Source: Hydrolagus colliei (lineage: Eukaryota). From it: DNA of 64,000 bases. The DNA is taken from contig CM068757.1 in assembly GCA_035084275.1 (NCBI GenBank), positions 7,688,001 to 7,752,000 on the forward strand, in the 5' to 3' direction. A program made the position numbers and the translations under genes. The notes under the pieces are model-generated. The model saw nothing but the letters and a program-made list of their open reading frames with translations. It was not told the origin of the DNA and did not search any database. This document shows positions 1 to 64,000 of this stretch, one piece after another; position 1 is the stretch's first letter, and each line of letters opens with the position of its first letter.

Positions 1-108
1 CAGCTCACAACTTATTCATGCACCTCAAAAAACACTGGGGAGCACAATTCTTTAGAAGGTACAGGAGAAATCAGCAAATCCAATAAAAATGGACGAAAAC
101 GCAAAACA

Positions 109-238
109 CTGCAGATGCTAGAAATCTGAAACAAAAACAGAAAGGCAGCATCTATGGTGGTACGAAAACTTTTCCTTTCTCCATAGATGCTGCCTGACCT
201 GCTGAGTGTTCCCAGCAATTTTTGTTTTTGTTTCAGAT
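109..238. mobile_element. Internally deleted inverted-repeat copy of the same palindromic family
   Basis: ggcagcatctatgg ... ccatagatgctgcctgacctgctgagtgttcccagc; outer arms atctgaaacaaaaaca / tgtttttgtttcagat; no ribozyme core. Confidence 0.75.
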
Positions 239-2477
239 AAAAATTAACATTGGTTTAAGGTAGTTTGGGAGTAGAATTAAGCTTTTAGTAGTTGTATTAA
301 CTTTTGTGTTTAAGAAAAATGTAGTTTTCCCAACCACTGGGTTTTCAGTGACTATAGGAGGAGAAAACATTGCCAACCCGACTGCTATTCAGTACTACTA
401 GTGACGTGTGTGTGAGTATGGATAAGAATTAGATTGAGTTTGCGTCTACTGTTGACACTCCCTGTCTGAGTGCTCAAATGAAAATAGTTACTCGGGCAAT
501 GTGCTGTGTGCTGGCGTTCACTAGTGGTATTCTCCTGGCTGGATAGGAAGGGCATAAAAGCGAGAGTCACCTACTAATTTTCTCTTTTGAGTTCATATGG
601 TTAACAAATCTCCCCAAACGCAAGCCAACAAATTGCTTCATCAGAAACACTAGAAACATCAGAAACTTTCTATCCTCTGGTACAGTGTCGACCACAGTCA
701 ATCCATCAACGTCACAGAGACTAACTGCAGTAAACATCGATTGCTCTCAGAGAAGAGGGAGCGGAGAGCAAATGACCTAGGAAGAGGACTCTTCCCAGAG
801 TGACTGAATGAGATGATTCGAGAAAAGCTTGACAACAAGATTGATTTGAGCTTCGCATTCTTGTCTACAGATGCTAATATTGCATTTGGTAAATTTATGC
901 AGCAAATCAGCTGAAAGGAGAGATTGATAGAATGAACATATGAGGTGGGATAAAATGCCTTGTCTGGATATAAAAAAAACAACTTGCAGGCAATGGTTTT
1001 TAGACATCTGCGCAATGGCATAGCTCACATTAGCTGTATTTTTGTTTAAGAAAATTCTCGAGGAACAGACACTGTGCAAGGTCTTATGAATACACAAGGA
1101 AACTCTTACAGAATTGATAATATTTTAAGAGATTTCCTGTCACAGAAGTGTGAGAGCAGTGGGATTGCTGAATGCCTTTGTTCCTGTCCCCCACCTTCAA
1201 GTTTAACTGTTGTTAGTAATTCTTTGGTTGAAAGGAAGGGTCAAGTGATTTGCTCAGAAACCTGGCAGTGATTTGATTAGTGGTTGTTAAGAGGTATGTA
1301 TGAGCAGCCGAGTCTGACTCCTGTATTCACTCCCTCTGTCTGGAAGAACGCCCCCACCTTATCTTCCAAATATCACAGATACTCTTGGTGAAGCTTGGTT
1401 GTTTTGACTCTGGAGCTGAATGTCTCTACACATCAAATCACTTTCCTTCCTGCTCTGCGAAAGGACTTATAATAATAGTAATAATCCCTGCATTTGTTTC
1501 AGTGCTTTACCATGTTGTTGAGATGTCTCAAGGTGATTCACAGATTATATTGTGAAGTGGAGAGATTGTATATTTGGAGGGAGAAACACAGCAGCCAAAT
1601 GCGCACAGCAGTGTCCCACAAAGGTCGTGGATTGCGTGGCCCTATTTTGTTTTGAGGGATTATTATCTACAGAAAGTGGTCCCTAACAACTAACAACCAT
1701 TTCCTATTTACCGTTTGGAAAACAGAAGTGCATGGAATAAGGAAACTTGTCTGAAGTTTCGCCCAGCCTAGAATCAAACCTGGGTCCTCTTGCTTGACTA
1801 TAAATGAACATGAGAAATCTACAACAAACCAGTGCCTGTCAGAGAGGATGGGGAGTTAGTCTGTCAGTGGCAGAGTCGCTTTTTTTTGCATTTGTTTTGG
1901 GTTTAACATCTGAAGACTGAATGCACTCAGATTTTTGATGCTTCAAATTGCGTCTCTCAGTGATATCTTATCCACAGATATTCTTGATCAGACTGACTTG
2001 GTTCTTTTCCCGCAGGCTTAGTATCAGCCGTTTGCAACAGGAAATAGCTGACGGCTGACACAGCCGCACACCCATTCGCCTCGGCTTGGGTTGAATTCTG
2101 TTTTCTGTGGGGAGAGCGGGATGGCTGCGGGCCTGACTGACAACCACATGCATCTGGCACTCTACACAATGTGATGCTACTGGCCTTAGTTCAAAAATCC
2201 AAGTAAAGTAGAGGGTTAACCTGCCTTTCTGTAATGGTTGCTGTTACGTGTAGTATGTGGCTAAGGGGGATTACTGCTGTGGATTCAGGATATTTACACT
2301 AAAGAAATGGTTTGATTGAAGGAGGGAGCAGGTTGATTTAAAGGCTTGAATGTCAAGTACTCGTGTAGAGAGATTAAATGAAGAACTGACTGGAAGTTCC
2401 CAGGAGAGGCTCTGTACCAGCCAGCGATTGGGAAATCGGTTACAATGGCAATACATCAATTTTATTTTAAATAATCG

Positions 2478-2640
2478 AGAGAATGGTTCTTCCCTCTAGT
2501 GGGGAAAGTCCAGAATGAGGGGACATCATCTGAAAATTACAGCAGAACAAGTTAATAAGAAACATCATGAGACATTTCTTCCACACGTAGTGTGTGAATG
2601 TTGAACGCATTCCCCAAGGAGATCTGAGATGCAGAGCGTT
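2478..2640 (+). mobile_element. Degenerate CR1 ORF2 C-terminal fragment
   Basis: ttccctctagtgggg..agtccagaatgaggggacat (RGH-type motif) ... ttcttccacac...gtgaatgttgaacgcattcccc. Confidence 0.55.
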
Positions 2641-4688
2641 CTCACACCCAGAGACAGAATAATCCTTGCTTTTGATTTAGCGTCTCTCATGTCGGGAGGA
2701 CATCTCAGAGGGCTTCACAGAGTTTTATTTGTAAAGTGTAGTGACTGTGTACTCTGTAGGCAAATGAATGGAAATCTTCCTTGTGGATGGTTGTTTATAT
2801 GAGAGTGCGGCACTGGCAGTGGCATCTGCACTGTCAGATAATCCCAGTGTAGAGAAGCACCAAACTCTTCTACAGCCTATTTGTAATCTCAGGCCTCAAG
2901 AGATTTAATTAAGTGCAGGTCAGGGTAAACCGAAAGGAATGTAATTTCTCTAGGGTTTGTAGTGAGGGCAGCCCTCAGTTCATGTGCCAGGAGACTGCCT
3001 GCTGCATTCCAGTTGATAGCTGAAATCAGGAGCGAGGCTTATCATCTGGTTTATCAGGTCGATGTGAATCTCTGTGAAGAAGCAGCAACAGAAAAGTCCA
3101 CAGTCAGTTGACAGGACCTTTTCTCTGGCCTCCGAATGAACACAAACAAACAGCTCTCCGTTTCCTACGCTCAACCAATTACTTACTAATCTACTGCAAG
3201 TTCACAGTGCAAATATTAACCAGGAGAAAGACTTTGATTATGTAACTATCAGTCCCCTGTTATACCCTTGAATATACTCTTGCCCAGCAGCGAAATGAAC
3301 TAGTGTCATGATATCGAGCCCAGTTGAATGTGCATAAGGTCTCACCACATTCCTGACTCTGCCTGCTTTGAACTGAGACTGACATCCTAATTGCTAATGG
3401 TTCTTTGTTTAGTCCCAGTTTTGCCTCGACAGGATTAAACTAACAATAAACTCTCAGAAACTGCCATCCATCCTCCTGACGCTGCAAGCCGTTCCCTTTA
3501 TTGTATCGCTCTAATAGGCTTACAGACCCACGGTTACCATGGTGAAAGCTTAAAGATGGCAGCTGAGTCAGATTGCCTATTGTGTAGCCATGAATCCGAG
3601 AAGCGAGTGTTACGGGTTAAAGTGTGAAAGTCCTCACTGGTAAAGAGAGAAACGGTTCAGCGACGTCCTCCACAGCTGCAGCCGGACAGAAAGAAAGAAA
3701 GAGGTTACCACAAGCCACTTGATTGGGTTTGCCCGCAAAGAAGGCTGGTGGTGACTCTCTCCTTGAATAAAGACAACCATTAACTGTCACACTTGTTCAT
3801 TGTGCAAGTCACCTTGCTTCACTAAGAAGGGCGTGTGAAGTGCTCACAAACTTGCTTTGTCGGGGCATTCTGTGCGACCAAACCACTTTGGTTTGTTTCT
3901 AAATAAAAAGTTGAAGACTAAACACAGGATCGAGATAAGCTAAGCGACTATACCGTGACCCGGGAAGGAGAACACAGTAACACAGTCGCAATGTGGTGGG
4001 ACCTTTTGGGATACTGATCCATTCTATTGACAGACTGTGCTCGGGACACTGGCATTTGTTCCAAACAATTTGGATGTAGGAAGGAATCAGCAGGCCCCTG
4101 AATTGGGTCATGGGTTGTTGTCCTTGGGTTCATTACATAAAGACTGAATAGATTATGTTATGTTATCTTATCAGATGCATCTCCACAATTAGGCTTTTGT
4201 GCATCGCTAGTTACCAGCTCTAGAAGTCTCAGCTCTGAATAAATATTGGTTTGTATAACCCACTGCAGGAATTGAAATTCTACTCAAGTATTGTGGCGTT
4301 GCTACTGGCTATAGATACTGCAAATGAATAGTTCAATTGGCTCCGCATTTTCATGGTGTAGGAAATGCCAGCGCGAGCTCCGATCATCAAACGATTGACT
4401 TTCTGTTGAAATATGCCTCGAGCTTCAACCCACGTAGTTTGGAATAGCCTTGTGCTATCTCAGCGATTATTGCAACTGAAATGAAATTGAAGTCCTCTTT
4501 GTGAGCTCTGGGCCTAAGATCTGAAAATCTTCAGTGCGGACACCTGGCCTCAATCTTTTCTTCTCCGTTCCAAACATTTCGCAAAGTTCTTTCTCTACAG
4601 TAGATACCACAGATACTTTGCCTCCATCGGTCTTCCACAAACCAGGTGTGTGTGCATTCCTTACCAAACTTCCAGGAAGCAATATATA

Positions 4689-4901
4689 CAGTAAAAGCCC
4701 GTTTATCCGGCACCCTCGGGACCTGGCCAATGTCAGTTAAAGTGCCTACCGGATATTCGGCCGAAAACGTAAAAGATAATTAAATAATTTAAATGCATTT
4801 TTCCAGATAAATTCCGGTTAATTGAATGCGGACTTTTTTTTTCGATGCCAGTTATACAGAAGTTACGGTTGATAGGGTGCCGGATAAACGGGTTTTTACT
4901 G
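4689..4901. mobile_element. 213-bp MITE, Tc1/mariner superfamily (pogo/Tigger-like)
   Basis: 28-bp TIRs CAGTAAAAGCCCGTTTATCCGGCACCCT / AGGGTGCCGGATAAACGGGTTTTTACTG (1 mismatch), flanked by TA on both sides. Confidence 0.9.
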
Positions 4902-7900
4902 TACATCATCCTTCAAAACGGTCTAGAATCTTCTACATATCACTTGTAAACCTCCAGAAATCGCAGGTACACCTCCATAACAGATCTCTGAAAATCGTGT
5001 CTGTGAAAATCCAGCATTGGACCGAAGCATCAGCTCTATTGTGGAGCTTCAACCCACACATTCCGAGTCTGAGGCCAGAGTGCAACCGAGCTGGGCGTCA
5101 TGGCTGTTTGTGAGATTTTGCTTGAGCTAACGACTGCCATGTTTGCTTACAAAAATGTTCACTGTGTATGGTATTTACTTGGCAAGCTCTCTAACTTCCT
5201 TTGATGTGATAAAGCGCTGGCAAGGGAAAGAAAGAAGAACACAAATGGCAGCATCGCTTACTGTAATCTTCCAGGAAAACTACAGCAACAATTCAACACC
5301 GACTAGGTTAGCTTGTATGCTGAGAGAATATGTTTTGAACAGTAAACAGAATAATTAGTATTTACTTGAGCAAGATTGACCAGTGTACTTTCTGTATCTC
5401 CGAGGGATGGCACATCCTGTTTATGTTAAGGAGCCAGATGATCAGGGCAGTGAGTACAAAGACGCAATGAAGTCATCACAAACTGCTCTTGTGGTCTGGA
5501 TAAACAACTCGAATAAAATAACCTCTCAAGTTCGGGTTTTTCCTCTGCAGTGTGTGTCCTGCAGCGTGTTCCCGCTGCAAGTCTAGCCGTGTAAGAAAGC
5601 CCGGCCAAGATAGAAACAGGAGGAAACCACTTGGATCAATGTGGATTTCACCTCAGTCCAAGATGGTTTCACAATCCGAAATCCGCTGAATTCACTCCCA
5701 GGACAAGTTACCTTTGTCTATCGAGAACAACATTTACTTTAATTTCTAATCCATTCCATTTGTAACGTGCGTTGAGATGTTTATTTTACGTGAAAGGAGG
5801 TTACTAAAAATGGCATTTATTATATCATTAGGTGTCTGAAATAATCACACATTGAATTCCTTTACTATTTAACTCAATATAGTATCACCCCAAAGCAATT
5901 TCACGAATCTCCTTTGGTCCTGGGTGAGGCTTGCTGTCAATATAGATGAGTGAGTGCCTGGCTCGGGGTCAGACTCAGCTACTGTAAAGCTCTCAGAGAC
6001 GCTCCCCAGCGTGAAGGGCGCTATTTAAATGCAAGTTGTTGTTGTTGAGCGAGTGCCGGTAAGACAGGTTGTGATAGGAATCCCAGGAGAACCACATTGT
6101 CAATGGCCCACAGCCCAAAGCTGATGGTCGTCTTGACGTATAATAAAAATAAATAAAGCAATAGCAAAATCCAGGTAGATTAGCGTGAGAGGTTGTACAA
6201 AGGCTTGTGAAGAAATATGCTGAAGATGCTGAAACAACCGTCAAAGGAATAACGCATATACAAACGAGTCATACCTTGCAAAAAACATTATCTGCCAACA
6301 CAGACTAGTTATAATAAAGGGCGTCGTTCTACCGACCTCATATCAGGTAATGAGCCCTAGCATTATGCATTACACATAAACCTGCACTTCAAACAGTGGT
6401 AACGTTTGTCATTCTTAATGAACGAATACAAGCCTACAATAAGCAGGGAAAGTACCCACTGCAACAGCACCTCGGCATTTCAGACCTTTCTCTGTTTTGA
6501 GGTTAAGAAAGTCATTAAATGTTTCGGTGTGATTGGCAATCGCAGAGGGCCAGCTGGGCTAATGTGTTTGTTGTCCTGAAGAAGCTAAGAATCTCCCCAT
6601 CGCAGCCTCGTTCATCAAACCAAGACATGCTTTGTGTGCATCAGCTGTTTGTCGGCTGGGTGCGGTGTGTGAGAAAGCACTTGATACTGGCAGGAGGAGA
6701 AATAGACTAGCAACAAATTACACTCCAGACCAACACAGGATGGCATTCAACAGCAACTTAATAACAAGATAAAGATTCAAACTTGGGAAGGAGGATGGAA
6801 AGATAGACAATTGGGATCCAGAGGTAGTCATGTGGATTGATAACAACAGCAGCAAAATTACATTTGTATAGGAGGGCCTTTCACGTCGGGAGGACGTCCC
6901 AAGGCCTTAAGAAACAGAACAGCTGGACAGATCCTAGCTGTCACATCTGACAGAGAGCTGGAAAAAACCAAGGTAGGGAGATGACAGGCGATAAGTGGTA
7001 CAAAAAGGTTTTGTTGATGTTTTAGCTAAACGCTGCATGCTGCATCCCATCTATAACCTAGGAAAGGGAGGGATTCAGTTTCAAATGACGCCTACTTAAA
7101 GAAATAGCTTATACAAGCACAACAACAACTTGCATTTATATAGCACCCTTCGCGTAGGGTAGCGTCCCGGAGCTCTTATATAGCTGTCACTGAAAATCTT
7201 GCTGAACAATCGAACGCTCTGGGCTGCTCTGTTTCAGAGAAGTGACCATTGAATAAAGGCTGTGGAGTTCAACTACCAATCAATCTGTCGGTTGCTGCAT
7301 TGGTTCATTTGTGGAGCTTATTTGATTGATCAGCTCTGAGGCAATGAATGAGGTGCATAATGAATGACAGCACAAGTCTATTGCTGATGTTAACACTTCA
7401 TATTTAGTTTCCATAAGACCTGCTTTAAGCAACCAACAAAGATAGCCCAACTCGCAGCTCAATACCCCTATTGAAACTGATGAAAATGTGGCGTCTATTT
7501 TAGTCCATCATTGAGTGCGTCAATTGAATGCTCATGTACGTTATATAATTTTCATCATATGGTGGACAGATGTGAACAGTGGCTGAAGGGACCCTGTCTT
7601 TTTGGCACTCGTGTACTTCTCCTACTGCATGTGGTCTCTGGCATTGAATGCACCACAGTAAACTAGTGGTGAATGCTAAATGAAGCATTGGATACCTAAG
7701 GCTTATGAAGGACTTTAATTTCTCGTTAGCTAAATCAGTTACACAATGTCTTGGCTCTTGTTGAAATGCATAGCAAATATCTGGAAATTAGTTACCAATC
7801 TACAATCTAGTTTTAAAGAGTTCTAATGACACAATAAATTGAACGTTCGAAATTTGAGCGTCGTATAACTACCCACACATACCCCCCCTCCCCGGCTATT

Positions 7901-8257
7901 ACTGGGTGAACTCTGTGTCTATGTGCCGCTTAAGTACATCTGCTGGCGTCATTCATCAGGAAGGTTCTGCTCCATTTGTCTTTGAAACGTTTATTTTTGC
8001 GGCGATTTGTTTTGCACTCTCTAAGGTCAGTACTCGGAACAGAAAATGTTTCCATATTTGGCACCTGACATGGATGCAGAATGCTCTGAGGTCAGGTGTA
8101 CAAAAGTCCGCAGCTGAGCAACTCTTCTGCGCTTTCTGTGTGATGTCTAAATCCCGGGCATTTTACATGGTTTTTTTTAAAAAAAATGTGTAATCTAAAA
8201 AGGGTTTCCTTCAGATAACCAAAAGAACCAAGGGGAACTCTGTTCCTCACTCCATGT

Positions 8258-8505
8258 ATAGGAACAAGACGAGGCCATTTAGTCCCTCAGGCCTGTTCCA
8301 TTATTCTATTAGATCACGGCTGATCTGTACCTCAAATCCAATTACATACCTTTGCCTTGTATCCCTCGATACCCTGACCTAACAAATAAGTATTCTCTTG
8401 AATAGTCTTGAAAACGTGAATGGATCCAGCATCCACACCTTTTGGGTGGAAAGAGTGCCAGATTCCCAATACCTTTTGCATGACACAATGCTTCCTGATT
8501 TCACA
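8258..8505 (-). mobile_element. CR1-like LINE 3' fragment
   Basis: taggaacaagacgaggccatttagtccctc...tagatcacggctgatctgtacctca...; shared with 51552-51930 and 27289-27465. Confidence 0.7.
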
Positions 8506-8615
8506 CTTATCTAATAAGGGGATTCCTTTAGATAACTGGAAGACCCACAGGGAATTTCACCTCTCGCGTTCAGAAGCTCGCTTCACATCTTTAATAGCTT
8601 CCTGTTTGTTTGCAG

Positions 8616-9854
8616 GTGCCGGTCGGTGTCTCCTGCACCTCTGCGAACTCTGGTGAGGAGCCCCACGTATCCTCTGAGCGACGGTGAAGACTCCTACAGG
8701 CCCATTCGCTATGCCCGCGTCTCCGCGCCGCGTCTGAGCCTGAGGAATTGCGGCTCGGGAGAAGCTACCCCCAGAAGCAGCTTCCTGCACTCGTGCAACA
8801 TTGAATCTCCCAGCCACTTACTGAAGGCTGTGAGCATCGGGTGCCTGGACAAAAACAGGCCAGCTGACAAGGTCGAGGGAGCTGGGAATTGGAAGCAGCC
8901 AGTAGACGATTTCCCCGAGGGTCCGAGCGGGGATGGGATAGGAGGTAATCCGGTCAAACGCAGGGCACTGTCTTTGGGAACCGCCACTGCAATCCGCAAC
9001 CTCTCACTCAGCAGAACCAGCGTACGCTCTCAGGACATCAGGCAGAAGATTTCAGAATGGGAATGCAGGAAGGCAATGTCTCCCAGGCGCAGTCTGATGC
9101 TGGACAAGAGAAAGCTTGGAGATAGGGGTAGCAGTGAGGGCTGCCCCAGTGTGCTGCCTTCACCGTGCAGTGAAAAGACTTTTGATCTGACGGGATTCAG
9201 AAGGATGAGTAGGTCCTTCTCAGAGTGTTCGTACCCTGAGACCGAGGACGAGGTCCTCGATAAAGAGCCACTGGCCAGATACGAGAAAGTGCTCGGGAGA
9301 ACTCAGTCTCCTAACACTTTCGTCAAAGAATACTCCAGGAAAAAACAGACTTCTGCCGTACTGTCCAGGATTCAGAAAATTGAGCAAACTCTGAAGGAAA
9401 GCCCCAATAAAGACCTTCCACAGTTGCCCAGCAGCTGCTACGCGAAGGAACTACTGAGGAGAAAATCTTTGGCCTTGAGTGTACCGGAGGATGTCCGGGA
9501 GACGGGGAGTGTCACAAAGTCTGTCAGTGCTGACCCAGAGCTAACAGAGGCTGAGTCTGACCCTGTCCTGGAGCAAACCCAACTGCAACAAGAGCAAGGG
9601 CAGGGCACAGACAAGTCTTGTCACAAGCCTGGATTGCCCGCCGAGGACTCGCCCGGCATTGTGGTCAATCCCGTGCCAAAACCCAAACGCACCTTTGAAT
9701 ACGAAGCTGATAAAAACCATAGGAGCACACCCAACAACAGCCTACCTCCCACCCCACCCCCCGCCTCGCCGCCACCTCTCCCCTCCACTCCCGCCCCTCC
9801 CGTCACCAGGAGACAGAAAAAGGATTTAAACCTTCACAGAAAGATCCACAACAG
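8616..9854 (+). CDS. DENND2B: DENND2B/ST5 large N-terminal coding exon (1239 nt, phase 2-2), ending in a proline-rich segment
   Basis: Acceptor tttgcag|G, donor AACAG|gtaaca. The translation contains ST5-like motifs IRQKISEWE, RRMSRSFSECSYPETE, SAVLSRIQKIEQ, NPVPKPKRTFEYEADK and PPPLPSTPAPPVTRR. Confidence 0.96.
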
Positions 9855-12800
9855 GTAACATGACACCATCCAGCATGGCTGCAGTAAAGGGACTGTGTTT
9901 TCAGAATTAAAATAAGCAAAAGCTGGATCAATTGGGATGTTCAAAATGATGATGGCTAGTTATTTGGGAAGTAAGGGTATAAAGAGGTGTAGGGAAAAGT
10001 TGAGGACTTTGGGCACTTTATATTCTCAAGCATATTAGTCACAACTGGCCAATATGTGTTTAAAAATGTACGTTATTCCAGAGCTAGCCCAACCGGTTAT
10101 GGAATGTAGGAATGAGGTGTGATATGTCTGGTTTTCGCAATTTTCTCAGCAATTCCCAAGTGTGTTGGTTGCTCTCTTGCTTCTCTGGATCATTTTAAAT
10201 GGCTGCATTGGAAACCATCAGGAGGCTTGGCTTTTGGCCGAGTATAATCTTCACCAGTAGCTTTGCTGCTTTCTCTCGGATGGCGTTTCTCTGGAATGCT
10301 CCTCTTCAAAAGTAAATCTTCCGTTTTTTATGCCTTAGATTTTTACGAATCTTCGTTTACATGGTTGCCGCTGATGGTGCTTTGCTAAATTCCATTGCAA
10401 CAACTTGTATTTATGTAGCGCCTTTCACGCAGGGTAGTGTCTCACAGTGCTTAACAGAGGCAGATCTGAACACGGGCAGCATGCAATAGTGAATATGCTG
10501 CAGTCAGACCAATCTAGGGCATGTCTGCTCTACACAATAGATTTAAATCCCATAAATGTGTTTTTTTTATCATTAGGAATTGGTGCAGGATTTGGTTCAG
10601 TGCAAGTGCTGGTAATAGGAAATAGGGCCTTCAGCCAAACCCCAGAAGAGCTTTGCTCAGTCACTAGTGTGATATTTCCATTTCCTACACTGTGTGTTCT
10701 TACAGGCTCTGTAACAATATTGCCAAACTAATGCCAAATGGGCTAAATGTGAGGGGATATTTATGTTGCACACTTCCGTCCACTGGGAGCCAGATTGAAA
10801 CTGCCCAAATATCTTTCAATTAGGCCCTGTACAGCTGTCAGGCTGACAAGAATTTCACCTTCAATGGGACTGAATTTGAGGCCAGGTTCTGGAGGTGGCA
10901 CAAGGCTGGGTTGTAGCTCAATCTGTGCCAAGCAGAACCACCTGGAGAGTGTGCAGACCACCCATTGATAGACCATGTGGAGGAACTCCACCCAGAATGA
11001 GATTGTGAGTGTCGCCCTCCCCATTGCAGCCTGTTCACCACAGAAAGCATGACTGTGAGAAGCAGGGAGATCCTGGGAGAGACCCTGCACGTACCCAGTA
11101 TGATAGACAAAGCATGGACATTACTTTAGTATACAATGAACATTGACAATAGGTTTATTATTCAGTTTACTAGTCCCCTTGTTACATGTTGGACGTGAGA
11201 ACAAGAGAATTGTCATACTTAGTGCAATCTGCCTTTGTACATTTATTGTATGATACTGTACAATTGTAGCAGTTCCCTCGTGAAAATATGCATCCATTAG
11301 TGCCAAACAGCGGCAGACTTTTTCCAATGCACCTTTGTGTGCTCCATATCAAGGTAATGCCTGGCACAATGGAATTCATCACAAACATCTCACAATAGAT
11401 ACACTAGTACATGTGTTGTTCGCATAACTGAATATACTTTAATCGTGTGTGTGCATGTGATTTCTTCCTCCGGGGCCTCTCTTGGGTTTAAAATGACTGA
11501 TTTGCTGCTTAAAGCCCTTAGACCATCAATAAACATTGCAAAAGTGCTGGTTACATTCCAGAGGGATGGATTGTGCAAGGAGGCTCAGTCAAATTCTGAA
11601 TGGCTGCCATTTGCATAAATTTGCTACTGATGTTTGCGCATTATGATCCTGAGTGGGCTCTGATCATTCGCGGACGGGTTAAACTCTGAGAGCGATTTGG
11701 TAAAGGTTTGATAATCACAGACACATTTGTCCATTTGATTTCAAAGCTAATCCATACAGGCCATAACAGAAAGTCTGACTGTTCAGTGTTAATGCATGTA
11801 TAATAATAATCAGAATAATCCTTGCATTTGATACAGCACATTATCGCATTGTTGAGATGTCTTGAAGCGTTTTACAGAATATTTTGTAAAGTGGGATTGA
11901 CTGTGCATTTTGTGGGAAAAACGTGGTGGCTAATTGCACACAGCAGTGTTTCACAAAGCAACTGAAATATTAAAATCAACTTCAGAACGGGCTGAGACAT
12001 CCATAAGATTTGTTCAATCCATTTACTCACTTCTATTACAGTTTGTTGCAGAGAAATAAATATTCTGCTGCTAAATGTGAAATATAGCCATGAAGCTGCC
12101 ACTCAACTATTTCAGGCATTTCCTAACTGGATTAAGGTGTTTGCTGCAGTGCTTTGTGTCTGAGACTCTTCACTGGGGAAGTACAGGCAAAGGAAGCCCT
12201 TCAGTCCATTTGATCTGATCCTTAAAGAGTACTGACCTCACTGTCAACCCATCACAGGGCCAGGCTGGGTTTTCAATGAGAGCTATGGTTGTGGCTGTTG
12301 TGTTCCACATGAGAGGCATGATTGATGTAGTTGACTGTGACTGGAGCTTGAACTGTCTCTAATCCTCTTGAATAGACACCCATCTGTTTGAGAGTAGGTC
12401 ACTCTGCCTTCTTTTCTGTGAATTTTCCATTTAATTTTTGCCATTAGTTACATTGTCGGTTGCAGCTGCCAATTTTACCTTATGAGCAACCAGGTGTTAC
12501 CTTGGAGGAAAGTCAGATTTGTGACATTTGACGAGCAATGTAAAAGCATCAGCTGACCCGAAGAAAATTTCACATGTTTTTCTTTTTATTGGGTGGAGCA
12601 GAAAAAGGCCCATCAATTCAACTCCCGAGAGCTCAGTGGAGGGTTGAGTCCCAACCCAAACTGGGGCCTATCTCGTCAACCACATACCATCTACAGAACT
12701 AGAGTATTAACAATAAAACACTTGCATATATATTGCACTCTTCTCGTGGGCTAGTGTGATGGAACACTTTGTCACTGTAGCTGAAATGACTGAAGAGGAA

Positions 12801-13793
12801 TATATTGTACTTTTAAGAGACATTTTTACACAATTGATATACACACACACATATATAGACATACTGTATATATATATATATATATGTATATATCTATATA
12901 GATTATAATGTAGTTGGTTTAAATCCCCAGGTGAAATTTAGGCAAGGTTCCCCTTCCTGATCACAATCTGGTGCTGGGTGATATGTGAGTATGTGTTAGT
13001 GTGTGCAAACAGGATTGGGCTACTCAGTGATTCATCCTTCCTGTTCCCTGACTCCTCCTCCACCTTCCCAGGCGCCCACCACCATTTTACACTCTGCCCA
13101 CACCCACTGTCTAAGGCTCACACATGCCAGAATGACGACTTGGTTGAGGTACAGGAGGGATGCTGGCATCCATGGGACTGTACTCCCGAGAAAAAGCACT
13201 ACCTTCCGAGAGAGAGTATCAGGACAGGAACAATTCCATAGGAAAGGCAGGTAAGCCTCAATGAGAAGAAATACTTTGAGAGGCCATCCCCCTGGCTGCA
13301 GTGTATGCCAAACACCTCATTTGTTTTGTATAAAATAAAGTGAAGGCTTTTCTCAAGTTGTTTACAGCTGTCTGGGTTGTGACTGACCTGCTGCGGGATC
13401 AGTGGGTTGTTTGTCTGGAGATGTACAAGTTGGTTATTTTTATCTGCTGTTCACAAAAACCTGGGAGTCAAGCAGAACATTTCTCGACAATGTGGCAGGA
13501 TGTTAATCAGGGACCCGTGATATCAGTGGCCTGGTTGAACAGTCCCGGGATTTAGTGCGAAGTGATAAGCAAAGTGCTCAATGAGCGTCCCTCTGCATTG
13601 GGTTCAATTTCAGTCAACTTTCTCCATCTGAAAAAAACTAATTAAAAGTGGGATTAGGGGAGAATCTGGCTGTGTGGAGGCGAGAGATCAGTCAGGCTGA
13701 GCAAAACTATTCCCCACTCATGCTCTAAAAACTGAATGGTCTGAAATGGCAGTCCTGATGTCACTGACGCTCCCTTCTTCTGTGTTTTGACAG

Positions 13794-13948
13794 GAAATCT
13801 AAGGAGTTTGAAGATGCAATCAGCCTTCGGTCTTCTCAACCCTCCTCCCCTACTGAAAATGGTACGTCTTCATCTCCTCTGGAGACACACAGCAGAGTCA
13901 GTTCAAAAAGCACTTTAGGAGAAGAGAATGCATACGAAGATATCATAG
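13794..13948 (+). CDS. DENND2B: DENND2B coding exon (KSKEFEDA...EENAYEDII)
   Basis: ttttgacag|G ... ATAG|gtaaga; phase 2 to 1; resembles ST5 KSFEFEDA...EENAYEDIV. Confidence 0.95.
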
Positions 13949-16900
13949 GTAAGAAGCAAGGGTCAAGGCAACGGTCCACAAAATATCACAAAATATAATT
14001 GCTATTCTGTTTATTGACACAACAAGAGCTGAAACAACACTAGCTGAATTTGGCTCAGAACATTGCTCTCCCATCACATTACTACATTTTGTGAGGCCAT
14101 AATCAGTGGCATTTAGCAATTCATCTGTACAAAATTGCGTTTTGCACAAATTATACTTAATAATAATGTTATTAAAAAAACTTGTTACAGCCAGTCAGTT
14201 TTCCCAAGATGTTAATAACCCTCTGTTATCAATACGAAGGATGACGACAGATCTTTGAAGGAGTGAACTTACTTATAGTTTATTTATGCTGTTCACAATG
14301 CTGTCAATAATAATATTAGATGGGACTCGGAGCATTGTACTTCAAAAACCGATGCATTCAGAGACACCCAGTGGCTTTATATCATCCCAGACCTCTTGTC
14401 TGACATATCCAGGAACCATTTCACACCATACATTTGAGATTCATGTATAACTCTTAAACAGTTTTCATTAGAACTGATTCTCCCCACGATCCAGGTTGTC
14501 CAAAAGCAACCCTAAAAATGGCACATTTAGGAGGCCGGTCACACTACTGGAAATTGCATGTGCCCATCATTTGTAGGGAATGAAATGCAATGTTTTGTAG
14601 TAGTGCTGACATTCCCTTGGGATGTCCTCCCGATGTGAAAGGGATTGTATAAATGCAATTGGTTGTTGGTGGTGGTTCTGCTTTTTTTTAATTGAACCTT
14701 CCTGTGAGATCTCAGCCAATGATTCTGCTTGTAAATGTACTGCCTAGTATGGCACAGTCAGTAGATGTGGACATTCCTAGGTTCTGACTTTGGTCTGTGC
14801 TGAATTAGCTGAAGTTATTAAGTGTAAGGATTATTATCCCAGCCAGGCATGTAATAGTGTGTGTTGCAACTGAGCTCAAATGCTTTTGTGCATAGAGAGG
14901 GAAAATAAGGATCCTGATCGTTATGCAATGTCTCATGTTGCATCATGGGCATGTCAAGAGAGGGTTTTGCTCAGCTGGACTCACACTGGCCACTGACCCT
15001 GTTTAGGGTTAGACATTCATATTCAGGATGACCACTTGGGTGAGATGCCGGAGGGTAACTGAAAGCCATGGAAACAATTCTTCTGCATGACTCAGTCCCA
15101 TTGGGAGAGAAGAGCGGAAAAAACTTGGAAAGGATTCATCTGTCAATCTGCACCATCCTGTCTCTCACATAAACAATACCCGTGAGCCAAAAACTACAAT
15201 TAAATCCCAATTTGTATGGTAATATGACTACAACGGACAAAGTGTTTAAAAAGACTGAAATGTACCACCACATGTTGTGGCACTGTGCTTGGCATATGTG
15301 AAAGTCAAATTCATCCTCCAGATAGCATTTTGCCAAGTGAAGTGCGGTTTAGGACTGAGGGTGCACTCAGTGCATTGTCAGAGATGCTGACTTTCAGATC
15401 AGTAGCTACAAATAAGGTTTTGTCTGTTCTGTCAGATCCGGTGTATCTAAAACGATTCATGGAATTATGTCAAAAAGGATCCAATTGTTGTGCGCAGGCA
15501 AATATTCCTTTGTCACAACAATTCACCTGAACAAATCCAATTAACGTTGCAGTATGTGGGATAAAGGGGTTTAATTTTCAAGAGTCACATAGCGATTTGT
15601 AGTGAAACTGATGTTATCCAGGTGTGTTGAATTGCTGACCCATCTTCGCCTTGTGCATGGGCAATGATCTCCATACATAAGGAAGATCGTGATGTGATCG
15701 ACCGCCAACTCATCTCAGGACCTACAGGGTTCATTAGTTGTACATCCTTTTTCAACTGTTGCAAATTAGACCCAATTGTTGTCCAAATTAGCTACTGCAT
15801 TTACCTAACATTCATTGCCCTTGAAAGTAATTCAATGTATCAAGCACATTCTCATAAATTGCAAGTATTTATCTTATTACATTGGCTTCCGCCACTGTCA
15901 TTACTGCCACTAAGAAGTACCATGCCTTAAACCCTCATAGTCCCGAGGAGAGATATTGAATATTGGCTCTAGAGACTGAAGAAGCCGTTTGCCAAACCAC
16001 TGCAACCATGTTAGAACCATCAAACAGCGATGTTTGGGTCTAATTTGTGGTATTTGTCAATACGGAATGTGTTATTATTGAATTTCTGAAATATCAATTG
16101 TGTTCTTCAACGCTGCCAATTCAGATATTCGATAGCTAAACATTTCAGTTTAAGAAATCTTGTAAAACAGAACCCATTTGCACCGATTTATTGTGGGAAT
16201 CCAGTTGAACGTTGGCTCGTTTGTGCCTTAAGTCTTTCTTTGGGCTCAAAGAGTATTAATTTGCTTCGTTTGGAAGGCAATCGGTTAACAATGTCAGCTT
16301 CCTGTAGAAAGCTGAGTTGATGCGGTTGAGCATATTCTGCTCTCAGATGCCAGAAACCACATGTGTGTTTTATTCAGCCACTCTGACTGGAGTCTGAGAA
16401 ATGTTACAGCTCTGGTTCGGATTTATATTGCATTGCTTGACATGTTTCTTGACCTGCTTCCAGCTGACCCAAATATTTCTAGCTTCAGCTTAACGTAACT
16501 CAAAGATTTGCTTTTTAGCTTTTTTTATTTTATCCACATTAAACCAAACGATAAGCAAGCAGTATGAGGAGCAGATCTGCTCAGTTATTGTGTGACAAAT
16601 TAAAGCTGGAGAAAACCAGATAGAGATCGCCAAGCAATATCTACTGTTGCCCTTGGGGTCCATCGTTGTGTGGAAACCTTAGGTGAATCGAAGTGCTGAA
16701 GTGTTAGTCTCTTCCTCTTCACCCCATTCATAGTAGAGCGTGACCTTTTTGATGTCTGTGAACCTGGAGAGTAAGTGTCAACAGACTGTTCTACCATAGG
16801 AAGCAACTGAGCCCAACCCGAAACAATTCACATCCAACAACATGCTCATACCAGTCACCAGCAGCCCTTGCCAGCTGGAAATCCTGACTGACTTACTCTT

Positions 16901-17926
16901 CCCTAGTTCAGGGGCAAAGAGATCACTTTTAACAGCTCCTTCCACCACTTAGTTGAGATGAGCTAACACTGTTTGGTTCAGAAATGAAACCTGGGACCTT
17001 ACTGGGGTGGAGTTTCAGGTTCTGTACTTGGCAGTGACTCAGTGGAGCCTGGGTGCTAAAGTTAATCTGAAAGTGAGGAGAGGAGGGATGGATCCAATTA
17101 ATACCAGGTTGAAACGTGTAGCGTTCCAAATGAGTTTGCTTCCCGTAAAAATCACAGGCACCAGCATGCTTTCTAAGCTTCTGTTGCTCATACATTGTTG
17201 AGAACACTGCTTTGTGGAGGATTGAAGGTTTGCTACTTTTATGAAACAGAAAATGCCGTCTTATTGCGTGAACTCTCATTCTGAGAGGCTATATCTCGAG
17301 ATGTTTTGGCCTTGAGCTGATACTCTCCTCTCCCACTGCCAGCGGAAACATTCCACAGCAACTGTTTGTCTGACCCACTAATTGAAACAATATTAGAGGC
17401 ACTAAACGCATGGAACTGTGCTTCTTAAAGGTAAAACCTTTCTTTTTGGAGTGGGGAGGGAGAATCTTAAGAGTAATGGAAGAGTGTGTGTGTGTGTGTG
17501 TGTATAGTTGAGTAGAGTTGTGTATATTGTCCAACCTTAAGCTTTGGAGAATGAGTCACCAAACTCATTGCACAAACCAATCCTTGAATAACCATGTGGA
17601 ATGGAGTGAAGTCACATCCTGGCTGATGACGCCAGAGCTGCCTGACTTTGTCGGCTATTGTGTGCAACTTCGGGAAGAGGCTGGCTTAAAAGAGAGCAGC
17701 CCCGGTCTTAAATGACACTTCATTCTTTAGCAAAGCACCAGACAAAACACAGGCAAAAAGAGAAAAGAGCTCAAGCGACACCGAAAAAGGCAGAAGCGAT
17801 TAAAAAAAAACTAACAGCAAACAGCAGTGTGTCTCGTGCTGCCAAACGAGGAAATATTTTTAGATTCACATGACTCTGTTGAATCAGTTCAGCCTGGTGT
17901 TTTTTTTCCCCTACCCTGCTTCACAG

Positions 17927-18072
17927 ATACACCCAAAGAAAACCCTTATGAAGATGTGGAGCTGAAAGGCCGCTACCCTGGCAGAAGGTCACAGTTGTCA
18001 TCCGAGAACTCCCTAGAGTCTTTGCACAGGATGTGGTCTCCTCAGGAAAGGAAGTACACCACACCTCCCCAG
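17927..18072 (+). CDS. DENND2B: DENND2B coding exon (DTPKENPYEDV...MWSPQERKYTTPPQ)
   Basis: ttcacag|AT ... CAG|gtaatt; phase 1 to 0; seen in ORF 17827..18240. Confidence 0.95.
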
Positions 18073-18825
18073 GTAATTCCGCACGTTAACTCAGTGCAGA
18101 CGTTTATTCAGACCCCCATTGCAGGAAGACCTCTGGCTTGGTTTGTTTGTACAAGTTTGAAAGCAACAGGGAAAAGTTGGGGGTGGGGGGTGGTGGGGAG
18201 GTGGTGGGAGGGGGGCGCGGGGGTGGAAATGGAAAACTGAGAAAGTGAGGATTTTTATTGTGCTCCTCAGCCGAACCAAGCTGAAATTTTTAAAAAGGTT
18301 TTCGTCCACAACTTATCGATGGCAGGCAAAGTGGGCAAAGTTAAAATCTTAATGAAAAAGAACAACAGGAATTACTTGCTAAGCATTAAACTAACTGTGT
18401 TTCCGGGCCGACCGGACTCTGGTGATGGTGTTTGGGGCTCCCTTCTGATCGTACGCCAAGAAACACTGAAGTTATGGGTTACGAGGGAAAACATAAAGTT
18501 AACTAATCAAAACACCAGTCATAAAAAAACATGTTGGTTTTGTCGGATGTTAGCTTAATTTTCAGATGTTTGAAGACCAGGAAAATTCTGCAAGAAATGT
18601 TAACATTTGGTTAGTGTAAACTACTTTAATTTCACAGGTGTGAAAACTGAGCCTGATTGACTGGGCTCTGCATTTGCGAGGGCAGGTACTAGCCAACTTA
18701 GCACTGAGTACTGTTTGTATGTCTGTCACTGCTGAGAGTATTCTGTCAGCTGAGTCTTAGGTGTGAGTAAAGTGCAGTGCCCAAGGCTCTGTGGTTCAGT
18801 TGGGGTCACTTGTTATTTGAGCTTT

Positions 18826-19190
18826 GTGGTTTCGATGAGGTGAGAGTAGACGAACAGGATCTTGAAAGAGAAGAATAATACAGAATAAGGTGCTTGAAGG
18901 AAGGGAAGGAACTGGAGTAGGGAGATAGACTGAGAGAGGTAAGAGATGAGGTCAAAGTGTCATCGCAGTGTTTTGGTGCAGGGATTATGGTGGAAGATAT
19001 CTCCGGATGGGTAGGCTGCAATGTGGTGGAGGAGATGACTAGGGGACAGACAGATTTCAGTGAGTCCGAGGAGGTCGAGCTTTGATGGGATTGTGGATGA
19101 TGAGAGCTTGATTTGAGAGCGAGCAGACATTTTGAAGAGCAACTTGCATTGGGACACGATGGGAAAGATAACAATGAAGGACCGGATGTT
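18826..19190 (-). mobile_element. Degenerate L2-like ORF2 fragment
   Basis: Pyrimidine-rich, Ser/Pro/Leu-rich minus-strand translation in the style of L2 ORF2; no clear catalytic motif. Confidence 0.5.
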
Positions 19191-20104
19191 CCAGAGAGCA
19201 CATTGAGGAACTGTTGGAGTTTAACCAGCTAAAGTGCATAGCAGGCCATTGAGAGTACTGTTTGGACCACCCTGGCCATGGGGGCTTTGTCTTACAGGAT
19301 TAACAGGAGCTGAGTGGGAACAATTCCTGTTCCCAGGAATGGATGGAGTGGGGTGTTATGATTTGCAGGAAATGGGCAGTTGTGGAGTTTGCTGGAAAAT
19401 TGGGGAGGGAAGGGGGTTCCTGTTTCTGATCTCTGCTGGATGCTATGGATATTAGGAGAGGAAAGCTGTAACTTGCACCATTCCCCAACAGCAAGTCTGG
19501 GAAATGTATCAGGGTGGAGGGGGAGAAGAACCAGGGGAAAAAAACAGCTACGATAGTGTGTAATTCGCACGTGGGAATTATAATTACAGTTCGCTATTAT
19601 AATTTGCACAAGGACGCACAACTACTTGTTTTGTGTCCGGGTTCATGACCCAACCACATGAAAATAAAAAAATCCCTGCATGGCCCCAATTTATACTAAA
19701 TTCTGAATTTGCTTAAATAACATGCAACACAGAAGTGCGGTGTCAGCCCTCAGAGGGTTAAAGGGGATGATAGCAGGAATGGGCAGGCCAGCCAGCATTC
19801 AGTTCTGTGCCTTCCAGATCTCCTGAAACAAGCAGACCCACTGCCTAGTTATGAGTATATAAAATCTCGGCTGCATAACATGAACGGTCACAGCCGAATG
19901 AGCTGGACAGACCTGGTGAGAACTCGGCAGTGGCAGGCAAAAGTGCTACTCTTAACATTTCAACTGCTGGCATTTTACATTTTAACACCGGCAGATGTGT
20001 TTACTTTACGTCCCATTGATCTATTTCTCTAATAGAGGAATAGTTAACTACTAAGCAATGCTGATCCACATCCTAGACCGGGGAAAATTCCACATTCCAT
20101 CGTT

Positions 20105-20355
20105 ACTTTGTGCTATGTTAGCTGGTCTCAGCTAGGATAAGGGCAGCTAGGCTATCGATTGCCTTGAAGGAGCCTTTGAGTAGGGAAAGGGAGAGGAGGG
20201 AATCAAAATGAGCCAGGGTTTCTGCTCCAGGTCTTTATTCAGAGAGACGTGTGTGGGGGGATATCTGAGGACAGGATCATGCTTGGAATGGTTGAATAGG
20301 CAGCCGACAGCCACTGTGCTGACTCACATGCGAAAAATGGTTACATGGGTTGGGC
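20105..20355 (+). repeat. Ancient interspersed SINE-like family; other copies at about 12930-13215, 14780-15130, 31690-31770 and 51425-51530
   Basis: Shared blocks tgtgct..gttagctg, agccagggtt.ctgctcc, aggacaggatc..gct, ggttgaatag, gctcacacatg...aatg.ccacttgg.tgagg. Confidence 0.55.
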
Positions 20356-22227
20356 ACCGGGTACTTTTATTCCCTTTTATTATAAAGTGTGGTTTATGCA
20401 CATTATTCATTGCACTTTTATTGTGGCCAGCCTGGTGTCTGATGCATGTGGAAACCCATCTCCGTGCTTAAGAGTATCCAAATAGTTGCACATATGTTTA
20501 CGACCTGTAAGTGCAAATTTCCCTATGTCTGGAATGTGGTGTTTGTATGCTCTCTCCATGGAGGGTTGCAACCTGCCTCATCTAATGTCAGCGAGTATTA
20601 GGTGCAGGTTGGCAGGAGTCAAGGCTCTAGAGAGCACATTGAGGTACTGCTGGAGTTTAACCAGCTAAGTGCGTAGCAGGCCTTTGCGCTGTTTCGACTT
20701 CATTGCCCACTGGGGCTTTGTCTTGAAGGATTAACAGTTGCTGAGTGGGAAGAATTCCTGCTCCCAGTCAAGGCAGTAATTAACAGAGGTTATGGAGAAA
20801 TACATTTGGAATCTAAACAAAAAGAAGTCTGTGGCTCCCCCGAAAATTGTCACTAGATTTTAGTGATGCTGGGAGCCAGTTAGACCCAGTGGTAAAGGGA
20901 ACACTTTAATTCAATAGTGTTCATTTTTGCACTGGTGCCAAGCATACTGCTGTGTGTTTCAGCTGAAGGGACCCTTGGGCAGACAAACAAATCAGGACAA
21001 GAGCTGCTTCACATGCAAAGTATCTGCAAAAAAAGACTGTTTGTATTTACTTTATGAATACCCAGTGGCGATTGGTGTGAACCTCGCACTAAGCCTGTAA
21101 AGTTGCAAAACACAAACAAGTCGGAGAGAGCCTGTTTACAAAAGTACGGCGCTGGAATGCTTTAAGACAACTTTGCTCTTTGTAAATGCGCAGAGAACAT
21201 GACAATAAGCCTTTAACGTGGGTTTGACCTCCTCAACAACATGACGAGCCATTTACTCTCCACACCGCCTTTGTTCATAGTTAATGTTCAGTCATTTGAT
21301 TAATGAATAGTGACATTTGTATTACTCATTGGTAAAACCGCACAGTATTTTTTTGAAAAGCCACCTGTGGTCATAAGTAATCTTTGCCTTGGTTAAAATA
21401 AAGTAGTAATAATAAATCTTGATAAAGATTTATATTGGATTTGATAAAGTGCCTATAATGTCTCAAAGCAAATGTTTCGGTGAAGTGCACAAACTGTGTA
21501 TTTGTGGTGCAAACTTGCAGCCTATTTTCTCCCAGCAATGTCCCTCAGATAGCCATAAAATGAATGACCAATTTTATCTGGGGCAGCGTTGGCCAGGATA
21601 TCAGGAGAAACTTCCTCCACTTTCTGAATAGTACCTTTAATGGCAGACAAGACATTGCTTTAATTGGCAGACAAGACATTGCTTTAACATCTCATCCACA
21701 GGATGGCACCTCTGTCAATGCCAGGTTAGCTATGAACTCAACATCCTTACATGGGCTAGAACACACAACTTTCTGACTCAGAGGTGAGAGCAACTGAGCC
21801 AGGTTTATGTTGAAGTTGATGCTATGAAGAAATAAAGACCAATGATATTTTAAGAGATGTTATATTTCACGATGGTATTGCCAGGGTTGAAGTATAATAG
21901 AATACAGTAAATCCTGAAATGGCAATACAGCCTTCTCATAATCCACTTTGGGAGCAACATATAACATGTCACAGCCATTGATCTATTGGGATGACATATG
22001 ATCAGGTTTAAAGTCCATGATCTCTTTCAAAATGGAATTCTGGTGTTTGCAAAAGAATAATGTTGTTGAAGGTGTTGAAAGCATTTGTTATCGCTGGATA
22101 CTTGTCTTTCAGATTGTTACTGCCATTGATTTCTTACGCTTGGCTCAGAGGCTTGGCTCATATGTTAGCACTCTCACCACGATGTGAGAAGCTTGTGGGT
22201 TCAAGCCCTGAATTCACCATCTAGACT

Positions 22228-23302
22228 CAACAACAACCACATTACATTTATAGAGCGTCTTTCACGTCAAGAGGCTTTTCCAAGGAAAGAATAATCAGGG
22301 GATAGGACCCGAACATTGGGGAGAAGCGGGTTAAGGGTGAGGAGAGGCAGAGAGATAGGAGGGCAGCTGAAGGCACAGTCGAAAAGGAGGGTCTTGAGAC
22401 TGGCCTTCAAGGAGGCAAGGGAGGAAGCGAGGTGGAGGAACTGTGGGATTGAGTTCCATAGTGTGGGAGCAGAGAAGCTGAAAGCCCGGCCACCAATGGT
22501 AGGGCGGGTCGAGCGGGAGACATGGAGCAGATCAGAGCCCACTGAATGGATGGACTGGGCTGGTTGGTAAGGGAGTCAGCAGGTCGAAGAGGTAGGAGTG
22601 GATGAGACTGAGGATAACCTTGAAAGTGAGGATGACCATCTTGAATTCGATCCTCTGGCAGATGGGAAGCCAATGGAGCTGGGCAAGAGTGAGAATGATG
22701 GGGTTGTGGAGCCTGGTGCAGGAGAGGACATGAGCTGCAGAGTTTTGGATGATCTGCAGCTTATGAATGGAAGCGTTGGGAAGGGCAGTGAGGAAGGAGT
22801 TTCTGTAGTCAAGCTTAGATGTGATGAATGCATGGGTAAGGGTTTCAGCAGCCTGAGGGGTGAAGCAATGGTGATGTCTGGCAATGCTGTGGAGGTGGTG
22901 GAAGGCAGTGCTGGTCATGGCATGGATGTGAGGGAGGAAGGACAGTTCAGAGTCAAACAAGACACCCAGGTTCATGACTGGCTTCATGAGATGGAGTGTG
23001 CAACCATGGATGCCGATGCTGCAGCGCCTGAAGTGTGGAAATGCTGATGCAAGCCAATCAGGAGAGCCTCGGTTTTGCTGACGTTGAGCTTGGCAGAGAC
23101 AAAGTGGAGACGGTTTGAAAGATAGGACCTGAACCAATCAAGGACAGAACCATGAAGGTTGAGATGGAAGGAGAGGCGGTGGAGGAGCATTGAATGGTCT
23201 ATGGTGTCAAAGGCGGTAGAGAGGTTGAGGACAAGGAGCCAGAAGGAGCCCTGGTCAGAGATGGTCAAGATATCATTTGTGACCTTGACCAGAGCAGATT
23301 CC
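22228..23302 (-). mobile_element. 5'-truncated L2-clade LINE with a frameshifted RT and C-terminal ORF2
   Basis: Translations ESALVKVTNDIL...LSTAFDTIDH...WFRSYLSNR, NLGVLFDSELSF...HAFITSKLDY...LHWLPI and GGRAFSFSAPTLWNS; (ttg)n tail. Confidence 0.92.
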
Positions 23303-24691
23303 ATTGTCAGAGGTGCTGTCCCTTTGGATGAGATGTTAATCCCTTTGCTTGTTCTTCAGGACATCATTCAATTTTGAATTTGTTAGCCCTTTGCAGACAA
23401 GACTAGGAAATATCATATATACATATTATTCCCATTCATCATTTGGGTCCCTATTAGGGAAGAGAGGATACTGTTAGGGGTTAATTCTTGGATTGTTTTT
23501 TCTTGGGGATGACAACAACAGTTTGCTTTCCTGTGGAAATAAGCCATGGGTGGAAAGTGAATAACGCACAAAAAAAATGAATCAAGGCAAAGCAGAAAAA
23601 CAACATCATAAATCACAACATCATTTTTTATTGTTTGCCAATGCTCTTGCTGCTGATGGCGTGAGGCGTGGCTCTAGAATCTGTAACTCACTGATCATTG
23701 CTCTCCACTATGGACAAAACACATGTGTATACTCATACCAAATAAGCTGTGGCACATCAAACACACTGTCATCTTCAAGAGATAGGACGCGGGGCTCAGA
23801 AAGCGTCCTGCCCATCTGGAACTACAGTTACATTTCAAGACTCGATTGTGGGGGTGGGGGAAACGACGAAAGGCTGAAGATAATTTCTCACCGAGCCCTC
23901 TGATGAGTCGATCATAAAATATTTTTGGGCAGATTCGAAGTATTGGTTTCACCAACTACATCAACTAAGGGGAACCAGGGATCAGATGTAAAACAACCTA
24001 ATTGGGATAGACGCAGACTGATAGCTGGGCTAGGTTGAAGATGAAATGAAGAAGAGATTTGTGGAATTATAGGACAGGTCAAGCACCAGGACACAATCAG
24101 AACTGACCAAATGTCAGACTAATATAAGTCTCCACAACTCGAATGATTATCTTCAAGACACACTGCAAGTTTCAATCCACTTTTCAATAGGTAGTTTCCA
24201 TTTTATTTTCTTTGACTCGCTGAATTTATTGTCCAAAGCCAAATCCAATGCCATCTGACCTCACCCAGATTATATTAGAATGAGCACTTAGTGTGGTTAC
24301 AAACCTGCTTCGTGGTATCGTTACACCACTTGGACTATATTCTGCTTCATTCAAATTTCCCAATTCATCGGATTAATTGGGACATTGCTGGTGCAAAATA
24401 GCTGCTGCGTTTAACAACATTCACTTAATTCCTATTTATTCTCCGTTTCTCATTCGATAAAGCCCTTGAGGTGTTTCTTTGTGTGAAAGATGTTGTATAA
24501 ATTTTAAGGATGTTATATAAATTTTAAGTTGTCGTTGTTGACATCGCTAAATGTTTGAGTTGCTTGAAACAGAAAGCAATGAGTGTTTGAAGATGCATTG
24601 TAAAACAATAGAGCTTGAATCAGTATTTGAATGTTATGTGCGTTACATACAATGCTTTATTTTAACACGGTCCATGACTTCTCTCTTAAAG

Positions 24692-24907
24692 CTGCCTCCG
24701 AAACCCAGCAGTCTATCGTTGCGTCTGACTAGTACGATTGACAGGAAGACGCTTAGGCTCCCGGGGCTATCCAAAAGACACAGCCATGATGATGTATTAC
24801 TTCTGTCCCGCCTTAGTATGCCCTCGTCCCCAAACAGCATCAATGATGACAGCGTGAGCACAACTAGCGATCTGCTCTCTTCACGCAGGTCCAGGAGGAT
24901 CCCCAAG
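24692..24907 (+). CDS. DENND2B: DENND2B coding exon (LPPKPSS...KRHSHDD...RRIPK)
   Basis: ctctcttaaag|CTG ... AAG|gtaatc; 216 nt, phase 0-0. Confidence 0.94.
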
Positions 24908-25518
24908 GTAATCCAGCCTAATTAATTCCTTCCATTTCCTCAGCTATAAATCCTTTTATGCCCTGGAACCTCACTTTCTCTATGATCTCCCACTCCGATC
25001 CTTTGCTTGCCTTGCTCACATCAGCTAATTGGTGCTGAATCACATTCCCCACACCGTTCACTTCCAACGATCCTTTGGTCACTTTGCTCGGAACCTCTCT
25101 TGTGGGCTAAACATAAAATTAAATCAATAAACATAAAAATAAATAAATAAAAACAAACATTAAATAAAAATACCAGAATCAACAGTGTTTGACATTGTAT
25201 TTTGTTTCTGTTTCACCGTGTGTGTAAAAAAAATACCAAAAGCTACTCGCTACAATTCACTTATCAAATCTAAAACTTAACATGAGTTCCAAATGCAAAA
25301 TTAACCATGGGTTTCAGTGACTACTAATATAAGCATCAAACGAGCAAGGAATCAATGCTATATCAGTCAAATTAATCCCTGTAACTGGGATGATAAGTAG
25401 CTCAACGAGCAAATAGCTTCCAAAGCACCAAGAGAAAGCTGTTCTTATCAACAAGCTTCTCTCGGAACAGGGGCTTTCATTGAATAACTCCCTGTTTCTT
25501 GCTTGTCTTGCTCACTAG

Positions 25519-25615
25519 CTTGTTCAGAAGATTAATGGCATTTATAGTGCGAAGAGAGGGAAGAAGAGGCTGAAGAAACTGTCGCTGTCGAATTTTGAAA
25601 ATGCGTCTCTGCGAG
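25519..25615 (+). CDS. DENND2B: DENND2B coding exon (LVQKINGIYSAKRGKKRLKKLSLSNFENASLR)
   Basis: ctcactag|CTT ... CGAG|gtaaga; resembles ST5 LVQRINSIYNAKRGKKRLKKL. Confidence 0.95.
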
Positions 25616-26033
25616 GTAAGATACTGGGGGAGCAGAGCTCATAGCTAGAGGCGTCTTGCAGAGATCAAGCCAGACAGGAAGACGAGGGCGGAATTCTTGG
25701 CCAAAGTTCGGAGTCATCATTACCCAGAATACTGGCTGCACAAGATTGTAATTTGAGAGTAGGAAGCCAAAATAACACTTCAAAAATCAAACTTAAATTT
25801 TCCTCCTCTTCTCTCTTCCCCCTCCCCTCTCCTGCAGTCTCCCACTCTCCCCCACTATAAATCCTATGATGTATCACCTCAGGTAATTTTGGTTAAATGC
25901 TGCCAGGTTTCCTTTACAGGTGAACATTTGCCCTACCCGTCTCCTTCTTCCCGAGTCTTGACTGCGGGGGCAGATGGTGCGATCTCAGTGGTGGTGGTGG
26001 GGAGCCCAGATGAGCCAAATGCAGAGTACATTT

Positions 26034-26470
26034 CAACAAGAACAACAACAAATTACATTTATAGAGCGCCTTTCACGTCGGGAGGACGTCCCAAGGCGCT
26101 GCACAGGAGGCGTGTGACCCGAGCTGAGAGGGGAGTGTTTGGGAAGGGGTGAGACACGAAGGGGAGGTAAAAGAGTTCGGGGTGGAACAAAAGGCACGAT
26201 CGAAGAGGAAAGTCTTCAAACCGGCCTTGAAAGAGGAAAGGGAAGAAACGAAATGGAGGGATTGAGGGATGGCATTCCATAGGGTGGGAGCGGAGAAACT
26301 GAAGGCCCGGCCTCCGATGGTGGGGCGGTTCGGGCGGGGGGCTTGGAGCAGGCCAAGTCCTGCTGAACGGAGGGTCCGGGTGGGCGTATAGGGGGAGAGT
26401 AGATCGGTTAAATAGGGCGGGGCAAGGCCATGTAAGGCCTTGTAGGTGAGGACGAGGATCTTGAACTCGA
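26034..26470 (-). mobile_element. Young 5'-truncated L2 LINE 3' end
   Basis: Open frame EFKILVLTYKALHGLAPPYL...GGRAFSFSAPTLWNAIP...FKAGLKTFLF; tail gggacgtcctcccgacgtgaaaggcgctctataaatgtaat(ttg)n; CpGs retained. Confidence 0.93.
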
Positions 26471-27034
26471 CACATTTCAGCCACATTCACAACACTGCAC
26501 ACATCATAGGAACTCCCTGTCTCTCCAAAGGAAGCCCGTTTGATATTACCTGAAACATTATTTATAGTGGATGTGCAGGGAGACACTTGAAATGTTGAAG
26601 GAGGTGGTATGAGGCCAGCAGGTACATGATAGTACACAGCTCCTTCAACTCCTCTTCAAAGCATCATTGATTATTCTTTTCTCGGATTTTTTCTTTAATG
26701 TTGATCAGAATTGTTTGAGACTATTTTTTGAAGAGATACTGTTAGCTGTCTACCAATTATGGTGAGTTTAAGGAATACAGTTTATAAATGTTGTTATCCT
26801 GTTCTCTGTTCTCTGAGGTGAAACCAAGTTGTTTCACACACTTGCCTCAGACGCAGAAAATTCTGCTCCAAAGGTAGAACAGCGTCTCTACAAAGAACAG
26901 GTTAAACATTTAACAGCTGCAGCAAGAGTCTGTTTAGTCTAAATTTATGATCAGGAATGTTCTGGAATTTTTCTCAAACTAAGTGTTGTTTTGCCTCTGG
27001 CACCTTCGCTTAGGGTCTTTTATCTCTTTTACAG

Positions 27035-27079
27035 ATGAGAACAGTGAGAGCGAGAGTGACTCGGATGACAGGTTTAAAG
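27035..27079 (+). CDS. DENND2B: DENND2B 45-nt coding exon (DENSESESDSDDRFK)
   Basis: cttttacag|AT ... AAAG|gtgagg; phase 1-1. Confidence 0.95.
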
Positions 27080-27288
27080 GTGAGGGGTCCCATTATACTC
27101 TATCCCCACCACCCATCACTTCCCCACGGCCTGTGTAAAATTCTCATCGTTCTATTGAGCTGCTCCACTTCAGAGACCAGATAGAACATTGTTTCTGTAC
27201 AAGTTAAACTAATAAAACGCCTTTCAGGCTGTTTTGTGGGTCGCAAAGCACTTGTTAATTTTGACCTGAGTACTGGGCCTAATATGGG

Positions 27289-27465
27289 AACATAGTAACA
27301 GGAATAGGCCCTTGAGCCTTCTGTTAGAATCATGGCTACAATCAACCATCGTGGCTGAACTGTACTGCAGCTCTAATTACCCGCTTTGCCCCGTATTCCT
27401 GAATACCCTGACAAAACAAAAATCTGTCCACCTCAGTCTTGAAAATTATGAATTGCATTTGGATC
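27289..27465 (-). mobile_element. CR1-like LINE 3' fragment just upstream of a DENND2B acceptor
   Basis: aacatagtaacaggaataggcc...tggctgaactgtac...aaaaatctgtccacctcagtcttgaaaat. Confidence 0.65.
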
Positions 27466-27496
27466 ATTTTTCCCCTCACTCCTACCTACTGTCCAG

Positions 27497-27681
27497 CACA
27501 CACACAGCGTTTGGTGCACATCCAGTCAGTGCTAAAGAAGGCGCCCAGATACCGAACATTGGAACGGGAACTCATTGAGTGGCAAGAGAGAGAACTCTTT
27601 GAATATTTTGTGGTGGTCGCACTGAAGAAGAAGCCTTCAAAGAACAGTTACATCCCTGAAGTGTCCTATCAGTTCCCAAAG
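27497..27681 (+). CDS. DENND2B: DENND2B coding exon, start of uDENN (AHTQRLVHIQ...LFEYFVVV...YQFPK)
   Basis: gtccag|CA ... AAG|gtaaat; seen in ORF 27439..27723. Confidence 0.97.
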
Positions 27682-30135
27682 GTAAATCAGTCTGGCATTT
27701 ACTGTTCATTAGAACATCAGTGATCACACCTATATATAAATGAAACAGGGACCGATCATTTCACCTAGTCTTAACCCGTAAACCCATTTTGCCTTAAAAT
27801 TTAATATTGTATTGAGTTGTGGAAAAATCTAATTAAAATTCAGCCACGGTTTGGAAGCCAGTTCCAAATTAATACTCAATTTATGTATTTGGCTAAATCC
27901 CTGTGATCTTAAATTTCAAGACACATTTCAAGACATAGTCTTGCGGGTTAAGGCTAGTTGGAATTCTAGGTATGAGATAGTTTAAGCAGTCGTGAGGATC
28001 TAAAGAAACGGTACCTTAAACATTCTCTTCTCCACAGTTCCTCCCACCCTCCCACCAAGTATTTTCTTTAGATACAAGGTGGTGAAGGTCCTTGTAAAGT
28101 GCAATCATGAATAACCAGGTAGTACATCATATCCTTTGTTCAAATTAAAATAACTTCAGATTGCATATTGAGTTAGAGTAAATGGTAAACCTCAGTGTCA
28201 AATGTGATATAAATCGGAAATGGCTATGCTGTTCTTTTTAGTATTGTACTGCTCTTTTGTTCTCTGATGTTCACTGTGAGATACAACTCCAGCTGCTTCT
28301 ACAATAGCAATGGGCAAACAGGAGTGTGCGTGTTTGCGTATGTCTGTGTTGGAGGGAGGGCGGACACAACAAGGAGTTTGAAGGGAATTCAGGCAAAACA
28401 GTGGGGGCTGGGGAAGGGCAGAGTTGACATCGAGCAACCAGATCGATACGCGAGACAAACAGAAAACAAATCGAGATACAACGAGGAGAAAAGGTGAAAA
28501 TGAAAGAGTGTGGTAAAAAGCAAGGCTTTGAATGTTTCAAAGTTTATTTAATTTGTGGGGGTTTTTATCAAAATATCTCTCTCAATTCAACCTTTCCATA
28601 TGTTTCTTTGGTGTGTTCTAATCTGCATGTGTACTCAAAGGAAAAGCAACAGAGGATTGTAGTCTATGCAGAACTATAAATAAGACATCCTGTAGAAACT
28701 ACTGAACAGGCCTTGTCTCACGTAGCCAAGACTGGCTATTTATAGCCTCACTCCAGCAGACATAGCAACATGGGGAGTTGAGGATACAACTCCCCATTAC
28801 CAATCCTTTACCAATGAAAGCTCAGAGAAAAAGTACAGGACTGATAAATCTGTTCACTTCGCACCAGGAGTGGCTGGATGCTGTTTTACTTATCTCTACA
28901 GATTGATTTCAGAGATGAAATTTTCATAACATTTCCTTTAATAGCTGCAAAGCTCTATGTAAAAATGCAAGTTATTTCAACAATGGTAACACAAGAAGGG
29001 GCCTATCGCAGCCTATTTTAAAAAAATCTTAAGAAGCCATCAAGCAGACTTCCTGCAGTGGTTGAATTAAGCTGATCATATTACGAAATGAACATTGAAA
29101 TGTTTCTTCATAGGTTCCTAACAGATTAACACATTGATATAGAGAAATTCCACCTGGGTTATGATTGATTCGATTTATGTTAAATTTCAGAGCATTCCAG
29201 AGATTGGCAACTTCTTAAATACAGCCTCATTTTGAAGCCAATTCTTTTTAAGAGTTACGGAAAAGCAATTTCAATGTTAAGACTGGAATCAATGACTTGG
29301 TTGGCCCGAAAATGATCTGAAGGCTTCAGTGCCGATATTGTTGTTACCTTCAGGCTAGCTGTAACCAATGTACAATTGCTGACATTGGGCAACCAGGACA
29401 AACTGTGTGATGTTATGTCTGAAGTTGTATTTTCGAACCAGATATTCAGTTTTGTTATAAACTGTGTAATAGCCCATGGGAAAAACACTGTGATGTTTTA
29501 TGCATGGGATTGTGGTGGGGGGTGGGGAGAGAATTAATAGTAGATAAGACAGTATAACTAGAAAAAAGATGAAACACTGTACAAGGCTACATTCCCCCTT
29601 CCATCTTCTCATCACAATATCAAGCGGTTTTATGAATGACTCCAGTGTCTTGATCTCAAACACCCTTACTCACTACCTGCTCCTGGTCACAGTGTCCAGG
29701 TGGTAGAGCAAAGGGCAAAGACAACTTTGGATGAATACAGCAATTTACGGGGTCAGGAAGCTCCCATTGCCATAGTCAAGTAGCCCACCAACACTCGATT
29801 AAAGAATATTTGTATATTACTGCGCTACACAGTAGATTTTATTTAGTTACACTGAATCTTTTATCAAACTTTGTACCGAGGTTACATGGTAGATACAAGT
29901 GTTACATGAAGTACTGTTAAGGGTTGATTGCGATGTGCTGGTATGGTTGAGGAGTGACCTTGCCATTAAGTACTACGGTATTAAGGGTTGACAATTCCAC
30001 TATCAAATCGCAAGCATTGAATGGCATTACCTTGGAGCACTGTTAAAAACTAAATAATATTGTTACCAGTTTACAGAGTCACATTTACTACTGTTCGCTA
30101 CATGCAAGTGACATGGTTTTGTTTCCCCTGCACAG

Positions 30136-30245
30136 CTAGAGAGGCCAACAAAACAAGTGCGTGAGGCAGAGGAACGCCTGAAAGCTATCCCACAATTCTG
30201 CTTCCCAGATGCTAAGGACTGGGCTCCAGTGTCAGATTTTATCAG
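30136..30245 (+). CDS. DENND2B: DENND2B coding exon, uDENN (LERPTKQVREAEERLKAIPQFCFPDAKDW)
   Basis: cctgcacag|CTA ... ATCAG|gtacta; contains the DENN FCFP motif. Confidence 0.97.
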
Positions 30246-30855
30246 GTACTAAAACAAGACAGGAAAGTCAATCATAGATATTGCGAGTCACATAGGTGTA
30301 TTTGTGTGTGTTTGGGGGGAAGAAAAGGAGAGATAATTCTCTGGTTATTGCTAAATATCCCCCAGTATGCACATTGTCCGGTCAGAAGCATAAACTGGAT
30401 ACCACAGGTCTGGTTATTGTCTGTGGTCAGAATTCCTAGGATGCTTCCGACATGAAAGGCACTATAGTAATGTAATGTTATTGTTGTTGTTGTCACAAAT
30501 ACTTTCCCATATAATTGTTCTATGAAAGGAGAAAAGCCCATCTGCTCAGATCAAAAGTCTTGCGGTGTAAGTGTTGATTTTCTATCTCAGTCTGTTCTCA
30601 CTTGGTGACATGTTGCTGCAGTTCACGGGCTTGCACCGCAAGCTTTTCCACTGCTTCAAAGGGTTAAAAGCAATGACTTCTCGTGGAAGCTTCAGCATAT
30701 TGGGGGCGAAGCGTTCGGTTTATTCTCCGTATAGTACAAAAGCAGTGAATGAATGCAAAACTATCAGCAAGAGATTAAAAGCTCTTAACCAGCTCTTAAC
30801 CTGTTCTGTTAATTCGCTGTTGAGTAACCTTTTTGGACCATTGTCTTGTTTGCAG

Positions 30856-30925
30856 TGAAACATTCTCGTTTATGCTCACTGGGGAAGATGGAAGCAGACG
30901 TTTTGGCTACTGCCGCCGATTGTTG
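30856..30925 (+). CDS. DENND2B: DENND2B coding exon (ETFSFMLTGEDGSRRFGYCRRLL)
   Basis: tttgcag|T ... TTG|gtgagt; DENN FxLTxxDGxRxFGYC motif. Confidence 0.97.
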
Positions 30926-33304
30926 GTGAGTGCGCTTCTTTACGTTGGATGTTTAACTCTTGCTTGAGCCATCCTATTTTGTTCTTCTGTGGAAGTGCAA
31001 AAGCACACTGCCACTTAAATTCCAGTCATTCTTCCCGCAGCTCCAGAGGTCAGAGTTCATTTCTTACTTGCAGCAGTCTTCTCGAGACGCTCTCTCAAAC
31101 ATCTGGCCCGAGTACACAAAGGAAACCGGGTAGCTGATTGGACACGTATGATCCTAAGTGGGTCTTGTGGCATCTCCACCTCCCAGCCTCCTGCCACGTG
31201 GATTGGCCCAGACTCTCTGAAGTCAGGTTACCAGATTGTAGGGCAGTGATTAGGAACCGATTTGCCCGAGGACCAGTTAGGAGGTACAGTGTTCATGTAT
31301 TTCTTTGATATGTGCCTGCTTTTCTGTTGGCCAATTACATCGGAGGCCTGTCATAGTCCCATCAGCACAAGGGGTCAGATGGCCTCCTTATGCACTGAAG
31401 ATTAAGCAACCCTGACCTCCCCCCCCCCCCCCCCCCTCCACTCCAAGCAATTCTCCTTCTGAAGAGCACTGATGATGTGTGAAACAACTAAGTCAGTAGT
31501 TAATACTAATGTCTGCGATTTCTCTATTCAATCTTGCCAGTCAGGAGGCAACAGGCCAATGCCAGATACTTTGGCAAAGGAAAGTAGAGGGATAAGAGGT
31601 CAATTGTCTCCACACCGCTCCCCTTGCTCCAAATCACTGAACAAGCAAGAACAGTAGCCAGAGAGCTGCCAGCCCAGAGTATGACAACACATAGCCAGCA
31701 AGTGTGAGTGTGCGAACAGGATTGAATTTGGTTGAGATTCACCTGTGGTTGAATAACTTGTTAGCACTCGCTTTGAAGGCTTCCATGTTAAGATTGCTTT
31801 ATCCTGTATAAGGATCTTGTATCCTGTACAAGACTAACCTCCCCCGAGTCCAATCAGTCCTATTAGTCTAACACTGTCAACTTAATAAGAGAAAGAATCA
31901 TTTCCTTTTAATCTCACATAAAAGAGAATCCAGCTGTTGCCAGGTGCTCTACTGCTTCTCTGGTCTCTCCGTTTCCAGTATAAATATACCGTATGGGCCA
32001 TTCTTCAATAAACACACATCAGCCGTATCTGAGCTACCATTGTGCTGTATTTATTATACCAACTTGAGAAATGTTCCTGGAGTGTCAGAATCTTCGGACC
32101 ACATGTGGTTCCATTTAGTACTGCACGTGACTCCTGAGTGACTGACCACACTCCCATGTTATTACATCAGTGACCAGTTAAAACTTGTATGCTTTAAACG
32201 ACACGCTAACTATTAATACCTCTACATAAACAGGTTGGTTTGTCAGTAATAGAGGGGAGAATTAGATTTGGATCCCAATGGCATTTTTTCTAGATGACTG
32301 AGGAATATAGAGGCAACCATGCTATTACCACACTTCGTATTACACAGGCTCACTCTTTCCACCTTCTCAGGGTTAGTCCCAGAGTGGGACTGACAGACGT
32401 CTGGGGAAAAGACACTTGTCTGTCTTAGTGTGCCTCCAGAAAGGACCATTGAGAAGGATCACAGTTAAGATCACTGAGCTCTATGGCTACTTTGCAAGTT
32501 TTTTTTCTAAAAAATAAGCTCTACGTTATATATCATTCAATTGAATTATGTTTCAAATGAGATTCTCACCATTTCTTACAATATGAAAGAGAAACAGTAG
32601 AGTAAGTGGACAGAGGCACATGCAGAGAATTGATGACTTTCTGTACAATTTTTAAGACAACAACAACACCAAACTTACCTTTATATAGCGCCTTTCACAT
32701 CAGGAGGACGTCCCTGAATTTAGAATTCAGACACCTGAATTTGTCGTCTACATTGGACCACTTTGAATGTTAAGTCTTACCCGAGTCAGTTAACGCTACT
32801 CCTGAATCAGAAATGGTCATTAGTATGATGTTGCTCCTCTTGATCATCTCCCAGTTGCTCGTTGCATTGCAGCTAAGAATTGGAATCAACAGGACCAGAA
32901 AAGACCACAAACTGGACAGCTCATAAATTTTGTTTTAAGAGAGAAAAAATTCCATCACTCCATCTCATCAGTCCATTGTCCGCTGTCAAAAACCTATTTA
33001 ATTCCCGCTTGAATTTATTGACGGAGGACAATAAAATATAAATGCAGGAGCTAAATGCCTTTGACAAGGCAGTGCAGCAACTTGAATTTAAATGAGTTGC
33101 TGCAATAATTTTGAGATGTTTTGAGATGCCAATGTTATTGGCAGGAGAACGTATCTTTTTAATACAATAGTTACACTAAACTCTGTAGAATCCCAAGAAG
33201 GCTTCTCTCAGATTACCTTTCTTTACTGGCATCTCCTACATTCCTGTTTCACTGCCAGTTAATCCCTGTGGAAACACAGGTTTTATTAAGTGAATCAGGC
33301 ATCC

Positions 33305-33616
33305 GCATCACTTACTCCTCCTCACAGCAGTATCCACTGCCTCCGCTCTACTGGCTCCATCCTCCTCTTTGTCCCTTGAATCCTCCACTTCATCATCAGC
33401 AGCTGTGCTTTCAGCCACTACGCCGGGAAACTTTGTAACTCCCTCCCTCAATCCTTCCATCTCACCCCCTCCTTCCCCATCTTCAGGTCGTGCCTGAAGA
33501 CCATTCTCTTCAACGGCACTTATGGTCACTTTCCACCCCCCCCCCCAGCTCGGCCTTGGGCTCTGACATTGTTAAGCACTCTGAAATGCTGCCTGGCGTG
33601 TAGGGCGCTATATAAA
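33305..33616 (+). mobile_element. Degenerate L2 3' end
   Basis: gctttcagccactacgcc...aactccctccctcaatcc...ctgaagaccattctcttc, ending in gcgtgtagggcgctatataaa. Confidence 0.75.
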
Positions 33617-33624
33617 GAATATGG

Positions 33625-33792
33625 GGAAATGTAGGACGCCGATTCAATAATAGCTTTTAAAAGAGCGTTGGATGGTTATTTGGGGGAGGACGGGTTTGCG
33701 AGGTTATGGGGAGAGAGCCGGGGAGTGGGAATGACTTTGAATAGCTCTTTTCCAATAGCCGGAACAAATTTGGTATGCTGAATGGTCGCCTA
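33625..33792 (+). mobile_element. CR1-like 3' end
   Basis: aatagcttttaaaagagcgttggatggttatttg...ggttatggggagagagccggggagtggg...gctgaatggtcgcct. Confidence 0.65.
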
Positions 33793-35832
33793 TTATTATT
33801 ACTATTAAGTTGTTGCTGTTATTTCATTGTAATGAGCCATTTAGATGGCTGTTGTGAAGTAGCTTATATGACAAGGTTGGGCTCATGATCTTCCAGTTTT
33901 AGCCAAAACAGCAATCTTAACAACTACAAGAATAGCGCATTGTATCATTCCTTTATCAAGCATGGACTTGGTACAAGTGGAGACTTGCTGTCCCATTATA
34001 GGAACTTTAGCAGAGTTCTGCTTGCTTGCCTAACATTAATTCCAAAGGAATCTGAACTGTTTTTGGTGACCGCAGTTACCTGCTTCCCCGGACCAGCTGC
34101 TTCCCTGCTGTCAGATGTGCATGACAGTGCTGGGGAGTGGGCTGGGAACAGAATGGAAATGATCAAATCTGTGGCACTGAATGTTTCAGTTCGTTCAATT
34201 CATACAGTATACATCCCAAGTATTTTTTCAGAAGAAAACATTGATGCTCAGTTACTGCGTGGCTATCCAAATTCTCTCAATTTAAAGAAAAAAGGTATTT
34301 GAGTTTGTATCGATGTTCCCTAGAACTAAGTATTTTTATTGGCGTTTATCAAAAACATCTACATCCTGGTGGCTATCCAAGGCCGCTGGCAAGGTGTCGA
34401 CATTCCAGTGGATTTGATTCTAAGCATAAACTCCACATAGCTGATTTAATCAGTCAGAGCGTTCCGAACAAGTTCATTGCCTAATAAGGGAAAAAGATTC
34501 ATCTCTTCAGGCAGATGTGAGCTGCAGCCACCAGCCATGATCTATTAATATATTCATTAAGTTGCACCTCATAGTAGCCCAGGGCAAAGCTTTCTTTTCT
34601 TTTAGCAGTAGTTAGAGCATAAGGTGTGAGTATTATAACACAGCCACCACCCATTGTGAAGAAGGATGTTTTAGGGTAACTTCTGCAAATTAATTTTTTT
34701 ATTTACCATCTCCTCCTAATTGTTGGTCACAGAAACACCAACCTCGGTTCGTATGTTCAAGAAATCATTTTCAGTTGTACAAATAGGAGAATATTTGTGT
34801 TTATTAAGGCTATCGATGATCATTTATGGCTTTGTAATTTGTGGCATTAACCAACGAAAGTCCTCTTTAGGGAATTGTGTCATGAAAGGTTTTGGGCGTC
34901 GATCATGTACAGTGGGTGCCTTTAATTTGGGAGCTCGGCTACACACCAAAGCTAGGTAGGTTTCAAGAAAGACTAGGTATTCTCCCAGCTGAAGTAAACA
35001 CCACTCATTCTTATTGTGTGTTACTTATTCTTATAATGATTCTTTGTGATACATATGTGAAAAGTTTGCAAAAGATCTGACTCAAGACTTAAGTTGATTG
35101 ATCCTTTGGACTTTCTTGCACCCACTCGTTATATTTCACAGTCCTTTCATATTTTGCTTGTTATCAGACGCTTGGGATTCTAGATACTGATGACATCGAA
35201 TTGTGATCTTGGCTTGTAAAAGAAGGCGAGTAACCAGTTTGCTGTATGTGAGGCTCAAACAACTTCTCTCTATGCTGTGTCTCAAAGGCACACCTAGAGA
35301 GATATTTACATTTGTTTTTGCATTTCACTCTTTAACAATTTGTTTGCGAAATATTGCCTTTGGTTTCAGCCCCAGCGCTCAGACCCCAGCTCTGATGAGG
35401 TTAACAATTCCTAACCAGAAATTTCCATTTATATAGTAGCATTCTCACGCACACGCACACGCACACGCACACACACACATGCACACGCACACACAGTATA
35501 GCGTCTAGGAGCACTTATCAGTTCTGGAGCTTGGTGCCCAGCTGGTGGGAGGAAGTAGAGTCAATTTGGGCACCAACCAGCAATTCATTTGTTAGAAGAA
35601 GACAAACAGCAGATACTGAACTGACCAAGACCCTCAATGGCCTCCTAGAGGAGGTGATTGATGGGAGGACTTAGTCCAAGTAACTCTCTAAAATCATTGG
35701 TTTCAAGCCCAGCCAAGTTGCTGTGACAGGGTTGCTATGCTCAAACATTCCTTTGAAAGCCAACAAAGTACAGTATATAATGTGGGGAGCTGGAAATCAA
35801 GCTGACACTTGCAGGATAGTGTCTGACTCCGT

Positions 35833-36139
35833 GGAGTCCTGTACCTCAGTGGTTAGAGCACTTGCCTTGCAAGTGAGAGACCTGGGTTAGATTCCAGGCA
35901 GGGGGCGAAACCTTGGGCAAGTTTCCTTACTCCAAACGTCTGATAATAATCCCTAATTTAAAAAAAAAAATTCATTGAGCGACTATTTGCGGGACATTGC
36001 TCTGCACAATCGGCTGCCACCTTACACCCACTCAATACAGTCAATTCACTTTACAGTATATTTTGTGAAGCGCTTTGAGACGTCTGCAAGACGTGAAAAG
36101 TGCTATATCAAATGCAAGGATTATTATTATTATTATTAT
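35833..36139 (+). mobile_element. tRNA-derived SINE with L2-type 3' tail
   Basis: A-box-like TACCTCAGTGG and B-box-like GGTTAGATTCC; tail gtgaagcgctttgagacgtc...gtgaaaagtgctatatcaaatgcaagg(att)n. Confidence 0.88.
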
Positions 36140-36385
36140 GTTTTCCCAGCACACAGGCATTCGACGTAATGGTGTAATAAAGGATGTTTTCAGTAATTGT
36201 TTAGAAAGAGTAGTGGTGGCAATATGTGACATCATTAGCAACTTTCCTGAGGCCTATGCCTTTGGTAGGATACCAGTTGACCATAATGGAATAATGCCAT
36301 TGCTTTTAATGCCAAATCATGAAGGTGCTAACAGCATACAGCTTGTCTGGGTAAATGTGCTGACTTTATTTACTCTTATTTTCAG

Positions 36386-36463
36386 CCAAGTGGAAAGGGG
36401 CCTCGCTTACCGGAGGTTTACTGCGTTATCAGTCGGCTGGGCTGCTTCACACTATTCTCAAAG
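36386..36463 (+). CDS. DENND2B: DENND2B coding exon (PSGKGPRLPEVYCVISRLGCFTLFSK)
   Basis: attttcag|CCA ... AAG|gtaaag; 78 nt, phase 0-0. Confidence 0.96.
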
Positions 36464-39400
36464 GTAAAGCCTTATAACCTAAGGGGCAGGAAAATAAACT
36501 TTAGCCGATGTCTTCTTGATATTGATACAAATGAATACTGAGAGAGTACCGGGGTCCCATCAAAAATTCATACAAAGGGAAATGGCTTTGCATGGATTAC
36601 TAAAACTACTGCCTTTAAGGTTTTTTTTGAATATATCTCTTTGTGATGCCACACAGGTACTGTTATTAAGGAAACAGGGCAGTTAATCCACCTCAGTGAG
36701 CTCCTACACACAGCAGTGAGATGATTGACTACTTAACCTGTTTTATTAATGAATATGGATGAGCCTGGCCACCTGGCAAACTCTCTGTTCTTCAAAATAG
36801 TGTCATCTTTGTCATCCATCTGCCAAGATGTGAACAGTGTTAACATGAGATACCACTAATAAATTACCAACTCTTTGGCTCATCATCCAAACGGAGAGAG
36901 AAAGCACAAATGAGCAGAGAGGACAGGGAGATAACAGATAATAGACATTCGCTGCAAAGAACTATAAGAAATATTGAGTACAATCTTCTAATAAATTAGC
37001 CATTCACCTACCTCACGGCTGTTTGTGGGACCTTGCTGGCCTGTAGTGCTTGGCTGTGGGAATAGCTACCACACTCGATAGTTACCTTGCAACGTGGATT
37101 CAACAAATTGTTACGAATATGAACATTTTTAACTTGGGAATTGTTGGGAAGGACTGAAATGCTCAAAGAGAAAAGATTCGCTCCAGATTAGCTCTGCATC
37201 TATCCGTGGTGGTTCTGACCAGCAAGCTTGAAAATCACTGAGCATTGCTGGGGTTTAATTTGCAGTAATGATCCTCAATGTTTGTCTGCAGGAGATGCAG
37301 TCATAGCACAAAAGCATTTCTCCTTTAGTGGGAAATGGTAAAACTTGCCTTTTTCCCCCCCCACCCCCAATTAAAGGGATGGTGCTGGTTGACCCCATAC
37401 AGATTCGATTTCAAAACTTGTGAACCTTGAAACAAAAGTTCCCTTTAAAAACCCAATGGAATGAAATTGGCCGTGTGGTTTGGGAAAGGAATCCCGATTA
37501 AAGCTTGTGACCAGGAGAATAGCAGTTAGTTCCCAAAAGGAATTCTAAGCACTGAGAGGAAATTAGAAGGAGGCAGAGGAAGTAGCAAGGCAGAGCTTTG
37601 GGAGATGTTTATTGCTCACAGAATAACTGCGAACGGTGAAGTTGGATGAACAAAAACCCAACCGAAGCATTTTGAAATAAAAAAGAATGCAATGGATTTT
37701 TTGTTCAGCTTTGCCAACGTGTACAGAGTAAATCCTGTCAATCCCTTCGAGAAGTTCGCCTGATGTGAAAGGCGCTGTATCAAATGCAAGGATTTCATTA
37801 TGACACAGCAATAGCTAAAAATAATACACTAGTCAAATATTTTTACCGATTGTACCCATTATAAAAACATTTCTGTTTTGAGGTGATCAGTGTCATTCTT
37901 TTTTTAAAAACTTATTTAGCATTTTGGAATAATCCTTGGTAAAATGATAAGCAGTCACACTCTCCATACTCCATTGCAAACTCCAGTATCTGCTCTCATG
38001 AGACAACAGCACTTCAAGTTGTGGAGAAACAACATCAGAGAGCCTTTCACCTAAACATATAGAGCAGGCAGACAGTGTATCTGCTGAGTCCATCTCTTTA
38101 AAGATTCAGAACTGAACTGAAGTGAGAAGCCATAGGGGACTCATCGGAGAACATGGGGTTTATGGTATAGGGCTGGTGGGCTAAGTGTTCCAGACTAGGG
38201 GATGCGGAGAACCAAACACAGCAGATGTTATGATGAAAGGACATAAACGGAAGATGAGACAAAATGGGGTCAAGCAGGAGGCTGATAAAATATTTGTTTA
38301 ATTTTTGGACTTGTTCTGTATATTTCTGGAAATGTCAAAAAGACGGCAAGTTGACCTGGTTGCCTGGGCAAAGGAGTATCTATAAGAGTTGGGATTTCAA
38401 GGAAGAGTTTCAGGCCTGTTGCACATTAGCTGGTCCTGACTCCTGGATGGCTCAGCAGGCTGTTCAGCTCAGGTTTCTCTAGCCAGACGAACTGTAGCTT
38501 TGCAAAGAACTTTTATCAAAATATACTTTAAGCCATGTTGGCAGGAAGAAATGCACGTTTAACGCTTTCCTTGTTGTCCAGCTGAAATATTGTCCCCAAG
38601 CACATTGCATGAAAACCTCCAGAAAATGACACTTGAGATATAGTTAGTTTATTAGTGAATAAAAACAACAACAACAAAATTACATTTGTATGGTGCCTTT
38701 CAGGCTAGGATGATGTCCCAGTTTAATCACTGCTAATATGCGTGATTCAAGAACTTCTTTGCTGGGAAGGGGTGTAGAGTGTGTTGCATAGTTTAACCAC
38801 TGAGCTCAAGGGGAGTCCATTCATTATTTCGCAGACCCAAATAGAGACAGAATAACATCAGAACACAAACATTCCTGCAACCCAAAAACATGTGTGTGAC
38901 TACTTTTAAAATGTGGTCAAAGTCCTTGGAGTGGGAAAGTTTGTCAAGGGTTAGTGGTCAATCAGATCACATCACTGTGGTAATAATCTCTCTAAACATT
39001 GGTTGCAAATGTTCCTGATTGATGATATTACCAAGCAGAGACACTTCTGTGGGTCTCGAAGGCTTAGCAAAACACAAGCCCACGCAACGTATCTTTTTAC
39101 AAATGGACTTTCCATCATTATATGCAATACCACATGATTTCCCCATAGGAGAATCCATGCAAAAACTGCCCATAGATTTTCTTCTTTACTTTTCTTTTTT
39201 CACATTGGTTCAGGACTCCAAGGGGGTTTAACACTGTTGAGTTAAATGCACACCAGAAATAGGTAGAAAATTGACCAAAATATACTGATAAGAGATGCAC
39301 TGATATCCAAGCTTTAAATTGGAATAAAGTTTCTTGATGATTCCCGGCATACAACATAATTTGAATGGTTTTGTGTGAGACAGTATCAAATATTTGCATG

Positions 39401-39903
39401 GTGCACAGCACATCTGGAGAGTATTTCTAGCGAGCCTGCTGCCGCTATACCATGACAGAAGATTCGAAATCCCACAATGAAATGAAAATGGAACCAGATG
39501 CAGAAGGGAAAGTAACTCTACCCCTTTATCGGTAGAGTTATTTGGAGTTGTGAGCTTCTTCACCAAACTAACTTGGTGATCTTCTGAACATCCTCCTTCA
39601 ATGGGTGATTCGCTCACTGCTAGCCTTCAGCCAATTTCTCTACCTCTCTCTCTCTGTCACTGTCCCTCTCTCTTCTCATCCTCACTTCATTCCTTGTCCT
39701 GTTTCATCTATTACAAGGGGGATATGTAAATAAGATCCACCAATGGCTGAATTAAGATGAAAGACACTGAAAGACAAATCTGTTATTATTGTACCAGGAA
39801 TTGATTGTGATATGTCATAACGTTTAGTGGTCAGAGAGCAAGGAACAACTGTGTGGAAAATTGACCTGGATTCTTGATAATGCTTGACATTCTGCATGAC
39901 CAG

Positions 39904-40044
39904 ATTCTGGATGAAGTGGAAAGAAGACGTGGAATTTCTGCTGCCCTGGTCTATCCATTCATGAGGAGCCTCATGGAGTCTCCCTTCCCAGCCCCGGGAA
40001 GGACAATACGAGTCAAGACCTTTCTTCCAGGAGCTGGGAATGAG
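39904..40044 (+). CDS. DENND2B: DENND2B coding exon (ILDEVERRRGISAALVYPF...GAGNE)
   Basis: gaccag|ATT ... GAG|gtgagg; 141 nt, phase 0-0. Confidence 0.96.
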
Positions 40045-40054
40045 GTGAGGATGA

Positions 40055-40177
40055 CTGCAGACACTAGAAATCTGAAATAAAAACATAACTTGCTGGGAAC
40101 ACGCAGTAGGTTAGGAAGCATCTATGGAGAGAGGCAAATGAGTTTAACGTTTCAGGTCCATGACCTTATGTCAGAAT
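40055..40177. mobile_element. Single-arm copy of the same palindromic family, with a degenerate hammerhead core
   Basis: Similar to 43759-43854; the minus strand reads CUGACAUA-AGGUC-AUG-GACCU-GAAACGUU. Confidence 0.7.
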
Positions 40178-41099
40178 GTAGGTACGTTCATTCCAATGGA
40201 CCAGTTTACAAGCTTCTGACTCTTCACCTGCAAATGTGCATTTGAAAATGTTATTTAAAATCATTAAATGTATTGTACTAAACCATCTCCAGAAGATGAG
40301 CATTGAGCTCTATGCAAAACTAAATTACATGCATGAAATAAACAAAGTATACAGTTGTGGAGCTGGAAACACACATTTAATCGGAGCTGTGCAGGATAAT
40401 GGATGTCTGGCAGTGCCTTTTAAAGTCTTAATCCATCCAAGCTGTTCCACTGAGATCACAAACCACAAAAAGTAAAGTTCGAGAAACTTAAACCGTGACT
40501 TTTAAGTCAGCAAATCCATGAGTTGAAATCATTGTCTTAAACTCGCTGTTTCAGTTATTCTTTACAAATACAGTATATAGGTTTTAAACGTTTTCTTTAA
40601 TAAACTTTTTTTTAACAATTATTTGTCGATAGTGCTGAGCATGACCAGGGGAACTAAGAGATAAGCGTGGAACATATCAAAAGTTTCCATATATCTTCAA
40701 TACAGTCAATTGACTTTACAGTATATTTTGTGAAGCGCATACTGCAGTAATGTCTTTTCTGTGGCAGATCATGGACTTTGGCATCACTAGATATTGAATC
40801 AAAGCCTGTGTCCCAATGTCTCATGTACCAATAACATTTCCAAAAGACATCGCAGAAAGGATAAAAAAAACTGTTCCAATTTGACCCGTCAAGATATCAT
40901 TCCTACAGGTTCATGTTCACTAGATGTCATTAACAAGTGTGGTGAATAATAATGATAGTTGAATACTGTATAAGGCCTACCAATGTCCTATAGCAATAGG
41001 TTGGAACCATATGTGATTAAGCACTCCAACTCTGTTATCGCTGCCAGGACGCTAGCCTGTGTGAAGGGCTCGGTATAAATGTTGTTATTGTTACTGCAG

Positions 41100-41248
41100 G
41101 TTATTGAGCTGCGACGTCCCATGGACTCTCGGTTGGAGCACGTGGACTTTGATTGTCTCTTCAGTTGCCTCAGCGTCCGGCAGGTCATCAGGATCTTTGC
41201 TTCTCTACTGCTTGAGCGACGAGTGATATTCATCGCAGACAAACTGAG
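41100..41248 (+). CDS. DENND2B: DENND2B coding exon, cDENN (VIELRRPMDSRLEHVDF...LLERRVIFIADKL)
   Basis: ttactgcag|GTT ... CTGAG|gtaaca. Confidence 0.96.
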
Positions 41249-43758
41249 GTAACAGAAAGTGCCCGCATTTATTTACGTTGACTAGGCACTGGGGAGCTCT
41301 TTGTGGGACACTGGTTGTGTGCAATTGTGCTGCCGTGTTTCACAGTCACCGCATTTGTGAAATGCTTTGAGACGTCCTTCTGACGAGCTGCAGCCAATGC
41401 AAGGATTATTATCATATTATCGATTACCTTTGCAGCTTGCTCCCTGTTTGTCCCTTTTAACCCAAAGAAAGAAGAAGACCCCAGCTTTAACCCAGCTTTC
41501 TCTGCCAAAGTGGGACCTGTGTCAGTACAGTATTCTCACCCCGTAGGAAACAAATGTTTACTCAAAGATTGTACATCCACAAAATACCATTTGGACGGAT
41601 AGGAAGTTGCTAAAACCGTAGAGCTGCAGTGATTCTGCTCGTTAAGGTTTTTGTTGTGTATCTACTGCAATAACTTTGGAAAACCCAGCATCATTTTCTG
41701 TGTCGTTGCTCTTCTGCTCTTAGCAAGAGAACGACAAACAGTTTCAAAGTGATATGAAAAGAATGCAAGATATTTTGCCGACACAGCCACAAATAGCTGC
41801 TGTTAGTCCAAGGAGGAAATTAAAAATGGTTTATGAGGGCAAGATGCTACAGTGCACATGCAAGGTAATGAGGCACTGCCAGTAAATCTTTAACCCTCTT
41901 TATAAGAAAGCATGGAATGGGAAAATATTTTATAGGGCCATTTGGTCGTCTCCTTCACTGCCCAGTCAAACCTGGCCCATCATGGACTTCACACTCCCTT
42001 TCAACCTCAATGTGAAACCGTAATCAAGAATCCAAAAAACTGATCAAGAATGGAACAAAGCCCCCTCTTCCTCCTCCCCCCACCCCACAACCTGAGGTGT
42101 GAGCCCCAGAAGAGATTTAAGAGAGACAACCTTGTGGGAAGTGTCTTTATTTTCAAGTGAATATCTGCTTTGCTTTGAACATTGAGAAAAAAAAAGCTGT
42201 GATCCCTTTTAAAGCATTATTTCCCCCACTCTCCTGCCCCCACATACCACCCAATCAACTAAACAACCAACCAGATCTATGTCGAGGCCCCTTCAGTCCT
42301 ATAAAACTTGTTAACAAATTTGTCCTCAAACTTCATTTGATTCCGATTTCAGTAATTACACAGGATGGAGGCATCTGGAGCACATTAAGCAAACATTTTA
42401 CCTTTGGACACAAATTTTGGAGTAATATTTGATAATTTTTCTTTCTACTGCTCTTACTTTTTAACCAGTCCCTCTCACTCAACCAACACACACACATACC
42501 TTCCTGCCTCAACCTTGGTCCAGGGAGGAAAAACTGCAACCGGTTTAGCTTTCTGAAAGCTAAATACAAGGAGGAGGAATTGATATGATAGTGAATTTGC
42601 AAGCCGGTTTCTATTTCTAATAAAAATGATTCAATTCTGCAATTAAAATAATGACATATAATAATCCTGGCATTTGATAATGATAATAATCCTTGCATTT
42701 GATCACGTCTTCTAGATGTCTCAAAGCACTTCACAGAATATACTGTAAAGTGAATTGAAGCACCTTATCACATCTTTGAGACATCTCAAAGCGCTTCACG
42801 GAATATAATGACAAATTTATGGTAACTATAGTGGTAACACACTTGTTTTGGCACAGCTCACATTTCTCCTGTGTCCTGTGTAATTACATCTGTCCTGTGT
42901 AATTACAGTTTTAGTACAATCTTGAGTCCTGCTCAAACTCACAAAAGTGTTTTCAACCATCCTACCTCCCACTGAAATACAGAATAGCTCAAGACACACC
43001 AAGTATTTGGCATTGTTTCTGAAAATAATTTGTTTAGCCTGCTTATCTGGAAAGGCTGGGTTTAAACAGAACTCTTGTCTGTTGTTCATTCCCCCCCCTT
43101 TCTATCCCCCCATCTTCTTCCCCTCCTCCTCTTCCCCCTCTCTTCCCCCCTCCTCTTTCCACTCCCCCTGTCCTGACCCAAGCCATGATGGCAATATTCA
43201 TATACAATCCAACCAGAAACAGATGCAACCCTTTATACAAACAGCACTGCGAGAGTGCAAACAGCTGAGTTTGTGATACACATTGTTAGCTGTGGCCTGA
43301 GTTACCACTCTGATGCTTAGTTGTTTGAGAAGGCACAGGGTTAAAAATAAGGAGCAGGGAAAATAAGGTTTGGGCAGAAACAGAACGTAAATCTTTCTAA
43401 GACTACCTGGCGGAAATAGAAATTGTTGAATTAAAATGATCCCATTTTGACCTCTTCACCTCCTCAAACTGTAAGCTTAGGGATAAACCTGGAAATGCAT
43501 CACTTGTGTCCTCTCTTAGCTATCTAGAGATTAGATAATAGGACATTGTCGGTGTGGTGGAGAAAATATATCAAAAACAATAGAGCCTAGTAGTGTGGTG
43601 GGGTTGGGGGAGTGGGGCGGGGGTAGAGAGAGAGAGATTATTCAGCTCTGGTCTGTGTGGCGGCAAAATAAGTTCTAAACTGAGAACTTATAAACTTATA
43701 AAAAGCCTACACAATGGAAACCTTGCCACTCTCCAAATGAGAATACAATCACAATTGG

Positions 43759-43973
43759 CAGAAATCACTGGGAACACTCAGCAGGTCAGGCAGCATCTAT
43801 GGAGAAAGGAAAAGTGAGTCAACGTTTCGGGTCCACGACCCTTCGTCAGAACCCAACATTGGACCCGAAACGTTGACTCACTTTTCCTTTCTCCTTAGAT
43901 GCTGCCTGACCTGCTGAGTGTTCCCAGCGATTTCTGTTTTTGTTTCCGATTTCCAGCATCTGCTATATTTTGC
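43759..43973. mobile_element. Palindromic repeat, probably a Penelope-like element terminus, carrying a hammerhead motif
   Basis: Inverted arms 43759-43835 and 43860-43936 with 2 mismatches; related copies at 109-238 and 40055-40177. Confidence 0.75.
43816..43854 (-). ncRNA. Minimal type I hammerhead ribozyme motif
   Basis: Minus strand: GGGUU-CUGACGA-A-GGGUC-GUG-GACCC-GAAA-CG-UU-GACUC (core, stem II, palindromic stem III, stem I). Confidence 0.65.
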
Positions 43974-46455
43974 AATTTGAGAATGCATTGGGTCAGGTTG
44001 AGAAGGTCAGATCCACAAAGCCACTGGCAAATCTCCAAAACCCCATGAAATTGATTTGGATGTTTATGAAGTCTTTGGAAGCTTTATCTTTTTTTTCCTG
44101 ATGCTATGCTTGGCTCTCAAAGTGCTGAATAGATCATTGCAGAAGCTACTTGCATCAACATGTAGCAATGCATTTGATCTCTGGTATTGTATGAATCAAA
44201 TGGGTTTGGAGGATGTGGGAGAAGTATAGACTTGCAACAATAGTGAATTAGTATGTTTCATTCTCATTACAACATGTTTTCCAGGATCTATTCATTTCAA
44301 AAGAAATGAACCATGCGTACATCCTAATAGCATTCTTTGCTGCTCCTTTTAACCCTGCCGATCCCAGTTCCATGTATTTTCGACCTTCACGGAAGATTAT
44401 TATTAAAAAACATATGATTTAGGGTCCGATTCAATGTGGAAGTATTGAAATCACTTTGGGAGCCCTGGTTCAGAGATAATGGTAGAATTATGAAGTGTTT
44501 CCATTCAGGTTACGGAATCAGACAGGTTCTAGACAAGACTCTGTGGTATTACTCAGAATGTTTTTAAGCACAAAGTCCCCAATTGTATAAGCAATGATCT
44601 GCTCCAGCAGAATCTCCCTTTCCACAACATTCCTCGGTGTTTCAAATTCATTCTTGTGCTCAACAAGGTAATGGCTATGATTTCAGTGCCAGTATCACAT
44701 AATCACATAGCAAACATCACACGACCAAGAGCTTATTCACTTAGCTGAACAATGGGTAGCGGCCCAACTATAGAAAAATTCCCCAAACTGCTGCGTTCCC
44801 ACAACACTTGAACGTGGACTGAAATTCTGGTCGGAGTTACCTTTTAGCACCTTTGGTGACAGCTGCTGCTTATGGGATTTCCCCTGTGGAATTGTTGGAA
44901 GATGCTAGACTGAAATTTCTGCCAACCTGTGGTCTTTCTGAGTGAGGTTAATTCAGGCTGTTTCATGCTGCCAACCCACACTTACCTGAAAACTGAAATT
45001 AAACTGTGGGACCTTTAAAGGGAAGAAGGGACAGTTTACCAACGTGCTACCCCACATTCCAGCTACCTGTTTCATTCCTTCTGTCTTAATCTGTGAATGT
45101 ATTTTAGATGACGTTTTCTTGAAAGAGTGAGTGCCAACGAATGTGCAACGATGTAGATATTGTCTCATCTTATAGTTTGTGAAGGTGCAGGGAATTACAA
45201 GGTTCTTATAACTTATAACTGTATCAACTGTTTGAAGGAGCTGTCAAGCTCTCCCACTCTTACCCCCAAATTTGCCCTGCAAGTTGTTCCTTTTTATGCA
45301 CCTCTCCAATTCACAGTATCCCAATAGCAAATTTCTTAAGAAAAATAGTCAGTTTCCATGGAATTCTCAATTGGATTCTGTACTTTTTGTTTAATTAAAT
45401 GCAGTGCAAACCTGTCTGGCAATCGGCTATTACTCCCTGTGAAAGTGCCGCAAAACACAGCCTGGATTGCTCCAAGCCAGTGGTGAACCAGGTCTGAGCT
45501 TGAAGCTACACGATGAGGAAAATCACATTTTGTGTTCTGCAGGCTGTTAACAATGTTAAAATTGAATAAGAAAATATATTTGCCAAGCTTAAAGAGCAAA
45601 TGAAAGGAAACTGGATATTAATAATAAAAAAGAACCTTTGTCTGAATGAATGCTTCTTTGTTCTGGCATGTTATTGAAAGGATAATGAGTGCTACAGATG
45701 AGAATGTATATGTGTGTGTGGGGATGGGTGAGGGTGGAGTTATAGATTAGGACGAGTAAATCACATTATATTTATTTACCTTTTTGAACAGATTTTTGGG
45801 ATGTCCCAGAGTACAAACTTTCCAATGAAAGTTGATCGTGAGGATTTGTGCTTTACTAATATAAGCTTTTCAGTGAAAGTCTTTTACAGTGAAAGTCTGT
45901 GTGTAATAATCTTGGTAACAACATGAGCTTTGTAATGAGAGAAAATTGATGGTCAGCATCTGTATACATCAAGATAAGATTTGAAATTAGAATGTTTAAA
46001 ATGAGGATCTATGTTTAATTTTTTTAAATGCTCATATACATTCCCATGGTGAATAAATAAGAGCTTTCTTAGGACTATAATTTGAAAACCTAAAGGGAGA
46101 TTTTACAATGATTATTTACCCAATGTGATTTTATATGATTTTGGCTTCCTAATCTCACAGCAGCAGCATCAGTAATTTACCAGACAGCAGAGAATAAAAC
46201 AAGTCGAGGTCAATCATTTACTGATCATCAGAGAGTCATCCATCCAGGGTGTTTGTTCTCAATCTCTACAGAAGCCCTGTGATGGGGTAGATTGTTATGT
46301 GAGGCAAGTTTTCAGTTCACGAAACAAGGTGCAATCCCGCCTGTTACAACTTCATATTTTAGTTTTGACTAAAAACTGGGTACAAATTAAATCTTGTCAC
46401 CAAGTAGCATTTCTCCCTTTGATACACTGAAAAATATTTGACGTCTACAAGATGT

Positions 46456-46766
46456 GAAGTCCTGTAGCTCAGTGGTTAGAGCACTCGCTTTACAAGCGTG
46501 AGACCATGTTCCGAATCCAGGCAGGTCAGGGTAAAACCTTGGGCAATTTTCCTTACGCCTAATAATAATCCGTCCAAAGAAAAACTAGAATAAATTGATC
46601 ATTTCAATCCATGACTGTTCGTGGGACACTGCTGTGCGCAATTGGCTGCCGCGTTTCGCCTGCAGATATACAGTTAGCTCACTTTACAAAGTACATTCTG
46701 TGAAGCGCATTGAGACGTCTAGAAGACGTGAAAAGCGCTACATCAAAAATGCAAAGATTATTATTA
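46456..46766 (+). mobile_element. tRNA-derived SINE, same family
   Basis: cctgtagctcagtggttagagcac...gttccgaatccaggcag head, same body and tail. Confidence 0.88.
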
Positions 46767-48607
46767 GATAAGATTACCTGTTGTTTTGCCCAACTGACAA
46801 GCATTTTAAATTCAGAGACGAAGTATAGCATTTAAGATTTGATTTAGCCTTATTTCCTGGGTTGAGGTTTTGGACAGCTCTGACATTCTGTCACACACAC
46901 GTGTAGTAAGCGGTGGCCAAATGTTTGATCAATGACATCCTGCTTTCCTTGTGGTAAACCACAGTTTTGCTGTCAATTGATTGCATAATATCAAATACTG
47001 TGTATTGGATTATCACCAACAGTGCTCAGTGACATGGACAACGTGTAGGTTCTTACATTGAGGCTGTTACAAAAGGGCAACCAGATTGGTGAGCAACTGG
47101 ATTGCTCGTCACCTGAGTTATGAGGAGAGATTGTGGGAAAATTCAGACGAAGGAAGGCTTGACAAATATGCTGTTGAAGTCACTCAATTCATGACTGTTT
47201 GTGGAACACTGTTGTGTGCAATTGGCTGCCATGTTTCCCGCACAACAACAAAATTACACTTGTATAGGCGCTGAAAATTCAAAATACACAGTCGATTCAC
47301 TTTACAATAAATTTTGTGAAGCTCTTTGTGATGTCTCAATGACATGGCTATATCAAATGCAAAGATCATTTATTTGTTTATTTCCATCATCAACAAACAC
47401 AGAAACATTGTTTTCTAATACATTATTGCCCTTTTACAATGCTGTAATATAGGTTTGATATTTCATATCATTCATACCATTCAACGGTTCCCTCAACAAT
47501 GATATTTTCACCGTCTCAAATCGACCTGATCACTTTTTAAACACCATTTGTAGCTCGAAAGCAGAACTTGTAAAGGAGGTTGAATGGCAATTCAGGGTTA
47601 ATTCCTGTTAAAGTGTTAAGTGAGTGCTGTAAGGCTCTGTAATTTACCAAGAAATCATAAATTTACAAGATTGAAAAGTTGCGCAAACCAGCTGCTGTTT
47701 ACAGAAAGGCTGGTATGGGACCAGTGAATGCTACCACCTGCTGGAGGTGCAGAGGAGAGGCGGGTTTCGGTGCGCGGGTAAATCAAGTTTATTTCTGGCC
47801 AGGGTTACAGTGCTGAATCCTAATTATTGTGACCTTAAGTTGAAAGTGCTCGTCACGTTCCTTCATTCTCCCATTTGAAAAGAATTTAATTTCAGTGGTT
47901 AGAGTCTGCTTTCATCATAATTACAAGCATATGATTATTTTGGCTGCAAATTTAATTCTTAAAAACAAAGGCCCTGGAAGGATTTGATCCTCATTATGCA
48001 GCCTGATCATTGGTGACAAGTAAAATGAGGCTCTCAGACACATCCTCCATGATTGGAGTAAAACACTTTCAGATTCCCAACCCGACAACTGGCCAGACCT
48101 CCATGCGAGTGTTTGTTATTTCAGGAACACTCATTAAAATGCTTTTGGGGTATGTTTTCCTTAAGAGTTTTTACAATAGAAATGATCTCGGAAAGTATCC
48201 ACAGTTTTGTACCACTTCTTTGGGGCGCTGTTGGCTTCTGGATTTTACTTTGCTTTAGTGCCTTGGGACCTTTCTGTGCTTCGTGGACAAAAAGGGTATT
48301 CCAGGACCAAAGCCACATTAACCAAAGGAGAGATTCTAGAGGACGTTTTTCTGGTTAATTTCCCTTTTCGGCTTACGTTTCGGTGACGTTCAGATACTGG
48401 ACGTACATGCTTGCTTGGGCACTGAGTATTTGAACTGTGCGTTTCAGTCAAGTGGCAGGTGGAGGAGTATTGCCTATTAGATGCCGTGTTGCCCATTGAT
48501 AAAGGATGTTTCACGTAGAATGGTTATATGGCCGCATTAGATGTCATGTTAACTGTACTCAACAATGGGATTAATTGTGTGCCATTGTCATGTGTCTTCC
48601 CACGCAG

Positions 48608-48785
48608 CACTTTGTCCAGCTGTGCCCATGCTGTGGTGGCCTTGCTCTATCCCTTCTCCTGGCAGCACACCTTCATTCCAGTGCTGCCCTCCTCCATGAT
48701 CGACATTGTCTGCTGCCCCACGCCTTTCCTCGTGGGCCTGCTCTCCAGCTCGCTGCCCAAACTCAAAGAGCTTCCGGTGGAAGAG
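48608..48785 (+). CDS. DENND2B: DENND2B coding exon, cDENN (STLSSCAHAVVALLYPFSWQHTFIPVLP...PTPFLVG...VEE)
   Basis: cccacgcag|C ... GAG|gtaaga; contains DENN LLYPFxWQHxxIPVLP and PTPFLVG motifs. Confidence 0.97.
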
Positions 48786-49582
48786 GTAAGAGAGGCTTTC
48801 CCGTAGTAAAGAGGTGGACTCTCTCCATCCCTCCATAACCCCACAACTCTACATGTCAGAAACAGTGCCATCCTCAACTCAGCTTCCTCTTCAGCAATGT
48901 GCCAATAGTGCAGTTTGTCTCATTGAGCCTATCCCTGTGCAGGCTCCTCTACCTAACCATCGAATCCCTGTTCTTTCTTTGTGCTCTTTGTATGCATCTG
49001 TGTGAAACTCAATGAGATGTCCTTCAAAATGTGATTAGCGCTTGTATAAATCTAAATTGTTGCTGTTGGATATCTTTCCCCTTAAATTATTTAGCCAGCA
49101 CCTTTTAAACACTATTACAAAGGTACATTTATACTGTATTATATAGTTGGCTAAGTCAAACTAGCCCGTGTGAGCGGTGAAAAACATTCGGATCATAGCT
49201 AACACGATTCATTGAAACACCAACTTAACAATAGGCTTGCTGCAGTGCTCAGTGAGAACCCATTAGATGGAGTAACAGAGCACAATGGATAACAGGGCAC
49301 AGTCTTTACTGAAATGGACAGTACGTACATTTCCGTGACTTGCAATTTTTTTGGGGGAAAAAGCCCCCTACTCTCATTTCACACAACTCCACCTGCACAA
49401 GTCTCTTGTGACATTGAACAATTAACGGCTCATTTATTCCAAATTCCAAGACGAGAAGCGGCAATCAATCAGCCTCTGGTCTTGGCAGAGAGGCGAGGTA
49501 TTTAATACTTAGGTATTTAACCCTGTGTGGGAGTTGTGCAGAAACGCCTGGTGATTTTTACTGTGCAATTCTGTCCGGACAG

Positions 49583-49624
49583 GCACTGATGGTCGATCTC
49601 GGAGCCGATCGCTTCCTGAGGCAG
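49583..49624 (+). CDS. DENND2B: DENND2B 42-nt coding exon (ALMVDLGADRFLRQ)
   Basis: ggacag|GCA ... CAG|gtaaga. Confidence 0.94.
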
Positions 49625-50241
49625 GTAAGAACCTCAACACGGAGGCGGCTGCGCGTGTACAGTGTACATCACTCCGAATGCAAGCGGGTAAATATTGACA
49701 AGACGTTTGACCTCTCTTCATTTTTTGGGGAAACAATTTTTCCTCCTCCTGAAAAGGGCTTCACTGTTTTTATATCTAATGGGTTCGTATTCCACGGACA
49801 CCATTCGCTGTCTGGCACCTGGCCGACACTGACTTTATTCATGCGCGAACGTTGGCGGTGAGCGCTGGTAGGTGGTGGTGATGGTGGTGCACACTAAAGC
49901 AGCCTCATCTGACATACACACACCCACCCACACACACAGCATCAAACAGTGGGTCTGGAGAGCAATCATGAGCAATCGTCTGACTGGTTTTCCTCTCCCT
50001 AAACCTGGGAAGGCTGAGGCCAATTGTAGCCCCCTTCTCTCCCCAAATAGTCTGCACAATTTGGATTATTACACCATGGATCTGTACAGAAGGAAGCTCT
50101 GTCCTTTCCCATGAGGGCACAACCTCTTTCAGGGGAAACACAAGACGGGTTGTATGCAAATTGTCCGTGTATTTGCGGGGTCAACGGAAAGGATTGCCGT
50201 ATGTCTGGAACGCGTATTATATTTATCTTGTGATTGTTTAG

Positions 50242-50353
50242 ATGGATGATGAGGACTCCTTGTTGCCACGGAAACTACAGGCAGCTCTGGAGCAGGCTCT
50301 AGAGCAAAAGAACGAGTTGGCAAACCAGGATTCAGACAGTGAATCCGATGATG
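50242..50353 (+). CDS. DENND2B: DENND2B coding exon (MDDEDSLLPRKLQAALEQ...SDD)
   Basis: tgtttag|ATG ... GATG|gtgagg. Confidence 0.96.
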
Positions 50354-50951
50354 GTGAGGAATTTATTCGAATGCTTCTGTTGTCAAACACATTAACAAAA
50401 CGTCAACCCCCTCAAAAACTTGACTACCTTTCAATGTGAGACAGAGCTTGTTTAAATCATGGGTGAGCGCTTTGAATGGGGATTCGACACTGGAACAAAA
50501 TTCAGAAATTCAGGGTGACAGGAAAAACAGCCCAATGAGTTCATCACAAAATAATATTATTTCCTTAATCCTTTTAAAATTTCCATCAACCCATTGGAAC
50601 TCCACCTCGGATTGTTTCAGATCAGAGGATCAGTGTGCCATCCTTGGATTTTATAGAGTGCCTTATCATGCGTTGAAGCACTTCACAGAATAAATACACT
50701 GTAAAACGACTTTGGGGAATAGAAGGAATTTTTACAATAATTATTTCAAATTATTATCAACAAGATGCGGGAAACGCTTTTGCGTTGGCAGAGGTCAATC
50801 CCGTATGCTCCAGGGTTTCTGAATAACCAGAGATGTTCCCGGGCAAGCAAGAGATGGATGGGCCAGAATGCTATACAAATGCAACAAACTATATTATTGT
50901 ACTCAAATGTTTCCGAAATGGTTTCTTGAATTTTCTGTTGAATTTGTGCAG

Positions 50952-51191
50952 AGTCCAACACCATGAATAACCTGGTGTCCGAAGCTTTCATTCGCTTCTT
51001 TGTGGAAACCATTGGCCACTACTCCCTGTTCCTGACCCAAAACGAGAGGAGCGAGCGGATGTTCCAAAGGGAAGCTTTCCGCAAGTCAGTGGCTTCCAAG
51101 AGCATCAGGCGCTTCCTCGAGGTCTTCATGGAGTCGCAGATGTTTGCTGGGTTCATACAAGACAGGGAACTACGGAAGTGCAGAGCAAAAG
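50952..51191 (+). CDS. DENND2B: DENND2B coding exon, dDENN (ESNTMNNLVSEAFIRFF...ESQMFAGFIQDRELRKCRAK)
   Basis: ttgtgcag|AG ... AAAG|gtacag; 240 nt, phase 1-1. Confidence 0.97.
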
Positions 51192-51551
51192 GTACAGCTA
51201 AAGCAGTCAGTATATGTATGGCCTTGTGTGTCAGACTTGTGTCATCAAAAAGGTTCCAGGGAGTGAATAAGGAGAGTAGATCAGATTGGGTGGCTCATGG
51301 GGAGGAAAACCTACTCAAAGGGCTGTTTCTGTGTTGTACCCTTCAATGATTCTATCACAATACACTTGAGCATTCGTTATTCACGAGAACCTTAAACCAG
51401 CTACCATTGCTTCCCATGGTTGTACTGGGAAGAACAGGATCAGGCTCAGCCATGATGCCACCTTGTGGTCAAACACCATGCCATCGGTTACAGTCACAGG
51501 TGAACGAAGTTGTAACCCAGTGAAATATAAAATGATTTGGAACACCTACAA

Positions 51552-51930
51552 GGAACATAGGAACAGGAGTAGGCATTCTGCCTCTCGAGCCTACACCATC
51601 ATTCTATTAGATTATGGCTGATCGGTACCTGACCTCCATTTACCTGCATTTGCTCCATATCCCCTGGTACCCTTAGCTAACAAAACTCCCGGCTTCAGTT
51701 TTGAAAATTTAAATTGATCCAGCATCCACAGCCTTTTTTTGTGACGGGGAGTGGGGGGAACCAGAGGAAGAGTTCCAGATTTCCACTACCCTTTGTGTGA
51801 ACAAGTGCTTTCTGATTTCACTCCTAAATGGCCAAGCTCTAATTTTAAGGTTATACCCCCCATGTCCCCACCAGAGGAAATAGGTTCTCTATTTCTCTTA
51901 TCAAATCCCTTTATCGTTTGAAACACCTGA
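51552..51930 (-). mobile_element. CR1-like LINE 3' fragment
   Basis: ggaacataggaacaggagtaggc...agattatggctgatc...ccagcatccacagcc...gagttccagatttccactaccctttgtgtgaa. Confidence 0.75.
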
Positions 51931-52178
51931 ATTGTAAGGAGATGGAAGCTAATATTGACCAGACACAAGAAAAAGCTTTGTTGCTGTGCACTCACTGCTT
52001 TATTGCTGAGATACTACCCTATAATAGGGTGTTATATAACTGCAAGTTGTTGCTATTTCAGGTGATGATTCAAGGACTTTTTAAAGCCAGTTCCTTGGGA
52101 AGCAGAAGTTTTAGAAAGTTTTGGCATTGGAGTTCAAAGCTGCAACTTGTTTCTCACCAGATTTCTGCTTCTCCTTAG

Positions 52179-52265
52179 GTTTGTTCGAGCAGAGGGTTGA
52201 GCAGTACTTGGAGGAGCTGCCAGATACAGAACAGAGCGGAGTCAACAAATTCCTTAAAGGTCTTG
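52179..52265 (+). CDS. DENND2B: DENND2B coding exon (GLFEQRVEQYLEELPDTEQSGVNKFLKGL)
   Basis: ctccttag|GT ... CTTG|gtgagt. Confidence 0.96.
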
Positions 52266-52907
52266 GTGAGTGCATTCTTACCCAAGAAGTGATCAGATTC
52301 TCTTAATGTGGCTGCCAGGGAGAGGAAGGGAAGAGGTCATTAAAGCCAGATTGCCTGGATTCCTTTCAAGCATTATATTTTGCTGCCTTCTGTATTATTT
52401 CCATATAAGTTTGGGTTAAAGCTGAACAGTTTCAATTATGCACACATTATTTGTGAACAGATGGGACGACTTTTAACGGGCTGCACTTTCTGGATGTGTG
52501 GTAGCATTTATTTCCATGATTGGTCCCTGCTGAGGTCTGGAGATGAGGCAGACAGGCCTCCAAAGGCAAAGGAACACTCAGCAACCATATGAGTTCATAT
52601 GAACCCTGAGAGGTTATCTGACCTCATGACTAGTAAATACGTAGTGATATGATGAGAAGGGTAGAAACAAAGTATTAGTTTATAAACAATTACAATGTCC
52701 ATTTTCCAACAAAAATATGTCCACTCGTCACAACAGGAATCCCCAGTGAGACACCACTAAAGGGATGTTGTTATGGAATAATACTTTTGCACTTATTTCA
52801 TTGCATTGAAGTAGTTAGCACAGCCAAATGATTTGATGCTCTCATTTGTTTCCAGTGGTGAAACTTCTAGAATTGAACTAATCTGGACTTTTTAATTTCT
52901 CTTGTAG

Positions 52908-52942
52908 GAAACAAAATGAAATTCCTTCACAAGAAGAGCTAG
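52908..52942 (+). CDS. DENND2B: DENND2B last coding exon (GNKMKFLHKKS-stop)
   Basis: ctcttgtag|GA, TAG at 52940-52942; resembles the ST5 C-terminus GNKMKFLHKKN. Confidence 0.96.
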
Positions 52943-53768
52943 TTGTTTTCAAACTGGCTTGCAGGGGTTTGTTGTGGCGAGAAAAGCTGCTGAACCTTGC
53001 ACAAGAACTTTGTAAATCCTCGACATTTCAGGCAGTGGATCAATACTGTGGTTTCTTCCTGCTCTTCGCCTAAAGGCTGAATATAAGGCTGAGGCTGCAA
53101 AAAGTACACTCAAAACTTGGGCCATCTTCAGTGCATACCGGATTGTATATTGTAAATATATTCCTACCCATTTTATTGCAATACTTGGGTATTTTATTGA
53201 CCCGATTTAGAAGTCATTCCGCTGAATATCCGCAAACAGATTGCAACGGGTTCTTGTGATGCTCAAGACAATTAATATGAATGGTACAATGAGACATGTG
53301 CAGAGGATGTCTGTGTGTGTGTATATAGAGAACAGCCACACTGATGTGAAAAGGTGCCATTGACAAAGAATCCAAGTGGTTGGCGACGTGATTAAGAGAA
53401 TGAATGTGGCCCGACTGACAGAAACAGCCCAATCCTGCACTGTATGGAAAACAATGAAGTATCAATTCTACTCTTCCTATCTAGCTAGAGTTCTGATTGT
53501 ATTGTTCATTTTTCTTTCTGTATACAAACAAATGTGATAAATTTACACTGAAAATATGTGGTACTTTTTTAGGGGGAGGGAGGGGCTTCAAACTACATAG
53601 GCTGTCATGGAAGAGGGTGGTGAATAAGTCACAAACTCCTTCATGTATGTTATGCACTGCTGTAACTGAAGGGTATCAAGGGCTGTGCAGAGCCTTTAAA
53701 CTCTGCCACTCACAGCATCATTGGGCAAGGCTCAACACATTTTTTATGTACTGCTTCTTTTGAAAAAA

Positions 53769-53774
53769 AATAAA
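53769..53774 (+). terminator. Probable DENND2B polyadenylation signal AATAAA
   Basis: First AATAAA I see after the stop codon, preceded by a U-rich tract containing TGTA; implies a 3'UTR of about 0.85 kb. Confidence 0.55.
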
Positions 53775-54161
53775 ACAAACACATTGGGTAACGGTTTTAC
53801 ATCTTTTAGGAATATAATGAAAAATTGCAGGATTCTTTCCGTTTCAAGATGTAATAAGGTATTTACAGGTTTTAAGATTTCTAAACAAGCTTTTTCCCCT
53901 CAAGATATAGTGCCATCTGGAGGCTAACTTGTGAACAGAGCCATTCATGATGCGAGTCGCTCACAAATACGTTTCAAACATTAGGCATCACTGCAGGCAT
54001 TAGGCATCACTGCAGGCATCACTACAATTTCATTAGCAAAGATTGCCAGTTCAGCTCTGAGATGAGGCTAAACCTACTGTAGTGGCAAACTTTGCTGAAT
54101 TCCCCTCCATCCTTGATATTTGATAAAGAAGCTTAAGAGACATTGAAAAGTGACGTTATGT

Positions 54162-54167
54162 TTTATT
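54162..54167 (-). terminator. RPL27A polyadenylation signal AATAAA
   Basis: tttatt on + lies 23 nt past the RPL27A stop; short 3'UTRs are typical of ribosomal protein genes. Confidence 0.8.
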
Positions 54168-54190
54168 TTTGCACCAGGAGTCCAAAGAGT

Positions 54191-54319
<129 letters not shown>

Positions 54320-54865
54320 CTAGGAAGGTGAAACAGCAAATCAGATGTGTAATGGAACAAGTTCCCCTCAATCCACCTCCCATCCAAAATCTCCAGTTTG
54401 AACAGTGATTTTCCTGAAGCAGAATCCCTGTGTTTCAGGTATTGCACACATCGTATTTCAAACCTTAAGAAGATCCAAGCAATGGATCACGATTTAGGTA
54501 AAGAAATACAAAAACGATTACGACACAACTATTGTGAAAGGACACACAGCAATCCTTACAATCATTCACCTGCCCTTTCCCCATAGCTCTGAAGGTTACA
54601 TGTGTACAGCAATAGAAAGAAGAGTTGTGGAAGTCATGGCTGCAGTCATCTTCCACAAGCATATGCATAAAACACCTTTAAGGTGTTTTACGGTACTGTG
54701 TGAGAAGGGTGCAAAAGCACAGCCACCCAAACGAATCACCTCTTGCTTGAGCTAGGGAGAGATTTTAAGGAAACTTACCAACTCAAAGGTAATATTTCTT
54801 CCATAGAAGGAGGGAAAGCAAACAAATAGACACATTTCAAAATAAATGACATTCACTACAATAGT

Positions 54866-54995
54866 CAATGTTACTAAGTGTGTGACCGACTGAGCTATAT
54901 GGAGCATCAGTCAGTGAATAAAATAGTAGATACTCTGCGAGAACTATAGCACATCAAGACAACAGCATGTGCCAGGACGTGACTCTAGTCTCGGG
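54866..54995 (-). ncRNA. SNORA3: Second SNORA3/SNORA45-family H/ACA snoRNA, RPL27A intron 4
   Basis: Paralogue of 56588-56718: CCGAGACUAGAGUCACGUCCU..., H box AGAGUA, UUAUUCACUGACUG...CAGUCGGUCAC, ACA+3 nt. Confidence 0.9.
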
Positions 54996-55152
54996 GCCTT
55001 ATGATTAGTATTGAACACAATTGGACTCTGTTTTGCAATAGCCAGACAGGTATCAGAAAGTATCAAATGCTGTTAAGCTCTTATTAAAATAAATTGCACT
55101 GTGCTCATCAAAAGTATAAACTAAAGTCAATAAACAATCAAAGAACACTCAC

Positions 55153-55327
55153 AGCATGCACAACATCAATGACGGGGGCTGGTCCATCGGGTTTTTTGCC
55201 ATAGGTTAGCCGGGTCTGTTCACTGACCAGTGTCCACAGCTTATCCAGATTGATGGTAGGACAAAACAACTGATTCTTCTTCAAGTGGAAATGTCTCATA
55301 CCAACTTTTCCGAAGTAACCTGGATGA
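55153..55327 (-). CDS. RPL27A: RPL27A exon 4 ([19 protein letters not shown]...PVIDVVHA)
   Basis: ttcag|T ... GCT|gtgagt; seen in ORF 55138..55419. Confidence 0.98.
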
Positions 55328-56587
55328 CTGAATGAAAAGGAAGAAAGTTCAGAAATTGGTAGCTGTGAAAAAAACCGATCTTTCATCAGAACACAAAAAT
55401 TTACTTTTTCACAAGGCACAGTCTGAGTAAAGTGCTACTGGCCTTATTCAGCTACAGAGAGAATCTACATGATCCCATCTCTATTGGGTAAGAACCAGGA
55501 GCATGAACTAGTCAATCATATCATTTTAACATAGCCAAGATTGGACTACAAACACCCAAGTCATTCACTTCCAGAAATGAGTTAAATTTCATTGATTAAA
55601 ATCCTAAGTACAGCTAACAAGGCAATACACATGTTGATCAAAGGGACTGCGTAACACTCCTTTCTCCCCTGACACCGAATCCAGTCCACATTAATGGGAT
55701 TAATATCTTCTTCCAGCAAGGATCCACAGAAACTTTGGATATCCTCAGTGAAACATCGCTCTGGCATTGAAGTGAAGGCTGAAGTGCATCACTGGTCAAG
55801 AGTATGTGCACACTTGGAAGCTATTATGATTGCTGACTATCCAACTAGGGAATTCTTCCACTACCTATAATGTACATGGTCTCTCAAACCATAGACCATT
55901 GGTCTATTCAAATTATTAAACATTCAAACAGGAATTGATAAAAAAAACTGTGTAAAGAAATACCCTATGTGATATCACAAGATACAGCTGTAGTTTTGTC
56001 CCTTTAACTTTCTGTACCTACTGTTCTTTTACTTGGTTACAGGTAACGCAATCATTGCTTTCATTACTACCATAAATTGTTTTAAGGAAAATGAGGCACT
56101 TTATTCATTCTTTAGTGATGCAACAAGAGTGTAATCATTACAAAGGCTATTGAGCAGTTGCGCATGCCAGCAAAGACCATGATATGGCACAAATCTAGCC
56201 ACTTAAAATTTCTCAGCATCATGGAAATCAATGTAATCTACATTACCTGCACAAATAAGCTATGGATAAAACATTTCTAGGATAAACACCACCATTATTC
56301 AAACACGAACTGGAGAATCAAACTCTTTTAAAACTGAAGTTAAGTGAGACGCCTAGTCAAATCTATTAGTGGATATTCACTCAAACTTAAGGAATCCAAT
56401 CAGACATAAATAGCAATATCTATCCGATACAGTGAAACAATTTACAAGGAACTTTAAAATCCTTCAAGTTACCAGCAAAGCAGTCAGGTATTTATTAAAG
56501 GTACACAAGGATATAAATGTCGTTTTTTTTTAAAAAAAATCCGGGTACGCTGTCAATGCAACATATAATTCACTTAAAAAATAAAAT

Positions 56588-56718
56588 TAATGTCACTAAT
56601 CTGGTGACCGACTGGGCTATAAGAAGCTGCAGCCAGTGAATAAGATCAGTAGATGTTCTTCGAGTACTATAGCACACCAAGACAACAGTCAGTGTGAGGA
56701 TGTGACTCTAGTCTCGGG
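56588..56718 (-). ncRNA. SNORA3: H/ACA snoRNA, SNORA3/SNORA45 (ACA3) family, RPL27A intron 3
   Basis: Minus strand: CCGAGACUAGAGUCACAUCCU...GUGUGCUAUAGUACUCG, H box AGAACA, UUAUUCACUGGCUG...CAGUCGGUCACCAG, ACA+3 nt. RPL27A is the known host of SNORA3A/B. Confidence 0.92.
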
Positions 56719-56937
56719 ACCTGACAAAACCTGAGGAGGAACCTCCAAATCAGATTCACCAGCAGTGGTGTCTCCTTCTCCACACTCACCACCCCGCCAT
56801 GAGGTGAAAACAAAACAACCACTGGCTTAGTGTCTAGAACAAAAATAACACTTGCACTAAACTTTCTTCTGTCAACCCACTCATCTAAATTGGGGACAGC
56901 ATGAAACAAGGCATCAGTTATTTATGACAACACCTAC

Positions 56938-57032
<95 letters not shown>

Positions 57033-57098
57033 TCATCCTTAGAATTTGGAACATGAGCTCAAACCAATGAATGAACGGAACCAGGCTGCAATGTACTA

Positions 57099-57310
57099 CA
57101 AAAACAAAAGTACATTTATAGAGCGCCTTTCACGCCAGGGGGAGGTCCCACAGTGATGGACAGTCAGGGGTCAGGACCCGAGCAATGGGGGAGGGGGAGC
57201 CAGGTTGGGATGAGGGAAGGTAGGGTGGCCGAAGGCATGGTCGAAGGAGGAGGGTCTTGAGACCAGTCTTGGAAGGAGGCAAGGGAGGGAGCAACGCAAA
57301 GGGATGGTGG
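57099..57310 (-). mobile_element. L2 3' end in RPL27A intron 2
   Basis: catttatagagcgcctttcacg tail and ggtcttgagaccagtcttggaagg, similar to 22228-22440. Confidence 0.8.
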
Positions 57311-57323
57311 CATCACTACTCAC

Positions 57324-57387
57324 CAATACGGCCATGGCCGTGGCTAACGTGTCCCCGAAGCTTCCTGGTTTTTCTCAGCTTGGATGG
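57324..57387 (-). CDS. RPL27A: RPL27A exon 2 (PSKLRKTRKLRGHVSHGHGRI)
   Basis: tattag|CCA ... ATTG|gtgagt; 64 nt. Confidence 0.98.
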
Positions 57388-57519
57388 CTAATAGAAACAT
57401 TGTGATAAAACACGACACAACACTTAGCAATCAGTTCTATTGGATGTATTCATCCAAAATGTAATTAAGACGGACACTAAAGGATATCGAGCAGTTTCAT
57501 ACATAAGCTAACATGAACA

Positions 57520-57661
57520 TACGAACGCTCTTCTCTTTGACCGCGCCTTTGGTCACCTTTCTACCCCTGCCCCTGGCTCGGTCCCGGGATCCGTTACTGT
57601 GAAGCGCTCTGAGACGCCGTGCAGCGTGGAGGGCGCTGTATAAATCGTAGCTGTTGTTGTA
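57520..57661 (+). mobile_element. L2 3' end in RPL27A intron 1
   Basis: ctctttgaccgcgcctttgg...gtgaagcgctctgagacg...gggcgctgtataaat...(ttg)n. Confidence 0.75.
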
Positions 57662-58441
57662 GTAACACACCTATCCCTGCCCTGTATTAGATCACTGCAA
57701 TCCCCATTAAGTGCATAAACACAAGCGATACTGACTTATTAATTGAATAGTATTATGCAGATTTATGATTCAGAAGGCATCCCAACGGGTTAATACATCA
57801 TTAGATCAATGGGGAGGGGGGGGGGGGGATATTGTAGCAAGTTCACTTCAGCCTAAGTTTAAACTCTCTGCAGATCAGACCGGTTAACAAGTTTACAATC
57901 GAATGTCTTTGGGAGGCCCCGATCCCATATCCGCCCTTTGGAGGCACAACACGGGGCGGGGGAGGTTCCATGTACAGGCTGGACATCACTCGGCGGGCGA
58001 GGCCCGGCCAGCCCACTCAGCCCCGGGGAATGCTGTCCGCACTGTGAGCCCCAAACGCGCTTTGGCCTCTCGGGGTTGATGATACTGGGCTTCAGGTCCA
58101 GCAGGAGATCTCCCTCCTCCTCCTCTCTCTGGTTATCTCAACCCACCCCCCACCCGCCCCCCGCCCCCACACCTCGGACTCACCCCGAGCCACCACGTAT
58201 TCACCCGTAGCCCGCGGAAAGCCTCATTCCACTAGGCCTCACCGCCAACAGTGGAGAAAAGGCAGCCTCCGCTTAGAAGCACGATCCGCCTTTGCCCGCA
58301 GGAAATATCCGGGCAGACAGAGGGGCAGCGAGGACAGCGGCGATCCCTAAGGCTACCCGCACGATTTATTCGGACTTTAACGGCCGATGCCATCGGATCG
58401 AGTTCCCTTTGGTCTCGGACACACATCACTAGGGTACCTAC

Positions 58442-58444
58442 CAT
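58442..58444 (-). CDS. RPL27A: RPL27A exon 1 coding part (ATG only)
   Basis: GGCAAG-ATG|gtaggt downstream of a TOP tract; 3+64+76+175+129 = 447 nt = 148 aa plus stop. Confidence 0.9.
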
Positions 58445-58459
58445 CTTGCCGGATGACGT

Positions 58460-58469
58460 AAGAGAGGAG
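58460..58469 (-). promoter_or_regulatory. 5' terminal oligopyrimidine tract / TCT initiator of RPL27A
   Basis: The minus strand reads CTCCTCTCTT, 15 nt upstream of the ATG, as expected for vertebrate ribosomal protein genes. Confidence 0.85.
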
Positions 58470-58475
58470 CGAGCT

Positions 58476-58634
58476 CAGGAAGTCTCGCGAGATTGAGACC
58501 GAGAGTAAAGTAAGACACACCCACCTAACAGCACAGGCCCCGCCCACAGCCCCAGCCATCCCCGCCCCTAGGTCCCACCCACAGCCCCAGCCAGCCCCGC
58601 CCTAAGCCCCGCCCACAGCCCCAGCCCCGCCTCC
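58476..58634 (-). promoter_or_regulatory. RPL27A proximal promoter: ETS/GABP-like CAGGAAGT (58476-58483), palindrome TCTCGCGAGA (58483-58492), clustered GC boxes
   Basis: Motifs read directly; the surrounding region (about 57900-58640) is CpG-rich. TCTCGCGAGA is the known CGCG element (BANP-bound) enriched in ribosomal protein promoters. Confidence 0.8.
58536..58634. repeat. About 3 tandem copies of a ~35-bp GC-box unit
   Basis: ggccccgcccacagccccagccatccccgccccta / ggtcccacccacagccccagccagccccgcccta / agccccgcccacagccccagccccgcctcc. Confidence 0.8.
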
Positions 58635-58968
58635 CCGAGCAACAAGGACCCATCCCAATGCATCACACCATGGGTAGTCATTACCAAACTGCACTCCTCT
58701 GTAGTCTCTTTCTCATGCCAAGTGAAACAAATTTTTTAAACAAAAAAGGGAAAGAAAATTCACTGGAATGAGAAAATATGTACACAGGTAATTGGAGTTG
58801 AGGTACTAGATCAGCCATAAGCTAATAGAATGGCTTTTTTGTGGGGCAGTTTGACACTTGCGGAGACCCATCGGCATGCTTAAGCACATGTAAACCAAGC
58901 TGAGATTTCCATACATCGCATCTATGTCGAATGGAATGTGCGCTCCCTCCCTGGAGGGACACATCCGA

Positions 58969-59289
58969 GGGAGCTCCTGTAGGTCAGTGGTTAGAGCACT
59001 TGCCTTACAAGCGTGAGACTTGTGTTAGAATTCAGGCAGGTCAGGGCGAAACCTTGGGCAAGTTTCGTTATTTCACACGCCTAATAATCATCCAAAAAAA
59101 ACACAATATTAAAATTTGGTCATTTCAATCTACGACTGTGGGACACTGCTCATTGCTGTGAGCAATCGGCTGCTGCATTTGACCCACAAAAATAGTCAAT
59201 TCACTTTACAGTATATTCTGTGAAGCGTTTTGAGATGTTGATAAGATGTGAAATGCGCTATATCAAATGCAAGGATTATTATTATTATT
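58969..59289 (+). mobile_element. tRNA-derived SINE, same family
   Basis: ggagctcctgtaggtcagtggttagagcac head; (att)n tail. Confidence 0.88.
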
Positions 59290-59581
59290 CTGCTTACCTA
59301 ATTCTGGAAAGTATTAGGCAGAGATTGGCATGATCCAAGACTTGTGGACGCCAAAGTGTGGTTTGGGGTTCTGCTTCAGTCTAACCAAGTAAAAACCTGC
59401 ATAACTTGCCATGATATTGCTGTCCGGTAAACTTTCTTGCTAGCTGTCCAGTCAGTTAGGACCACCCTATCCAATTAGGAAGTTGGCTTGCAGGGTTAAC
59501 AAGAGCAGAGTGGGATGACTCCCTGCCTCCAGGACCTCAGCATGTTGGAACAGGCTTGAAGGGCTGAATGACCTACTCCTG

Positions 59582-59623
59582 TTTTTATATATATAGATAT
59601 ATATATATCTATATATATAAAAA
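59582..59623. repeat. Perfect 42-bp AT-rich palindrome
   Basis: tttttatatatatagatatat followed directly by its exact reverse complement. Confidence 0.9.
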
Positions 59624-60030
59624 GGTGGTAGCCTGGTTCAGCTACTAGTAAGCTCACCTCTGTGTCAGAAGATTATGTGTTGAAGCCTTCACATTGGGCC
59701 TTTGAGTGTCATCAAAGTCCAGGCTGACAAAGTGACGGAAGTGTCCAAAGCAGCGTAACGAGAGTGCTACCCTTTTGGCTGATGTGTCAAGCATTTAGTG
59801 CGGCTGAATGTTGATACTGTGACACTATTTTAAAAGAGAAAGGTGTTTCTCTGCCAGTGTCCTGGCCAACAATTCTCCAGATAAAATTAGTCATTCACAT
59901 TATGGCTGGTTATGACACAAATTGGCTGCTGCACATCTGTACAAATACAGTCACTGTATTTTGTGGTCAATCCTGTGAAGTGCCTTTGACGGTGCCTTGA
60001 CAAGAAAGTTGCTAATACCAAATGCAATTG
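59624..60030 (+). mobile_element. Older diverged SINE resembling the DeuSINE/SacSINE1 group
   Basis: ctcacctctgtgtcagaag...ccaggctgaca...gtgtcctggccaac...aaattggctgctgc...gtgaagtgcctttg. Similar fragments at about 15345-15560, 21420-21800 (-) and 22150-22227 plus 23304-23375. Family name is from recall. Confidence 0.6.
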
Positions 60031-60031
60031 T

Positions 60032-60310
60032 GGAGTCCTGGAGCTCAGTGGTTAGAGCACTGTCCTTGCAAGTGAGAGTTCTGGGTTTTGTTTCCAGGCA
60101 GGGCACGTTTCCTTACTCCATATGCCTGACAATAATCCCTGAAAAAAAAACTTGTAATTTCAATCCATGACTATTTGTGGGGCACTGCTGTGCACAATTG
60201 CCTGCCGCGGTTTGACCACAAAGTATACAGTCCCTACCCTTTAAGTTTCCACATGAATAGAAGATGTCCAGAAAACGTGAAAAGCACTATATCAAATGCA
60301 AGTATTATTA
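60032..60310 (+). mobile_element. tRNA-derived SINE, same family, abutting the tail of an older SINE
   Basis: ggagtcctggagctcagtggttagagcac head; tail gtgaaaagcactatatcaaatgcaagtattatt. Confidence 0.85.
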
Positions 60311-62778
60311 ATATTAATGATAGGATTATTTTTACTTTTTAGTTACAGTACTTTTTAGTCATCACAAAACCATAATGGGGAACAAGAAAGAATAACTGTT
60401 CACCTGAGGTTTATAGGAATACTCCTTCGTCACAGAGTCCAGGTAAAAACCTTGCATCCTCCCATGTAAAGCAGTGCAATGATTTACATCCAAAGGCTAT
60501 GAGGTGGTCTGTGTTTTCACAGAGTTCTTGTTTGGCCCGAATGTTCCAATGCCTTTGAATTTCTAGCCTCCTGTCAGTGATTGTGCAACTGTATCTGGGC
60601 TATTGCTTCTCAGGAGACCATCTATATTCTACACATATCAAGATTCTGCTTCTTGGTGTCCATTCATACTGACCTTCAAAAGAGTACTTTCCCTTCCTAC
60701 AACTTGGAGTGCACCCAGGTCTCCACAAGAGACTGAATCTAATCGATCTCATCAGTGTCTTCACCAGCAGGACATCGGTCCATTAGTCCTCAATGTTCCT
60801 GCCCTGAGCAGTGCATCAGCATAACTGAAATCGTGAATGCAGTATATGTTAACCCATGTAGTCAAAGAATTTCTTTAATCGATGGTTGGAAATGCTGATG
60901 TTGAATGGATACCATTTGGACCAAGGGTTAAAAATGATGATGTAGGCTAGGAAAATGTCAAAACGATTTGTTTATCATAGGTGAAGGATGTTTTCCATAA
61001 CAAATTCAAGTTTTAGTTAGTGTTGTGTTGAAGATGTTTTCTGTAACAATTCCGGTTTTATAACAGTTCATGTTAATTGGTGTTTGTGGAAGATGTTCTT
61101 CTATAATAATTCTGCAGATTATCAATCAAAATTTATATTTATATAGCGCCTTTCACGTCGAGAGGACGTCCCAAGGCGCATTCTATTTTACTATTTATTA
61201 TTTTATTATTCTTTTAATGTGAGACAATTGCTTCCTGGACATGAGAATGGAAAGATTTTACATTCTCAGCCTGTCTGTGGAAACTCGATTATAAAAGATG
61301 TACGTACAGCTAAACTTTGTTCTTTGTTCAGCCTAGGACAAAGCATATCACATGCTATCCACCCAAGAGCCATTTGCATGTGAAGATATGAAGTGCTGAA
61401 GCAAATATGTTGTCTTCAGGATTGAATTCTGTCAGAGTCTGGACTGTTCCGTCGTTCCATCATTTTTCATTGACACCAGCAATTTCAGGAAGAAGGGAAA
61501 CTGCAAAAATTCCAAAACGTCTGAAATTGTGTGGACAGTAATAGGAGGAGAAGGATAACAATGTACAGTAACTGTCGAGTAAAGTACACAGCTCAGCTGC
61601 TCACCTTTGAAGGTTCAACTTGGATTTCCTACTCAACGAACAAAGCACAAAGTTTCGCAACCGAATCAAGAGACTTTTCATTGATCTTTTGTCTGCTGTT
61701 CGGTAATTTTACTAACTAACCCCATCAAAGAAGCAAGATCCGTACGGTTTATGGACTGAGCACTATTATTTACTTTAATATGAACAGTAAAGTGTTTACT
61801 TGACTATAAACATTTATGGATGTGATTAACTTGCTTTGCTGCATTATGGTAATTGAACAAACAAATTTTACATTAATTTTAATTATTAATTAAAATAATT
61901 TGTCTACAAATTAGCCACTACACAAGGCGGGAATTACCTGTAAAGTGTTATGGGAATTTTTATATTTTAGGCACTATATCAAATGGATAGATTACTATGT
62001 TTTATATTATCTTTTATTGCACTATTAAGAATGTGGATTGAACACAAGGACAAAATGAGCAAAGAAAGAAAGACCCAGTAAGCTTTAACATGTCACCCGG
62101 CACAGCTTTGCAAAGCATTACAGTATTAGTGACAAGTCAGCTAAAAGTGAGTATAATACTGTACTTGGGTATCTTTCAATAGACATTAAAAAGGATATGT
62201 TAAAAAAAAGGACATTAAATTGGATATTGCTCCACTATCTCTTCCCCAGTGTTTAGTTTGATCAACTTAAATCATTGTGGACTGTACGCGGACACGGACA
62301 CATAAGCATTATTGGGATATATTTGTTCAATTAAATAACCATTATTAATCTGAATTAATAGACCTTCATTAATTGCACAACATTTGTGTCAGTCCTCACT
62401 TCACCGCAGGATCACGAATTTAACAAACTCTTACATTCCTTTTAATGAATCTCATAAATACACAGAATAGTAAATGCAAGGTAAAGTTGGTCTTATTCTT
62501 TGCACACAAATACACAGTGAATCCACTTTACAGTATAACCCGTGAAGCGCTTCCTCCATGACGTGAAAGGGGCTGTATCGATAATGTGAGGATTACTATT
62601 ATTATTTTCATCCAATGTAGATTATGACCAACTGATGAAAGAGCGAGAGGCAAGGTGAGGAGTCACTGGGAATATGTCAGCAAGAAAACCAACTCAACAG
62701 GAAATTACAATTGGTAAAGTAACAAACATATACACCTCCCTTCTCCACCACCACCATCTTTTCCATTTAACTAATAAA

Positions 62779-63116
62779 AATAATAATCATCCTTGCATTT
62801 GATATAGCGCTGTTCCCATCTTATCGACGTCTCAAAGCGCTTCACAGAATATACTGTAAAGTGAACTGACTGTGTATTTGTGTGTGAAATGTGGCAGCCA
62901 ATTGCACACAGCTGTGTCCCACAAACAGTCGTGGTTTGAAATGACCAATTTTTATCTTTTTTTTTTGGGGGGGGGGGGGGGGGGACGCATTATTATTAGG
63001 CGTGTGTGCGGAGTAAAGGAAACTTGCCCGAGGTTTCGCCCTGACCTGCCTGGATTGGAACACAAATCTCACGCGTGTAAGGCGGGTGCTCTGACCACTG
63101 AGCTACAGGAGCTCCC
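62779..63116 (-). mobile_element. tRNA-derived SINE, same family, reverse orientation
   Basis: Reverse complement matches the copies at 46456 and 58969 over the full length. Confidence 0.88.
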
Positions 63117-64000
63117 CCGAGCAGATGTCAGAGGTTTATTAAAAATGACACCATCAACCAACCCTCTCCCTCCCCCTCCCCACCAGCCTCCCCAGCAACA
63201 ACAACAACTGAGGGACAAGCTGGCCCTTTCCTTCACCAAAATAAAATCAACTCAACCAAGTGGGACTGACATCCTTGGAGCAGATATCAATTGAAAGGAT
63301 TATTATGGTTATTATTAATATGATTATTACAGTACTGCTATATATAGTACTGTATTACAGCACTACTATAATGTCCTTCGCAAATAGTTCTGTTTTGGAA
63401 AACTCGTGGAAATCAAGGGCGAATGACTTTTTCATTACCTTGATTTTTTTTTTGGGGGGGGGCAGAGGAGGGAGGGAGGGAGTTGGGGGGAGGGTAGGGG
63501 GGGGGGGAGAGAGAGAGAAAGAGAGAGGAAAAGGGAGAGAGGAGGGTTGAAGAATGCAAAAATATGATTCCCTCAACCCCCCCTTCTTCTGTGTTTCTCT
63601 CTCTCTCTCTCTCTCTCCCTCCCTCCCTCTCCTACCTCCCTCAGACCTGAATAGCGTCATTGCCAATTGATGCTGTCACGTCTCATCGCAGATACCCATC
63701 GGCAGCTGTATTTTATTTTGTACGTCACAGGCGACAGTTTCAGCCCCCCCATCTCATTAGCTAACGTCACGCCCTGTTGATAGGTAAAGGACCATTGATT
63801 GTGGCAGTGAAGAGAGAGAGATATATATCTGTGAGTGTGGGTGAGTGCAATCTCACCAACGAAAACCCTTGTAAAGTCAGTGTTTACTTACACTTGGGGG
63901 GTGGCAGCTTCCACACTTCTCTCTCTGTTGTTTTTTTTATTTATAAAATATATATATATATACACACATAATTCTCTCGGGGCAATGAGGTCATTGAAAT

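Follow-up and report, generated by a model that had tools for sequence, protein, structure and literature searches.

A minimal hammerhead motif centring a fold-back repeat, very probably a truncated Penelope-like element end-piece, in a DENND2B intron of the chimaera Hydrolagus colliei

The window, by which we mean the whole 64 kb stretch of DNA analysed, carries exons of DENND2B on its plus strand, placed by tblastn of the Callorhinchus milii protein (P0001). Exons at 41097-41246 and 48606-48788 flank the motif described here. The long window exon is 92% identical to the C. milii DENND2B and 67-71% identical to the four best named elasmobranch matches, which points to a holocephalan source, probably other than C. 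milii. The exon placement defines the following feature:

41247..48605, plus strand, host DENND2B intron (approximate)

As DENND2B is encoded on the plus strand and the hammerhead core on the minus strand, the core is antisense to the DENND2B pre-mRNA. The intronic, antisense location proposed in the initial annotation of this DNA is thus borne out.

Positions 43815..43855 of the minus strand read directly, letter by letter, as a minimal type I hammerhead (min-HHR) motif with these parts:

43855-43850, minus strand, 5' strand of stem I
43849-43843, minus strand, core CUGACGA (C3-A9)
43842, minus strand, extra A between 9 and 10.1
43841-43837 with 43833-43829, minus strand, stem II, five Watson-Crick pairs closed by G10.1-C11.1 (G43841-C43829)
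43836-43834, minus strand, loop II
43828-43825, minus strand, GAAA
43824, 43823, 43822 and 43821, minus strand, C15.2, G16.2, U16.1 and U17, a loopless palindromic stem III with a GUU triplet
Between 43821 and 43820, minus strand, predicted cut
43820-43815, minus strand, 3' strand of stem I

Up to six pairs are possible in stem I, two of them G-U. The motif agrees with every column of the published min-HHR consensus (PMC4209133 supplement Fig. S3). It has the required CUGANGAH core, GAAA and NUH triplet, as well as the palindromic 15.2-16.2 without loop III (C43824-G43823) and the short helix I. A descriptor built on that consensus (PMC4209133) identified one site on the two strands of the 64 kb, the motif at 43815-43855, and none in 300 dinucleotide shuffles of the window. 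There is no second intact core on either strand by this descriptor.

The minus-strand hammerhead with its core, 5-bp stem II and GUU triplet, as initially annotated, is therefore confirmed by the letters and by the descriptor. The 5-bp stem I is real as pairing, but its outer pairs are likely junction filler (see below) rather than family sequence. The proposed stem III, AACGUU, is indeed self-complementary; however, A14 and U17 are core residues in the established hammerhead numbering, so that a dimer model pairs only ACGU (4 bp). GUU is a weaker cleavage triplet than GUC.

A search of the window against Rfam returned no hammerhead family, either among the five gathering-level matches or among ten matches at E<=10. 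This is expected for a motif that lacks loop III and, as a monomer, stem III. The absence of stem III from the monomer also makes it expected that the MFE structure of the isolated motif is a different hairpin (z = -1.6). Matches to miRNA families fell below the gathering score and were discounted, as they reflect only the long hairpin described next.

The motif sits in the middle of a head-to-head palindrome of 214 bp, a context that the initial annotation missed; the arms of this palindrome (43759-43835 and 43860-43936, 77 nt each) are 97% complementary, with two mismatches, and both point outward from the centre. The parts of this fold-back are:

43752..43758, plus strand, candidate target-site duplication (TSD), left copy, 7 bp, 6/7 identical to 43973-43979
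43759..43852, minus strand, direct arm, a 5'-truncated piece of Penelope-like element (PLE) type terminal repeat with the hammerhead, its tail-less end at 43759 (from the contig pile-up and the arm/copy alignment)
43853..43859, plus strand, junction filler between the arms (family loose ends behind 43852 are unlike the locus copy)
43860..43936, plus strand, inverted arm, element-sense on the DENND2B strand, which retains of the hammerhead just its 3' half (no plus-strand descriptor match)
43937..43972, plus strand, 36-bp tail extension on one arm only (common to the two further copies listed below, and seen in family loose ends)
43973..43979, plus strand, candidate target-site duplication, right copy

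Contigs from four sequencing runs stack on 43759-43856 and are absent from the unique flank. Family loose ends before 43759 and before 43768 continue into the tail sequence. The right arm begins within stem II and lacks CUGANGA; thus the locus has one core and not two. The candidate TSD has one mismatch in 7 bp, and a match of this kind is expected by chance with a frequency of ~0.012 (estimated by sampling the window). The filler at 43853-43859 provides the outer stem I pairs and resembles family upstream sequence in right-arm orientation.

Two further relics of the repeat family were found in the window:

40057..40176, minus strand, copy B, a single truncated copy of the same repeat family
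91..236, no strand assigned, copy C, palindromic, with the hammerhead centre deleted

The core of copy B is decayed at G8 and A9, and its stem II is closed by A10.1-U11.1 instead of G-C. Copy C is bracketed by 8 bp at 83-90 that recur at 237-244 (8/8 identical), a candidate target duplication, with the proviso that the left end of the copy was set after the duplication was noticed and lies 10 bp outside the end of the BLAST alignment (101). No tandem copies are present at the locus, and all three copies in the window are non-tandem. Copy B starts ~10 bp downstream of the DENND2B exon at 39889-40047, beside the splice donor.

The abundance of the family was assessed by alignment of contigs from the four runs (X4, X7, X11 and X13) to 43640-43859, 220 bases that comprise one arm and its flank. 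Matching contigs, which are not to be equated with copies, numbered 21,572 (X4), 20,537 (X7), 2,549 (X11) and 941 (X13), i.e., ~21,000 in each of two chimaera-like runs, X4 and X7. Essentially all lie on the repeat, and the unique flank (43640-43743) has no cover in any of the four runs, the same organism's included, so that no empty site is seen among these contigs. Crude scaling of the three relics per 64 kb (n = 3) predicts tens of thousands per gigabase. Among the X4 contigs, 2,450 are identical to the locus at >=99%, 6,847 at 95-99%, 9,419 at 90-95% and 2,856 at under 90%. The insertion had been described as young, an idea that these data neither support nor contradict: the arms differ at 2 of 77 positions, most contigs show 90-99% identity, and a second organism has the family in comparable numbers.

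The analysis was restricted to contigs with at least 80% identity, so the variant list is biased to similar copies and differences near contig ends can be missed. Among these contigs, no position of the core (43843-43849) varies in >=4% of depth. Motif positions that vary at or above this level are the CpGs at 43823/43824 and 43828/43829 (~10-14%) and the outermost stem I position, 43815, which is under 4% in X4 and X7. Loose-end consensuses carry a loop II change that is absent from the variant list. A second subfamily has stem II closed by A10.1-U11.1 and an A at 1.1, the latter a one-sided change. The combination of these changes is phased in copy B and also occurs in the loose-end consensus behind 43813 in three of the four runs. 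This is one compensatory pair and probably one event; moreover, the replacement of C11.1 by U falls at a CpG. Covariation in the stems, which we looked for in the contigs and the window copies, comprises a single pair in stem II, whereas stem I has only the one-sided change at 1.1.

Behind 43852, family loose ends depart from the locus copy from 43853 on, with an agreement of only 0.35-0.54. The family probably has an A at 43853, which would give a 4-bp stem I; of the six pairs at the locus, ~3-4 would be family-derived. The outer pairs (43853-43855) of the locus copy probably stem from the junction filler. A fixed 5' boundary of the repeat at 43852 was considered and rejected, as a peak of loose ends is expected there simply because the locus copy leaves the family sequence at 43853. 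The 15 joints listed (of 30) are all opposite-strand switches, at varied coordinates. None of these 15 is a go-back joint, although a unit longer than the 220-base stretch would escape detection.

The family upstream consensus beyond 43852, read in element sense, has a pyrimidine-rich run that ends in CAG directly before stem I and resembles a 3' splice site (agreement 0.35-0.54). At 43880-43901 (plus strand) and 43794-43816 (minus strand) there is a branch-point-like motif, a pyrimidine tract and an AG followed by ATG just after the hammerhead; this ATG opens a 25-codon frame to the tail end. On the plus strand, these signals could act as a cryptic acceptor within the DENND2B intron. The acceptor-like AG is abolished by a change at 43798 in ~28-45% of depth, and we regard a 3' splice acceptor directly behind the motif as a weak lead.

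We searched for proteins that could link the repeat to Penelope elements. No RT or GIY-YIG match was found among 11 stop-to-stop ORFs of >=90 aa at 39.7-49.9 kb (a subset of such ORFs), and no GIY-YIG/YVDD-type motif is present in the six frames of the window. Pfam analysis of 17 window ORFs gave one weak RVT_1 match (22987-23355), below the cut-off and 20 kb from the motif, which we take from its motifs to be LINE-like. Very weak searches with a peptide of 30-41 aa, translated from the arm with its ATG at 43899, found no PLE protein. It has two matches among 1.84 billion representatives. We consider one (P0121) to be a chance match in a repetitive protein; the other (P0122, 71 aa, residues 3-28) is unnamed, has similarity that ends at about the tail end and is more suggestive of a spurious ORF that overlies a related repeat than of a PLE protein. 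A second search returned no match at E<=1. The peptide also resembles one uncharacterised Heterodontus protein without a Pfam domain (E=0.28). Pattern scans gave no match in viral sequences, one in metagenomes (L001) and one in prokaryote genomes (L002). Both were set aside as chance matches in bacterial-looking sequence without a BLAST match to the window. The lack of a nearby RT or GIY-YIG ORF, also noted at the outset, is upheld by the ORF, Pfam and motif scans, and neither the window nor the weak peptide and pattern searches provided a link to such ORFs. With no ORF linked, assignment of the repeat to the PLEs rests on anatomy.

The window also contains unrelated features. Decayed LINE-like fragments occur at 22229-23355, 26036-26655 and 57098-57307, with the weak RVT_1 match; within the window we saw no similarity between them and the hammerhead repeat. 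A tRNA-headed SINE family of ~320-350 bp is represented at 35822-36138, 46453-46766, 58966-59289, 60029-60316 and 62772-63125. These copies are 66-77% identical, and there are many shorter tail fragments. Two SNORA3/SNORA45 H/ACA snoRNAs were identified with Rfam at 54866-54995 and 56588-56718 (minus strand), presumably in introns of the ribosomal-protein gene RPL27A, based on synteny and an ORF at 55434-55141.

Folding predictions bear on whether the motif could act at this locus. The hammerhead fold is predicted to represent 5e-4 of the ensemble for the motif alone, 9e-5 in a single arm and 2e-25 inside the palindrome. A double-hammerhead model has -23.1 kcal/mol versus -36.9 kcal/mol for the dimer MFE, a gap of ~14 kcal/mol. 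Folding energies of this kind take no account of tertiary contacts, of kinetics or of assistance by proteins. Within a read-through transcript, the upstream arm is predicted to pair with the motif's 3' half. The DENND2B pre-mRNA strand is predicted to form a 77-bp hairpin (-155.5 kcal/mol) that contains only half a motif. The locus copy is probably inert: it is single and antisense, and is predicted to be masked by the hairpin.

We conclude that the 214-bp fold-back, with the motif at its middle, belongs to a chimaera repeat family of very high abundance and is very probably the dead end-piece of a 5'-truncated PLE, with a hammerhead for which no cleavage is predicted here. An inverted, 5'-truncated terminal repeat in head-to-head arrangement is present at the locus, opposite-strand joints recur in the family, and the 36-bp tail at one end falls in the 30-40-bp range of endonuclease-positive PLE insertions. 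The min-HHR in a PLE terminal repeat that was first suggested is thus well supported by the consensus, the tailed inverted arm and the high copy number, although not by a linked ORF. The alternative suggestion of a non-autonomous, ribozyme-bearing element that is a unit in its own right is unsupported, as the junctions differ from copy to copy.

Published PLE biology suggests how such a structure could arise. The GIY-YIG endonuclease of the element would have nicked both strands of an AT-rich target, and reverse transcription would have begun at two neighbouring internal sites on the RNA, ~36 nt apart, so as to give one arm with a tail and one without. Both cDNAs may have halted early, near the hammerhead, and may have been joined head to head via the short filler, in an insertion that would have left the 7-bp target duplication. 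Two internally primed cDNAs and self-priming on an antisense template are indistinguishable here as origins of the junction. RNA of the parent element could have been cut after GUU by a double hammerhead, with the 4-bp ACGU stem III formed between two copies, and/or with the help of the element protein.

Other explanations must be weighed against this one. The repeat may instead be a monomer of a non-autonomous, non-LTR retrozyme family, i.e., short tandem hammerhead repeats that derive from PLE terminal repeats and are moved by PLE enzymes. Retrozymes akin to PLE pLTRs, which also occur as solo monomers, have been reported throughout the vertebrates, one chondrichthyan among them (10.64898/2026.07.22.740005), and no ORF is linked to our repeat in the window or by the weak searches. 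Furthermore, this explanation overlaps with that of a PLE relic, as both use PLE machinery and similar scars are expected. However, the locus has no tandem unit, the three window copies are non-tandem, only one core is present in 64 kb and none of the 15 joints listed for the 220-base stretch is of the go-back type. We consider a retrozyme origin unlikely. Far less probable is that the palindrome is a MITE-like mobile unit with terminal inverted repeats that multiplies whole. The long, near-perfect arms, the candidate TSD and the high copy number would be consistent with this, but the arms are unequal (the 36-bp tail), the locus copy (copy A) and copy C differ in their centres and ends, copy B is single-armed and joints occur at many coordinates.

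An intact core in an intron, together with the stable 77-bp hairpin predicted in the pre-mRNA, could also indicate a ribozyme or hairpin domesticated by the host to regulate DENND2B, like the conserved intronic hammerheads of amniotes (RECK type). A hammerhead of that type would be sense to the pre-mRNA, unique and stably folded as a monomer, whereas the core here lies on the strand opposite the gene, belongs to a family with very many copies and has a fold that is predicted to be masked. Such a role is extremely improbable. Chance resemblance to a hammerhead is effectively refuted, despite the lack of an Rfam hammerhead match and the alternative hairpin preferred by the isolated motif, given the absence of descriptor matches from the shuffled windows, the agreement at every consensus column and the compensatory pair in the family.

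If the fold-back is a PLE end-piece, as we favour, it adds a holocephalan repeat family to the min-HHR class, known since 2014, which has little significance alone. The locus is a clean, small example of a PLE insertion scar, with two unequal arms, a tail and a candidate TSD. The size of the family would make it useful for two questions, namely whether min-HHRs are active in vivo as cutters of RNA and what gives rise to PLE junctions of the head-to-head type. A more speculative view, which we regard as quite improbable, is that family hammerheads cut host pre-mRNAs in sense, in trans or with protein, and that strand-specific selection consequently acts on tens of thousands of relics within introns. 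The locus would then have begun as a palindrome with a core on each strand, of which the gene-sense one would have been lost to a short deletion at a microhomology and the antisense one kept whole. The filler region (43852-43865, plus strand) matches 8 nt of the family upstream loose-end consensus in right-arm sense, and the 4-nt CATG is present both there and in the family loop II. A deletion of ~23 nt between the CATG copies may explain why CUGANGA is missing from the right, gene-sense arm, a speculative idea given the low agreement of the consensus. The strand-selection view draws on a single locus and on this low-agreement consensus. Were it true, the remaining palindromes would also give rise to double-stranded RNA from introns throughout chimaera genomes.

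Comparison with known systems places the motif closest to features described for PLEs. Min-HHRs lie in the pseudo-LTRs (pLTRs) of metazoan PLEs, and most copies are single and probably come from truncated elements (Cervera and De la Pena 2014, PMC4209133). The locus shares with them CUGANGAH, the extra nucleotide between 9 and 10.1, G10.1-C11.1, GAAA-C-G-U-U without loop III, the short helix I and a U-rich flank. The family is also similar in its high number per genome, mostly as single copies from truncated elements. In contrast, helix II at the locus, with 5 bp, is at the short end of the published range, and the repeat is known here without a linked RT/EN ORF. A single Schistosoma min-HHR did not cleave and dimers were cleaved weakly, and in Drosophila virilis Penelope an intron ends at the 5' end of helix I (PMC4209133). 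No cartilaginous fish appears in the searched text of PMC4209133, and its supplement file 2 has no mention of shark, skate, Callorhinchus, milii or Leucoraja. A search of the literature on Penelope in chimaera, shark and holocephalan found no paper on this repeat family.

The form of the insertion also has counterparts. PLE anatomy is described as including an inverted copy that is 5'-truncated, and a tail of 30-40 bp on one side (Craig et al. 2021, PMC8557442). A 31-bp tail, 8-10-bp TSDs and head-to-head junctions are reported elsewhere, where self-priming from an antisense template is offered as another way in which such junctions may form (Arkhipova et al. 2013, PMC3846280). In vitro, the PLE protein of Anolis nicks both strands at AT-rich sites and reverse transcription starts from two internal sites, the distance between which corresponds to the tail; the hammerhead of this element cuts only with protein and is dispensable for insertion (Frangieh et al. 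2024, PMC11167929). Like the endonuclease-positive PLE insertions in these accounts (PMC3846280, PMC8557442, PMC11167929), the locus has a head-to-head inverted repeat, a tail at one end (36 bp here), a candidate short TSD, an AT-rich target and a hammerhead ~80-120 nt upstream of the two ends. It differs in having no ORF body and in that both arms are truncated inside the terminal repeat. PLE-derived tandem retrozymes occur across vertebrates, including one chondrichthyan, and one of nine tested dimers was active (bioRxiv 10.64898/2026.07.22.740005). Our repeat is like these non-LTR retrozymes in being short, non-coding and PLE-pLTR-related with a type I hammerhead. Unlike the retrozymes, which are tandem units that each have a hammerhead, the locus has just one pair of arms, inverted, and a single core.
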